From the NCBI RefSeq assembly GCF_000150275.1, contig NW_002060943.1, forward strand, positions 3,003,264 to 3,067,263: a stretch of 64,000 bases of DNA, written 5' to 3'. The DNA comes from Trichoplax adhaerens (Eukaryota; Animalia; Placozoa). A program made the position numbers and the translations under genes. The notes under the pieces were generated by a model, which was not told the DNA's origin, ran no database searches, and saw nothing but the letters and a program-made list of their open reading frames with translations. Of the stretch, positions 1 through 64,000 are shown in pieces. Each line of letters opens with the position of its first letter. The first letter of the stretch is position 1.

Positions 1-201
1 TGACTTGAGGAGATCATTCTGCAACGATTTTAAGCTATGATGTAGCCACCACAGACTGGCTTTACCCAATTTCCATTTGCCAGGCGTTTCTTGATCCAAA
101 ATATAAATGATAACAACATGGCCTCGTTTAGCAGCATGAAATAATGCTGGGTTGTCAATTAATCGTAAGTCGTATCTAAGCCAGACGACTGTACAAACCA
201 T
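1..201 (-). CDS. phr: DNA photolyase/cryptochrome family protein, paralog 2; 5' part only, runs off the window edge
   Basis: The reverse strand from the ATG at 201 translates without a stop to MVCTVVWLRYDLRLIDNPALFHAAKRGHVVIIYILDQETPGKWKLGKASLWWLHHSLKSLQNDLLKS. This has the photolyase N-terminal WxRxDLRxxDNPAL and WWLHHSL motifs and is clearly similar to the N-terminus of 1585..3096. Confidence 0.93.
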   Translation of the reverse strand, partial: MVCTVVWLRYDLRLIDNPALFHAAKRGHVVIIYILDQETPGKWKLGKASLWWLHHSLKSLQNDLLKS

Positions 202-459
202 TTCTTGTCAATTTTTTTCCAATTTAGCAGTTAATACATTCAGTAGTCATTTAGCATATGCACTTTGATAAACGGTGCATGTGATATTTAGTGTAATTTA
301 CACTTCATCACTAGCTAGCAAGAAATACCTAGCAGACCGTTTGGCCTAATAACACAAGATGCTAGAGGAAGCTCTTTGTTGAAGTATACTTTATAATCGA
401 CTTGATCCCTTTACTCTATATCATGCAATATGCTTATTTTATTAGGAATTCAGGATAAG

Positions 460-737
460 CTAAATTACGTCCAATTTTTTTAGAACAAATCAAACCCTTA
501 ACGTTGGTCTCCAATTTGAGCCAGTAATTGCTTTCTAGCTTTAAGCCTTTACAGATTTGGAATTTGACAACTTGGGCAGAATCTTCGTCCAAGCCTCCAC
601 CCTCGTATACTTCGCTATATTAGCAATTTAGAATAAACAAATTCAACTAAATTACGTCCAACTCTTTCTCCAATTTTGAAAAAAGTAATTGCTTTGTAGC
701 TTTAGGTCTTTGCAAGTTTGGAATTCGACAACTTGGA
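460..737. repeat. Imperfect direct duplication (two copies of about 90-115 bp) in the photolyase intergenic spacer
   Basis: ctaaattacgtccaa...agtaattgcttt.tagcttta.g.cttt...tttggaatt.gacaacttgg occurs at about 460-575 and about 647-737. Confidence 0.8.
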
Positions 738-1110
738 TATGATCTTGATCAATGACTGTATCGTTGTACTCTCTGCTACCGCTGATGATATCGTTGTTAA
801 TTTTAAATTGTAGATTGAGCAATCCAAAAGGAGAAACCCATTGAAATCTTCATACAACTGCTAAGGACGATCAAAGGCATTGATTTAGCATATAGATCAG
901 GTCTACTCTAGCAGAAGCTTGCTCCAAGCTGTCGAGGGAAGCTGCTGCAAATGATGGAAGCAAGCCCGATACGACCGTATCATAGCAATACCGTATCACC
1001 ACGGTGTTGTTTGTAATCCAGCCTGTCAGTATCTTGCTCAATGCTCAGTATTAGGACCGCACTCTTACACTAAACAGTCTAGTATCATAGTAAAGGCGAA
1101 AAGAGTCGAG

Positions 1111-1130
1111 CTACTTGTTCGAACAAGTTT
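1111..1130. promoter_or_regulatory. Candidate p53-family response element
   Basis: CTACTTGTTC-GAACAAGTTT is two RRRCWWGYYY half-sites with zero spacer (second perfect, first 8/10). It contains a perfect 16-bp palindrome at 1113-1128. Confidence 0.4.
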
Positions 1131-1584
1131 GCGGTGGTAATTAATTCATCAGCTGCGCTTGAGCTCTTCTGCTAGTAGCTGCTGCACAGACTACAGAAAT
1201 TACCTTAGCAAATGCCATAAAGCTCCTACAACGTGTCTAAAACTTTTTACAGTGTAAGCTGAACTTGCCGCAATCTTGTTTAGTGCTGCGTAAGATATAA
1301 TATTGCAATCAATAGTTTGTAGCTGATGATCTTGATCGCTATTAACTAGAACACGAATGCTGCAGCTCTGCTTGTGATGGCATTAGTAGTCCCCGGTAAT
1401 AAAGACGTAGTATATCCGTTTTCACTCTGTCAAAATCCTTAGCATAACACTTCTCCTCTTGGATCGGATACAGGATAATAACGATCATTTCGGTTGGGTT
1501 TATATCAATGTAGATGATCAAACTGACCAAAATTAAACCAAATCAGCATCATTGGCTGTTGCAGAATAGAAACCCTACTTCCTC

Positions 1585-3096
1585 ATGTCATCTTCAAAGA
1601 TACCTTGCACGCTGGTGTGGTTACGCCAAGATTTAAGATTAATTGATAATCCTGCATTATTTCATGCTGCAAAACGTGGTCAACTTATTACTGTTTACAT
1701 TTTCGATGAAGATTGCTCTGGCAAAAGGAGAACAGGCCAAGCTTGTTTATGGTGGCTGTATCATAGCTTGAAATCATTGCGTAATCAACTAAGCCAATGG
1801 AATATTCCCCTCATTGTGAAAAGCGGTAAAGATGCATTTACTATTTTAAAGGAGTTGCTCGATAGTTATAACGCCGATGCAATTTATTGGAATCGTTGTT
1901 ATGAACCATTTGAATATAATCGAGATTGCTCGATAGAAGAAAAATTAAAAATGGAAAACGTTACCGTTGAAACCTATCAAGATAGAGTATTATTCGAACC
2001 ATGGACAATCAAGACAGCCAAAGGAGGACCTGTACAGATATATGTTCACTTCTGGAATCAGTGCTTGTCATTACCACAACCTCGCAAACCTTACGACAAA
2101 CCTAAATTTAAGAATCAAACTGGGTGCCAAAGTAAATGCGATGAGCCAGCAGTGTGGCAACGATTGGCCAAATTATCACAGGATATGCCAATGAAATTAC
2201 AAGATTTCTGGCATCCAGGCGAGGAGCAAGCAATTTCAAAACTAAAATCCTTTATTAAAAATTCATTAAATGCTTATGCAGAAAAGAGTCAATGCCTGCG
2301 GTTAAATACAACATCCAATTTATCACCTTACTTACATTTCGGTGAGATTAGCCCTTTCACTGTCTGGCATAGTGTTCGTCACGCATCCTCCTCTGCAGAG
2401 CCACCTGCAGTCAAATCAGAAAGCTTAAAACAATATCTTCGTTCGCTAGGATGGAGAGAATACACATGCCACTTACTATTTCATTACCCTGATTTACCTC
2501 AGAAATGTTTTCGATCCAGTTTTGAGCAATTAAAACTACAAGTCGATCCAGTCAAATTGCAATCATGGCAGCAAGGTAACACCGGTTATCCAGTTGTTGA
2601 TGCTGGCATGCGCCAACTCTCAGTGGCAGGTATCATGCCGAATCGTCTTCGAATGATTGTGGCGTCATTTTTAATTAAGCACTTATTAGTCCCATGGCAA
2701 AAAGGAGAAGAATGGTTCTGGAGCAAATTAATTGATGCTGATTTAGCTCAAAATGCATTCAATTGGCAATGGGCAGCCGGAAGTGGACCTAACGCATGTC
2801 CTTATTTTCGCGTTTTTAACCCGATAACCCAAGGTGAAAAGTTTGATGCCGATGGTTATTATGTGCGAAAGTGGATACCTGAACTTGCTGCATTGCCTAA
2901 CGCGTACATACATAAACCATGGGAAGCACCTTCTACTGTATTAAAGAAAGCAAATATAGTACTAGGTAAAACGTATCCTCGACCAATAGTACAACACAAA
3001 GCAGCTCGTGAACTTGCTTTAGCTACATTTGGACAAACCAAGCGTAAGCAAGAACCTCCAACAAGCAACAGCAATAAACGAGTAAAAGAAGAGTAG
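1585..3096 (+). CDS. phr: Photolyase/cryptochrome family protein (class I/III CPD-photolyase-like), intronless, 503 aa
   Basis: Motifs WLRQDLRLIDNPAL, TSNLSPYLHFGEIS, GWREY, GNTGYPVVDAGMRQL, NRLRMIVASFL, DADLAQNAFNWQWAAG, PYFRVFNP and YVRKWIPEL. Single uninterrupted ORF. Confidence 0.96.
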   Translation: MSSSKIPCTLVWLRQDLRLIDNPALFHAAKRGQLITVYIFDEDCSGKRRTGQACLWWLYHSLKSLRNQLSQWNIPLIVKSGKDAFTILKELLDSYNADAIYWNRCYEPFEYNRDCSIEEKLKMENVTVETYQDRVLFEPWTIKTAKGGPVQIYVHFWNQCLSLPQPRKPYDKPKFKNQTGCQSKCDEPAVWQRLAKLSQDMPMKLQDFWHPGEEQAISKLKSFIKNSLNAYAEKSQCLRLNTTSNLSPYLHFGEISPFTVWHSVRHASSSAEPPAVKSESLKQYLRSLGWREYTCHLLFHYPDLPQKCFRSSFEQLKLQVDPVKLQSWQQGNTGYPVVDAGMRQLSVAGIMPNRLRMIVASFLIKHLLVPWQKGEEWFWSKLIDADLAQNAFNWQWAAGSGPNACPYFRVFNPITQGEKFDADGYYVRKWIPELAALPNAYIHKPWEAPSTVLKKANIVLGKTYPRPIVQHKAARELALATFGQTKRKQEPPTSNSNKRVKEE

Positions 3097-4554
3097 GTTA
3101 CAAAAATGGGGTTAGACCATATCCTACAAGATTATGTAAACGGATGCTGTAGTAGTATGCACGAATTTGAGCAAGTATTTTAATATCGAAAAATTGGAAT
3201 ATCATGTCGTCGAAGATTACCTTTAAATGTCTGCTGTAGTAATATGCGAAAATTGAAGGTGTATTTTGTTTTATGTGAAGAACCCATTTCACTTCTGCTG
3301 AACATGTTAGCCGTATTGAACTCGCCATTTTAAAATCGTTATTCATATAAAGTAATTACTACCAATCTATCTGTAGTTTGTTTTGCGCAAAGTTTCACTA
3401 ATTCATATAACTTTCACCAGCTTGGATTGATATACTGTAGTCATGGAAAGCAAGGAGACTAGATCACTTTCATGCAATCGTTTTAAAAATGATTCACTCT
3501 TATCTATTTATTCAAGGATCAATTCTTAGTTCCAATTGCCCACAGTTATCATCACGGTGTTTCGCTTGTTTTAAATTTGTTAGGATAAATCTTTAAGTAG
3601 ATGCTATTTCGTTCTGTATCAAAAATGCTTGCCATTGAGTCATAATTAATTATAATGAGAATTGCGAGTACATCATATGATTGGCGCTACAGTAGTAAAA
3701 GCTGTTTTAAAAATTTTTAAATTGTGTCTGGCAAGTACTTGCAAATCACCTGTAAACATACAACCGAATAAGCATATTTGATTAATAATTATATTTTTAG
3801 TCTGTTGTCGTAGATCTACTATCATTCATGCAGTCCGATTGTGAAGTATAACCTACAGATTTTGTAACGTTTTCGTCATAAGTACTATGTATCCACGGAA
3901 TTAAAATAAATTTCTTAGGATCTAGGAAAAGAAATTCTTGGAACAAATTTGCTATGATGAGGATAACTGATCTGCAACAGTGCCACGGATATTTTAATTG
4001 ATTATTTTCATATCTGATCTACGCTCTACTATGTACAGTCTGCAGTAAATTAAATTCCTCATCATAGATTGTTTATTTTACTTTTGATAAGCTAGAACGA
4101 TAGGTACGGTAATCCACGAAGAATCAATTACATGAAGAACAAGTATCACGTTAAGCGTTTCCATAACAGTATATTAATGAGATAGTAATAATTTATATTA
4201 ACGTCAAGATTGAGTTAAAATTTTAGCAGAATTAGCATGAAACAAAACTACTCTAAATAGTTGAATACGTGCGTTAACAGTGCAGAGCGTTATCGAAAAT
4301 TTGCCGAGCTGGTCAATATTAGCCCTACCGATAGGATATTAATCATGGCCAATCCTTACTAGAAGTAATCGTGCAAGCAAGAATTTGCTTGGTTTAACTT
4401 ATAAATTCAAATTTCATCTATTTAAATGGTTGTCGCAAGCAGTATCACGCTATTTATCGATCTGCCGAATTGGCTTACTACGTTTTGAACTGTTTATGCT
4501 TGCAATAATTCAGTCCGTTAGACGTGCGATTCAGTGGAACAATAATTCTGACAA

Positions 4555-5659
4555 TCAGCGAGTTTGGCAGCTTCTATTGCTGATGCAGGCTAGTATATTT
4601 TGAAATTGAGCATCCATTAAAGAAGATCGTAACTTTTCTAGAAGGAAAAGATCTTTAGTCGACATGCCAGTAACACGCTTCCAATGCTCAAGTGTATCAC
4701 TGCCCTGTTTAATAAATTCTTCAAATCCTTCTTGATTGTTTTTGCTTACAAAAAATCGCGATCGGCATTCATCAAAGTCCGGCTTACATTCTCGTTTTAA
4801 TTCCTGGATGAAATTATCATAACTCTCTTGTCTAATCTTGCAATATAAACTTTTGGCTTTACCGATTAAAGAATTTTCTAATCTCAAAAAACGTTCTTCT
4901 TTTGGCCACCCTTGCAACTGTGAAATCATATTAAATCTGCGAATGAACATTTCAATATCTTCATTTTTATCCATTTGAAACGATTCGGTTAATCCTTCCT
5001 CTTGCAGCGATGAGGCTAACGAATATTTCGACGGCGAGGAAACTAAATCCTTGTTGTTGCCTCCTGATTTAGATTTACATGAGCTATGACCAACCGATAT
5101 TCGCCTCGTGGGCAACGATAAAGAATCATTGGATGATGGAACTACAGAAAATATCATCCACAGCCTCTTCCCTTTCTTGCACTGAGCTGTGATCGTTAGG
5201 AATATCATCCCTTGACTGAACTGGAACTTTATGTAGAAAAATAAAATTTAAAATCTATCCTGAAGAATACCATCACGATAACAATTTAATCCTGCTTACC
5301 ATCTAGAAATTGTTGAAATTCGTCTTGATATTTAAGGAATGTTTTTTCGAGTTCTAATGCAATTTTCTCTCTAGGCTTCTTATTGGTACATAATTTAAAT
5401 CTTATATATCGACGCCATGAAACCATATAAGAGCCTCTAGCAGCTTGAATTAAGCCATGTATGAATCCTTTAAGGGCTTCTTCCGGTAATTTATCTACCT
5501 TATTAATTATACTTGCCTTCAGAGCAGTCATCCATTGATCATCATAGACGTGGGATGTTGTGATATTATTGCTACTGATAGATGTAACCTGTTGAACGAT
5601 AAAATAAAATCATTAGTGAAACTATTTCAATAAAATTCAGCCCTAATAAGTACCTCCAT
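4555..5659 (-). CDS. Spliced gene (about 293 aa) with a C-terminal Ty3/gypsy Gag capsid/SCAN-like domain; predicted exons 5659-5654, 5588-5300, 5141-4555
   Basis: Phase-compatible GT-AG junctions (ATGGAG|gtactt...caacag|GTT; GATG|gtaagc...tctgtag|TTCCA) give 882 nt. The segment DIEMFIRRFNMISQLQGWPKEERFLRLENSLIGKAKSLY...YDNFIQEL...CRSRF...LEHW...DLFLLEKL follows the gypsy Gag pattern. Confidence 0.7.
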
Positions 5660-6754
5660 CTGCAATTTTGCTCTTTTTTTACGTCGCAGTTTTGCTCAGT
5701 AACTTAACGAATGATTCTGTTCTCAATCAGGTAGATGGCACTTGTCCTAAAGTATTTCAACAACAAAAAAATGCCATTCCTTCTTTTAACACCTCTTGGA
5801 GTGTAAAGTTCTACATGGAAATTTTAATTATCTAATATAAAAGATATACTTTATAGGCTTAATCACCTTCTCCGATCTACGGTAGGCTAATGTTGTGCCG
5901 TGTTAGTTTAATTTTGAAATTAATTATTATTTATTATCGGAATTACTAATATATACTATACTGTAGTAGAATACTATTTTGTCAATAGTTACAGTTTTGA
6001 TTTTATTAATAAATTCAATTCGGTTTTATAAATCTAAATCGTCTTATTTATTGTGAAGTTGCAAAATTAGCTTTGCTACAGCCGGCAACCACTAAATTAA
6101 AACCTTTTAAAACAACTCTAATTTTTTTTACAGTGTCAATCAATCAAGACTTTAGCACGAGTATCTAGCTACATCGGATAACATTATAATTTTAGCAAGA
6201 TAGGATATGTTCATTTTGAATCGTAAATCCTTCATAAAATATCGAAACCAATTCCTATCACCCAGTTTAGTTCATGTACACTTTGTGCAGTTTTAAACTG
6301 TAAATCCAGATTAAAAAATCAAAACCATTTCCCATCATCCACTTTAGTTAATTTACAGCTATCTTGTACTTAAATTATGGCAACGTTGGATTGCATCGAC
6401 AAAAACTTGGGTACTGATGCAAAATAAATCAACACTTTACCCGCAAGCTAGCTTGTCTTCTAATTTTCAACGATTCAAGATGGTGATCAAAAAATTGTGT
6501 AGCAAATAGAAATTGTTGGATATGAACCTTGCGGGTTACAGTCTAATTTTAGCGATCTTAAGTGTTATCCATCGTGGAAAGAAAGCTTATTATAATATCA
6601 ATAGCTATTTTTTTTAAGCAGCGGTGTTAAAATCGACCTATACAATATTGAATATCATTTTTCTTTGTGCTATATTAAAATAATAACATAAAACAAGTGC
6701 TGCCTTTCGGCAACTTACTGATGTAAATATTCATATCATCACCAATGATCTAAT

Positions 6755-8023
6755 ATGGCGGCAAATCAGAGATCGGTGAATAATAGATCTCAAGCATTTG
6801 CATATCTTAAACGAGAAAAATTTAGGTCGTATCGATTTATGAATTGCTATTTATTGTCCCCCAATTCGTCACCAACGCTTAACAGATCGATCTAAGATCA
6901 TATGGAACCAATGTTGCGTGCCTGGCCATTCTTACACTAGAGAATTCTTAAAACTGCTTGGCTTAGAAATAGATAATCAAGTGAGAAGGTAAATGAATTT
7001 TAATTTTAATTTATGATTGCAAGCATTTATTTTCATCTCAACATAGCATCATTTCTTACATTTATTTAAATAATTTGGCTGCGATAACTGATTTTCTACA
7101 GTTCATAAGACGACATTAGCCGACAGTAGAAATTGCAAAGTTATCACTTTGATACCTTGAGCATTTAAAGCGATCAGTAACTACTGAATCCTTCAAATAC
7201 TCTCTGCTATTCAAATCTTTCAACAGATTCTTAACACTATCTTTGGCTTTAAATGTGTTCTATTCTCTCTCATAGACTAAGTTACTTTTTTTGCAACAAT
7301 CTCTAGCCGTTAATTTTATGCGTGTGTTGATGTATTAACAAAATGGCTTGCAAAAACTAACGTGATTATGACCATCATTATCGTGTAGAGTAATTGAATA
7401 TGCTAACAGAAAACGATGAACAAACACCGATAGGAGAAAAGCATGGAGAATTGAAAGATGATGATTCCCCTATCACCCTTTTCTTACAAAAATTAAGCTC
7501 CAAATTACCCCAAAAATCAAGCGTCTTTGATCGAGTTCGTGAAGTGATCGATCAAAAAGAACCCTATTACGAACCATGGCCTGAAGATAAGATGAAAATG
7601 TGCTTCTTGATTAGAAATAAGAAATTATTGCCAGGTGGAACCAAAGACAGGAAATTTTTTACGCAATATTTAGGGCCAAATTTTTGTTTTAATCAAATGT
7701 ATAAAAGCTGGGAAGTAACCAAAGGATACGATTCTTGGCGTGACAGAAATCTAGAATATGAAGGTGACGATCTTGGTTTATCTCAAGAGCATCTCTTAGA
7801 TTTTAAATCAGCATTAAGGCAAGAGTACCTTAATAACTATAATTCCAGCCGGTTATCTTCAATAAGTGTTACAACGGAATCAGAATCGACATCATCAACC
7901 GAGTTTGTGCCACCTCTTAATGAGGTAGAGGAGACTACCTTAGCTCGTGCCTCAACAAGACGCAATAATTCTTCTCAGGCGCAATCCAGAGCTGGTAAAC
8001 CTCTTGCTATTGAATATTTATAA
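6755..8023 (+). pseudogene. Orphan gene with a disrupted 5' part; intact ORF of about 200 codons at 7400-8023
   Basis: The 209-aa ORF has protein-like composition but an in-frame TAA directly upstream. A putative upstream exon ending at a donor (AG|gtaaat, about 6989) needs a frameshift and TGA read-through to join the ATG at 6755. A possible donor follows 7994. Confidence 0.4.
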
Positions 8024-8199
8024 TCATAATGGCGCTGCAATAATTAAGAAATCACGTAGAGTAATCATACTGTAGTTCTATCTTGTTTTTCTACCTTCTT
8101 GTATTTTGTGTCCTGATCTATGCAGTCTTGCTACTCTTGACTCTTTCTCCATAGATGAATCCAAGACTTCAACTACAGCATAGCAATTGCTCCATTTCA

Positions 8200-9027
8200 G
8201 TGACCATAAATTATGGCCGAGATCAGAGTCTACGTGAAAAATTTCCCACTAGTTTTCGAGTCGTTGAGTACTGCCCGCTAAAGATTCGTTTCTTGTCTTC
8301 AATTTTAGTCATTTCCATTCTAATATGGCGTATTGCCTCTGAGTGCTAGTAGTATTATTTACAGATGAGTAAGATTAGCTCAATACTGACATTTCTAAAC
8401 TCTTATTAAGCTACATCTTAACATCTTAAATCATAAATCACGGCCAAAAATTAGCGTCTATGCCCCAAATTTTCCTGTAGTTTTCGAGTCATTGAGTATT
8501 CCCGCTAAAATTCGATTCTTGCCTTCAATTTTAGTCATTTTTCATCGAATAAGGCGCTTTGCTATTGAATACTAATAGTACCTTGTACAGACGAGCAACA
8601 CTTAGCTCAGCACTGACATTTTTAAACTTTTTGATAAGCTACATCTTAAAATCTTAAATCATAAATTAGGGTCAATGCGAATAATTTCTCAGAAGTCTTC
8701 AAGTCATGATGTAGCTTCTGCCGAACTCAATTCTTTTCTTCAATTTTTAGTCGTTTCCTCTGTAATATGGCGTTTTGTTATTGAATGTTAACAGCATTCT
8801 GTACGAATTTAAGCTACATCTTAACATCTCAAATCATACATTATAGCCAAAATTTGTGTCTAAGAGAAAATTTCTAAGTAGTTTTTAAGTCTTCAAATAG
8901 CTACTGCTAAACTCGATTCTTTTCTTAAGTTTAAATCGTTCTGTTCTAGTATGGCTTTTTGCTATTGAAGGCAAGTAGTATTTTGTACATATGAGTAAGA
9001 TTAGCTCGGCACTGCAATTTCTAAACC
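8200..9027. repeat. Degenerate tandem repeat, about 4 copies of 190-230 bp
   Basis: agttttcgagtc...cttcaattttagtc...taagctacatcttaa.atct.aaatcata recurs near 8251, 8479, 8694 and 8880. Confidence 0.8.
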
Positions 9028-11039
9028 TAGAATCCTTATTTACTCTAACGAATAGATGATCACAAGCGCCGCTGAAACCGTCATTACTGAAGTAGATTTA
9101 CTCATTGCTGCCACAATAATTGTCATTTTTAATGCAATATACGATTGATTAGAGACAAAAAAAAAAAGTATCCATTTTACTACGAAAATATACGTACAAG
9201 TACTGTTCTAATTTACTTATCCACATTCAGATTATACCAATAACCAGGTTTAGTTTGAACATTTTTACGCTATCCTAACATCGCCTCTATCAAATGCAAA
9301 CTTCTTCGGGAAGATGCAAACATCAAAGAAATTGAGTAAACTTAACTACAAATAAATGAAGCTGTAGAATAACCCATTCTGACAAGACACTACGATTACT
9401 GAGGATTGAAAACTATCTAGACTTGGATAATTTACTTTCAGTGACTAAAATGCAATTGCTAAGTATCTCGTCGCCTACTCAACGCTACTTAATCCAACTA
9501 TTTCTCCTATCGTAGATCGATGAAAACATTTCAAAGATTTTAATTTTAAGCAAATTTTCCCATTTACAGTTTCAATTGTAGCTTAAAACATCGATATGAA
9601 TTTGGTAAACTCGAACAGAACTTTCCTGAAATAAATATAGACTAGCATCGATAAGATTTCATTTCCAGTTGCAATAATGTTCAATGCTAAGCTTAAGTTA
9701 ATGAAATGTTCCTTTTGAACACGATCTGAAATAAACTCAACTAAGCCAGTCTTGCCATCGCTACCGTAATGACATTAATTTTATCGATTATACAGTAGAT
9801 CAATTAGCAGACACCATGCCAATATAGAAGTAATGATACTCCAAAATCTTTATAAATACGCAGTAATAAAATTTAATCTTATTTTTACTTTTGTAGCCAA
9901 AAGATCAAGAATAGAATCTTCAGGAGTACACCAGAAGGAGACAACATCGACTGCAGGTTAATGTCTCATTTTTTATGATATACTCGTATCTATAAATTAC
10001 GCTTGTATTTTCATTTCAATATACTATTAACAACTCGAATCAGAGTCAATCCTAAGCTCAATAATACATTAGTGATTCTCATATAACTCTAACTTCTCAA
10101 TACAAAAAAGGTTTCAACCAATTTGATCGGATTAAAGCCAAATCGAAGAAATTAGTAACAGTGCCCATGGAACGTGTATAGTGAACATCATCATGAAAAC
10201 CAATTCTAAATTCAATGAACTATTTATCATGATTCCCGTAGAACTCTAAATTCGAAATGCAAATAATGCTCCAATGATATTGATAAGATTAAAGCAAAAT
10301 CAAAAATTAGCGACAGCACTAATGGAACTTGTAGAATCCATAAATGTCTGAGACTTGTAATAGCTATTATTAGAAAGCACAGAGTAAGTCAGCCATTGGC
10401 TGGAGGACAACGATTAAAATCCTAGAAGTAGAATTTATTTTTTAAACTCTATGAGTAAAATTGTAAGCTTTCAACTTTTTGATCTTTGCTGGGAAACTGA
10501 AAAGATGCATGACAGAAACAAGCTACTAGTCTATTTTACCGACAATAAAAGTACGAATAAAACGAGTAGATTCCATATTGAAGTGAGATGTTAAGATAGG
10601 AAAAAAGGAGAATTATATTGAAGTAGCTTCCCCTATAGCCTGTGAGCCTTGTATTGAAAATAAGTTTTACCAAGGAGATCGCTAAACTAAAAGTAAAATT
10701 TCCTTGGGTGATAGACTAACAACAAGCGAAATAGCATGCTATGAGATATTGTAAAAGTTGATTTCAACAACTCTTAAATTAGTTGATTTAATTCTATCCT
10801 ATTTAATACTGGAAACTCTTAGTCAACATTGCAGTTTTCAACATCAATCTCTTTATTCTGACTTTTTTACTATCACAGAGTTGGAGCTACATAGCTTTAC
10901 TATAGTTGGCTTATGAATTGTAAACTGCTAAAATTCTCAGTTTCTTCAAGCTGACTTCCTGAATGTCATAAAATTAGAGGTGCGGATCATCGTCGACTTT
11001 ATCAATCACTAAAACTCGTAGCTGCACTTTTAATCAAGA

Positions 11040-11620
11040 TCTTCAGCATGAAGAGGAATCTTTATTCTATATAAGCTATTAGATTTAGTACTGGATTAAA
11101 GTTATCCTATTTCAAATAAAACATTCAATATCAACAACAATCTCATTCGATATATCTGATTATTTCAATACTTGATTCAAGATTTAATATTTTAAATAAA
11201 ATCTTTAGCATTAAAAGCAATCTTTATTCGATACAAGATATTTACTTCAACGGTCCATTTAATAGTTTATGCGTCAATGGAAGACATTTCTTTTATCACT
11301 TAAAAAGATTTAATATTTTAAAATAAATTTTTTAACATCTACAGCATAATCTTTATTCAATATAAGCCATTCTATTCAGTGCTTGATTAAACGTATCCTA
11401 TTTCAAATTTAACATTTAATATCAACAACAATCTTTATTCGACATAGCTATTTGTTTCAATACTCGATTCAAGATTTAATACTTCAAACAAAATCTTTAG
11501 CATCAACAGCAATTTTTATTCAATACAAGCTATTGACTTTAATACTCTATCCAATATTTCATGCCTGAACATAAGTCATTTGCTTCATCACTCGATAAAT
11601 ATTTCCTATTTCACATAAAA
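11040..11620. repeat. Degenerate tandem repeat of about 80-bp subunits with a period of about 290 bp
   Basis: aatctttattc.ata.aagctatt recurs near 11057, 11139, 11219, 11348, 11431 and 11511. The block at about 11057-11340 matches about 11348-11620. Confidence 0.75.
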
Positions 11621-11746
11621 TATTCAATAACTTGGATTATTCTGCTCTACTAGTTCAGTATTGCATTCATTTCACGAAAAAAACTGCAAAAGGAATACTT
11701 AATGGATCACTATCGAATAATCAATGTTGTTAGTCACGAAGAATGG

Positions 11747-14011
11747 TTATGTATTTATAATCAAATTCTTGCAAGCATTATGTAGACCATTCAGATGAGC
11801 AGTCTCGTAAAATTGATTTATATGCCTATCAAATGCTGCATATTCCTGAAAAAGAATATTCTCATGAGCATTAGCAGTATTAAATTCATCAGCATTTGCT
11901 TTCGTCTTGCATTTTAGCCACTGCTTAACTTTATTATATAAATTTTCTCTTCGGAAGAGATTTCGTCGAGTACTATTGCCATATTTTTGATTGATGGCCT
12001 GAACTGCAACTTCATCTGCCCTTTTCAAAGCAATATAATAAGCAATAAGGATAGCAGCGCTTTTCATCTCTTCATTCTTCATGCGATCAATAGTCTTGAA
12101 AATGCAAGGCAAAATTTTATTTTTTACTTCATACGACACATAGATTGTGGCATATACCCAGTAAGCGAAAACTTGACAAGTCATTGCTTTCGTTTTCCAA
12201 TCATGATCTAGAAATGAGCCAATAAAATCAATAACTTTAAATTTGTTGGAGTTTCTACATAAAAAGGCCAAATTTCGAATGATAACCAGAAGCATTCCAT
12301 TATTGTAAGAGAGATGCTTGGCTAAATTCTGCAGAAGTTGCATGTAATCACTGATGATAGAAGCTGCTTGATCGCGTACAGCTTCCGATAATTCTCGAAG
12401 TAGATCATTAAACAATTCATGATTGCATTTTTGTATATGATTGTAAAATTCCTCAGACCATCGATTACCAAAAAGTTGGAAAACAGTAATAAAAGCTTTA
12501 GCTTTAGAACAAATTGCCCATTCTGTAGGATCAAAGATATTGATACACCATTGCATTTTTAATTTCCAAGCTAAATGAGTTATATCATCTTGACTCAAAA
12601 AGCTGCCATCAAGCCGATGTCGAAATTTATCCATGCAACTTAGCATTAGACGTTGATAAGGCATCTCTAGCTGATTCCACAGTCGTTGATAACAACCTAA
12701 TCGGCGAAATGATGTTAATGCAATGTCCATCATCTTACTACAAACTTCTGGTTGCTTTTCACGACTAATGATATCAACTAAAATTTGCAAACTAAAACAG
12801 GACAAATTCGCATCATTACCATTCAATATTTTGACCAACCATCCAATACATCGTAAACTATAACTTTCAGGGATATAGCTTTTCCATCGCTCTTTAAACA
12901 AAGAAAGGATAAAATCAATCAATGAGGTAGGATAAAACTTGTTATAATCCATTATTTCCAGTAGATCATTTAAATAATCCACAATATCAATCCACTTGGT
13001 TATTTTAATGGCGTAAGCAATGACACAGGTACGTTTAATTCGGTCTTTAAGTTCGCTTGGAGTTAAGGAATCTGAATGAGTAAGTTGATTCTGACTGCGA
13101 GCTGCGGAAACAACTTTTATCCATTTGCATTTCAACAACTTTTCTTCATCACTGCCGTCGATGCACTGATCAATGTAATTAACAAGCTGAGTTAGCTCTA
13201 AAATTTGAAATATATGCTGAAAACTTGGATCGACCGAAGTAAAATTGTCTAATGAAAGTGAACACTTTGTTTTAGTTAAATTGGTACAAGGGATTTTAAG
13301 ACTTGATTGATCGACATCGTAAGTGATAGCAATAGCAAGTAACATTTGATAATATTTATGGTTAGCTTTCCTTCTTTCTTCGGATACGAATTCCGATATA
13401 ACAAAATCGCAATAAACATATTTCAATGCTTTTAAATTCTGATTTGAAATATTGTTAAGGGCAAATAAATGGGCATAAACGTTATGGGATAATTTCTTTG
13501 CGTAAAATATACCATAATCGTCGATTCCATCATTATCAATAGGGCAAATCAATTTATATAATTCCTGCCTCAGGATATATTTCAATAGGAGTAATCCATC
13601 ATTATGACTTTGAATAAATTGGAAGATATCGCTAGTAAAAGCGATCGCGTATTCTTCTTGCAACTGGCTAGTAGAAACAATCTTCTCCTCCAGTTCCACA
13701 TCATCAGTGTGATGTTGATTATAATAGATGTTGACAGGTTTCTTTAATTCTGCAGACATTATTTCTATCATTTGCTTTAATTTTGGGTCACGATTAATGA
13801 AGGTTTCAAATCTGACAACACGATTGCTTGCTTTTTCACTTTCTTTTGCTGGAATGGAGTCCACTGTACCTTTAAGGTGTTCGATAGCCACATTATTTTT
13901 CGCTTGATCAGCCAGAAAAGCTGTCATTTCATCTAAGATTCCATCAGCAGTTGGAGAATCAGTTTCACTGCTCTTTGATGGTATTGCTGGTTGATAATTT
14001 CCACAAGTAAC
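11747..14011 (-). CDS. Large uncharacterised, mostly alpha-helical protein (726 aa or more); C-terminal half ARM/HEAT-like
   Basis: A 726-codon ORF in AT-rich DNA. The frame stays open upstream of the ATG at 13927 up to a splice acceptor (ttattcgtag|GTT) at 14011. Amphipathic helical composition; no family recognised with confidence. Confidence 0.8.
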   Translation of the reverse strand, partial: VTCGNYQPAIPSKSSETDSPTADGILDEMTAFLADQAKNNVAIEHLKGTVDSIPAKESEKASNRVVRFETFINRDPKLKQMIEIMSAELKKPVNIYYNQHHTDDVELEEKIVSTSQLQEEYAIAFTSDIFQFIQSHNDGLLLLKYILRQELYKLICPIDNDGIDDYGIFYAKKLSHNVYAHLFALNNISNQNLKALKYVYCDFVISEFVSEERRKANHKYYQMLLAIAITYDVDQSSLKIPCTNLTKTKCSLSLDNFTSVDPSFQHIFQILELTQLVNYIDQCIDGSDEEKLLKCKWIKVVSAARSQNQLTHSDSLTPSELKDRIKRTCVIAYAIKITKWIDIVDYLNDLLEIMDYNKFYPTSLIDFILSLFKERWKSYIPESYSLRCIGWLVKILNGNDANLSCFSLQILVDIISREKQPEVCSKMMDIALTSFRRLGCYQRLWNQLEMPYQRLMLSCMDKFRHRLDGSFLSQDDITHLAWKLKMQWCINIFDPTEWAICSKAKAFITVFQLFGNRWSEEFYNHIQKCNHELFNDLLRELSEAVRDQAASIISDYMQLLQNLAKHLSYNNGMLLVIIRNLAFLCRNSNKFKVIDFIGSFLDHDWKTKAMTCQVFAYWVYATIYVSYEVKNKILPCIFKTIDRMKNEEMKSAAILIAYYIALKRADEVAVQAINQKYGNSTRRNLFRRENLYNKVKQWLKCKTKANADEFNTANAHENILFQEYAAFDRHINQFYETAHLNGLHNACKNLIINT

Positions 14012-16349
14012 CTACGAATAAGTAAGTTTACATCAATACCTCGATTCGATATGCAGTATACTCGTATAGAAATTGGGATTTAACGACAGTGTTGCTTAAT
14101 TAAAAATACTAATGGCAAACAAATAAAGTTGATTTTTTAGAGTATAACTGTGAATGATGCAAGAACTAATCATTTGGATGCATTTTGCAATACACGTATA
14201 TGTACGTTTCATCATAATATTAGTATATGAAATGTGCTAACTCATGAGGCAATAATTCTTGTGGCTTTACAATGATAAAAAAAATTTTGATACATTTAGC
14301 AGAGGGCTAATGGAAAACCTAATACTCTTATCTGCCCAAGAAATATTTAATAGCAAATTTAAGTTATTAATCACAACAAAAAACCAACAAATGACAGACC
14401 AACTTAGAAATAATACCACATCAAGCACGTTCAGTTAATGGTAGGTAGATACTGGAATCTATATATGAATTCAGATATTAATGATCTTCTAAAATAAAAA
14501 TGTTTTTTTCGAATTTATTTGCAAAATAATTATTCTAATCAAAGTATCTCAAATCCATAAGTGCGTAAAGTCGATCTTAACTCTAAAAATTTCTTACGAT
14601 GGACCTGCTATCAGAATCAATCTGTTTTATCAACACTATGTATAATACTGCATTATTTCGCGTTCGTATCCAATAGCTCTCTAATTACACATTATGGAAA
14701 TGGAATGAAATGCAAGTAGACAGTACATTTACTACTCAGAAGCAGTAATGACCTTCTGGTTTAGTTTTTTATTCTTAGACTATTCTTAGGCTGTTATTAA
14801 ATGAAGTCTTCGCTATTCTGACGCTTTCCATATTAATTGAGCTTATACATTACCGGTCTTCGATGTTATTCACATACAATCGCTCAAATATACGTGAAAG
14901 CTGCTATAATCTGGCTGATGTCTCTATCAATACTTTTAATTGCAGAATTAAAGCTATTAACGTTACAAAGTTTCACTAATTACAAATAATAAACGCTACC
15001 GGAAGATTCGATGCCATCAGTATGCCAATTCCGATCTAATTTAACATTCACGTCGAAAGGAGTAGTACTTAAATGCAAATGTTCAGGAAAAGTAGCAGCT
15101 TTTTTATATATCGCATAGAAATCACAAACTCCAACTATTACGGTATACTTCTAAAGATATGATATCAATATTACAAATATAATTAGCAATGTGTTTATAA
15201 AAGAATATTTGCCGTCATTATTCCAAAAATAAGAAGGTAATTGCACTCTAGTGGCAGGCTATATAGGAAGACACCAATTTGTCTGCTCTAAAAGTTTACG
15301 CTATGGAGACAGAAATACCTTATCCGCTGTCTTAAAATGGTTACTTTCATCAAAAAAATGATCAATCATCTCTTCAATCATTCAATCTATTGTAGTAACT
15401 GTAACTAGTTTCTGCTATTTAAGCTTATATGGTACTATAAATAACTAACATGTCAAGAAAGGAAAGGCCTCAGTATAGTTAGAGTGAAAATACATTTCTG
15501 CATTAAGATTCAGGACATTTTAGGAATAAAGATTTTCAATATAATATCAACAATTGCAAGATGGCATCTCCATATACTCCTAGCAAATAAGCAACTACAA
15601 TCTCGTCAAGAATAATGTTCATGCCCATGTTAAGAGATTAAACCCTAAACAAGGCAGGGTTATATAGAAACATACCGTAAATCATAGAAGATGATACATA
15701 ACCAAGACGCTAAATGTGATTTAAATATTTCCACTTCGATAATCAATATTTTTACAGTATTGCGCCCGAAGGAGCCCCTGGCATTTTTGAACTATTGAAT
15801 CGTTTGCATTATATCATGGACATTTTTAAGCTAATAATTAACTTAATACACCGATAATATGAGAAAGTTGATGAAAGCATGATACAAGCATCAGGCTTAA
15901 ATTTATATCCTTCCGCGAGCTAAAATGTTTTCGATAACTTATCATTTCTAAATCAGTTTTATTGACATTTCGCTCTTGAAAATATCCTCATTTTTGGATA
16001 TATATCAGTATAACAGGCTGCTTAGTCATCTGATGTCATTTTATTGATGAAGCAGAAACAGTTTCGTATACTACCTATATATAAGAAGGTTGATACAAGA
16101 AGGATACACAAGCATTATGCTTCATATACATATACCCGACTATGAGCTAAAATATCTTCAATAATCATTTCTAAATCAATTTTATTGAAATTTAACTGAG
16201 AATTTACAGGTGATAGACATAGTAAATATAATAGATACGGAGTGAATCAAGTAATGTATTAGATGAATTAAGAACATAACTTGGTCTGATAATATATTAT
16301 GCATTACAAATTTAAGCTCTAACTTTTCACGATAGTCTACCACAAAACA

Positions 16350-17575
16350 TTAATACAAGTGAGCTATAATACGTTGCAATAAATCCAATTTGCATCGATC
16401 TAATTTTTGAGCATCCTTAATTCTTCGAAGCATTTTAGACACTAAAACACAGAACGCATCCGTTTCGTCTTTTCCATATAGGAGGTAACCATTTTGGCAG
16501 TCCATATTTACTCTAGCCTTGTCTAGTATAGTCATAGCAGACACGATTAATTCTTCGGCATTTGCTTTTCGTTTACAGCCAGCTTCGAGCTTTTATGATA
16601 TATAAAGGAAGAAATAGTATCAATAAAAACTTGGCATTAAAGTGATACAATTAATAGATAAATGATCGTACCTGTACGTATTCAACAGCATCAGTATCGG
16701 CAGAACTCTCATTTAATCGAGTAATTTCACCGCGACCTGAATTATTTTGCAATTGCTATTAAAGCAACAAAAATAAAGAAAAAAAATTGATTATCGGTTA
16801 TACCATAAGTGCATGATTCTATTTTTTAATCCTAGAAATATAAACTGCTATATAGATTTTGCCTGAGTATCATTTTCATCTTCACAAGTATCCTGATCTA
16901 TTTCATTTGCGTTCCTCTATTAGTAATGGATCATATATTTTACATTATGAGAGAAAGAGGAATTAGCAGGCCCTAAGGTAAACCAGCTAATCGTTACATA
17001 TATTGCTTTCATCAACTACTATCATACATTGCAGTCATTAATTTCGAATTCTTCTGAACGACTGTCACTAGAATTCGGTTCTGGGGTGGAAAGATTTGAA
17101 TGAGATTCCTGATTTACATTCTGGTAAATAAAATATTGATATTGGTTTTCGTTGAATACAAGTACTGAACGCCATAAAATGTAAAATGTATAATCATCAT
17201 CGATAGGATAACTTCAGTGGCTGTTCTCTCAATTTTAATTACCTGTAATTCAGAGTTAGGTATTGACTGCTTCTTCTCCCGCAAGAAAGATAATTCTTCA
17301 TAAAATGGCCACTTTGGCGTATAAACATCATTTTCAGCAGAACTAGATTTAACGCTAACTGCAATTTTAGCCTGTTCACGGCCGTATTGTGAGCGTAAAC
17401 TGTGCAATTTCTTCACAATCTCATTGATTGGTTTACCGACTGCTACGGCAATTTGCCTCCGAGCAACTGATCTAGCGTCATTTCTGTGATGTTCTTTATG
17501 ATTAGCATCCCAAAGGACAGATTTTTCCCTCCATAAAGAGATTAAATGCTGAATCTCTGGTTTCTCCCAAACCAT
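16350..17575 (-). CDS. MADF (Myb/SANT-like) domain protein with a C-terminal BESS-like motif; 5 exons (about 17575-17243, 17120-17028, 16916-16863, 16755-16672, 16589-16350)
   Basis: LISLWREKSVLWD...ARRQIA...KKLHSLRSQYGRE...PKWPFYEELSFL is a typical MADF domain. Phase-0 exons join in frame to DETDAFCVLVSKMLRRI...KLDLLQRI (BESS-like). Confidence 0.85.
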
Positions 17576-20500
17576 ACTAAAGTTGCCGAGGAATTTTTTT
17601 TAATTTTCTTTAGAATGCTTATATTAGTGTATAGATATACCAGCAGGAGCAAGAAGGAGTTTACACTTTACTAAGCCGCGGTAGGCAACGTATCGAATTG
17701 AAAGGATTAACTGCTAATATACTAGCAATAAGGCTGATAGACAATTCACTCGGTTCCCTATTCAATTCTATTAGTTGAGGATTATGATTGCAAATCCCTC
17801 GTATCAAAACTAACCAACACTAAATAGTTGATTCCCTAAAACACGCTTTTGCAACCTACTTTACCAGATAGTGCCTACAGCAATAATGGCCTAACAAATA
17901 TTTAAAATTATAGCCGTGGAAAGAACTATAAAAAATAACTGTTGACGTATTAATACCGCATATACAAATACTTATATACACTGTAGACATATATCTTTTC
18001 TATTTTAAAACATCCATAATTTTAATTCTCCTTACGTCGTTCCCTCAAAAATAGTTGCTAATGTTTATAATTTATCTACACTTTGCTCATGGTCAGGGCA
18101 TAGACACAAAAGTGAAATGTAAATAGTGTCTATACCATGATATGGTGTAGTAATTACTGAGTGGCTATTTATAATACAGACCCTAACAATCTGAGTAAAA
18201 AAATGTGTGATTCCTAAATATGCCCAGAATAAAGTACCGTATTGATTACTGATAATAGAATAATAATTATGGGGCTAGTGCAAATATTTTAATTCTTTCC
18301 ACTAACACTTATGCTGATTGGTGAAATATATACCGTACTTATACGACATACAATAAAATTTAAAGTTTAACTTTAATACAGTTTCCAATAAATCGGATCT
18401 ACCGTTTGCATGGTTTCTTGTAGATAAAATGTTATTAATGTACTGAAATAATAATCAGCGATAGCAAGCCCATTCTCTATAAAATCACCAAAACTAGACT
18501 CCTTCATAAATATTTTTAAAATATTTGCTTTTATAAGCACTAGCAAGTATCTTTTTCGCTCATTAGTATAATATGTAGCGTTCTCTGATAGCTGTCATAT
18601 TTCCTTCAATAACGTCAATCTTTTATATTAAGAATAATTAATTTTACATGAATCCGTTTTAGTTTCACTTTCCGAAGTATGACTTTATAAAATTTACGAT
18701 CTTTTTATGCCAGCCTCTTATTTTCCATAAATAAAATCAGATATTCCGTCACATTGAGTGAGCTTCTTCAATCAAATTGAAACTTGTGAAATATCATTTT
18801 ATCCATAAATAAACAATGCTGTTTACAATTCTAATATATTTGCATTGAGTTATAGTTCGATGATATTTTAATTTGCCCTACACAAACTCATTAATGTCGA
18901 TAGTAACTTATGCATTAATTAAGCTTTGTTACAACATATAGGCTAACATCGCTAGCTATTCCTAGAAATTACTACTTCGATCATAATAAGCATCAATTGT
19001 CGAATAGTAGACATGACATTTATAGTCAGATAATACATCTAGCTATCGAGTGGTTACAACAGTTAAAGTAATAAAGCTGAATTCTATTTCAAGCGAATCG
19101 TAACTATCCACTGCTTGATAATTTACTTCCTATTAGCAATTGCTGGAATAAATTACAAGAGCAATCTTTCCATTATAAGACAGTACTATCTAAAGTTACG
19201 GATTTTCTCGATAAAGATAATTAATATTATTTGGAATTGATAAAATTCCCCTGTTCAATTTCAGGGATAAAAATTTTAAACTGATCTATTAATTTATTAT
19301 CAAGAGCTCTTCTAGTTGTATTGACGATCTAGTATATGGAGCCACTTATGAACTTAAATCTTTTTACACTTTCCAAGCCAATGCAAATTATATTTTAGAT
19401 AATTATACAGTATATAATTATTTATTGGCTTAACCGTAATTATAATAGAAAATATACATAAACTAGTGCAAAAAGCAATTTGCACCCATGGCATGCATGA
19501 CACAATAGACATATTCGAAAGATTATTTTTAAGTCAGACCTAATTTATGATCAAATCCTGCAAGCGGTATTATAGTATACGCGATAATATTGCGTAACTA
19601 ATTTAAGCACCCCTGTAAAGAAAGAGACCGAATATGCTATAATTTTAATAGTTATAATTTTGACAATTTATAGTTTAATTTCGTAGCATTTCGTTTATTT
19701 GCTAGACTTTTAGCGGACTGTACAAGCTAATTCAGCACCTCTAAATCATTATATTATACAGTAATAGTTTTTTAATAAATTATAACAACGTCTAAATTTT
19801 AATACCAGCATAATGAAATAATCTTAATAAATAGCCTTAGATGACGGTTTTCAGCGATACAAATCAATATTATACTATGAAAATTTAATCAAGTATGAGT
19901 TGATCGCACCTAATTAACTGTAAATACAACAATTGCAAGAGTCTTTCGTATTTCTTGTAGCAAATACGTACTTAAATTACTCAGCTTTCATAATGTTTAC
20001 GAAGCAGGGCTACTAATCATCATAGATTATCAATAATTACATTAAGGCTGAAAATTAGCATTCTGTTCCTTTTGAGCTATACTGAACTAATTGAAAGCTT
20101 TCTTAGATTTTAATTATAACGTCAATTACAAATTCTTTTATTAATTATGAATTTCTAGGTGTTTTCCCTACATGAATTGTTGTATGAACTATGACTCTAT
20201 TCCAAATAATTATTCTTGTTACTCTTATTTCGCTAGCTATTGACTCTAATTTTTCAGTTTCCTTTCCTCCATGGCAGGCCTTGTAAGTACAGGTAAGCGA
20301 TAATAAAGGCAAGATATTGTTCTCTTCCATGCTGCGGTAACTTTGTAAATACGATTTAGTGTATTTATTTTACTCCTATTTTTATTAAACTATAAGTATT
20401 GATAGAATTAATTAAAATCTGTTAGTAAACAACTTATTCCCTGCCGTATCTTTCTATAGCAGTTTCCACAAATACAGACGACCAATAGAACAAGTAAAAT

Positions 20501-23437
20501 TATTTTCTTCCGTCGTATGCCATTTCAAGTTTCATCCTACCAATTCTACCTATTATTTTGCTAATATGAACAAGCGATTAGAAAATGGTTATATTTTAGT
20601 CAATTGCATCAGCTACAGTGGCTACTGATCTAATTTAGCCCTATTCTTTCATCACGCGCTTGTAATGACAAAGATCAAAAAGCATTTCGACTTTAAATTA
20701 CTAAACCTAGAAGACTAAGTTATATTCATCTTATCGATAAGATAAACGAAAACAACGGTACCATCGATAGCTACAGACGTTCTAATAATTGTAAAATTAT
20801 TTATGTAACAATAGTCTTCCCTGTAAAGAGCTCTTACCATGTATAATAAATTGTACATTGATAGTAAGCAGATTTGATGACTGTTAAAAAGTTATTTTAT
20901 ATTCAATATTTTCTAGTTGGACAATTGTAAAGTAAAGATTGCAGATGGGCAGTTTCAATACTATAAAAGAAATAATATTTACTAAAGTTCTAGAAACACC
21001 TATGGGATTTGCTATCATAATGTAACAAAATTACTTAAATTATTATGCATTCCAATATACTGTAAATAAAATCGAAATATTTTAAAAGCTAGCAATAAAA
21101 AATGAATGTTATTGCAAGCTTTCATTATTTCAGAACTTTTTTATGATGAAAAGCCATGGCGTCACTATCTTAATAACGAAATTAGAGGGGGAATTTACTA
21201 AGTAGAAGTCGATGTATTAACATATTAATATTTTTCAAGCCTCTAAAGTAGACATTGATTAAAATTGATGAAATAACTTAAAATGGCACTCATTCTACCA
21301 TCACAATTAGATTATGAAGTACATTCATCGAATACAGATGAAATTGTATGTTAAAGCTTAAAGTAGTTATGATAATATGAAAAAAGCTACTAGTAATCTG
21401 CGGCAGAATCTGCGTGATTGTTTACTTTCTGATTAAGATTCACCTGCATCATGACAGTTATAGCTCTTCCCCTATTGCCTTAATTGATCGACTAAACTTG
21501 TGATAATATAGAGTAACTACATGAATAGGCCCTTTAGTTTGTTTTCTAGCTGCCACAATAGAATTAATAAGAATAAATTCTATGATACTCATTCATCTTA
21601 CATATTAGTCAGATAAATCTATCAAAGCAAAACATACGGTGTCAATAAAGTGTGAAGAAGGATTATGTACTCATTCTATCAGTCTAGAAGTCGATCAACA
21701 TTTGCTACTTGAGGATAACATTCTAGATGCAGTTATAGTCAAATCTTGAAGTGAATGATTCAAATAATTTTATTAACTCTTAGTAAATAGGATACGTATC
21801 TATTTCGGCCACTTACCTGCTGCATAAAACTTATATCTAATATTAGGTGATTAAAATAATTTGTGTGATTCCATTTGATTGATCCAGATAGATTATAATA
21901 TGTAATCTCACAATTAAAACTCAAAATCACACAGTATGCAGCATGCAAACAGATATTACAGATCGAGGGATGAGTCTATTCTATCACGATAGAATCTAAA
22001 AATATCTATTCGTCATTTCAAAGACTGTTGTTGGCTTACAATGAAAGATTATGATCTAATACGACAGTTTTATTGATACGCCCCTATCATAGAAATCAAT
22101 CTGACCGAAATTAGTTAAAACCTGCATGAAGTCTAATTGAATATGTACCTAATTTCAGCTTATTACAATGTGGATGTAAGTACGTTTGATAAAGAAACTG
22201 CTTCAAAGCAATGTTGTAGATTTAGTAAGAAAGATACACTCGTACAATATTAATATACATTGATAGAAAAAACTAACTAGGTCTTATAGCGAAGTAAATT
22301 TAACACATTTGTGATTTCAATCCTTGCATTGGAACAATTCCGATAATTTCAAAATAATATTGACTTCAGATATTCTAGAAACATCATGTAAGTGGACTGA
22401 AATTTGCATTCATCTTTATCTTATTATTTTTTATTTTCGATACAGATTAATGTATTCATGTAATTTTATTCACCATGCCATCAACCAAGGTCTTAATGAT
22501 TGGTTTTTGTGAGTATTTGTGGTTATCATCATTGAACTGTAAGCGTATATTGTTTTTTAAGGTATTTTTTAAATTATCATGGATTTTTAATGGTCTGATA
22601 AAAGAATCCTACGACCGTTAAATAATAAGGAACAATATTTCTCAATTTTTTCTATCATTCTTATTATCCTTATTCACCGCTTGTAATTGTGATATCTTCT
22701 TTTACTTAATAATTAATTTATTGCCATCAAAATATAAAGATTAAAGCAACATGCGTACGATGGTAGCATTGTATTTTATTATCCTACTGACCATGAATAA
22801 TTTTATAGATATTGTGATAGTTAGCAGGAATTAATTTGTATTTGATTGTTATTTTAGATTATATTGTAAAATGACGTTCATATCTAATTCTTTAATTTCT
22901 TTGAAATAGATAAATTGGAGTCCTAATCACTGATTTGTATTCTATGTATGACGAAGATAAATTGCGTAGAATTTTTTATTGAATTATGGACAATAATGTT
23001 TGAATAGGCTGTTTTGAAGCTTAATTAACATTTTATAGCGAATCAATTATTTTACTTCTATCCAATTGAATATCAAAATAAAAAATAGGTAAATAAGATC
23101 ATTAATTGATTTCTAAATAAATTAAGAGTACTCTTTGTCATCGTTTCATTTAGGGAGGCTTCTAGAGGCATCTCTGATAACCAATTCTACTGTAACTCAC
23201 CAGTATATTAGTACTATCTTTACATAGGTAGCAACAACCAGGAATATCACTGGCACCTTCAGAATATCGAAATCCTGGCTTAACATTTTCAGTAGCAAGT
23301 CTTTTAAATTAAAATTAATCTTAATATCACGGAATTTGAAAACACTGATAATTCAATGGAAGCCAATCTTACAGCATGAAAGAGCATCGAATTTAAAAGA
23401 ACCTAAAAAGTATATGTTAAGAATAGATCTGTTCACG

Positions 23438-24415
23438 ATGAACGATTCCAATTTAACTCGTTATTTTACACCGATTGAAACAACATTTATTGCATTTATT
23501 ATGCTATTAGCTATGGCGTTAACATTATTTGGCAATTGTTTAGTCTTGCTTTATGTCTGCCCTAAAATTGCTATAAGAACGGTTGCTGGTGGATTAATGA
23601 CTAATTTAGCTATTGTCGACTTATTAGTGGGTTGCTTATTAATGCCGTTTAATGCGGTATCATTCCTTTTTTCTGGTTGGTATTTTGAGCCAAGTACTTG
23701 CCAATTTTTTGCTTTCGTCAATACAACACTATGCATTCTATCTACATTAACGTTGTCTATCATTAGTCTTGATCGTTATATCTGCATAGCGAAACCTTTA
23801 CAATATCACTCAATATTTACCATACTCTCTATACGCTTTATTATACCGTTTTTATGGATTATTGCTTTGACAATTGCTAGCTTACCATTCTTCCATATTG
23901 GTCGATACGCCTATGTTAGTCATGAATTTCAATGTTGGATATTACCTTCCTCCAGTATTCGGTTAATTATAATCATTTTAAGTATTTTATGCTTTTGTGT
24001 CACCATCATTTTAATTAGTTATTCCCTGATCTATAATGAAGCACGTAAAACCAAGCGTAGAATTGCTTGTATCAGTTCTATTTCGAACAATTCATCACGT
24101 ATGCGCCATTATGACTATAAAACGGCCAAAACTATGTTATTAGTGGTTGGCCTATTTCTAAGTTGTTGGATACCACGTACAATATTATTGCTATGGTATA
24201 CACAAAATAATTCTTCCACATTTCAAGCTACATGGCCGTTGCTGTGTACATGGTTAGCTCTAACCAACTCTACTATTAATCCATTTATTTACTGTGTACA
24301 TAATTCATACTATCGTAGTATTTTAATGATGGCGTTGAAAAGACAGTGCTGTAAACGACGTAGCCGCACTCATAACACAGCCAGGAATTTTCCCTTAAGT
24401 ATGTATAATAACTGA
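23438..24415 (+). CDS. Class A (rhodopsin-like) GPCR, intronless CDS, orphan
   Basis: Seven hydrophobic segments with GN (TM1), NLAIVD (TM2), C...SLDRY (TM3), W (TM4), CWIP (TM6), NPFIY (TM7) and a C-terminal CC. The likely start MNDSNLT at 23438 carries N-glycosylation sequons. Confidence 0.95.
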   Translation: MNDSNLTRYFTPIETTFIAFIMLLAMALTLFGNCLVLLYVCPKIAIRTVAGGLMTNLAIVDLLVGCLLMPFNAVSFLFSGWYFEPSTCQFFAFVNTTLCILSTLTLSIISLDRYICIAKPLQYHSIFTILSIRFIIPFLWIIALTIASLPFFHIGRYAYVSHEFQCWILPSSSIRLIIIILSILCFCVTIILISYSLIYNEARKTKRRIACISSISNNSSRMRHYDYKTAKTMLLVVGLFLSCWIPRTILLLWYTQNNSSTFQATWPLLCTWLALTNSTINPFIYCVHNSYYRSILMMALKRQCCKRRSRTHNTARNFPLSMYNN

Positions 24416-27400
24416 AATTCGAAAACGAATGCCAGGCAAGTTTATTTCTATGTTAATTATTCTATCTCTGTAAACTATACTATCTTCGATGCTTTTGACT
24501 GCTTTTATCATGATTTATTAATTCTTCCTTAAGATTCCAAATCGACACGAATATAGTACACAGAAATGCGAAATGAAGTTAAACTATTGCTGGGTATTTA
24601 CGATAAATTAGGCCCCAAATTCTATTTTATGAATTTGCTGTATATCTTTGACGAGACAATGTTTGTTGAATTTACTGTTAATATTACGCCGAAATTGGTG
24701 TTGCAATTATCAATGTATCTAAATCAAATTATAAAGATCAAGATCGAGATTTCTAGTACCTCATTTGTAATAATTTTAATTAACTTTTTTTATTAGCATC
24801 ATGATATCATCACTATCGCTTTTATCTTTTCTAATATTACATGGCTTGTTGTTGAACAAAATCAAGAAATAAATTATAATTCATAATCTATCCGCCATAT
24901 CATTTGTATGGTTGATTGCCTCTGCTTAAGTCCTGGCAGCTACGATATACTATTTTAATCAGAATCACACCCTTAATTCTTCATTTTAATCACAAGTTGT
25001 TTTCAAATTTATCCTCTAATCATACAGCCTTCAACTGTATTTGTGCCTTTTTCCGTTTTGGAATAATTTAGATTAGTATTAAAACTGTGCTCCATTATTT
25101 CATTTGTTTACCTTATCACTGATACGTTGACGACTAAAATTTGGATCAGCTCATCGTGAATCAGCCTCTGTTTAATATCATTGCTTTATTTTTATTACCA
25201 TTTCTATGCAGATGAATATGAGGTAACAGTCAAGAGAAATATCCAACTTTCGTGATCGATATGTTGTTCATCAATGGTACTATCAATAAAATGTTACATC
25301 GACCATTCAGCATTACAACTTTCATTTCTATTTTCAGTTAAAGTTTACGTCAGCCTTTCATTTCCTGGCTATATCAAAGCCTCTTTGCTGTTTATATTAC
25401 AAGGCAATTTTTGTTTGAAATGATAATGTATTGTACACAAGATATAATCCAGTAACATGACTAAGATGATGTTAGCTTAGTATCGTCTTTCATATCTATT
25501 TTCATCCTATCAACTTCCCGGAATGAATCTGTTTAGTTGGATCAACAATTTAACTCATTCTTTCTAAAATCTTATCGAAATGATATTTTATCCAAAATAT
25601 TCCGATTCGATTTTTTATTAATGATAAAATTTGAGTAGTCTATGTATCCAGAACGAATATCTTACCCAATCATGAAATGATTAAGATTATAGCTATGATA
25701 AGAGAATCGATTGATGTCGATTAGTAATTATTGTAATCGTTAGTAATTGAAAGTTTAAAATCCTTACGGTCTACCCAAAATTTTATAAGCGCTTCCATAT
25801 TATTATTACTGGATGTAGCCAAGAATAAACTCATATACAATCCCTCCGTGGCATAATGCTACATCCAGGTTATATCTACGTACAGTAATTGCTATCAGTG
25901 CCATTTTTTAATACTCTAAGACACAGGAACTATAACTCAGTTTGCTTTACATGCGAAAGTGAAAATTCAAGAACACTAGAAAAGACTTTATTTATTTCTC
26001 TCTAATGAGCACATCAATCACTACAGTGGTCATAATGCCTCTTTTTATATAATAGTAGAAGTATAAGTCCGACTATAAAGAATTGAAAAATCATTGTCTA
26101 CCTGAAAGTACTATTATACAGTCACTAATATTTACTAAAGGAGTCAGATATTGTCAATTTTCAACCAACTCTTATGATTTTTTGCGAGCCGATTTGAGAT
26201 TATGATATATTGAGGAAAAGCTTATATTAGCTTGAATTTGTGACAGATCAAAACCCTCATAATTATAATTATAATCTATAGATCTATCTAGTTGTAAGAA
26301 ATACCTTTGTAAAGGAAGTAAGATAAAAATTCTTGCATGTAATGCCATACCTGACGAAGCCAGTTAGTATATTTATTCGAATTTCCGATTATTTGATACC
26401 CCATAAACTGCATATTTTAAACAACTACGATGTATGGAAGATTTTTCTTGCTAATCTAATTGGGTAATATGGCTAGACTGTTATCACTATATTTTAAAAG
26501 ATTTGGCAATTGACCAAGCTATATACTGTTCAAAAGAAAGTTATTCCTACGTCATTAATTACTACAGTTCATCAAGGGACTACTCAGCGACTCATCTTCA
26601 ATTTATAATAACGAGATAATTTTATTGACCCCCAAGTCTTCGCTGATCTTTTCTCCCTATTGTTATCTTGACAACACTATGAGTGTCATAATGATATTTT
26701 CTATTCTTTTCATAAAATCTTAAATTATGGTCGCTGCAGAACAACATTGCAGTGGCTTGGCATATGGCTGCACTAGTTAAGCAATAAATTAATATCGATC
26801 TAAAGCGATATCGAACTTTTAATTATCATTTTGATTGTGTGAAACCGTCAGTTTTAAATGAACGAATCAAGTTAGCATGAAATTATCTTCATTTTTGCAA
26901 CAACGCCTTAAAATTGGCGTGCCTAGCTAAATATAGGATCGATCACCATGAAACTAAATATATTTAGAAGTGGGTTATAGCTACTACAATAATTATCAAT
27001 CTTCCTATTTCATAGTTGCATGTTTGTTATAATTGATATTGCATTAGGTCTCTTGAATTTTGTAATTCATTATATTATCCTATAAAGTGAACTACTAGAC
27101 AATGCGATTCCATAATATTTGATTTTTTGATCAGATATATAAAATCAATAGTATAATAAGTAAGAATTTATTCTGCTACTTTTTCTGAAAATTTGATAAT
27201 ACTACCAAGATAAGATTTATTAACTAAACAAGAATGATCATGATAGATATCATTTCTTACAGTATACATATTGAATCAACATATTATGCATTGCGATCGT
27301 CTTAATTCTCAATACAAGATGGAAGGATCTTCAAAAAAGTTTTTTTGTATTCGACGATATCCTAATCAATCAAGCTCGCCTAATCACTCTCTCATGTAAA

Positions 27401-30242
27401 TAAATTCAATTCGATTTTCAGCACCTGTGCACTTGAAATAAAATCAACAAAGGAGAATTTCAATGCTTAGCTTGTCTTGCATTACCTTGTAGGCGTTGAA
27501 TATTAATCAATAATTTACTTTTTGTCAGATACTCAATCAAGCTTTTTTGTAAATTGTGATAAATAGATTTATAAATCTTGGACCATGATTTGAATGCTAT
27601 TTTCTTCTAGTTAATTTAAAGATTTTCTAATCTAATTCATATAATCTTGTGATTTCATCCATCATTAGTTCATCATTTTGTTGTACAATTTCTTTCCCTA
27701 TATCATTTGATTTTATCTCTTTCTGCATTCTAGTCATAGCAATATTGTAGTTATATTTTCTTATCCATCTATGTCAGTCCAGTGTGACGATATCACTAAA
27801 ATAATGATATTAAATCAACAATGCAAAGAGTCAATATCTTAATAATACTTGAAATTAGATATAAACATTTTAACTGCATCAGTCATGCTACTTACTACTG
27901 ATACTTAAAATACGATGATGTCAGTAGATATTTAAATCTAATATTTTCTCCGATGTGATAACAATAGAACGATACGTCGAGTGTTGAAAAATTTTTTCTC
28001 TATACATTTCTAATAACTCCAAATGGGTTATGAAGCAATCCACTTTGAGATGTATTTTGTTTATCGAATTAATGATAATAGATCAATCTCTTAGATGGGA
28101 TAAATAGCTAGTTTATAACAGCATTTGCTTACTTAAATTGTATCTTAGTGCTAAAAAATTGATATTTACCATCTGCAGGGTTTTTTAATCTGCTACCGTA
28201 TTTATAAATAAATCAATTACTTGTACGTTACATATAAATAGAATTCGTATCTAGGAATCTTTGAAACGTTATAATATTGTTGATATTTATCTATTGGTTG
28301 CCAATGAAAAGTAAATAACCATTTAAAAGATCAATTTTACGTAAGAAATCATTAATTAACGATGCGTATGACGTGCAGCAATTGCTATTTCAATTAAGAT
28401 TACTTAATAATATTTTTTCCTGAATGCAGAACTATTATCTGTACATTAAGATCATTTTATATTCAAGAAATAACCATCTTTTCGACTGCTACCATTCCGG
28501 TGGTTAGGTCGCCCATGATTCGTTGATTTATCAATATAGTTCGATTATAGTTGAATTTAACAATAATATATTCCCTTATTCATGGAGGAAGTGAATTATG
28601 TATGACTAAGTCCAATCTAATATTCTGATCAAATTTCTTTTCTTCTTAAACGAATTATTAGAGAATACCCCTTGTTTTAGTTTTGCTCAATAATGCGTAT
28701 ATACTTTTATGAGTATTTATTAATTGCTAATCTCGCATATAATTAAACTGTTTTTTGTTGCTAGCGTTTCGTTAGTCAAAAATTTCTTATTGATCTAGAT
28801 AGGGCCGATAGCAATAACCAATCGTAAAGCTACCATTATTTCATGACAGAATTTTAAAATCATAACTTCTGTAGGTCATTATTTTATCTTGTAACCGCGA
28901 TTTAACTCTAAGGATTAAAACGAATCGAGTCAATTACTATTTACGCGGGTAAATCATCCTATCCAAATCATCTTCAACGTATAAACACTAGCTAATATCA
29001 CCGTAAACAAGATCCTTTCAGAATAATAATAGTAAACTATTACTATCATTATGACGTGGAAGTTGTAGCAATTAACATTTATCTTTATAATGAAATTAAT
29101 CCTTATTCTACTATTGTAAACTTCCATTTGAAAAGAGAAGAATGATGGGATAGTCATTCGGCCAATATTCATATTGCCATCAAGATGGCACAATAACCAT
29201 CGTAAGAATTTTAAAATAAAAGGCATGCTTTCCAGTGATATCTCGATTTATCGCTAGTAACATCGATTTGGTATGCAACGAAATCATCCTCCTATTTAAA
29301 CAAAAATAATTTCCAGATCATGACGTAGACAGTGCAAAATAAAATAATCATTATTTTATTATGCATGTAAGTATTATGGTACTCAAATCGAGACCAGAAA
29401 TAATGCTCTATAGGTCATTAGTAAATCTAAAATTGAAAGAAGGATTCATTTTCGGGTCAGTGAATTCGTTAGATACCTAACTTACAAGAGAGCTCTAAGA
29501 TCATATCGTGTTCTCATCATGATCAATCTCGTACCATATGCGTACTCTAATTATACCAATTTAGATCAAAGAATATACGATAGCTAATGATGTTTATTAA
29601 CATTTAATTTCATGCCCATAAGGGTGTTTTCAGCAATGATTTGTACGCTAATTTGTCAACTTTGTATCGGTATGATCCACTTTCTACCTAATAAATGTGA
29701 ACGAAGCACATATGGAAGTTTTTGTTTTGCAAGCAATAAAGAGAGAATAGAAGTCAGTAGTTAGTTTTATATGAACTTTAATTACTTGTACATTTTCCTG
29801 CCTCCTACATTATTCAATAGGGCTATTACGAACTCTAAATGTTGAAGTGGAATAGAGGTAAATAATTTCTCTTACTTGAATAAGATAGAGATTAGAAGGG
29901 AAATTTTTTATGCAACGTGCATATTTGACGTTTTTGGGGAAATACGATGTGCGCTATATGGCGTAAATTAAATGTTAGACAGAAATACTGGAAGGCCTAG
30001 ACTTAAAAAATACTGGAGCGCTCAAGTTTGCTTCAATCGCCAATTAAATTTTATGTAGCAGTCCTTTAGCGAATATGAATCCACTATGTGGACAAATCAG
30101 AGCACTTCGCGACGAAAATCTCGAGGAGCATGAGGTTATGTCATATAATATCAAGCGTTTCGATACTCATTTGATTTGAATGTTGCTACAATATTGAAAT
30201 AATTTGTAACAAAGTTTTCAGCCTTGAGAACTTTTGTCTTGC

Positions 30243-30669
30243 AAATGCATATATCAACGCATATATGTAACATTTTGTTCTATATCAATGTATATGTATA
30301 ACGTTTTGTTCTATATTAATGTATATCTATAACGTTTTATTCTATATAAATGCATATCTATAACGTTTTGTTATATATAAATGCATATCTATAAAGATTT
30401 GTTCTATATAAATGCATATCTATAACGTTTTGTTATATATAAATGCATATCTATAAAGATTTGTTCTATATAAATGCATATCTATAACATTTTGTTATAT
30501 ATTAATGCATATCTATAAATATTTGTTCTATAAATGCATATCTATAACGTTTTGTAATATATAAATGCATATCTATAAAGTTTTTTTTCTATAAAAATGC
30601 ATATCTATAACGTTTTGTTCTATATAAATGCATATCTATAACGTTTTATTATATATATATATAAATGCA
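30243..30669. repeat. 31-bp minisatellite, about 13-14 copies
   Basis: The unit aatgcatatctataacgttttgttctatata repeats at about 31-bp spacing (e.g. 30349, 30380). Confidence 0.95.
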
Positions 30670-31765
30670 CAAAAAATTTTACCACCGTGATTAGCCTTCG
30701 GCCGGAGCCGGCAGAATAGTAGAGTACTGAGTACAGTACTTTACAGTACTGTATACTGTAGTATTGTACTGTAGTTCTGTGTACTGTACTGTACACTGTA
30801 CAGTACTGTATACTAGTGTATAGTACCTACAGCACGTATAGTACTCTTAGGGATGTGTAAAACTAATGTCTATAGGAACGTGTAAAGTCTCTACTCTACA
30901 CTGGAACGAATATGTAAGTCATGACATCTATATTGCACCAGCTTTGACTGGACAGTGGACACTGCAGTTGCCCTAGCAGTTGCCTAGTGCCTGCAGCCAT
31001 TCTTGGTGCTTGGAGCTGGAGCTACTAGAGGAACTATTTTGAAAGTTGCAGCTTGCAGGTGATTTAGGTAAGTTTGCTATTTCTTTCGTCGTAGAGCCAA
31101 ATTTCCTGCAGCTCTCCCTACTCAAATAATCAAATTCTTAACCTAATTGATTTATTCGTTCATCTTGTGTGGCTTCTTTAGAAATAATAACGGTGTAGAA
31201 GAAATCAAATCGCATTACCAAAGAACGCCAGGATGCAAGTGTAAGCAACTTTAGCTGATTAAAGCACAGTCTTATGCATGTACTGTATACGCGTATGTTA
31301 ATCTTAGCACAGACCAGACGCCCTAAAAGATTGAATAACGTATTAGACAATCCTACATGCTGAGAACAGAGTGGATAGGCGTTACGTTATTATAATTGAA
31401 TAAGGCAATTTAAATAGTGACTATGAATGTATGAATGTTGATAGCAATCTTTCAAGTAGCTTGCGATATGTTTAAATTAGAAATGATTCTTACTATTTTA
31501 CGCGTATACCTTCCGTTCGATCGCTATTTCATAGATCTGCGTCAGTAGTTAATCTTCAACGTCTTGAAATAACTCTTATCTATGTATCCTATACAACATG
31601 CATCGACTATAAATTATAATATTCACCATGCATCAGTTATCAATACGGTATATATTTTTTAAATTCGTACGTACGCCATGCTGCATGGCCATTCCAATAA
31701 TTCCCTTGAAGTAATAATAATGTATAATCGCTATCTGCTTCTTTTATCACCTTATTCAATCATAG

Positions 31766-33118
31766 GTTAGACGGCAATGCTGGATTATTAAGCAATTATG
31801 AGGTACGAGTATCATGTCATGGTAATATTCAAACACCAAATCAATCGATCGATCTTTAATTCGATGTGGTATCTGTACGAATACACTAGTTTGCGATGAT
31901 ATTTCGATATCTGTCAATAAACGTAGCAATTTAATGATGTTGATAACGAAATCACTACATGCCTGCACCTTAACTTTTATACGCATTGACATACAACTAT
32001 GGCATTAAACGAAATACGTGTTTCGTTAGCTTGCACAGATGCGGCAAGAATCGTCACGTTATAGCGTATCGTAAATAACTTTAGTCTCATTTTATGTTGA
32101 TAATTATTAATGGCTATCGACCTATCATCTTTCATACATGGTTTTGTAGGTATTGGCGATACTAAAAGAAAAGAAGAAAGCAATCGCCGAACAAACACAA
32201 TACGTGCCAGAAAACTTAGCCACGGTAACATATGAAGTAAGTAATCATATGCTCTGTCTTGTAGTAATGGATTCTACGCGTATATTAACTTAAACAAACA
32301 ACCAATTCTTTAATATTCATTTGGATATCAGTTACAGTACTATCCAGTTACCATTACCTATTTATCTATTACTAAGTTAACAATATGACAAATTTAGGTA
32401 ACCAAACATCTTCAAGATACGCCATGTTCAGTGCAAGTAGGATCTCTTTATGTGGCTAATACGTTGTGAAGTGTATGAAATGTAGGATCCTGTTAGCTTT
32501 ATCAATATTCTTTATTACTAATCATGATAGAACGAACAGATTATGAAGGACTTTATGCTGGCCATATCTAAATTCAAATTAACAAAGTAAGACCTGTAAC
32601 TAACCTGTTTCAGAAGGGAGTTTACTTAATTTCGTTTAGATTTTTAAACCAAAGCTGCTTTAATCACGATTGAATTTGTTTTTTTACAAACCTAGTTTTA
32701 TTATGATCATGAGAAATGATTTACACACCTAAATATAAATTAAATATCTACCATGATAGAGGCACGTGTAAATAAATGTCGTTTTTTACGTATATAGAGC
32801 GGAAAAGTTAATGTTACTCAATCAGAGACCAACTTCACTTGTCGAACTTCATCTGGTAAATGAAACCTTCAGATCTAATACAGCCGATAAGACTTATGAA
32901 TATATAATCCATACGTACAAAAGATAGAGGCGCAACATTAATATAATATTTTTGTCTCATATTCAATGAAATAGATTATAGAAGAAACTGAGGAACGTTT
33001 TTCTGAAGAAGAAAGCAACGAACTATTACAAATCATTGATGATATCCTCCCGCCAGTGCATCCCCATGATAATGAAGATACAGAAGACAAAGGGCAAACA
33101 AATGAAGAACAAAATTAA
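31766..33118 (+). CDS. CRCP: RNA polymerase III subunit RPC9 / CGRP receptor component; exons 31766-31802, 32150-32236, 32398-32436, 32531-32586, 32798-32855, 32975-33118; first exon unresolved
   Basis: The spliced translation LDGNAGLLSNYEVLAIL...NLATVTYEVTKHLQDTPCSVQ...[36 protein letters not shown] matches the RPC9 motifs LLSNYEV, LTKAEKLQLLN.RP and EE.EER. All introns are GT-AG and phase-compatible. Confidence 0.93.
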
Positions 33119-34374
33119 TCCGGCGCGAATACGAATGTCCCTGACTTTACCTTACCTTTAGAAATAAGTTCTCCATCATCATAAGGATAAATAGCAGTCT
33201 AAATTGTATAAAATTCGACAAGCATGAATGAAATTGTAGAAATTTCTTACAAATACAATTGTACACTATGTTATTATTGAATCTAAAAAATATTGCAAAT
33301 CTACCTGTTTATAAACAAAATAATATTTATGATGTTAATAGTGATGTATAAAATTACTGTAGTATTGCAGTGCTAGATAAAGTATTTGATTATGCTTCTA
33401 TACAGAACTCCAGCTAACAATGATCCTCACTGGGAAATGTTTAAGTTTCTGTGCTGCTTATCCTATGGCAATTTTATAAAATATAATGTTACCCAATTTC
33501 ATAAATACTACATTAATTGAATATTTTCGTAATCATGTTAAGCCAGATAACTAAATTAATTTTCCTCCTATAATAATTATATATTATACTAATAGATAGG
33601 CTCACTTGAATATGCACGTTAACAACAGACTGAAATGAATACCCGATGAGTCTACTGTATATGCTGCTATATTAAAGGCATTCGGTTTGAAAACAAAGGT
33701 TATAATCTACCGATAACAATCAGTCCCATAATTGTTCTATTAAAATTTCAAATCCATACTAAAAACATGAACAGCTAATTAGCAAAAATAAAAATATTTT
33801 TAAATATTGTTATCGAGTGTAAGTAAAAGATGAATTTATTTTCATTGGAAATTGATCAAAGAAACATAAATAACAAAAGAGCATCGATATAACGAAACCA
33901 ACAATCTGTCAGCAATTATGGAAACGTTTTTACGATAACACTTTGTACACGACACGTAACATGGACAAATAAAGCATCAAAAAATGCATATTACATCGCC
34001 ATATACAAATTAATTTTTAGTCTCATACTTTATAAATAATTCATTAAAATTTCGAAAAATCTTCTGCATTTCGTTCTATTTTATATCGGATACTGATATA
34101 AACTTATTAACAACATCATCAGTTACATTAGGCTTTTTACTTTTCAACAATTTTTTACAATTTCACGCTATTGTGCTATAATCCTCGTAACAGTCAATAT
34201 AATCATTTATTGATTATACTGTCTGAGATAAAAATTTGGACAAAAACCATTTATACCTTTATAAATTTGACCATTAATCTCCGTAACTACTGCTTTTGAA
34301 GTTAGATGGCTGCCTTGTCATACAATCTATCTATAATAAATTTTAAGAGTGGCTAAATCAACCCTTAGCTACAC

Positions 34375-37300
34375 TTAACCTTCAGATGTTGTCAATCGCT
34401 TTGTGGTTTTCCTAACAACGAATTCTTGATCGGAATTGGTTCGACCATTAATTCTACCGCTAGCCCAACGTACGGTAGTTCCATTACCATTATGATTATT
34501 GACGTTATTATTATCTCGTCTTGACATAGTACTTTGAGATCTGGCTAGTAGTCCACCTTTTGGAGGTAATGGGAAACGACTCTGCGTTACTGCAATTTTT
34601 GGTGAGGCTCGATCTGGCGAGGGAGAACGCTGTGGAGGCGATGTTCTCAGTATTTCTTCTTTATTTGCTTTGCGCGTACTGGCGAGATGATAATAACAAT
34701 ATGTATTAAATTTATTGAGATATAACAGTCCCATACAGTCTTAGTACTGAACATATTATGCCTGCTTATATATTTGGTATAGGACAAATTATATCATCAA
34801 CTTACTTTAAGGCATCAATAACAGCCATCTGAGTCATGATCTTCCTATTTGCAGCTCGCAACTTTGCAAGACCCGATTTCTTCCATAGAGATACTTGAGG
34901 AGATAACTATTGTATGCAATTATAAATTGAAATCAAATTAGAGCAATACATGCATCTATTCTAAAGTATTCTAATACAAGAGAAACTAGTAGATAGCAAC
35001 GAAAACAATTAATTTCTCATTCTAAGTTACTGAAAGTAAGTGAAGAAGAATATGATATTACTGCTAATTAATCCATAATATTAAGCCTTCTATTTTATAG
35101 CACTCATTGCAGGCATTCATAAGTAGCAGGCCGTTGGGATGTGATAAACTTATTTTATCCCATTTTAAAAAGTTCTTTAACGTAGATGGCTTTACCTCTC
35201 CTGATGGTGGAGGTGTATCAATCTCGGATTCCATCATTTTATTTAATGACTGTCGAAGCTCTTCATTGTGTTCTTGTAGTAACATAATACGAATATTATT
35301 GGCTTTAACTTGCTCTTCTAGATCATTGACACCCCCTAGACATAAAATATAATCAAATATTTCATTGAGACGGATTACATGTAGCAATTACTTAATAGAC
35401 TTCATCGACGACTGGAAATTTTATTTAAATTATGCCTTTCAATCATGGATTAATATTTTTATAATGACTAATCATCCCTGTAAATACAGACATAATCGCA
35501 ACATGAAAAATTTCGAGTGGTAGGCATTTAATGAATTAAAGCAATTAATAAGCAAAAAGAGAAATTATTGAGTATCTTACCACTCTCCAGTAAATTAAGA
35601 AATCCTCGTTCATCAACTGGTTGTTGAATACATAATAATTTTTCGTGTTGTTTGCCTTCATCGACTTGCTCCTGTAACTTGTTAATGCTATCATACAACT
35701 CTTCAATATTTCTTTCTAATCGTTCCTTCTCTTTCATAGCCTCTTTAATTAAACGCTAATTTGAAAGATTGAATAATAGTTAATTACAAATGGATTATAC
35801 AACAGTAAGATAATCCATCTAATTCCTTAGCAAAATAATTACCCTTTTTGTTTCTAATTCACCAAGCAATCGGTCAGCAACTTCTTCGCTATCTCTTAAT
35901 TGGGTCGCTAATTCATCGCGCCTTGCTTCTGCCTCTGTCAACATATCGCGTAATGACTCACATTTTTCATCTAATTCATCAACTCTTTTAACTAAAGCAT
36001 CGTGCTTGCCCCTCAAAACCTATTATATAACGATCATAACCATACATAGAGATTCATTAGTAAGTCAGTGAACTGCATAACTGCTTTCTTTCCTTCGTAA
36101 AATATAAGAGATTAGCGCAATTTGTATGGGAGTAAGACGATTTAAAGTAATAATGTCGTATACTGTGGTATAAGTCTTAACTGACCTCATCATGCTTAAG
36201 CAAGGTTCTGTTGTGCGCCTTAGCTTTGTTTAATGCTAAGCTAGTATCATTTAATTCTTCTTGAGCTTTCTCATATTCTTCCATAATTTTAGCAATTTCA
36301 TCTTCAGCTTTTTCCTTTTCAGTACGGATTTTTGACGCTTTATTCATTTCGTTCGTGACTTTATCTCTTAAATCGGTATTAGTCATCTCTATATTAGCAA
36401 AAGTTAGTAGACAGAAAATTAAATCAAATTCTTCGATTATCAAATCAACTTCAGCCGTAAAATTTAGGATTGAAAACTAGCTATGAAATTATATTTGTAA
36501 AAGATAAATGCTTGACAAACCTAATGTTTTACAAATAATTTGCTCTCTCTTTAATTCTGATCGAATACTGTCCAATTCTGTTTGAAACTTTTGCCTAGTT
36601 CTAATCAATTGGGTTTGTACATTTTGAGTTTCCTTTTCCGCTGTTCGGCATAATTGCTCTAGATCGTCAACTTTTCGTTCATATGTAGCTTTATTTTTTT
36701 GTAATTCAAGCTCGCCATCTTTAATTAGGTTTTCCAGATGTTGAATTTTCTCAGCTTGTTCTATTAATTGTTAAGAATGTCAAACTACTTTAAAAGTATT
36801 CTTTGTTTAGGTTAAATTGAAAAGTGCCTTTTAATAACTTGAGGTAAACTAATAGTAACCGAGGCTTACAAGTCTTACATCTTAATTGAGTACAAAGGTA
36901 ACTGGAAGACTTTATGGTATAAACAATTTAGAATTCACGATGGCTTAATTAGGCAGCTAATAACTATTTTAACTGATTTTAAAGCCGAAGATCTATTCTA
37001 ACCTATCTTACTTTAGTAGCACGTATGAGAATTTTTATCATAACTAAATATCAATATACCAATAAATCAATTACGAGACTCAAAAAATACATCTTAGCTT
37101 TGTACTAATACTGTTCAATGTAAAAATTTTATAGAGGCAATTTAATGGTACTGCGTCGAAAGCAATATAAGTACCTTTTTATGATATTTAAAGGTATATA
37201 GTAAAACATCGGAACTTTGAATTTAGCTTTGAATACTGTTTGAAAAGTGACCGATTTACCTCGAATTTTTTCGTTAGCTGTCCCCAACTCTGCCCTTAAA

Positions 37301-38649
37301 GGTCCAATCTGGCCATGCAAATTTTGTATAAAACGGCCAAGCAATTTTAAATCTTTTCTTTCTGCATTAGCCCATCGGCTAATATCCGAAGGTGATAGGG
37401 TTGTGCCATTATCAAGGACTTTTTCCATCATTGGTTGAATTTTCACCAATGAACAATGCAATTCGTAGGTTGTGCATAATTCCAAAAGTGTATTACCCAC
37501 TTCGCATAAGCAACATTGTGTCCTTAAGCAGGATTCACAGGGTAGAAATGCTGTCTCGATAGTTTGTGTTTGCGAATCGGTTACATTATGAGGACGAAAT
37601 GAGGAGACTGGACGAGCTGATTCCATAACTTTTCCATGAGTGATTCGAGGATTCCTGACTGGTGCACTCGATGGTCGACGAGGACGTGAATTTTCAGCAT
37701 CTTCCTCAGATTCATAATCAACATTATAAAATGAAGGTAAAGCTGCTGATTGACGTAGCGCACGGCACTCTTCCTTTAATGTATCAATCTCTTGACCAAG
37801 GCGTTCAATGGTTTGGCTTTTATTCTTAAGCTATCATTAGTAGGATTAAGGCAATGATAACACTGCATTAGATTAATTAAGAGAAAATATACAATCTGCA
37901 GAGTGTTCAATCAAGCTAGATAATGTATATTATAGAAAGTTCGAAATTTAGTTATCATTTATTTTTTTAACCTATAAAAATTTACAATTCTAATCTTACC
38001 TCCGTTTGTGTTTGTTGATAAGTCCTGGCAAAATGAACCACTTTATTCCAATATTTCTTGACTACTAAGCCAACAGAAGCTGCAGAAGCTTTAACCCGAC
38101 TTTGTCGTCGACTAGGGTTACTTTTATCCTCAGCATCGATCAATTGATCGGAGTAGGAGGCTAAACTTTGCATCAATAATAGCATCCTGATATTGTGACA
38201 ATATAAAATAAATAGTATTCAATCAGGGTAAATACACGTTTGATGTTAAAAACAATTGGCCATAAAACTGATGAAGTACAATCGACATTTATTGCGTTAG
38301 ACTGAAAATAATTTTGCTCTATCAACAATATTATTATTTTTAATTATGGATGTCCGTTTACACAAATGGCTAGCTCATTCTGTTTTGGTGCTGAATCTTA
38401 CCTATCGATTACCAACTCAAAAAGGACAATATGAGACATCTGCGAATGTTCTTTTTCTTTAGAGAAACGATAAATATTCAATAATTCATCAATTGGAATA
38501 TCGCAGGCCATACGATCAGGAAATTTCCATGATGGTGTATGAACTTTTTCATGTAGGCGATCGAAGACTTCCAGGACGGTGCTTTGCATATCTAAAACAT
38601 CCTGCTTTAAACTTTCCAAGCAATCTTTACTACCTAATAAGTACGTCAT
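34375..38649 (-). CDS. CCDC157: Coiled-coil domain-containing protein 157, multi-exon
   Basis: The N-terminus MTYLLGSKDCLESL...PSWKFPDRMACD...SHIVLFELVIDR|MLLLMQS and the later SQTQTIETAFLPCESC match CCDC157. Successive coiled-coil exon ORFs with GT-AG borders run down to the stop at 34375. Confidence 0.92.
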
Positions 38650-39010
38650 GATGATGCCGGTGACCAGTAATATCAAGTGTTGGAAAAATGAATTTTATTT
38701 CCTAGTGATTAAAAGAATTTAACTTTATTTCTTCATAGCTGTCTTTCCAATTACTAAATCTCTTTTACATCTTATAGTATTCGTCTAAAATGAGCAGTAG
38801 ATAGGCAATCCAATTTCTCTCCTAGATTTCTTTTAATGCAAGTTCAATTTTGCCCTCTATATATGAGCAAATAGTGTTATAGTTTATAGTTAGCATGTAT
38901 TTATTTCTAGAGAGTTAGTTGATTAATTGTATTTGTCATTATTTGGTAGCTTTTACTGTCTCTAACTCATTAATTATACAAGAATTTATCATGCATTAGA
39001 AGCTGACGGC

Positions 39011-39119
39011 GTTGTAATGACAACAACGCGTGCGCAATCGTTAGTTATAAGGGCCTACTATAGGATTCGATGACGTCCATGACTCATCAAAGTGCTGTTG
39101 CTATAGTAACCATGGTAAT
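39011..39119. promoter_or_regulatory. RFX X-box cluster upstream of CCDC157, with an AP-1 site
   Basis: GTTGTAATGACAAC (39011-39024), GTTGCTATAGTAAC (39097-39110) overlapping GTAACCATGGTAAT (39106-39119), and ATGACTCAT at 39079-39087. Confidence 0.65.
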
Positions 39120-40113
39120 GGATCTAGAACTATCTAGTACAGAAATGTCTTAGCCATCGAGTCCAATGTTGGATCAACATTGCAGATATAGATTGTACAT
39201 AATTGCTATAATAAACTTGATCATGTTTGGACACGTTATGTGCTAACAAGATTTCAATTGCTTATTTCGTGGGAAAGGGTATCAATATAAATTGTTAGTC
39301 TATTCAGGTCCATGTTAGACATGTATTATGTTTAGGATTTAAGCCTTTTGGCCATAAGAAGTAATTCGTCAACATCTGAGATTGTATATATATAATAGGC
39401 GATAAAAGACTCCGGTCGGAGTGTTAAGAGCACTTTAACCTTGACAATCTTGCCAGTATATTTTAAAGCTATAGGAATATGATGCGACAGGCTGAAGTTG
39501 TATAGACGATTACTGCACCTACTACTTTATTGTAGACAAAAAAAAATCTATTTCTGCTTATAAGTTTAAATATATAAATAGGATATACTGTATAGGCGAT
39601 AGTGGGATTTACTACTTTGTTATAGACAAGAAGGATTCATTTCTTTTTAGGAGTACTTGCAAAATAATGAAAGACTTTGATAAATGGCTGATTTGCTAGT
39701 ACAAACTATAGATGATTAGCCATCAGTGATCTCTACTATTAAAATCCTTGCCACTATGCCAATGCTATACCAACCAATATGTCAGAGTAACATGTTAACT
39801 TAATCTGATAACATATACGTATATGCTACACTAACATGTGTACAGCTTATTCAGAAAATGAATAAGTGGCAAGGTAACGGAGAAATAAAGACGAAATGTA
39901 TATTGTATATGCACCTGTGCTGTCGTGGCTCGTCCTATAACACGCATTATATATTATATATTTAATTCTTATAGTCATAAGCAAATATATCCACTTTTTT
40001 GTACGTATTTATATTGTAGAAATGTATTAGACGATTTCTGTACAACGTTAATCTATCAGCGCTAATCCTATATATTGCGATTTGCAAAAAGTCGAAGTAA
40101 GTCCATTCTACTT

Positions 40114-40134
40114 TCTCTCTCTCTCTCTCTCTCT
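40114..40134. repeat. (TC)n microsatellite
   Basis: About 10 TC units are seen directly. Confidence 0.9.
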
Positions 40135-41535
40135 GTAATGAGCAATTAATGTATCGATCCAGTTAAAATTTATACTTAGATCATGGCATACCTCCCGCTG
40201 TTTTATTCACTTTTGAGCATTCATCACTCATGCTTTTGCTTCTCTAATCTATGCCATAATATTTTACTATAGCAGCATTTTCACAATCAATCTCCGTAAC
40301 AGCCTTAAAATTGAATTTAGTAGTCTTCTTTATGCGTCATTTTGTCAACAATACTTCAAATTAAGACGATTTCTAAGCGATAGTGTTTTGTGATGCTAGC
40401 TAATACACATAAAAATCTAGTGTTATCAATACAATCTGTGTAGCTTTACTATCTTGACTTTCTATGTATGCAGAGAATGGGGATACAAAGAATGTAAGAA
40501 AAGTTACCACAATTTTCTGGCCATAGTACAGGAAATCTAATTATTAGAGTAACATCATATTTGATGACATTATTAGTGCAATATACAATATATTCATTAA
40601 ATTTCAGCAACAGCCTACGTTGCCCTTGTGTGTGTGTGTTTCAGACCCAATTTTAATCGTCAGAATTTGCCTGCTGTCTTATAAAGATATCGTTCACTAC
40701 TATTGTAGTTTTAGGTGTAAATTTCTTTCAATCTTTTCATTGTAATCCAAAATTTCTCGGCCAGTGCTACCTAGCTATAAAGAGGCTACGAATTTGTGTA
40801 GTAACAAACTTTTGTGCTTATACTGGTAAAGCTGCGTAGAAACTGTCCTATGTATCTTCTGACTAACGTCGAAATTTTTAAACAGATTTTGACTGTAGAT
40901 CGGTTGAGCTACATTTTGATAGTTATTTCATGAATTTATAGCATGTTGCCGATTCATATAATTACATTACGAAATCTTATTAAATCATATTTCTTTACTC
41001 ACTCGTAAATGAGTATTATCGATGGTCTGTAATACAAAAAACAATCTTATTAGGCCATACTACCTTTCCAAATATGAACAATTGATAGGCTAGCATGCTT
41101 TTAATTATATAATTACAGTTACGAAGAATACTATAGTAGCCAGCGAATATAGGAATCTTGATGCTAACCAACAAATGACGTCCGGTAGTTTATTGTTACA
41201 AACTTTGCATATTTTTATTTTCATTTGGATTTAATGATGTTAAGACATGATATCAACAATTTTAATAAGGTATTTTATAATTTTTAGCTATGAAGGTAGC
41301 GGTATTATAATTTAAAATTATGATTTAAATAGATTTTATATTTCGAACTAAATCAAATCAGGACTTCATTAAAATAGGGGTGCCACTCCTTTCTTATAGA
41401 GTCACAATCAGACGTCGTGTGCATTCCTCTGATGAAAGATAACAACGCATTAACGACATTATATCGTCCTATATTCTCAATTTAATCCTTATTTAATGTA
41501 TATTTGATTACATTATCTTAATAATCTTAACGCTA

Positions 41536-44500
41536 CTAGGATTTTGAATTAGTTGGAGATTGAATAGTTTTATCCCACGTTGCATTATTTACAGCTAAAG
41601 GATTAACGATAACCGTGCCTATGTCATTATTTTGAATTGATGTCTTTTTATGATTATTATTAACACTACCAGAACCAATGGAACTTCTTTTACTCGGACT
41701 GCTTTGCCGTCCTGAGCAATTTGTATCATTTGAAATGGGTGGTAAAACAGTTGTTTTATTCACCCGAACATCTCCAGAGTGATCATCGTAGATAATAAAG
41801 TTCTGATCGTGATAATCACCTGATAATCGTCTACTAGAATTTTTTGGGTTCGTCTTTCGTAAACCACCTGAATTATAAGGACCACTTTTATGATCTGATG
41901 AGGAATTAGGCGTTCTCTGGATACCATTAGCAGTTATATCTCCACGGCTATTGCCATGATGGTCAATCATGACAAATTGTGGAGATGAAGTTGTCTTTCT
42001 AATCGTCCTCATCCTACCACTACTAGATCTTGGAGCACCACTAGCCGGAGGAGATGGTGAAATTATCGGTCGATTAGCCGGCTGATAGTTTACGACTTGG
42101 TTTGATACTTGGATCAATTGAGTATTTAGTTGAGCAATTAATTTTTTACGTAGGTCTAACTCTTTGCATTGTTGCATAAGTTTATCGTCTTTCATTTTAA
42201 TAGCTTCTTGATGAGTCTCTTCGACCTGGTGAAGTCGATTTTTGAACTCTTCAATCATACAGTCCCTATTGGCAATATCTTGTGATAATTGATTATTTTG
42301 TGATCTCAATTGATCATTTTCTCCTCCTAAATCTTTCAGTTGATTTCTAATTCCTAAATTAATAAGAAATTAAAATCCATAATTTAAAAAACTGATTTCG
42401 ACTGTGCAGTCTCTTCTATTATGGTAAAAATAGAAATACAATTCAAGTTTGTCCATACTTAGCAATAACTTGAAGAAAGTTTTTTATCCGTATCAAACAT
42501 AAACATAAATAAACTGAATAAAAAAGCAATATGCCTATACGTTATATTGATTTCGGCTACGAGCAGGCCTTATGTAAACTACTGGAGCTAACACAATCAT
42601 GAACGAAAAATGCACACTACGATTGGATGATCAGTACTTCGAAAACAGATTTTAATGCCATTGACCTCTAATAATTATTAATCTCTACTTTGTGTCCGAA
42701 TTTACATCGTTAATATGCTATCCTATCAATAGCGAATAAGATTAAGTTACTTTATTATCCTAAAATTATGTGTAGTCTTGAGCGTTATGGCTCATATTAA
42801 TATATGCAAAACTCCTTATCATCGCAAATAAAATTACGTGCCAAGAGGATCTTAGTAGCTTGATTTAAATAGATATTGGTCACTTTAAATAATATATAGG
42901 ATCATAAAAATGATAGCAATATTTCTAATTAACAGTACTTTTCATTTTGTTTGATTCTCGTGTCCCATGAAAATAAGTTTAAGAAGATAAATAGTTAAAT
43001 TAGTTTCAAGAATAACTGTCCGACAGCGAAATATACAGAAGGTGACAGAAACTAAAATTTATTACGATTACTTCTGTCCTAATCTGTCCAAGTTGCCTAA
43101 GGGTATTATTTTGTGACATGTAATCAGTAAAAATGATAGCAATATTTCTAGTTAACTATATTGTTCATTTGGTTTTATTTCCGTATTCTCGTAATATATA
43201 TTCAAGAAGATAAATAGTCAAGCTATTTTCAAAAGAATGACTATCCAATAGCGAAATATAGATGGTAGAAACCGAATTATTACGTGGAAAGTATAGTAGT
43301 CTCAAGTATAAAAATTACTATCTGCTACGCAAAGTAAATCGTCCGGATAGAACTATGAAGTAAATACTACTAAGATTTTGAGCTTTACCCTCTGAATTGT
43401 AGATACCGTAAATATTCCACTATGCAATTAAAAACTGAATATTTTATGCTGAAATTCTAACAATTGTATTCTTAATCTTTCTTATTAATTTCAGGAACAT
43501 TTGAAATCTTGTAACTGTAACGTTAATAAACATATAATATTAGCTTCATCAATTTTCTAATATTGTCGCAGATAATCATCAGTGATTTGTCATAGGATGT
43601 ACAATAAGATTATTCAATGTCACTGGTATAAAGCAAAGTAGATAGGGGTAAATTTTAAATTAATGTAACTATGCGATTGTTTTCATACTCATCAATATCG
43701 ATATAATGTAGGGTAGCAATATTTTTCCTACAATTATCCTCTGCCATTGTAGATTGAGACACAGTCTCTACTACAACTTCGGATATGATTCATTGACATT
43801 GTTTTTAATTCCATGTAGGAAATTTTTAAAATCTTCTAATACTATTAATGCAATATCGACTCCTTTTGTAGGCACTGAATTGCTAAGTTAGATACAAGTA
43901 AAAAATTTAATTTTTCATGTCTTCCATCTTCTGTAGTGATTAACTGATCTTGTTCCAACAACATTAACTACCGTACAAATAATTCTGCTAACATGGATTT
44001 GTGAATGATTTCATTTACAATTTTTAGTATACTGTAATCAGCTATCATCTGTCAATTTTACTGTTATTTCCCTCGATGATGATCTATTAAGTATACATGG
44101 GCGATTAGATTAAAAGTTATTTCACTTCGACTTTTCTTACTGTATGTACCGCTACTCCGGTTTCTAGATTCGCATAACTTTGCTACATTCAAATCTGTTG
44201 CATAGATTTCATCATTATATCGGATAGTGTAGTAAGAAAAGGATGGCAGCATTAGTGCCTCTTTTAACACCGTGGACATAAATTTTGGATAATACATCAG
44301 AAAATTTATGATAAAGATGAAGCAAAGGTGATAAACTGTAGATCTGAATAATATATAGTAATTATGATCGTGCTAGTGGTTAGCAACTTGCCAGCTTTCG
44401 TCTATTTTATCCGCAATAATATTTAAATTTCTATCCTACTGAGGTTAGTTGTAAATTTTATATCATTTGCGATTACGAACAGTGAATGCTTCAATATTTT

Positions 44501-44950
44501 AGCCAGGACATACGGTAGTATAGTTTAAAGCCCGAATGATGAGGATAATAACTTAAAAGCTATTATCATCAATCATTAAGAATATACTCGTAGAATGGAG
44601 TTGAAGTGGAAAGTTTATAGGATTGCAGTAATAATATGACTTACTATTTTCATTCTCGGTATTCGTTTTCAGGGCTAATTCTAGCGTTAGATCTAGATAT
44701 AAGCAGAAATAGGACGAAAATAAATTAAATTACTGACCACTATCAACCTTTCTACGTCGACACTTGGTTGTCTAATGTTGATGATGATAATATGCGATAA
44801 TGTATCGAAAAGATTCAGATAAGACATACCCGAACATTTCTTCTGTAGTTTTTCAATTTCTTCATGTAGACTTTTTAGTGTTTTAGTATGCTCTTCCTGT
44901 AGATAGTGAATCGTAGTTGATGGTAATTTCTTTGAAGTTGGATGGCTCAT
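41536..44950 (-). CDS. CCDC92: Coiled-coil domain-containing protein 92; 3 coding exons (about 44950-44830, 44692-44645, 42353-41536)
   Basis: IHYLQEEHTKTLKSLHEEIEKLQKKCS|DLTLEL is the CCDC92/74 N-terminal motif. It is followed by ELDLRKKLIAQLNTQL, VLPPI and PLAV as in CCDC92. The phase-1 introns are compatible. Confidence 0.85.
42906..43280. repeat. Imperfect direct duplication (about 150 bp x2) in CCDC92 intron 2
   Basis: aaaaatgatagcaatatttcta...aagaagataaatagt...agcgaaatata occurs at about 42906 and about 43129. Confidence 0.8.
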
Positions 44951-45480
44951 TATAGATACAAATCAAAATGTAGCGCTAGTATGAAGTAGTTTGTATTTCT
45001 TTAAGATGAAAACCAAGACAGGAAAATTATTGATGTACTTGGTATAATTATATATCCGCGTTGAATATATTATATACTATATAATTTAGGTGTGCTGAAA
45101 AATAAATCCTCGACTTCCTTCGATCTGTCCACAATATAACTTTGGTTAGCGTATTACAAGATAAATCCAATTCTAATTAAGAAGTAGATATAGCAATCAA
45201 AATAACCATAGACGTTCCTTAGTAAAAATCGATATTCTACCACTTGATCGCCGAATGATATATCTTAAGATTTCTTTATTCTTGTTAGTGATGGTTCACT
45301 GGCGTCAATGAAGAATCTTGATCGATGAATAGTGATTTTAAACAAGTTTAAAGACTATCATCAGTTTTAATTTAATCAAGTGCAAGTCTATAACGGTAGG
45401 AAAAAAGTCAATAACTGAGTTCACGTCGAGTAATCACTTAAACTTGGCCTAGAGCTGTTGGTGCCGCAATGACATGAGCG

Positions 45481-45557
45481 GTTGCTATGGTGATACAAGA
45501 TATCAGCCGATAAATATGACATTGCACTATTAAATAATGCTGACTTGAGGGGCGTGG
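45481..45557. promoter_or_regulatory. X-box-like site and Sp/KLF GC box upstream of CCDC92
   Basis: GTTGCTATGGTGAT at 45481-45494 and GGGGCGTGG at 45549-45557, in a locally GC-richer patch about 0.5 kb upstream of the ATG. Confidence 0.5.
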
Positions 45558-48500
45558 AGTTAGGCTTCCTTGATTGAAAACTTCTTGTATAGATATAATA
45601 ATCAAAGCCTATTTGTTTTAGACTGCATTCATGGTACTGATATGCTTAAGTATGTGGTGTAGTATTCTCATCACTTAATTTTTTTCTAACGCATGTTTTG
45701 GCTGGATAGAATAAAAAGTTTTATTAAGAATAGAGATACAGGTGACAAGGTATTAATTACCAAGTGGTATTGATATCAATAATAATATAGGTTATAACTT
45801 TCACAACGTTAGAGTTTACTACTAGCATAAAAATATTGAATATTTTATTTTAACAAAGCTTATCTGTGGGATGTAGGAAAATATACCACATATTGATGTA
45901 GTGTTTAGGTTGTTGATAGATCATTAAAAATAAATTGGAATTGCAGACACCTGGATTGACTAAACTGAGTCATAAGATTAGATGGAATTTAATTCAGTTG
46001 ATGTAGATGTAATTTAGACTAGCTACCCATTGAAGTTGCCATCAACTTAGTTTTAATGCTGCTTTAATAAGCGCCTATGTTAATGTATTTCACGTCATAC
46101 AAAAAGTGCGATATCTTAGCCACCATATACCATCAGGAACCATCTCCTACTAAATAGCTAATCTTGAATCGAGCTTTGCAAAAGTGATTTACTAGTGGTC
46201 GGAGTTATTTATGTGAGAGTTGTCTTCTATTTATTAAATTTTTCCAATCAACCTATTTTAGGTATTTTATAGCTAGCGCCAAATATTACCGGATTTCGAG
46301 TACGTTTAAATTATTCTTTAACGCTGAAAAAAGAATTTCAATATAAGTTCTATGCCTTAAATATAAAACAAAACATTGAAACGATGATAGCTATAAAAGT
46401 ATTATAATAGCATTCTAAGACAGAAACCCTGCATCTGCGAAATAATTCAATTCATATTTTGTTCCCACCCCTTTTATCGCTTTTCATGTTTTTATTTAAC
46501 TTAGGCAAGCATTGCTTTCTTACAAAATTGAAGATTTATAATAAAAGGATATAGTGATATTCATGATGCATTGCAAATGCTAATTAATTGATGCATAGAG
46601 ATTAATGAAATTAAATATTTAGTTGATAAAGCGATTTCAGCTTTTGAGTACTTGGATTTATTATTTATAATGCCTATAGCATAAATTTAATAAAATTTCG
46701 AAGCAAAAAAGTATCGCTTCTGCCTCGTAAACGACCAATAAATGTTTTCTATTTAAAGTTGTTGGAAGATGTTTATTAAGTTTAAAATGGAATTATACTA
46801 ACATGCAAGACTGCAGCTATCCTCTAAATATTTCTTCTGTAAAATATCGTTAAATATTCTAACGTATTAGAAGAATGCAATAAAGTAGCGCTTAAAGCGT
46901 TACCACTGAGTTTGTTCTGAATGTATTTTCATGGCAAGTTCTACGATTAATATACGCGCAATTTATAACATATAATTAATAAGGTTACAATTCGTGAATA
47001 TTTCTTATCGCGCATATAATCTATTGTAGTTTCATATGCCATTTTGGCAAGTAAATCGTGGAAGTTAAATTAGACAGGTTTTGAATATTAATCCATATCT
47101 GTTCTATAGCGACTAATACGATATGAATCAAATTCATAAAAGATTTAAAAAGTGCAGATCTAAAACTTTGAGATTAATTTGTATGTAATAGCTTTTAGGC
47201 AACTCTTAACTATGCATATAAGCTTAATTTTAGATGTAACATCACCAAATAATTGCAGGCTGATAATATTAAATTGAAATATTCGCCTGAAGGTCTCTCT
47301 ATATTTATAATGCTTTAAAAATCCTCTTTTATGTTGGCATTTTTGTTAAGCACAAAACCATTCTGATTGAGATATAAAAATTACTAATATTTCTTTATTA
47401 AGCCTACTCTAGCACCATTTTAACATCGGCAGCCAGCTATTCTCTTAATGATAGCCGAGGTCGGGTTTTAGCTCGATCATATATTACTGTAAGCAGTTAT
47501 GATTGGGAATGTAAGCTTTGCTTTCGCGTTATTGAAACGTTGTTAGCCAATAAATCATCAATTGGCATATCGTTATAAATTTTATACTAATAAAAATTAA
47601 TCATCTAATGAAGTAGAGCATTTATTTTATTTCTCTAGGATATGTCATAGTTGTTGTAGAAAATAATAATTGCAATCAAAGTTAACTAAATTGGATTTTT
47701 ATCCATATTTATCAGATTTTTACCGTAATAATTATATACCTAACTTAGGAATTACTTAGGTGGTGATGTGATTAAAGATACTGGTAAAACTGGCAATATA
47801 ATAAGAATTTAAAAGCATTATCGTATTGTTTAATTTGCTACATTCCATAAAAACATTAATTCATTTATGATCTTACCCTTCTTAAAGCTTTTCATGCAAG
47901 TATTATTGTCACTTTAAGCAAAATCTAGGCAGTCATCTAGCTAGATTAGGTAATTTTTATAGTAAATAGCTGAAATAACGTAACCTTAACTACAGAATAA
48001 CAAGATTAACATTCCTAGTGATAGCATCCAAATATAGGAACTAATTGAAATTACACGTTACAGGATATGATCTTCATTGCATTGCATTACAGTTGCACTT
48101 CTTAGATAATACATATAAGAAGATAAGAAATTACTGGATATTTTTTGTTAGAAAATACAATATAAAGTTCATGCCAGCAATTTATTGATTGCTTCTAACC
48201 AAATAGCAGAAAACTATTCCCAAATCTATCTAATTTAGAATTACGTATTTGGTCTTGTCACTATTATTTATTTGCTATTAAAATCGATGTATGTCAAAAA
48301 ATTCAATCACAAATGTAATAGACTAATCTTGTATCTTTCAATCAATAGATATAAGTTTCTAATTTGGAATTTATTCACAGGTTGAACTTGCAAGTTCAGT
48401 AATTAGAAAGACTATTCAATATATATGATGCGAAGAAATTTCCTAATTCGACACCTAAGATCAGTTAAATTCCGGCATTCATTTTGTACGGAAAGATATT

Positions 48501-49479
48501 TTACTAATCAAAGTCTACATTTTAAGATTTATTATTTCTGGCATTTTAAAACATCATGTTCATGGTATAGAAGAATAAACATTTGTAAGCAATTCCGTAT
48601 GATAAGTTTATTAAAAAAAGCATTTTAAACTTTTATTTTACTTGTGGTGCAGTAAATAGGTGGATCACAAGCTGCAAACGCATGGCTTTTGAAAATGCGT
48701 GCAATGATGTAAATTTCTAATACGGCAGAATAAAAATAGAGAGAAATGTAGTATGACAATTGAAGTCAATGATGATAAATTGCCATGATAATATTTCACG
48801 TTTACCTATGGATTACTAGTTGCACCTTACCTTCATTTTTAATTAATCAATCATTAAACTTAAAGTTCGATTTTGATAATAAATTAATCAGATACGCGTA
48901 TACAGCAGTACCGCCGTCATAAACACAAGTGTTCTGGCAGTAAGATCGATTTCCAATTTTTAAAAGCCTCATTTCTGAAAGGACGTAGTACGAAAGTAAT
49001 TACGTTATGATTCTATGCTGATATACATTTAAACCAGATGATTATACTAGCAAATTTCAATGTAAATGAAAATACCTGATTTTGATCAGATATCATTCAT
49101 AGTTCGTTATTTCCTGAAAAAAAATTAATATGATATCAGATCTCTGTATATCCGTACACGGATTTAATATCGTAAAGTAGAACATAAGAAGATTTTTACC
49201 ACTTGGATGCGTAGGGGTACTAACATTACAATTGACTATTTCCATGGTAATAAAATATCAGCTTTATATAGTCCAATAGTAAAAATGCTTCCATAGTAAG
49301 TTGATTAAGAGATTTTTAAATAAGTAATAGAAAATTGGAGTATAGTAAAAATTTATAATTTGTTACAAGACTTTAAACTATGATTTCTAGTATTGATAAA
49401 TTGTTGCATAATGCTCGGATACTAAGGCAAAGCGTACAGCGTTAAATTGGTGTTCAGAATCTTGATTACTAGATCGCTT

Positions 49480-49903
49480 GGTCTTTTACATTAGCTGGAA
49501 ATATATTCAAAACATTATTTTCAATCTGTTGCGTGGATACCGAAACGAAGAGCACATCATTAATAAATTTTTGTTTGGACTATCGATTATAAAATCGTTT
49601 GGCCTTCTGTATTCGCTGGAAATACAGTATATCCAAAACATTATTTTTAATCTGTTGCATGGATACCAAAACGAAGAGTACAGCATTAATAATATGTCAT
49701 TTAGACTATTGATTATTAAATCGTTTGATCTTCTGCATTCGCTGGAAATATATCCAAAACATTATTTTTAATCTGTTGCATGGATACCGAAACGAAGAGC
49801 ATAGCATTAATAAATTATTGTTTAGACTATTGATTATTAAATCGTTTGATCTTCTGCATTAGCTTCAAATATATCCGAAATGTTATTTTCAATCTGCTGC
49901 ATG
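49480..49903. repeat. Tandem repeat with a unit of about 121-126 bp, about 3.5 copies
   Basis: ctggaaat...aaacattatttt.aatctgttgc.tggatacc.aaacgaagag recurs at about 49495, 49616, 49742 and partially 49863. Confidence 0.92.
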
Positions 49904-50209
49904 ATTCCTACGCCAGATTAACATTGTAGGTATGGATTGGATTCCATAATCTAATGCAGTCTCTCTTTATTGAACAATTTCTTCTGTGGGGAAACAAGCA
50001 TTGCGAGGATATTTTATCTCGTATACATCATTCTTGGTCAACTTTCGTAGCATCTGGTTCGTTTCCCCTTCATTACGATTGCTTTTTAAATTAGCTTTAA
50101 TGTTGAATATGCGTTGATATTGATATTGATATTAACTTTTACTGATAATTATAATTCTAGATTCATGCTAGGAATGGCCTACCAAGAGTGTTGATCATTT
50201 AATGTAAGT

Positions 50210-51106
50210 TTATATAATAAAATTTAACGCTTGCCTCTCAACAGGACTTAGCTGATAATGCCATAAATCAATTAACAAAATAACACGATCTTGATCGTTG
50301 CTATCATGCTGTACACTGTGAAGATAGGAATCATCAAAGAGTAGGCATTGGCCATCAACCCATTGACGAGTTTCATTGCCAACCTTTAAGCTACATTGAG
50401 ATGGTGTATGAAGGGTCAAATGACAACGTATCCTATAATTGCATGGACCATAATGAGGTGCAATCTTTGTTGATGGTATAATTTTAGAAAAGCAAGCATT
50501 ACCAAAGACATTGCCACGCATAAAATGACGCAATTGATGATCTATTAGATGAGTTGTTTGTGGGCAGATTTGACAGTTTTCAACGACTTTATGGCCTTGA
50601 TTATACAAGTAAAATAACGTCCAACTGCCTTCCTTTTCTTGATTATGACACCAGCCCTTTGAAAACGTTTGAGCTGCATAATAATCATCACGTATTAAGT
50701 AGAGATTTTCTTGTAATATCTGTATATCTTGCATTAATGGGTGATTAGTAGCTAATGTGTACCAAGGTTGGGTTAAGATGTAAGGCAAATAAAGTGATGT
50801 AGGACATTGCAATGTACAAGGTGATGCATTTTTTACCGTGATTCCATCGTTCTTAACGATATTATCTAGTACTTGATACAAGTTTGTTAAATGTTCTTGG
50901 CTATTAGTCAATTTTATGAACTGTTGCAATTTTAGATGTAGTAATTGGTAATCTATTGCACCACAACGCATGCAGTTCGGTGATGAACAACCCGTTTTGG
51001 AGTGAGGGTTGTAAGGCTTCTTGTCAAGCCATCTACTCTTCAATGTAAATAACAGGACAGGAGAGATTACAGCAATTAAAGCGATGACTAACCATTCCAT
51101 AGCCAA
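50210..51106 (-). CDS. ASPHD2: Aspartate beta-hydroxylase domain-containing protein (2OG/Fe(II) dioxygenase), single coding exon
   Basis: N-terminal TM anchor, CSSPNCMRC motif, W..FYLYNQG, NC..CP.T, FGNACFS, IAPHYGPCNYRIRCHL, FDDSYLHSV and RVILLIDLWH. Confidence 0.9.
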   Translation of the reverse strand: MAMEWLVIALIAVISPVLLFTLKSRWLDKKPYNPHSKTGCSSPNCMRCGAIDYQLLHLKLQQFIKLTNSQEHLTNLYQVLDNIVKNDGITVKNASPCTLQCPTSLYLPYILTQPWYTLATNHPLMQDIQILQENLYLIRDDYYAAQTFSKGWCHNQEKEGSWTLFYLYNQGHKVVENCQICPQTTHLIDHQLRHFMRGNVFGNACFSKIIPSTKIAPHYGPCNYRIRCHLTLHTPSQCSLKVGNETRQWVDGQCLLFDDSYLHSVQHDSNDQDRVILLIDLWHYQLSPVERQALNFII

Positions 51107-52039
51107 TGATTAGCCTCGTATGATTTAGTATTTATATTATTAAATGGATAACGGTGTAAATTTCTCTCTAAACTATCCAAGTTTGATCGTTAACCTACGA
51201 GTGTAATCCAGTGTCGCCTAAATAATATGTTAATTTGTCTAGACCTTGGCTTTCTTGTTAAACTTCCCTTACTTACCGTATATAAATCAGTTCTTCCGCC
51301 AGAAGCTATCAGCATCTAAGTGTATCTATAGTGATAATAGCAAATCATTCCATCTAATCTACAATCGTGGACTATTTTACAATATGCAGAGACTTGGATA
51401 TTGACCAAAGTTGTTGATTGCTCAATGAATTAGTTGTTGCAGCTGAGAAACGGTTGCCATAGTGCTGGTCTTCATTCCAGACAATAAATGTACCCGAGTT
51501 GCCTTCTATCGACTAATAGGAAACTCATTGAAGTTAGTAGTTAAATCCATTTCGAATACTCACTAAGTAGAGTCTCAGTTCATAGGTAAAACACTAGGAA
51601 CGACTGGACTAAAAGAGAAATGGAGATTTCCTGTTCTAAATTGCTGGAAAGACGATATGAAGGACTCCCTGGTACAGTATACAAGTTTATAGGCTTTAGT
51701 GAGGATTTCTAACCGCGTATGGTTCCTGGCTGAAGATGTGATACAGTACACAAGAATAGGTCTCTAAATATACCGTATTGTATGGAACTGAAAGTGCAAA
51801 TGCAGCACTAATCCTGAATTGCTTGTACTAACGCACTGAGTAATGGATTTCCGATCTCGGTTTTTAAGACAGCATATTAAGATATTAAGTGGATTACCTC
51901 TAAAAGGTCCTTGATACAACCATTACACAGGTAGTTATTAGTTCTATTTTAGACGAGCTTGCAAATACCCTTTAGCTTACAGGATCTCATTTATAGCCTA
52001 TTACCTTCTTCCACTAAGCAAATTTTACTCAGTCTAGCA

Positions 52040-52350
52040 CTTTAATTCGACAACGATGCATTTCGCCCAAATGCTATTATGCTGGCACAACTGTCATCGC
52101 AAATCCCTGGAATGTTCGCGTGTATATTATCCTTTTACGCATATTAGGACATAGTGAAGATAGTCTGAACTACATAGCTAGTATTACAATTTGACAACGA
52201 TACGTTTGCTACCGACTGAGACTCCATTACCTTATGCTTGCATAGCAGTGATCGTAGATCCCTCGAATACATGCATACATGTTGTTCATCTTACGCATAT
52301 TAGGACATAATCAAGATCAGAGACCCTAATGAAGGTAGTTCGGACTACAT
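52040..52350. repeat. Imperfect direct duplication (about 150 bp x2)
   Basis: ttacgcatattaggacata occurs at about 52135 and about 52291, with flanking similarity (atcg.a.atccct.gaat; actacat.gct). Confidence 0.7.
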
Positions 52351-53450
52351 CGCTGTACACGCAACTTACCCTATAATATTGTATTGATTCTAATTCTTTT
52401 TTAGGGAACAGAAAACATCAATTTGCTTAATTAACATTCACATATTCTCGTGCGATAGCTGCATACAACCATTATTACATTTTTATTTTTGCTAACAGGA
52501 AATTATCGGAAAACAATATCTGTTTAAAGAAATTTACAGAAACTTTCGATGGCTCTACCAATGAGTATTTTGATACAGTTGTCAAGTTCTTTATACTTTA
52601 GTCAGTAGTCTATACATATCAATGGATATGGTTATAAAATTATTACATGTATTCATAGTCTCGCTTGACTAATCATAAATACATAAGTATAATTAATCAA
52701 CGTATTCATTATGAGTTGGGTATCAGATGAACACTTCAAGGGTAAATAATTTAATGATGAACAATTATCGATTATAATGAAATTTTGACTCCAGTATGAG
52801 TCATGAGATAAGCCCAACAATGAAAAAGATAATCATACATCTAAAATTTTATCAATACAGCTGCCCAAATTTAAAATGATAACGACAACACCAGATTAAT
52901 CCTGTTCTTATACAGCTCTGCCTTAGCTAATACAAATAGAATATGTATGGGCAATTTAAGTTAGTTTAATCGAAGACGCAATTATAATACAACGTTACAT
53001 CATTTACGATAAGATATTAATCAATAGACGCTATTTCTAGATCTTATGAGATCAGTTCCTCAACTGTTGAGGAAAACTTGAAATGGCTATCGTTTTCTGA
53101 GAACGATAATTACCAATATTGTTACCGCATTATGTTAATACGACGAGTCTGTAAACACACATTTATATCATTAGATCGCTTAGGAATGGATAGAATAAAG
53201 CAAGCTACGAGAATAAAATGTGAAATGTTTTGAAGACACCCTATGTACTATAACGATAGCAAACAGAAATTATTCTAAGATTGATAAATCGAATATTGGA
53301 AATACTATATAACTAAAAATCTAACTTTGATAAAGTCCAGCAATTCAATTAGGACATATGATACTACCTTTCGATTACGTAAATTAATCAAACATAATGT
53401 ACATTTGAATTACGATAAGTATTCATAATAACGCTTTTCGTCTTACCTAT

Positions 53451-56400
53451 TTACTGTACGTTATTTGGTAGTTCAGGTGAGTTACAGATATGCACAATTT
53501 CCAATGCTGATTGATCTAAACCTCGAGAACAGCGCATTATACATTGAATATTCTTAGGATCAAGAGCTTGATCGCCTGGCTCTTTGCAAAAATTAATTAA
53601 TTCTTCCGCATTTGATTTTAGAAAAACGCACTTTGTTCGAATGAAGGCGTCCAAAATACAGTTACTCTAATAAATTAAAAAATAATCATTTGCATCACCA
53701 ACTATTCTTAAAAATTACCTCGTATCAATGTGATTATAACTTTCAATATCTTTGTAACTAAGATGACAAATGACCTGATCAACGCAGGATACAAAATTCG
53801 TACAGGCCCTCAGTATGGCTACTCCTGATGGCCAAAAGCTACAGAAATCAATTCCGTAACGAAGAGAATAAGTAAAATATTACGTTTAGTAAACGCCTGT
53901 GCGAACCGTATATACTCTGTTCATAATAGTGCCTTCATCTAATGTGTTTGTCAGTCAAATCAACTTTTTTACGCAGTTTTTTAAGTTAGTCTAGTAATTA
54001 CATACTTTGAAACCTCCTTATTTGCTACAGAGAGATTTAACGCATTTATCAGTTCCTGCAGTTTATTGTAGCAAAGGAACAATTGCTGCTCAAAAGTATT
54101 TTTGTTCTCGTCTACAATACTGCCTTGTTGATAGTTGTTGCCATTTGCTAATGATGAATATTCTGAGAAATTTTCATTAGCGGAAGCGTCCGTTGCAATC
54201 CTTTCTCCCTGTAAATTGCCAAAGTTAGCGCCATTTTCTTCAAACAAAAGAGATTCCGTTCTGCCGTTCGACATAGTTTCATCATAGCCAGGAGGACCAA
54301 ACCTTGCAGTTAATTGATCTGTCGTTCCTGCGGATCTTAATTTCTGAATTGTAGTATTCACACAATTATTTAACCGACATTTCATTGAAGATGGAAAATA
54401 ACAAATCGTATTGTTAATACTTTACTATTTGGTCAAAAACGATAACTATTCAGTTAAAACTACTTACTACATCATTACTTAAACCATCTGGTATGGACAT
54501 TTGATTTTCTGGTAACGAGCCATTCAATGAAAGTTCTTGGACTGATCGACATCCATTCATATTTATACCCATAGGAACATTCTATACCAAAGTGAAATTA
54601 GTGTTAATACAACGCTCCAGTCACAAGCACAGTAATCAAAGTAAATGGAGCTCCTATCACTCAAAGACTATCTTCTGACGTCAATGCATCAGTTATTTTG
54701 CAAACCGAAGGAAATACGATACATCTTTCAGTAATACTATTTACAGTTAATAGCAGTGTCTGTAACAAGTTGTATTCGTACCTGGTGCAGATGGCTAGTG
54801 CTATTCACTCTACCCATGCCATAACCATTAGTAGGAAGATAATTGTTGGGCTGCGAACTATTTCTGTAACTACCTGATAATTGTTGATTTTGCAGCGGTA
54901 CCATGGTATTGCCGTAATTGGTACATTGATTTATAAATCCTGTAGAACCATAGCTATTACTATATGGATTCATTCCATATGTTTGGTTCCTTTCTTTGTC
55001 ATCAACCCGTTGCTTTAGATCATTAACCTACAAGAATCGCAAATCATGTCAGTAAAAAGCTGATTAGGTAATGAGCTCGAAACTAGATTTGTCACAGCAG
55101 TTGTATGCCAATGACCTCTTTGCGTATATCCTGTAATGAGCTCCATATGTTTGAAATATATTCTAAAATTTGTTGATAATTTTGTTCTTGTGTTTTAACT
55201 TTTCTTTCGCTTGGCAGTGCAGCTATATTAGATATCCTTCGTAGTTCATCCTGCATCATAAATTATAATGCGTAAATATTGCTTCTAGAGCCGGTTTGAT
55301 ACAATACAATAAAGAGGACATAATATATATTGCATCATCTTATCATATTACATTGTTAGCTAAATATGCACAATAATATAGCAATTTAATGAATAACTTA
55401 CATTTCCCATAGCTAACTTCTGCATCATAGTTATCTCCTCGCTGTTCTAATGATATCAAGAGGATTAAATTTCAAGACGCAAATAATTTACGAAAGCACC
55501 ATTATATTCGGATTGCAAAGCTAAAATTGACATTTCAATAAAGAGTGAGTTTACTTTATATTAAGTACTAACATTAGCCTCCATTATAGCATCTCTACTT
55601 ATGCTATTATTTTCAGTGGAGATCTTCTTCGAGTGGGGCATACCACTAATATCATCAACGGTTTCTACTATAGGAAAATTAAGTATTCTTACGATAAGCA
55701 AAATAGCATATTATGCATATTTATTGCGTTAACAACCTATACAATGGGCTAAAGGGTAAAATTTCGCTTATCTCATAACATTTTTGCTTTAAATTGATGA
55801 TAGCAGCGATAGTAAGTTCTATAATTTTTACCAAACTGCGATTCCTTCCATTTAGTGAATGGTTCTTTGCCTTCTTGGCGACGATAAGTTTCATACCATA
55901 TATCATACAGTAAGGTGGTGAATTCCACACCAGTTACAAGGCCTAGTTTTTGTCTTGTCTGTTTAAATTAAACGAAATTTGAGAATAATTACGAATAGTA
56001 ATTAGTTACACTTATGGGCTCGTAAATTTTAATATGCAGAGCAATACTATGTGCAGAAAATTACGCTTTCTTGATTGGAATTTTTAAACAAAGGGAATAT
56101 ATCAATGCTACACAAAAATTGCGTTTCAGATAAATCCTGATATGAATAGAAGCTAGTCACTACATAAATAATTTTTAATTCGTCAATCATTTAAAACATA
56201 GTGTACCTGATTTCTGGTCATAGATAAATCGGTGTTGTTTGGTAAGAAGCCTACCGGTAAACTTTTCAATTTGTAGTCTTTAGGCGCAGCTAATTTACAA
56301 TACAAAATTATGGTATTCATTGCTCATAAATATCATTAGATACAATCGCATGCAGTTTATAAGTAAACTATAAATTACATAAACCGCATTTAATTATATG

Positions 56401-59400
56401 TATATTTTCCAGTAGAATATGGGCGAAAAGGACATCAAATTTTTACCCATTTCGGCATCACGTCTTTCTAATTCATCATATATATCAGCAACTAAATTTT
56501 CAAACTGACGATTAGAAAGCTAAAGTTATAAAAGATAACGAGAAAAGCAAATATATTAGAGTTCAAAATCAAAGGCTGACGAGATAGTATACATAGCTCA
56601 AAATAAACAAATCTTTTCGAAATGAACGTCAATAGTAAATTTTCAATGTATATATAACTATATCTTTAGCATACTTTACTAAATAACTTTCGTATATCCT
56701 TAAGATGTTCCGCCCGTTGTATATTAACACTAGTTATTAAAATAAAAATTAACCTTAGCTGGTAAAATAGAAATAGAAAGGAAGTAAATATTGAAATTAC
56801 TTTGCAGGCAATTCCGGCACAGGAAAGACTTTACGAATTTTGTGATCTATCATATGATAATTATCAATTAAGAATTAATTCAAAGAAAGCATCATCTAGT
56901 GATCTATGCAGACACCATATACCCAAATCTAATATATATATAGACATGTGATTGCATGACAAGCATCAATGTCAGATACATAGCAGCTGTACTATATACA
57001 GCAATTATATATAAATATATATTATTTACCGGGCTTTTTTCCAGATACAAAATGAATTATTTTTGATATAACCTCGTACTGAACTTCAACGATACGCTCA
57101 GCAATTTTATCATGTTTGTTATTCCTAGAATCAAAACTGGCTATTAGTAGGCATAGATACGCGTAGATTCTGGCAAGATTTTATCATAAACTAGATGCTA
57201 ACCTATGACACCTTTTCGAAATGATTACGCTACAATTGACATGCGCCGATTACCCAACAAGGTACGGCATATTTAATAGCATACCACTATATGAATAGAT
57301 TACTGAAAAGCGATAGTATTGTACATATGATGTACGGCATTGTACAATTTAATTTAAATGATGTACAGTAGTACAAGGTTACACACGATTAATATTTACC
57401 ACGCATAATCTGCTGGTGTCCTGCCATCACAGTCTTTAGCATTTGGATTAGCACCGTAAATTAATAGCAATTCTGCTAGCAATGGAAACCCAGAAGCAGC
57501 TGCTTCATGTAAGATAGTAACGTCATTCTCCTATTTTATGGAAGTCCATCATAACTTAGCGAAACGTTATGCGATAATTTTGTATTGCATACAGCTGTAT
57601 GACTACATCAGTCAAGTTGGCATTAAAATAATCTCAACATGTACAATTATACAATACAACCATAGGACAGTTTTGTTCAACAATACATGCAAATAGTAGC
57701 ACGCAAAAGCGATTAGCAACCTTAATTGAAAATAGTATAGCTGCGACTATTCGATTAGAAGAAAGCATTTCCTTAAAATAAGCCTATAACAATATCTAGT
57801 TTCGTAACAAATTTCAACATAAATACAGTATACTAACATCATCAATGATGAAATCAGGATCGGCTCCTAAGGAAAGATACTTTAAAGCTACTTCGAGATG
57901 TTGCTGGCAAACAGCAAGGTGTAGTTGCTATACATAGTTGACGTAAAAAGTTAGGTCATAGTTAGAAAGAACAAATCTTAATTACATCATTATGTAATTA
58001 TTGAAGCTAATAAAAATAAGTTGACATCACATTAATCTTTAGTCGAAAATACGCGTATAACTATGAAATCTCAGAAAAAATCACCTTATTTAATTCTGTA
58101 GGCTGTAAGTCATCACGACTTGCGTACTTGTTCGTAAAAGCTAACTCTTTATACTTCGCTTTAATAAATTTCTCTTTATCTTTGCTATACAGATTTAAAA
58201 CACATATACATTGAGAATCATTTTATCGGTCAAAATATACATTACTTAGTCTATTATATCGCGTAATGATAATATGTTTATTTCTAAAATCTTACACGTA
58301 AGCATTCAGTAGAGACTGCTATCTACTACATATAACGTACAACACTATGCATTTTACTCTTACAGAGAATCGGTGTCAGTAGGCTTTTTGATCGGATTTT
58401 TTATATTCGTAAATTCAGCCAAGCTATGCTCCCATAACTTATTAGAACCCAAATCGTGTAACGTGCGCAGCATCTAAGAAGTAAAATTATTCTATTTAGA
58501 ATACGTATCACGTAAAGATGAAGATAGATACGCTAGTAAAGATCGCCCCTTCCTTTACAATCAGATTTGGAAAGCAATATTTGAAAGAGGTTAATTATAA
58601 CAGCTTCGTCAATACGTTTATAATACCTGTAATTGATTGGAAGGCCAGTTATTACCATCTAAGCAACGAATATAAGAAATGTGTTTGCCTAAGCTGCGGT
58701 GAATACTGCTGCATTCATCACATAGAAAGACAGCACGATTTATTGAGGCCCACATTCCATCTTATGAATAAAATGCAAAGTAAAAAATTAATCAAATGTT
58801 ATAATTGTCCTAAAATCGCTAATACTCGTATACAGAGAAATACAATGCATTCTGCCTTTGATTTTTTTTTTTTTATATTTTATTAATGAATTAATTATTA
58901 TACGTGTTTGAACAGCATAATGTAAAAGTATACGAGTTGATCGCCCTTCAAGTAGATGAAGTACAGTAAAAATCCGACAAAGATTGCTTTTTTTGATAAC
59001 AATATAATCAGCTACTTCAAACTGGTCATGTTTATTGGCATTCTTTGACGAAGGCCGTAAAATATTGTTTATCGCTAGCCTAAAAGAATTAGGCTTGCTT
59101 GAGTACCGAAAATCACGCCAAGGAAAAATAAATTTTAAAGCTTTTTCATTTGTAGATATGCTCGGATGATTATCGTTATTGTCTACAAAATTGATTTGGT
59201 ATTTCATGGACGTTTATTGACTAAAATTATTCATACTGGTATATCGGTTTTATTTGTTTTTTTATTTTAATCTGTCAACGATCAGAGCAACAATACTGAT
59301 GGATGCTTGAAGAACAAGAAATCAGTAAGTTATGAAATTTGTTATTGTTCTTTTTTTGTATCTCTCAACGGAACATCTTGGGATAGGTAATGAAAAATAT

Positions 59401-60890
59401 TGGATAACATACTGCAACGTTCATTGTAATCAGTTTGATATATTGTAAGCATGTCTCGGTTTTCATTTCAGTTAATCTACCGGCGGACAGTATCATAGTA
59501 ATTCAAGTATCCCTATATAGTTGTTGCCCTTAATTGAATTAGAATTCGTAGCCAATAAACATGTATCAAAGTGTATATATATTTACGTATTGACAAGCTG
59601 ACCCAAATTGAACGTCATAGATCAATAAACATGTTGAGGATACCGTTATTACACTACAAAAACTAAGAATGATCACAAGACACAACTATTCAAGATCTAT
59701 TTACACGATTTGAAACTATTCATATGAAGAATAGTAGCATATACTGTACTCTAATTTCAACCTATGAAAGAAAAGATGCTCAAGTTCTCCATGTACAGTA
59801 GTGTGCCAACTTTATGTTACGTTTTTATGATATTGATCATGTTGATGGAGATTGGAAATTATTTTACTGTTGTACGTCAACGGGCTTCAATCTTGGTTCT
59901 ACTGTACGTACAGTAGAACAGTCTATCCTCAATATTGAACTAATTAATGTCAGTTTGCTGTCTAGAGAATCGATTTTAGACATGGACCGTATCAACAGAG
60001 CAATTTACAACGTTTAATAGCCAAGGAAGAAGAAATACTGTCCTTGAAGGACAAAAGAACACTACTGTACGCAGTAGGATAATGCAATGATTTGCGTCCC
60101 GACCACAGTTAAAAAGCGACAACTTAACGACCTAACTAGTCAGGAATAATTTTACGCGTCGATAAGCACTGAGACCGTCTTGCAAACTAATGGATATCCT
60201 GTAGTGTACTGCATAGCTTACAAATGACATTTTTCATCATTTGCTTCATTTAATTAAAATAATCAAAGGAATGAATTGAGTCATTAAATGCATGATGAGT
60301 TCAATTACGTCCAATCAAGAATAATATATGGTTATCATCATCATCACGCCATCAATCATTCAATGTTTTAAAGTACCAATGGTGTACAGTAGTCTCTTGA
60401 TTGATAAGATGAAGTAAAAAGAATAACCTACAAGCTACAGCTAAATCATGATGACCTTGGTCCACTATGATTAGAATTACGCGTATATTGGACTTGATTG
60501 CATGTATCTTCTATTCATGCTAGTACCAGTTTATAGTTGCATGGAGAAAGTGAATGACCGATTTCTATCGATTATTATCATTCTTCAGTGAATGCCCATT
60601 TACTATTTATTGCAGTGGCAATAGCCCACTGAATGATTGTACTGGAACTGATGTGGAGACAACAACAATACTCTCCCAAATATCATGTAATCTTTTTACA
60701 TGGTAGGGTATCATTTAAGATGGATTAAATTAAGGTTGGTTGAGAGAGGGGGGGGGGGGGAAATAAGTAAACCGCAAAGGACAATCGACATCATTGATTG
60801 GACAAATAATATAATCATTACTTAGTACTTACACGGTGCGCCACAGTCATCGCAATCGGCACTGGAAGGGTAGGGAGTTTTCTTAGCCAT
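53451..60890 (-). CDS. GIT1/2: ARF GTPase-activating protein GIT (ArfGAP zinc finger, ankyrin repeats, Spa2 homology repeats, C-terminal paxillin-binding domain), many exons
   Basis: Exon 1 MAKKTPYPSSADCDDCGAP (60890-60833) splices to YGMWASINRAVFLCDECSSIHRSLGKHIS (58760-58627). Later exons give SNKLWEHSL, FIKAKYKELAF, ankyrin segments (GANPNAKDCDGRTPADYA), the SHD repeats LSNRQFENLVADIYDELERR and FLP...TRNQTRQKL, and a C-terminal helical bundle ending at TAA 53451. Confidence 0.93.
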
Positions 60891-62121
60891 GTTTTTGAAG
60901 CAATCTTTGCAAAATGTTTGTTGTTGTTGTTGTTTTCAACGACGTCGGCACAGAACGAAACGTCTCCTCTACACAATATCTAGGCTTACATACAGCAGCA
61001 GTCTGAAGGAGGAGGTCGAGGAATGGATGAAGGGGAAAATATGTTGAGAATGTGCAAAAATGCCAGTAGTCTGATGATGACCAGCCAATAAATCAATACA
61101 ATGCGTTGGTGGAGATAACTTTAGCGTTACAGCGATAGTGATATAACATAGTCTGCTTGCACTTTGCCAATCAATCTATGTACAAAAAGGTAGAACAACA
61201 ATCAAACATTGACGAACCTTAGCCAAACTGTTTGTACTCTAAAATTGTACCCTGACGAGACAAGAGCAAGTAAATCTGTTGACAAGAGGTCTATCGTCGT
61301 CAAGTTATCCAATTTTTGATGTTTCCTACTACGTCCAATTCTAGTCCATGTTATTGACTTTATCATCGTCGGTAATACTCCTGTACGTCTGCCTTTCTTA
61401 AAACTACTTGTATCATTGAAAGTGACATAAAGATTAAAAAGTCTTGTACAAGACTTTGATTCTACTAGTCAGTTAGTAAAGAAGAAGGAAATGCCACTAC
61501 TACCGACAGGAATAACTTGGTTCCTTGGCAGTCGTAACAACTTGATTGTTATCCTTTTGATTGCTCTGCTTGTATACTATTATGTTGTCCTACATGCATT
61601 TTATCAGTCCATCAAACTACTACATCCGTTCCATGATAGAGTAGAAAAGTAATTTTTGCCTTTTTTCATGTTAATATGAAAAAAGGCAAGGGAAAAACAT
61701 TGGAAATATCCCATAAAATCCACTCCAGCTCAAGTCAATAGAGTTAATCTCAGCGGTATTCCACATTATTAATTATTCAACATGATCTAGTTGAACGTTA
61801 TCGCGCTGGTGACGACGTTTCGTGATCCCTTCTGCGTGTTATTGCATATCGCATGTGGATTAAAAATAAATAAATAGAGCCTCCAATGGATTGGACTACG
61901 TCAGTCAAGGCAGAATAGCTGTGCTAAACCCCCCCCCCCCAAAAAAAAAAATGTCAATACAACAGCCATCTTGATGGATTCTACTCGCAAGTTATATCCT
62001 ACCTTGGAGAAAGCAATTTGCTTTGGAGCGTCATTGAGCAGCCTATGACGTCGACGATGAGGGCTGGTCGTCAATCGACTGGTTGCGCTTTGCTTGTAGT
62101 GTATCTTTCTTCCTTAAACTG

Positions 62122-63133
62122 AGCGAGATTTTATTGCCTTGGCATAACACCAATAACGATCCACTCACTCACTACTCTCTACGTCTGCTTCACGATGACT
62201 GCAGTCTATCTGTCATGAAAAATTCTACCTACAAATTCGCGATTTGCAGCAACAAAAATCTCCAGCGCGTTCTACTGACAAATCTTCATTGACACTCTAT
62301 TATTATGATCATCAAGGGCAACAACGACCACAGTATGACCGTTAAGGCCACCCAGGGCAACAACGTAAACCACAGTGGCACAGTATGACCGTAAGCCTGA
62401 TCTCGACTTGTGTCGAGATCCGGTATGGTACGGAAATGTACCGTGCACAGTGTACAGTGTACAGTGTACAGTGTACAGTACAGTGTACTGGACTCTCAAA
62501 AACCATGTCACCCGTCAACCCAGCGAGATTTTATTGCCTTGGCATAACATGAAGGGCGATCCACTCTCTACGTCTGATTAACGATGGCTGTAGTCTATCA
62601 GTCATGAAAAATTCTCTATTTGCAGCAACAAAAGTCTCCAGTGTGTTCTACTGACGAATCTTCATTGATACTTTATTATTATCATCAAGGGCAACAACGT
62701 AAACCACAGTGGCACATTATGACCGTTAGGCCTGATCTCGACACAAGTCGAGATCAGGTATGGTACGGTACTGTACCGTGTCTAGTGCACAGTGTACAGT
62801 GTACTCGACTCTCAAAAACCATGTCACCCGTCAACCCAGCGAGATTTTATTGCCTTGGCATAACGTGAATGGCGATCCACTCTCTACGTCTGATTAACGA
62901 TGGCTGTAGTCTATCAGTCATGAAAAATTCTCTATTTGCAGCAACAAAAGTCTCCAGAACGTTCTACTGACGAATCTTCATTATACTTTATTATTATCAT
63001 CAAGGGCAACAACGTAAACCACAGTGGCACAGTATGACCGTAAGCCTGATCTCGACTTGTACGGTACTGTACCGTGTCCAGTGCACAGTGTACAGTACAG
63101 TGTATAGGACTCTGAAAAAAACATGTCACCCGT
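62122..63133. repeat. Complex tandem repeat, 3 copies (about 400, 316 and 296 bp), with internal hairpins and a (TGTACAG)n tract
   Basis: agcgagattttattgccttggcataac starts at 62122, 62522 and 62838. Each unit ends near catgtcacccgt. Confidence 0.93.
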
Positions 63134-64000
63134 GAAATTGTCCTGCTCATATTAATGGCGATATTAGCAATTGGACGTCCTTAGGGAGATACAATTTCTA
63201 TATCTGGACAGCAGAGAGTACTCCAAATGTTTTTTACTACACATCGGCAGCGTAAATCGCTAGCCTCAAGTACTCTATCGCTGCCATGTAGTCCAGGTAT
63301 GTCCACGATTGTACACTTACAATGTACAGTAGTAAAGACCCCCCCCCCCCCCGTATTAATACAGTACTGAAGAACTGTGCTGGAAGAAGACGCTGCTTTC
63401 TGTTATGCTCAACGTCAAAAAGGAATGGCCACAAGTGGTCTTGATAATGTCTTCAATATGTCATTAACCAGTCATTACTTGTCATCCCATATCGCGCTGT
63501 AGAATTCATGTTGGTCCATGCTGCGTTTTTTAGGAAGCTTTCAGTTGGCATGCATTCAAGTTCTACTGTTTCGGATAATATCATACTGTACAGTGTTGGA
63601 CACTTTGGGGCTATTTCCAATTTTATCGGGATGGAGGAAGAATTCAGGAAACGGAATGGACTGTACCTGTCCAGTGAGTGAGTGTACCATTGACTTTCAA
63701 GACTTACCAATGCAGTAGTGTATCTATTAGCGCAAGAATCGATCACGTCCTTGCTCAGAAATCATCGACATACCGTATACAGCAGTATGTACAGTATATG
63801 CCATCACTTGAGCCTGACGTCAATGGCATAGGCACGGATGTCTATTTCGATTTGACTTGATGTTTCAGTTTATTGCCTGTGCTGCAAGATCAATTAAAAT
63901 TCTCAAGGGTTTATTGATCGCCATGCAGTTTCTGTACTAGTCCCTGCCTCAGTGATATACGTACAGTACTGTAGCAAGATTGGTAAACGATGCTGAACCC

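Follow-up and report, generated by a model that had tools for sequence, protein, structure and literature searches.

A class III-type photolyase paralog of Trichoplax adhaerens with a retained flavin site and an altered lesion pocket

The window that we analysed is a stretch of 64,000 nucleotides of the Trichoplax adhaerens genome (contig NW_002060943.1). Its list of open reading frames includes an intact and intronless coding sequence on the forward strand (1585..3096; 503 amino acids plus stop) for a homolog of the class III-type CPD photolyases, here called P1, which is one of three tandem paralogs. The product carries both domains of the cryptochrome/photolyase family (CPF), far over the Pfam cut-offs: an N-terminal alpha/beta (antenna-binding) domain (DNA_photolyase, PF00875, E 8.9e-44; residues 9-165, 1609..2079, forward strand), which AF2 models confidently, and a FAD-binding helical domain (FAD_binding_7, PF03441, E 3.9e-83; residues 285-482, 2437..3030, forward strand). 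The part to which an earlier note had drawn attention (2032-2793) corresponds exactly to codons V150 to N403. The closest solved relative is PhrA of A. tumefaciens (4u63; E 1e-131, ~44-50% identity), with the plant cryptochromes (CRYs; A. thaliana CRY1 and CRY2, maize CRY1) as second-best relatives (E 1e-99, TM 0.92). The AF2 model (pLDDT 93, pTM 0.92) had CPF members without exception as its top PDB matches, and the Foldseek TM values were 0.94 for PhrA, 0.92 for AtCRY1 and 0.87 for E. coli Phr. The best NCBIfam profile was that of the plant cryptochrome subfamily, which at 389.7 bits stayed well under its cut-off of 603.85. By its tree position and its best PDB match P1 is class III-type, rather than class I, class II, DASH or 6-4. 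Identity as a 6-4 photolyase was excluded, P1 being without the His-His-x-x-Arg-His motif at the positions of N341-M345 (E. coli numbering, as for the lesion, flavin and triad sites below).

In trees of placozoan and bacterial homologs with the E. coli class I enzyme as outgroup, the sequences from placozoans fall into one clade (support 100) that is nested in bacterial class III sequences, including those of Agrobacterium, Shinella and Brevundimonas lineages. The best explanation is that a placozoan ancestor took up one bacterial gene for a class III CPD photolyase, from which all three tandem paralogs derive. Bacterial contamination was excluded: P1 lies on a 13.3 Mb scaffold amid eukaryotic genes (a GPCR, an Asp/Asn hydroxylase), the identical three-gene layout is found in a second assembly, and the codon usage is AT-rich, with a GC3 (0.31) as in the host. 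The ortholog in Trichoplax sp. H2 (H2) is 99% identical. The cluster genes are the only members of the photolyase/cryptochrome family in Trichoplax, no further member having been found in the 105.6 Mb genome, and therefore, if this early-branching animal photoreactivates DNA or senses light by means of a flavin, it must do so with the cluster.

The genes have been published as transferred before (Driscoll 2013, Deppisch 2022; PMC3641634, PMC9498864). They are the same genes as the lateral-transfer candidates PhrB_1-4 of Driscoll et al. 2013, among whose four bacterial-like photolyases P1 is one, and the Trichoplax cluster genes in the 'CPDIII all-rounder' study of Deppisch et al. 2022 are identical with those studied here. 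Both papers see in them repair enzymes of the ordinary kind, 'without eukaryotic-like features'; neither reports the active-site changes of the individual paralogs, their NLS-like tails, the conversion tract or the estimates of selection that are described below. A literature search by the P1 gene-model identifiers found no paper naming them and no expression evidence, and a search on placozoan light or UV biology found nothing useful.

The full invariant active site is kept in none of the three copies, and all three are under purifying selection. Paralog 2 has an otherwise canonical pocket but carries N378S, and paralog 3 has a remodelled pocket (N341Y, M345T, W384R and R397Y). The blastn comparison and a list of mismatches delimit a duplication or gene-conversion tract of ~1.9 kb (3..1927, unstranded) that is ~98.5% identical to a region 7 kb upstream. 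That region reaches from paralog 3 (its 5' end) across the spacer to codon 115 of paralog 2, and the tract spans the promoter region of P1 together with codons 1-115; in H2 the tract is absent upstream of P1. Head-to-head with P1 stands part of a further copy of paralog 3, its first ~64 codons (1..192, reverse strand; PF00875 match at 10-192). This partial copy is cut by the window start, and an assembly gap lies just upstream of it (N-run 3001960-3002999).

We aligned P1 to E. coli Phr (NC_000913) with MAFFT, the usual numbering being the translation index minus 1, and counted residue states in bacterial homologs, of which 116 were full-length and 120 were fragments (the 236-homolog set), and, independently of these, in 77 named genomes that represent at least 8 phyla, which gives ~310 bacterial homologs together. 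Every residue pair that the earlier note had aligned by eye was reproduced with this material. The residues that are kept comprise (E. coli = P1): Y222=Y231, T234/S235/L237/S238 = T243/S244/L246/S247, W277=W290, R278=R291, N341/R342/R344/M345 = N353/R354/R356/M357, W359=W371, D372/D374 = D384/D386, N378=N390, W382/W384 = W394/W396 and R397=R409. The FAD contacts (Y222, T234, S235, S238, R278, the R344-D372 salt bridge and D374) are thus all identical in P1, and the proposed retention of the flavin pocket is borne out by the alignment, including the equivalents of R344, D372 and N378. The neighbour of flavin N5 is Asn390 (the N378 site), as in photolyases, and site 377 is occupied by the polar Gln389; a polar residue at this site stabilises FADH- and aids repair (PMC9356274). 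With respect to the sites listed for substrate (E274, W277, N341, M345, W384) and FAD (R344, D372, A377, N378, G381) in PMC8476157, P1 keeps 4/5 of the former and is compatible at 5/5 of the latter. The antenna region shows W48R relative to the class III consensus, and binding of an MTHF antenna by P1 is therefore uncertain.

The lesion pocket is where P1 departs from its relatives. At E274, which H-bonds to the 5' base of the dimer, it has Ser287 (codon TCG, 2443..2445, forward strand), a site at which each of 312 bacterial homologs has either Glu or Gln (Glu 209, Gln 26 and Ser 0 in the 236-homolog set; Glu 74 and Gln 3 in the 77 genomes); to go from GAR to TCG takes at least two nucleotide changes, and the sole stop-free path passes via Ala. 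At R226, a lesion/backbone contact that is Arg in 116/116 and 77/77 bacterial homologs and also in paralog 2 (AGA), P1 has Ser235 (codon AGT, 2287..2289, forward strand). Three further replacements, all on the forward strand, are: Tyr293 (codon TAC, 2461..2463) for F280, by which WREF becomes WREY, as in 'LREY' of the plant CRYs (Phe in 235/236 homologs); Pro352 (2638..2640) for H340, by which GWMHNR becomes GIMPNR, common to paralog 2 (His in 233/236, Pro in 2 homologs); and Asn403 (2791..2793) for D391, by which GxDA becomes GPNA (Asp in 235/236 and 77/77 homologs). None of the ~310 bacterial homologs has Ser at R226 or E274, or Asn at D391. Bacteria vary little or not at all at R226, E274, W306 (discussed below), H340, D391 and F280, and the changes at these sites go beyond ordinary variation. 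Two other changes that the note listed are real but less telling: W338 is I350 in P1, but this site is naturally W/Y/T/F/V (Thr in A. tumefaciens PhrA), and the YKVFTPF-type motif reads VQIYVHF, yet the T-P of 'FTPFW' is altered in all three placozoan copies.

Around these changes much of the CPD pocket is kept: W277, N341, M345 and W384 are in place and, with the W277/W384 pair, form an intact hydrophobic clamp for a flipped-out pyrimidine dimer; E274 is gone, and R342, R397 and K407 are kept as well, so that P1 has 6/8 of the full CPD-binding set (E274, W277, N341, M345, W384, R226, R342, R397). To speak of lost repair residues is right for the two lesion contacts that were replaced but overstates the case, because 4/5 of the canonical CPD-site residues remain, along with R342 and R397, and because the Glu-to-Ala mutant merely has its repair quantum yield about halved, from 0.82 to 0.40, in the values quoted in PMC5812317. 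A literature search for E274A/R226A mutants found nothing. From the two Ser residues at R226 and E274, with F280Y and D391N nearby, we infer that the subsite for the 5' base of the dimer has been neutralised.

Three conserved Trp residues are gone from P1, namely W306, the Trp of the class III 'QLW' motif and W201. The distal position of the Trp triad (W306) is Leu318 (codon CTA, 2536..2538, forward strand), with the same codon in paralog 2; bacterial homologs have Trp here in 230/236 and 77/77 cases, and Leu never. The QLW Trp, present in 109/116 homologs, is replaced by Ser346 (2620..2622, forward strand), again in common with paralog 2. The proximal and medial Trps of the triad are kept (W382=W394, W359=W371), and so are two further conserved class III Trps, W328 and W377 of P1, which we take to be the alternative electron route of A. 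tumefaciens PhrA (PhrA W318/W367 by alignment count). The idea of a lost photoreduction thus holds for the replaced distal Trp and goes too far for the triad and class III Trps that remain, and the changes cannot all be regarded as specific to P1, W306L, H340P and QLW-to-QLS being common to paralog 2. A working CPD photolyase class, SPL, is also without a W306 equivalent (PMC8476157), and the need for photoactivation in vivo is debated (PMC3204975).

P1 ends ~20 residues past the homology region, and a signalling extension of the cryptochrome type is absent. The tail instead is basic and resembles a bipartite NLS (KRK, ten residues, KRVK; 3040..3090, forward strand; predicted disordered, pLDDT 53-74). 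Such a K/R-rich tail was found in placozoan copies only, with the pattern in 0/116 bacterial homologs. The conserved basic positions are kept in 15/22 cases, the same as in paralog 2, and the pI is 9.2.

The comparison of P1 with paralog 2 yields a dS of 0.04 for codons 1-115 and of 1.07 afterwards. Over codons 116-503 the dN/dS is 0.205 (bootstrap CI 0.137-0.283), with every window at or below 0.45 and values of 0.11-0.20 across the FAD domain. Pseudogene status was excluded by this purifying selection. The relative-rate test between P1 and P2 was not significant (35:22, 22:25, 14:9). The dN/dS between T. adhaerens (H1) and H2 orthologs is without power, the sequences being nucleotide-identical over codons 116-503 (1164 nt), with all 14 differences in the converted 5' part. 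A full-length word search for orthologs of the P1/P2 type in other placozoans yielded just the paralog 3 ortholog (P0004, Logan run SRR30664516), and a search with P1 residues 270-503 no fragment above 61% identity; for the residues that are specific to P1, conservation is seen only across the very close H1/H2 pair. The orthologs of paralog 3 have a dN/dS of 0.08, the P1/P2 value being 2.5 times higher, and the individual paralogs depart at 7-13 of the 117 columns that are near-invariant in bacteria, where the bacterial mean is 1.0. Some relaxation of constraint on P1 and P2 is possible. With an intact ORF, purifying selection and a dN/dS of 0.20, and with no value near 1, the earlier view of functional change rather than decay is sustained.

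In comparison to PhrA (4U63; Caulobacter-type), P1 thus has the same two-domain build (rmsd 1.9 A), the FAD contacts, the W277/W384/M345/N341 pocket and the extra Trps, and differs in having Ser at R226, E274 and the QLW Trp, Tyr at F280, Leu at W306, Pro at H340 and Asn at D391, in its NLS-like basic tail and in being encoded, with AT-rich codons, in an animal nucleus. We give about an even chance to the reading that P1 is a nuclear FAD flavoenzyme with reduced or shifted dimer repair that is maintained under selection; its probable identity is that of a repair enzyme, weakened or re-tuned, and not that of a proven new light sensor. P1 would bind the flipped-out dimer in DNA and split it by light-driven electron transfer from FADH-. 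Its quantum yield and its affinity for T<>T may be lower, or its lesion or substrate preference shifted, and labour may be divided with paralog 2, whose pocket is canonical but for N378S, and with paralog 3, whose pocket is remodelled. The flavin would be reduced by cellular reductants or through the retained Trps, not through the lost distal W306, and the NLS-like tail may target the protein to the nucleus.

The E. coli class I mutants E274A and W306F have their natural equivalents in P1, and N378S has its counterpart in paralog 2. Reportedly, Kavakli and Sancar found in 2004, using W306F, that this Trp is dispensable in vivo. Asn378 is crucial for repair according to the title of a study on N378. 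By analogy, the pocket and triad changes would be tolerable for P1, as Glu-to-Ala still leaves a quantum yield of 0.40 and one active class does without W306. Each of the E. coli mutants, however, has one change only, in a class I enzyme, and P1 has several at once. Against the reading as a repair enzyme it can be held that no active natural enzyme with a pocket of the P1 type is known, that R226S, E274S, F280Y and D391N together could be far worse than Glu-to-Ala alone, and that H340P with the loss of W306, the QLW Trp and W201 is an unprecedented combination.

The earlier note had raised the possibility of an independently evolved cryptochrome, and in this form P1 would be a FAD-binding photoreceptor or light-dependent regulator that no longer repairs DNA and that arose from a class III photolyase in an animal, independently of the plant cryptochromes and in parallel to them. 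We regard this as the less likely reading, an unlikely one that nevertheless deserves weighing, because marks of a cryptochrome are absent from P1. P1 equals the plant CRYs at three sites, with Ser at E274 and Tyr at F280 matching 'LKSIGLREY' of plant CRY1 and Pro402, before D391, matching 'LPD', and R226S removes an invariant lesion/backbone contact. From the degenerate pocket of the plant CRYs (W277L, W384Y, M345V, N341D, E274S), however, it has E274-to-S only, W277, W384, M345 and N341 being intact where the residues of plant CRY1 are L, Y, V and D. The N5 residue is Asn, as in photolyases, where plant CRYs have Asp (D396 in AtCRY1) and insect CRYs Cys, and the polar site 377 favours FADH-. 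Unlike P1, the plant CRYs also have R226 and all three Trps of the triad, and they carry a long extension at the C-terminus, where P1 has its ~20 NLS-like residues. The loss of W306 is no argument for a cryptochrome, because a cryptochrome needs photoreduction more than a photolyase does; the missing distal Trp works against photoreduction from an oxidised resting state. That purifying selection maintains the altered pocket, that the animal has no other family member and three diverging paralogs that invite new functions, and that the plant cryptochrome subfamily is the best NCBIfam profile, though far under cut-off, all speak for such a role; single residue swaps do not make a CRY of a photolyase (PMC9356274). 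We find it rather doubtful that, of the captured and triplicated photolyase, P1 at least is on its way to a nuclear protein that senses light or regulates by means of its flavin and does not repair DNA. This would repeat, independently and in an animal lineage that has no other cryptochrome, the step that led from the same photolyase class to the plant cryptochromes.

It appears improbable that P1 has become redundant as a duplicate and that, with constraint relaxed, its odd residues are slightly deleterious changes tolerated while its paralogs cover repair, the gene drifting to loss or being newly nonfunctional. The dN/dS of ~0.2 for P1/P2, against 0.08 for the paralog 3 orthologs, the departures from near-invariant columns and the recent replacement, in this strain, of the 5' part and promoter region of P1 by a copy of paralog 2 would fit such a course. 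However, the 503-codon ORF is intact at an own-branch dS of ~0.5, where neutrality would be expected to leave many stops and frameshifts, and the upper CI of the dN/dS (0.28) excludes neutral evolution of one copy since the duplication. The rate of P1 is not above that of P2, its FAD domain has a dN/dS of 0.11-0.14, H1 equals H2 over 1164 nt, and the change from Glu to Ser took two successive fixed replacements. Some photolyases stimulate excision repair in the dark, and the kept dimer clamp, R342, R397 and K407, the pI of 9.2, the NLS-like tail and the loss of the catalytic helpers E274 and R226 with retention of the binding walls might suit a light-independent or lesion-sensing DNA binder (e.g. 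a damage recogniser that recruits excision repair, with catalysis dispensable), but this too has little probability, as all flavin contacts are conserved under strong constraint, which is needless for pure binding, and R226 itself adds to binding.

[quoted passage not shown] The three small intronless genes constitute a compact natural experiment on how a photolyase diversifies once it has been transferred to a eukaryote. Should P1 still repair DNA, the E274/R226 subsite would be less essential than one would conclude from its invariance in bacteria; should it repair none, P1 would be a candidate for a newly arisen cryptochrome.

The scaffold that carries the window measures 13.3 Mb, in an assembly of 105.6 Mb (1414 contigs); the window has a GC content of ~32% and is sparse in long ORFs (nine of at least 150 aa). 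An intronless rhodopsin-family GPCR (23336-24415, forward strand; 7tm_1, E 2e-46) and an exon encoding an Asp/Asn beta-hydroxylase domain (50210-51106, reverse strand; E 1.7e-48) are ordinary genes of the host, which confirms that the window is eukaryotic; two reverse-strand ORFs, of 217 aa (4555-5208) and 726 aa (11747-13927), are without Pfam match. The photolyase/cryptochrome family is represented in the genome by a single cluster within ~12 kb: P3 (497 aa, TRIADDRAFT_51590; retrieved stretch L003:1429-2922, reverse strand), P2 (513 aa, TRIADDRAFT_51591; L002:637-2178, i.e. G000:C1414:2997608-2999149 on the host scaffold, forward strand) and the gene under study, P1, an intact and intronless CDS of 503 aa (window 1585-3096, forward strand) with a host-like GC3 of 0.31. 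The same gene order is found in the independent assembly of the closely related strain Trichoplax sp. H2.

Window positions 3-1927 form a ~1.9 kb duplication or gene-conversion tract, involving both strands, that is ~98.5% identical (~28 mismatches) to the P3 5' end, the P3-P2 spacer and P2 codons 1-115 (source copy G000:C1414:2996025-2997950), and in which the first ~64 P3 codons are present head-to-head with P1 (window 1-192, reverse strand). P1 in the studied strain has thus inherited the upstream region and N-terminus of P2; H2 lacks the tract, and there the sequences upstream of P1 and P2 are unrelated. Since the tract adjoins an assembly gap (3001960-3002999 and beyond), it may stem from an allelic contig or a misjoin, or a further copy may lie hidden; residues 150-403, analyzed below, are left untouched by it. 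A P1-like fragment of 385 codons, 280 kb off and flanked by N-runs on both sides (TRIADDRAFT_19715; G000:C1414:3285292-3286443, L006:5293-6444), is 97% identical to P1, carries S235, S287, L318 and P352 as P1 does, and at its 5' end matches the P1 of H2, not the converted P1 of the studied strain. This fragment, from which the published 'PhrB_4' probably derives, is likely to be an allelic contig or one that was misplaced.

The cluster has been described as the lateral-transfer candidates 'PhrB_1-4' (Driscoll et al. 2013, PMC3641634) and as the 'CPDIII' photolyase (Deppisch et al. 2022, PMC9498864), so that the genes, P1 included, and their bacterial origin are already published. Driscoll et al. 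considered them to be without eukaryotic features, but one such feature is the K/R-rich C-terminal tail, compatible with a bipartite nuclear localisation pattern, that we found in all placozoan copies and in 0/116 bacterial homologs. Maximum-likelihood trees unite the placozoan copies in a single clade (support 100) within bacterial class III sequences; in this clade P1 and P2 are sisters and P3 pairs with its ortholog P0004 (78% identity), which comes from a different sample (Logan run SRR30664516, L008:1125-2630, forward strand). This topology points to a single acquisition, followed by duplication before the split of the two placozoan lineages. Trichoplax harbours a rickettsial endosymbiont. 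The nearest neighbours of the placozoan clade in the named-genome tree are the uncultured Rickettsiales MAG CAYXPR010000017.1 (L010) and the sequences P0045 and P0037 (SH-aLRT 86, not decisive); the first is of interest because of that endosymbiont, yet the source had been inferred to be non-rickettsial (Driscoll et al. 2013, PMC3641634).

The photolyase annotation of P1 is reasonable. Both Pfam domains of the family are present, none of the NCBIfam models reached its curated cut-off, and the protein is 99% identical to an H2 protein labelled deoxyribodipyrimidine photo-lyase. Among PDB sequences, PhrA of A. tumefaciens, a class III CPD photolyase, ranked first (4u63, E 1e-131), ahead of plant cryptochromes (E 1e-99) and then E. 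coli photolyase (E 2e-81). The AlphaFold2 model (120 aligned sequences; pLDDT 93, pTM 0.92; disorder limited to the last ~20 residues) gave the same order in Foldseek (4u63 TM 0.94, AtCRY1 0.92, E. coli Phr 0.87). In the antenna domain of P1 and P2, at P1 residues 48 and 109-110 (window 1726-1728 and 1909-1914), an Arg stands at the position of E. coli H44, where class III enzymes have Trp (103/116), and a Glu at that of E. coli E109, a residue that binds folate in the class I enzyme, where class III has Ala; P1/P2 may differ from PhrA in antenna binding.

Residues were compared in an alignment of E. coli Phr (phr from NC_000913; literature numbering, used here, lags the translation index by one), P1-P3 and 116 full-length bacterial homologs, then with 120 fragments, and then with 77 named genomes from at least 8 phyla. 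The residue pairs between P1 and E. coli Phr given in the earlier note were all reproduced, and its segment, window 2032-2793, corresponds exactly to V150-N403. The flavin pocket is indeed kept, with all FAD contacts and the R344-D372 salt bridge, and N378, W277, N341, R342, M345, W359, W382, W384 and R397 are likewise retained. Substituted in P1 are R226 (Ser; Arg in 116/116 and 77/77 bacterial homologs), E274 (Ser; Glu 283, Gln 29, Ser 0), F280 (Tyr; Phe 235/236), W306 (Leu; Trp 230/236 and 77/77), H340 (Pro; His 233/236), D391 (Asn; Asp 235/236 and 77/77) and the Trp of the class III 'QLW' motif (Ser; Trp 109/116). Other motifs listed as changed are altered in P1, but W338 is variable among bacteria and the T-P of 'FTPFW' has changed in P1, P2 and P3 alike. 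At 117 columns conserved in at least 97% of bacteria, P1 departs 8, P2 7 and P3 13 times (bacterial mean 1.0). W306L (with the same CTA codon), H340P and QLW-to-QLS are common to P1 and P2 and therefore predate their duplication; R226S, E274S, F280Y and D391N occur in P1 alone of the paralogs, and E274S required two nucleotide changes, with a sole stop-free path via Ala.

The E. coli substrate sites are E274, W277, N341, M345 and W384, and the flavin sites R344, D372, A377, N378 and G381 (PMC8476157, PMC5812317). The suggested loss of repair residues applies to E274 and to R226, but four of the five substrate residues are kept and the flavin set is fully compatible. Site 377, where a polar residue stabilises the catalytic FADH- (PMC9356274), is Gln in P1. 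With a Glu-to-Ala change at the E274 equivalent, repair persisted at a quantum yield of 0.40 instead of 0.82 (PMC5812317). The proposed loss of photoreduction residues holds for W306, but W359 and W382 are present, as are W328 and W377, which correspond to PhrA W318 and W367 (counted on the pairwise alignment with 4u63). These two are said in the PhrA structure paper to provide an alternative route. The SPL class likewise is without the distal triad Trp, with CPD repair in one member (PMC8476157), and the requirement for photoactivation in vivo is debated (PMC3204975).

From the substitutions, which are plain in the alignment, we infer a catalytic consequence. R226 and E274 both contact the 5' half of the dimer, and serines in their place would neutralise the 5'-base subsite, which could lower T<>T efficiency or shift lesion preference. 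The best-supported reading, to which we give an even chance, is that P1 would be a nuclear, flavin-dependent, dimer-binding enzyme with such a neutralised subsite.

A cryptochrome-like light sensor, evolved independently as the earlier note suggested, is the less probable but still conceivable alternative. Three P1 residues have converged on the plant CRY1 state (Ser for E274, Tyr for F280, Pro preceding D391), and an invariant Arg has been lost. However, the N5-position residue, Asn in photolyases, Asp in plant and Cys in insect cryptochromes (PMC9356274), is unchanged, the Trp clamp and M345/N341, lost by plant CRYs, are retained, and P1 has neither a signalling extension nor the photoreduction Trp retained in plant CRYs. 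That P1 binds lesions with no need for catalysis we consider improbable.

The intact ORF had suggested functional change rather than decay. As P1 codons 116-503 are nucleotide-identical between the studied strain and H2, the strain comparison is without power for selection; over the same codons P1 and P2 differ with dS 1.07 and dN 0.22 (dN/dS 0.205, bootstrap 95% interval 0.137-0.283), with a ratio of at most 0.45 in every 60-codon window and of 0.11-0.20 across the FAD domain. Relative-rate counts, with P3 or the bacterial consensus as reference, did not show significantly more changes on the branch of P1, and a three-point split of dN assigned 0.118 to P1 and 0.101 to P2. Together these values indicate that P1 is maintained by selection, under somewhat weaker constraint than P3 (dN/dS 0.08 against its ortholog), and make a redundant, drifting copy improbable.

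The sister genes carry changes of their own. P2 keeps the entire CPD pocket and carries N378S at the invariant N5-proximal site (Asn in 236/236 and 77/77 bacteria), besides a K-to-M change and A392V at invariant sites. Asn378 was reportedly found crucial for repair by Xu et al. in 2008; P2 may therefore be more impaired than P1, and among the paralogs P1 could then be the one most competent in CPD repair. The P3 pocket is remodelled (N341Y, M345T, W384R, R397Y and a hydrophobic Leu at site 377), a pattern that its ortholog keeps (Y, T, H, F, L), and the low ratio between the two indicates strong constraint on a non-canonical pocket. Such a pattern, in which each paralog under purifying selection has its own substitutions at otherwise invariant active-site residues, appears to be unreported. 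P1 can be tested at little cost and marks an informative point in photolyase-to-cryptochrome evolution, but the sequence evidence at hand speaks for a modified photolyase rather than a cryptochrome.
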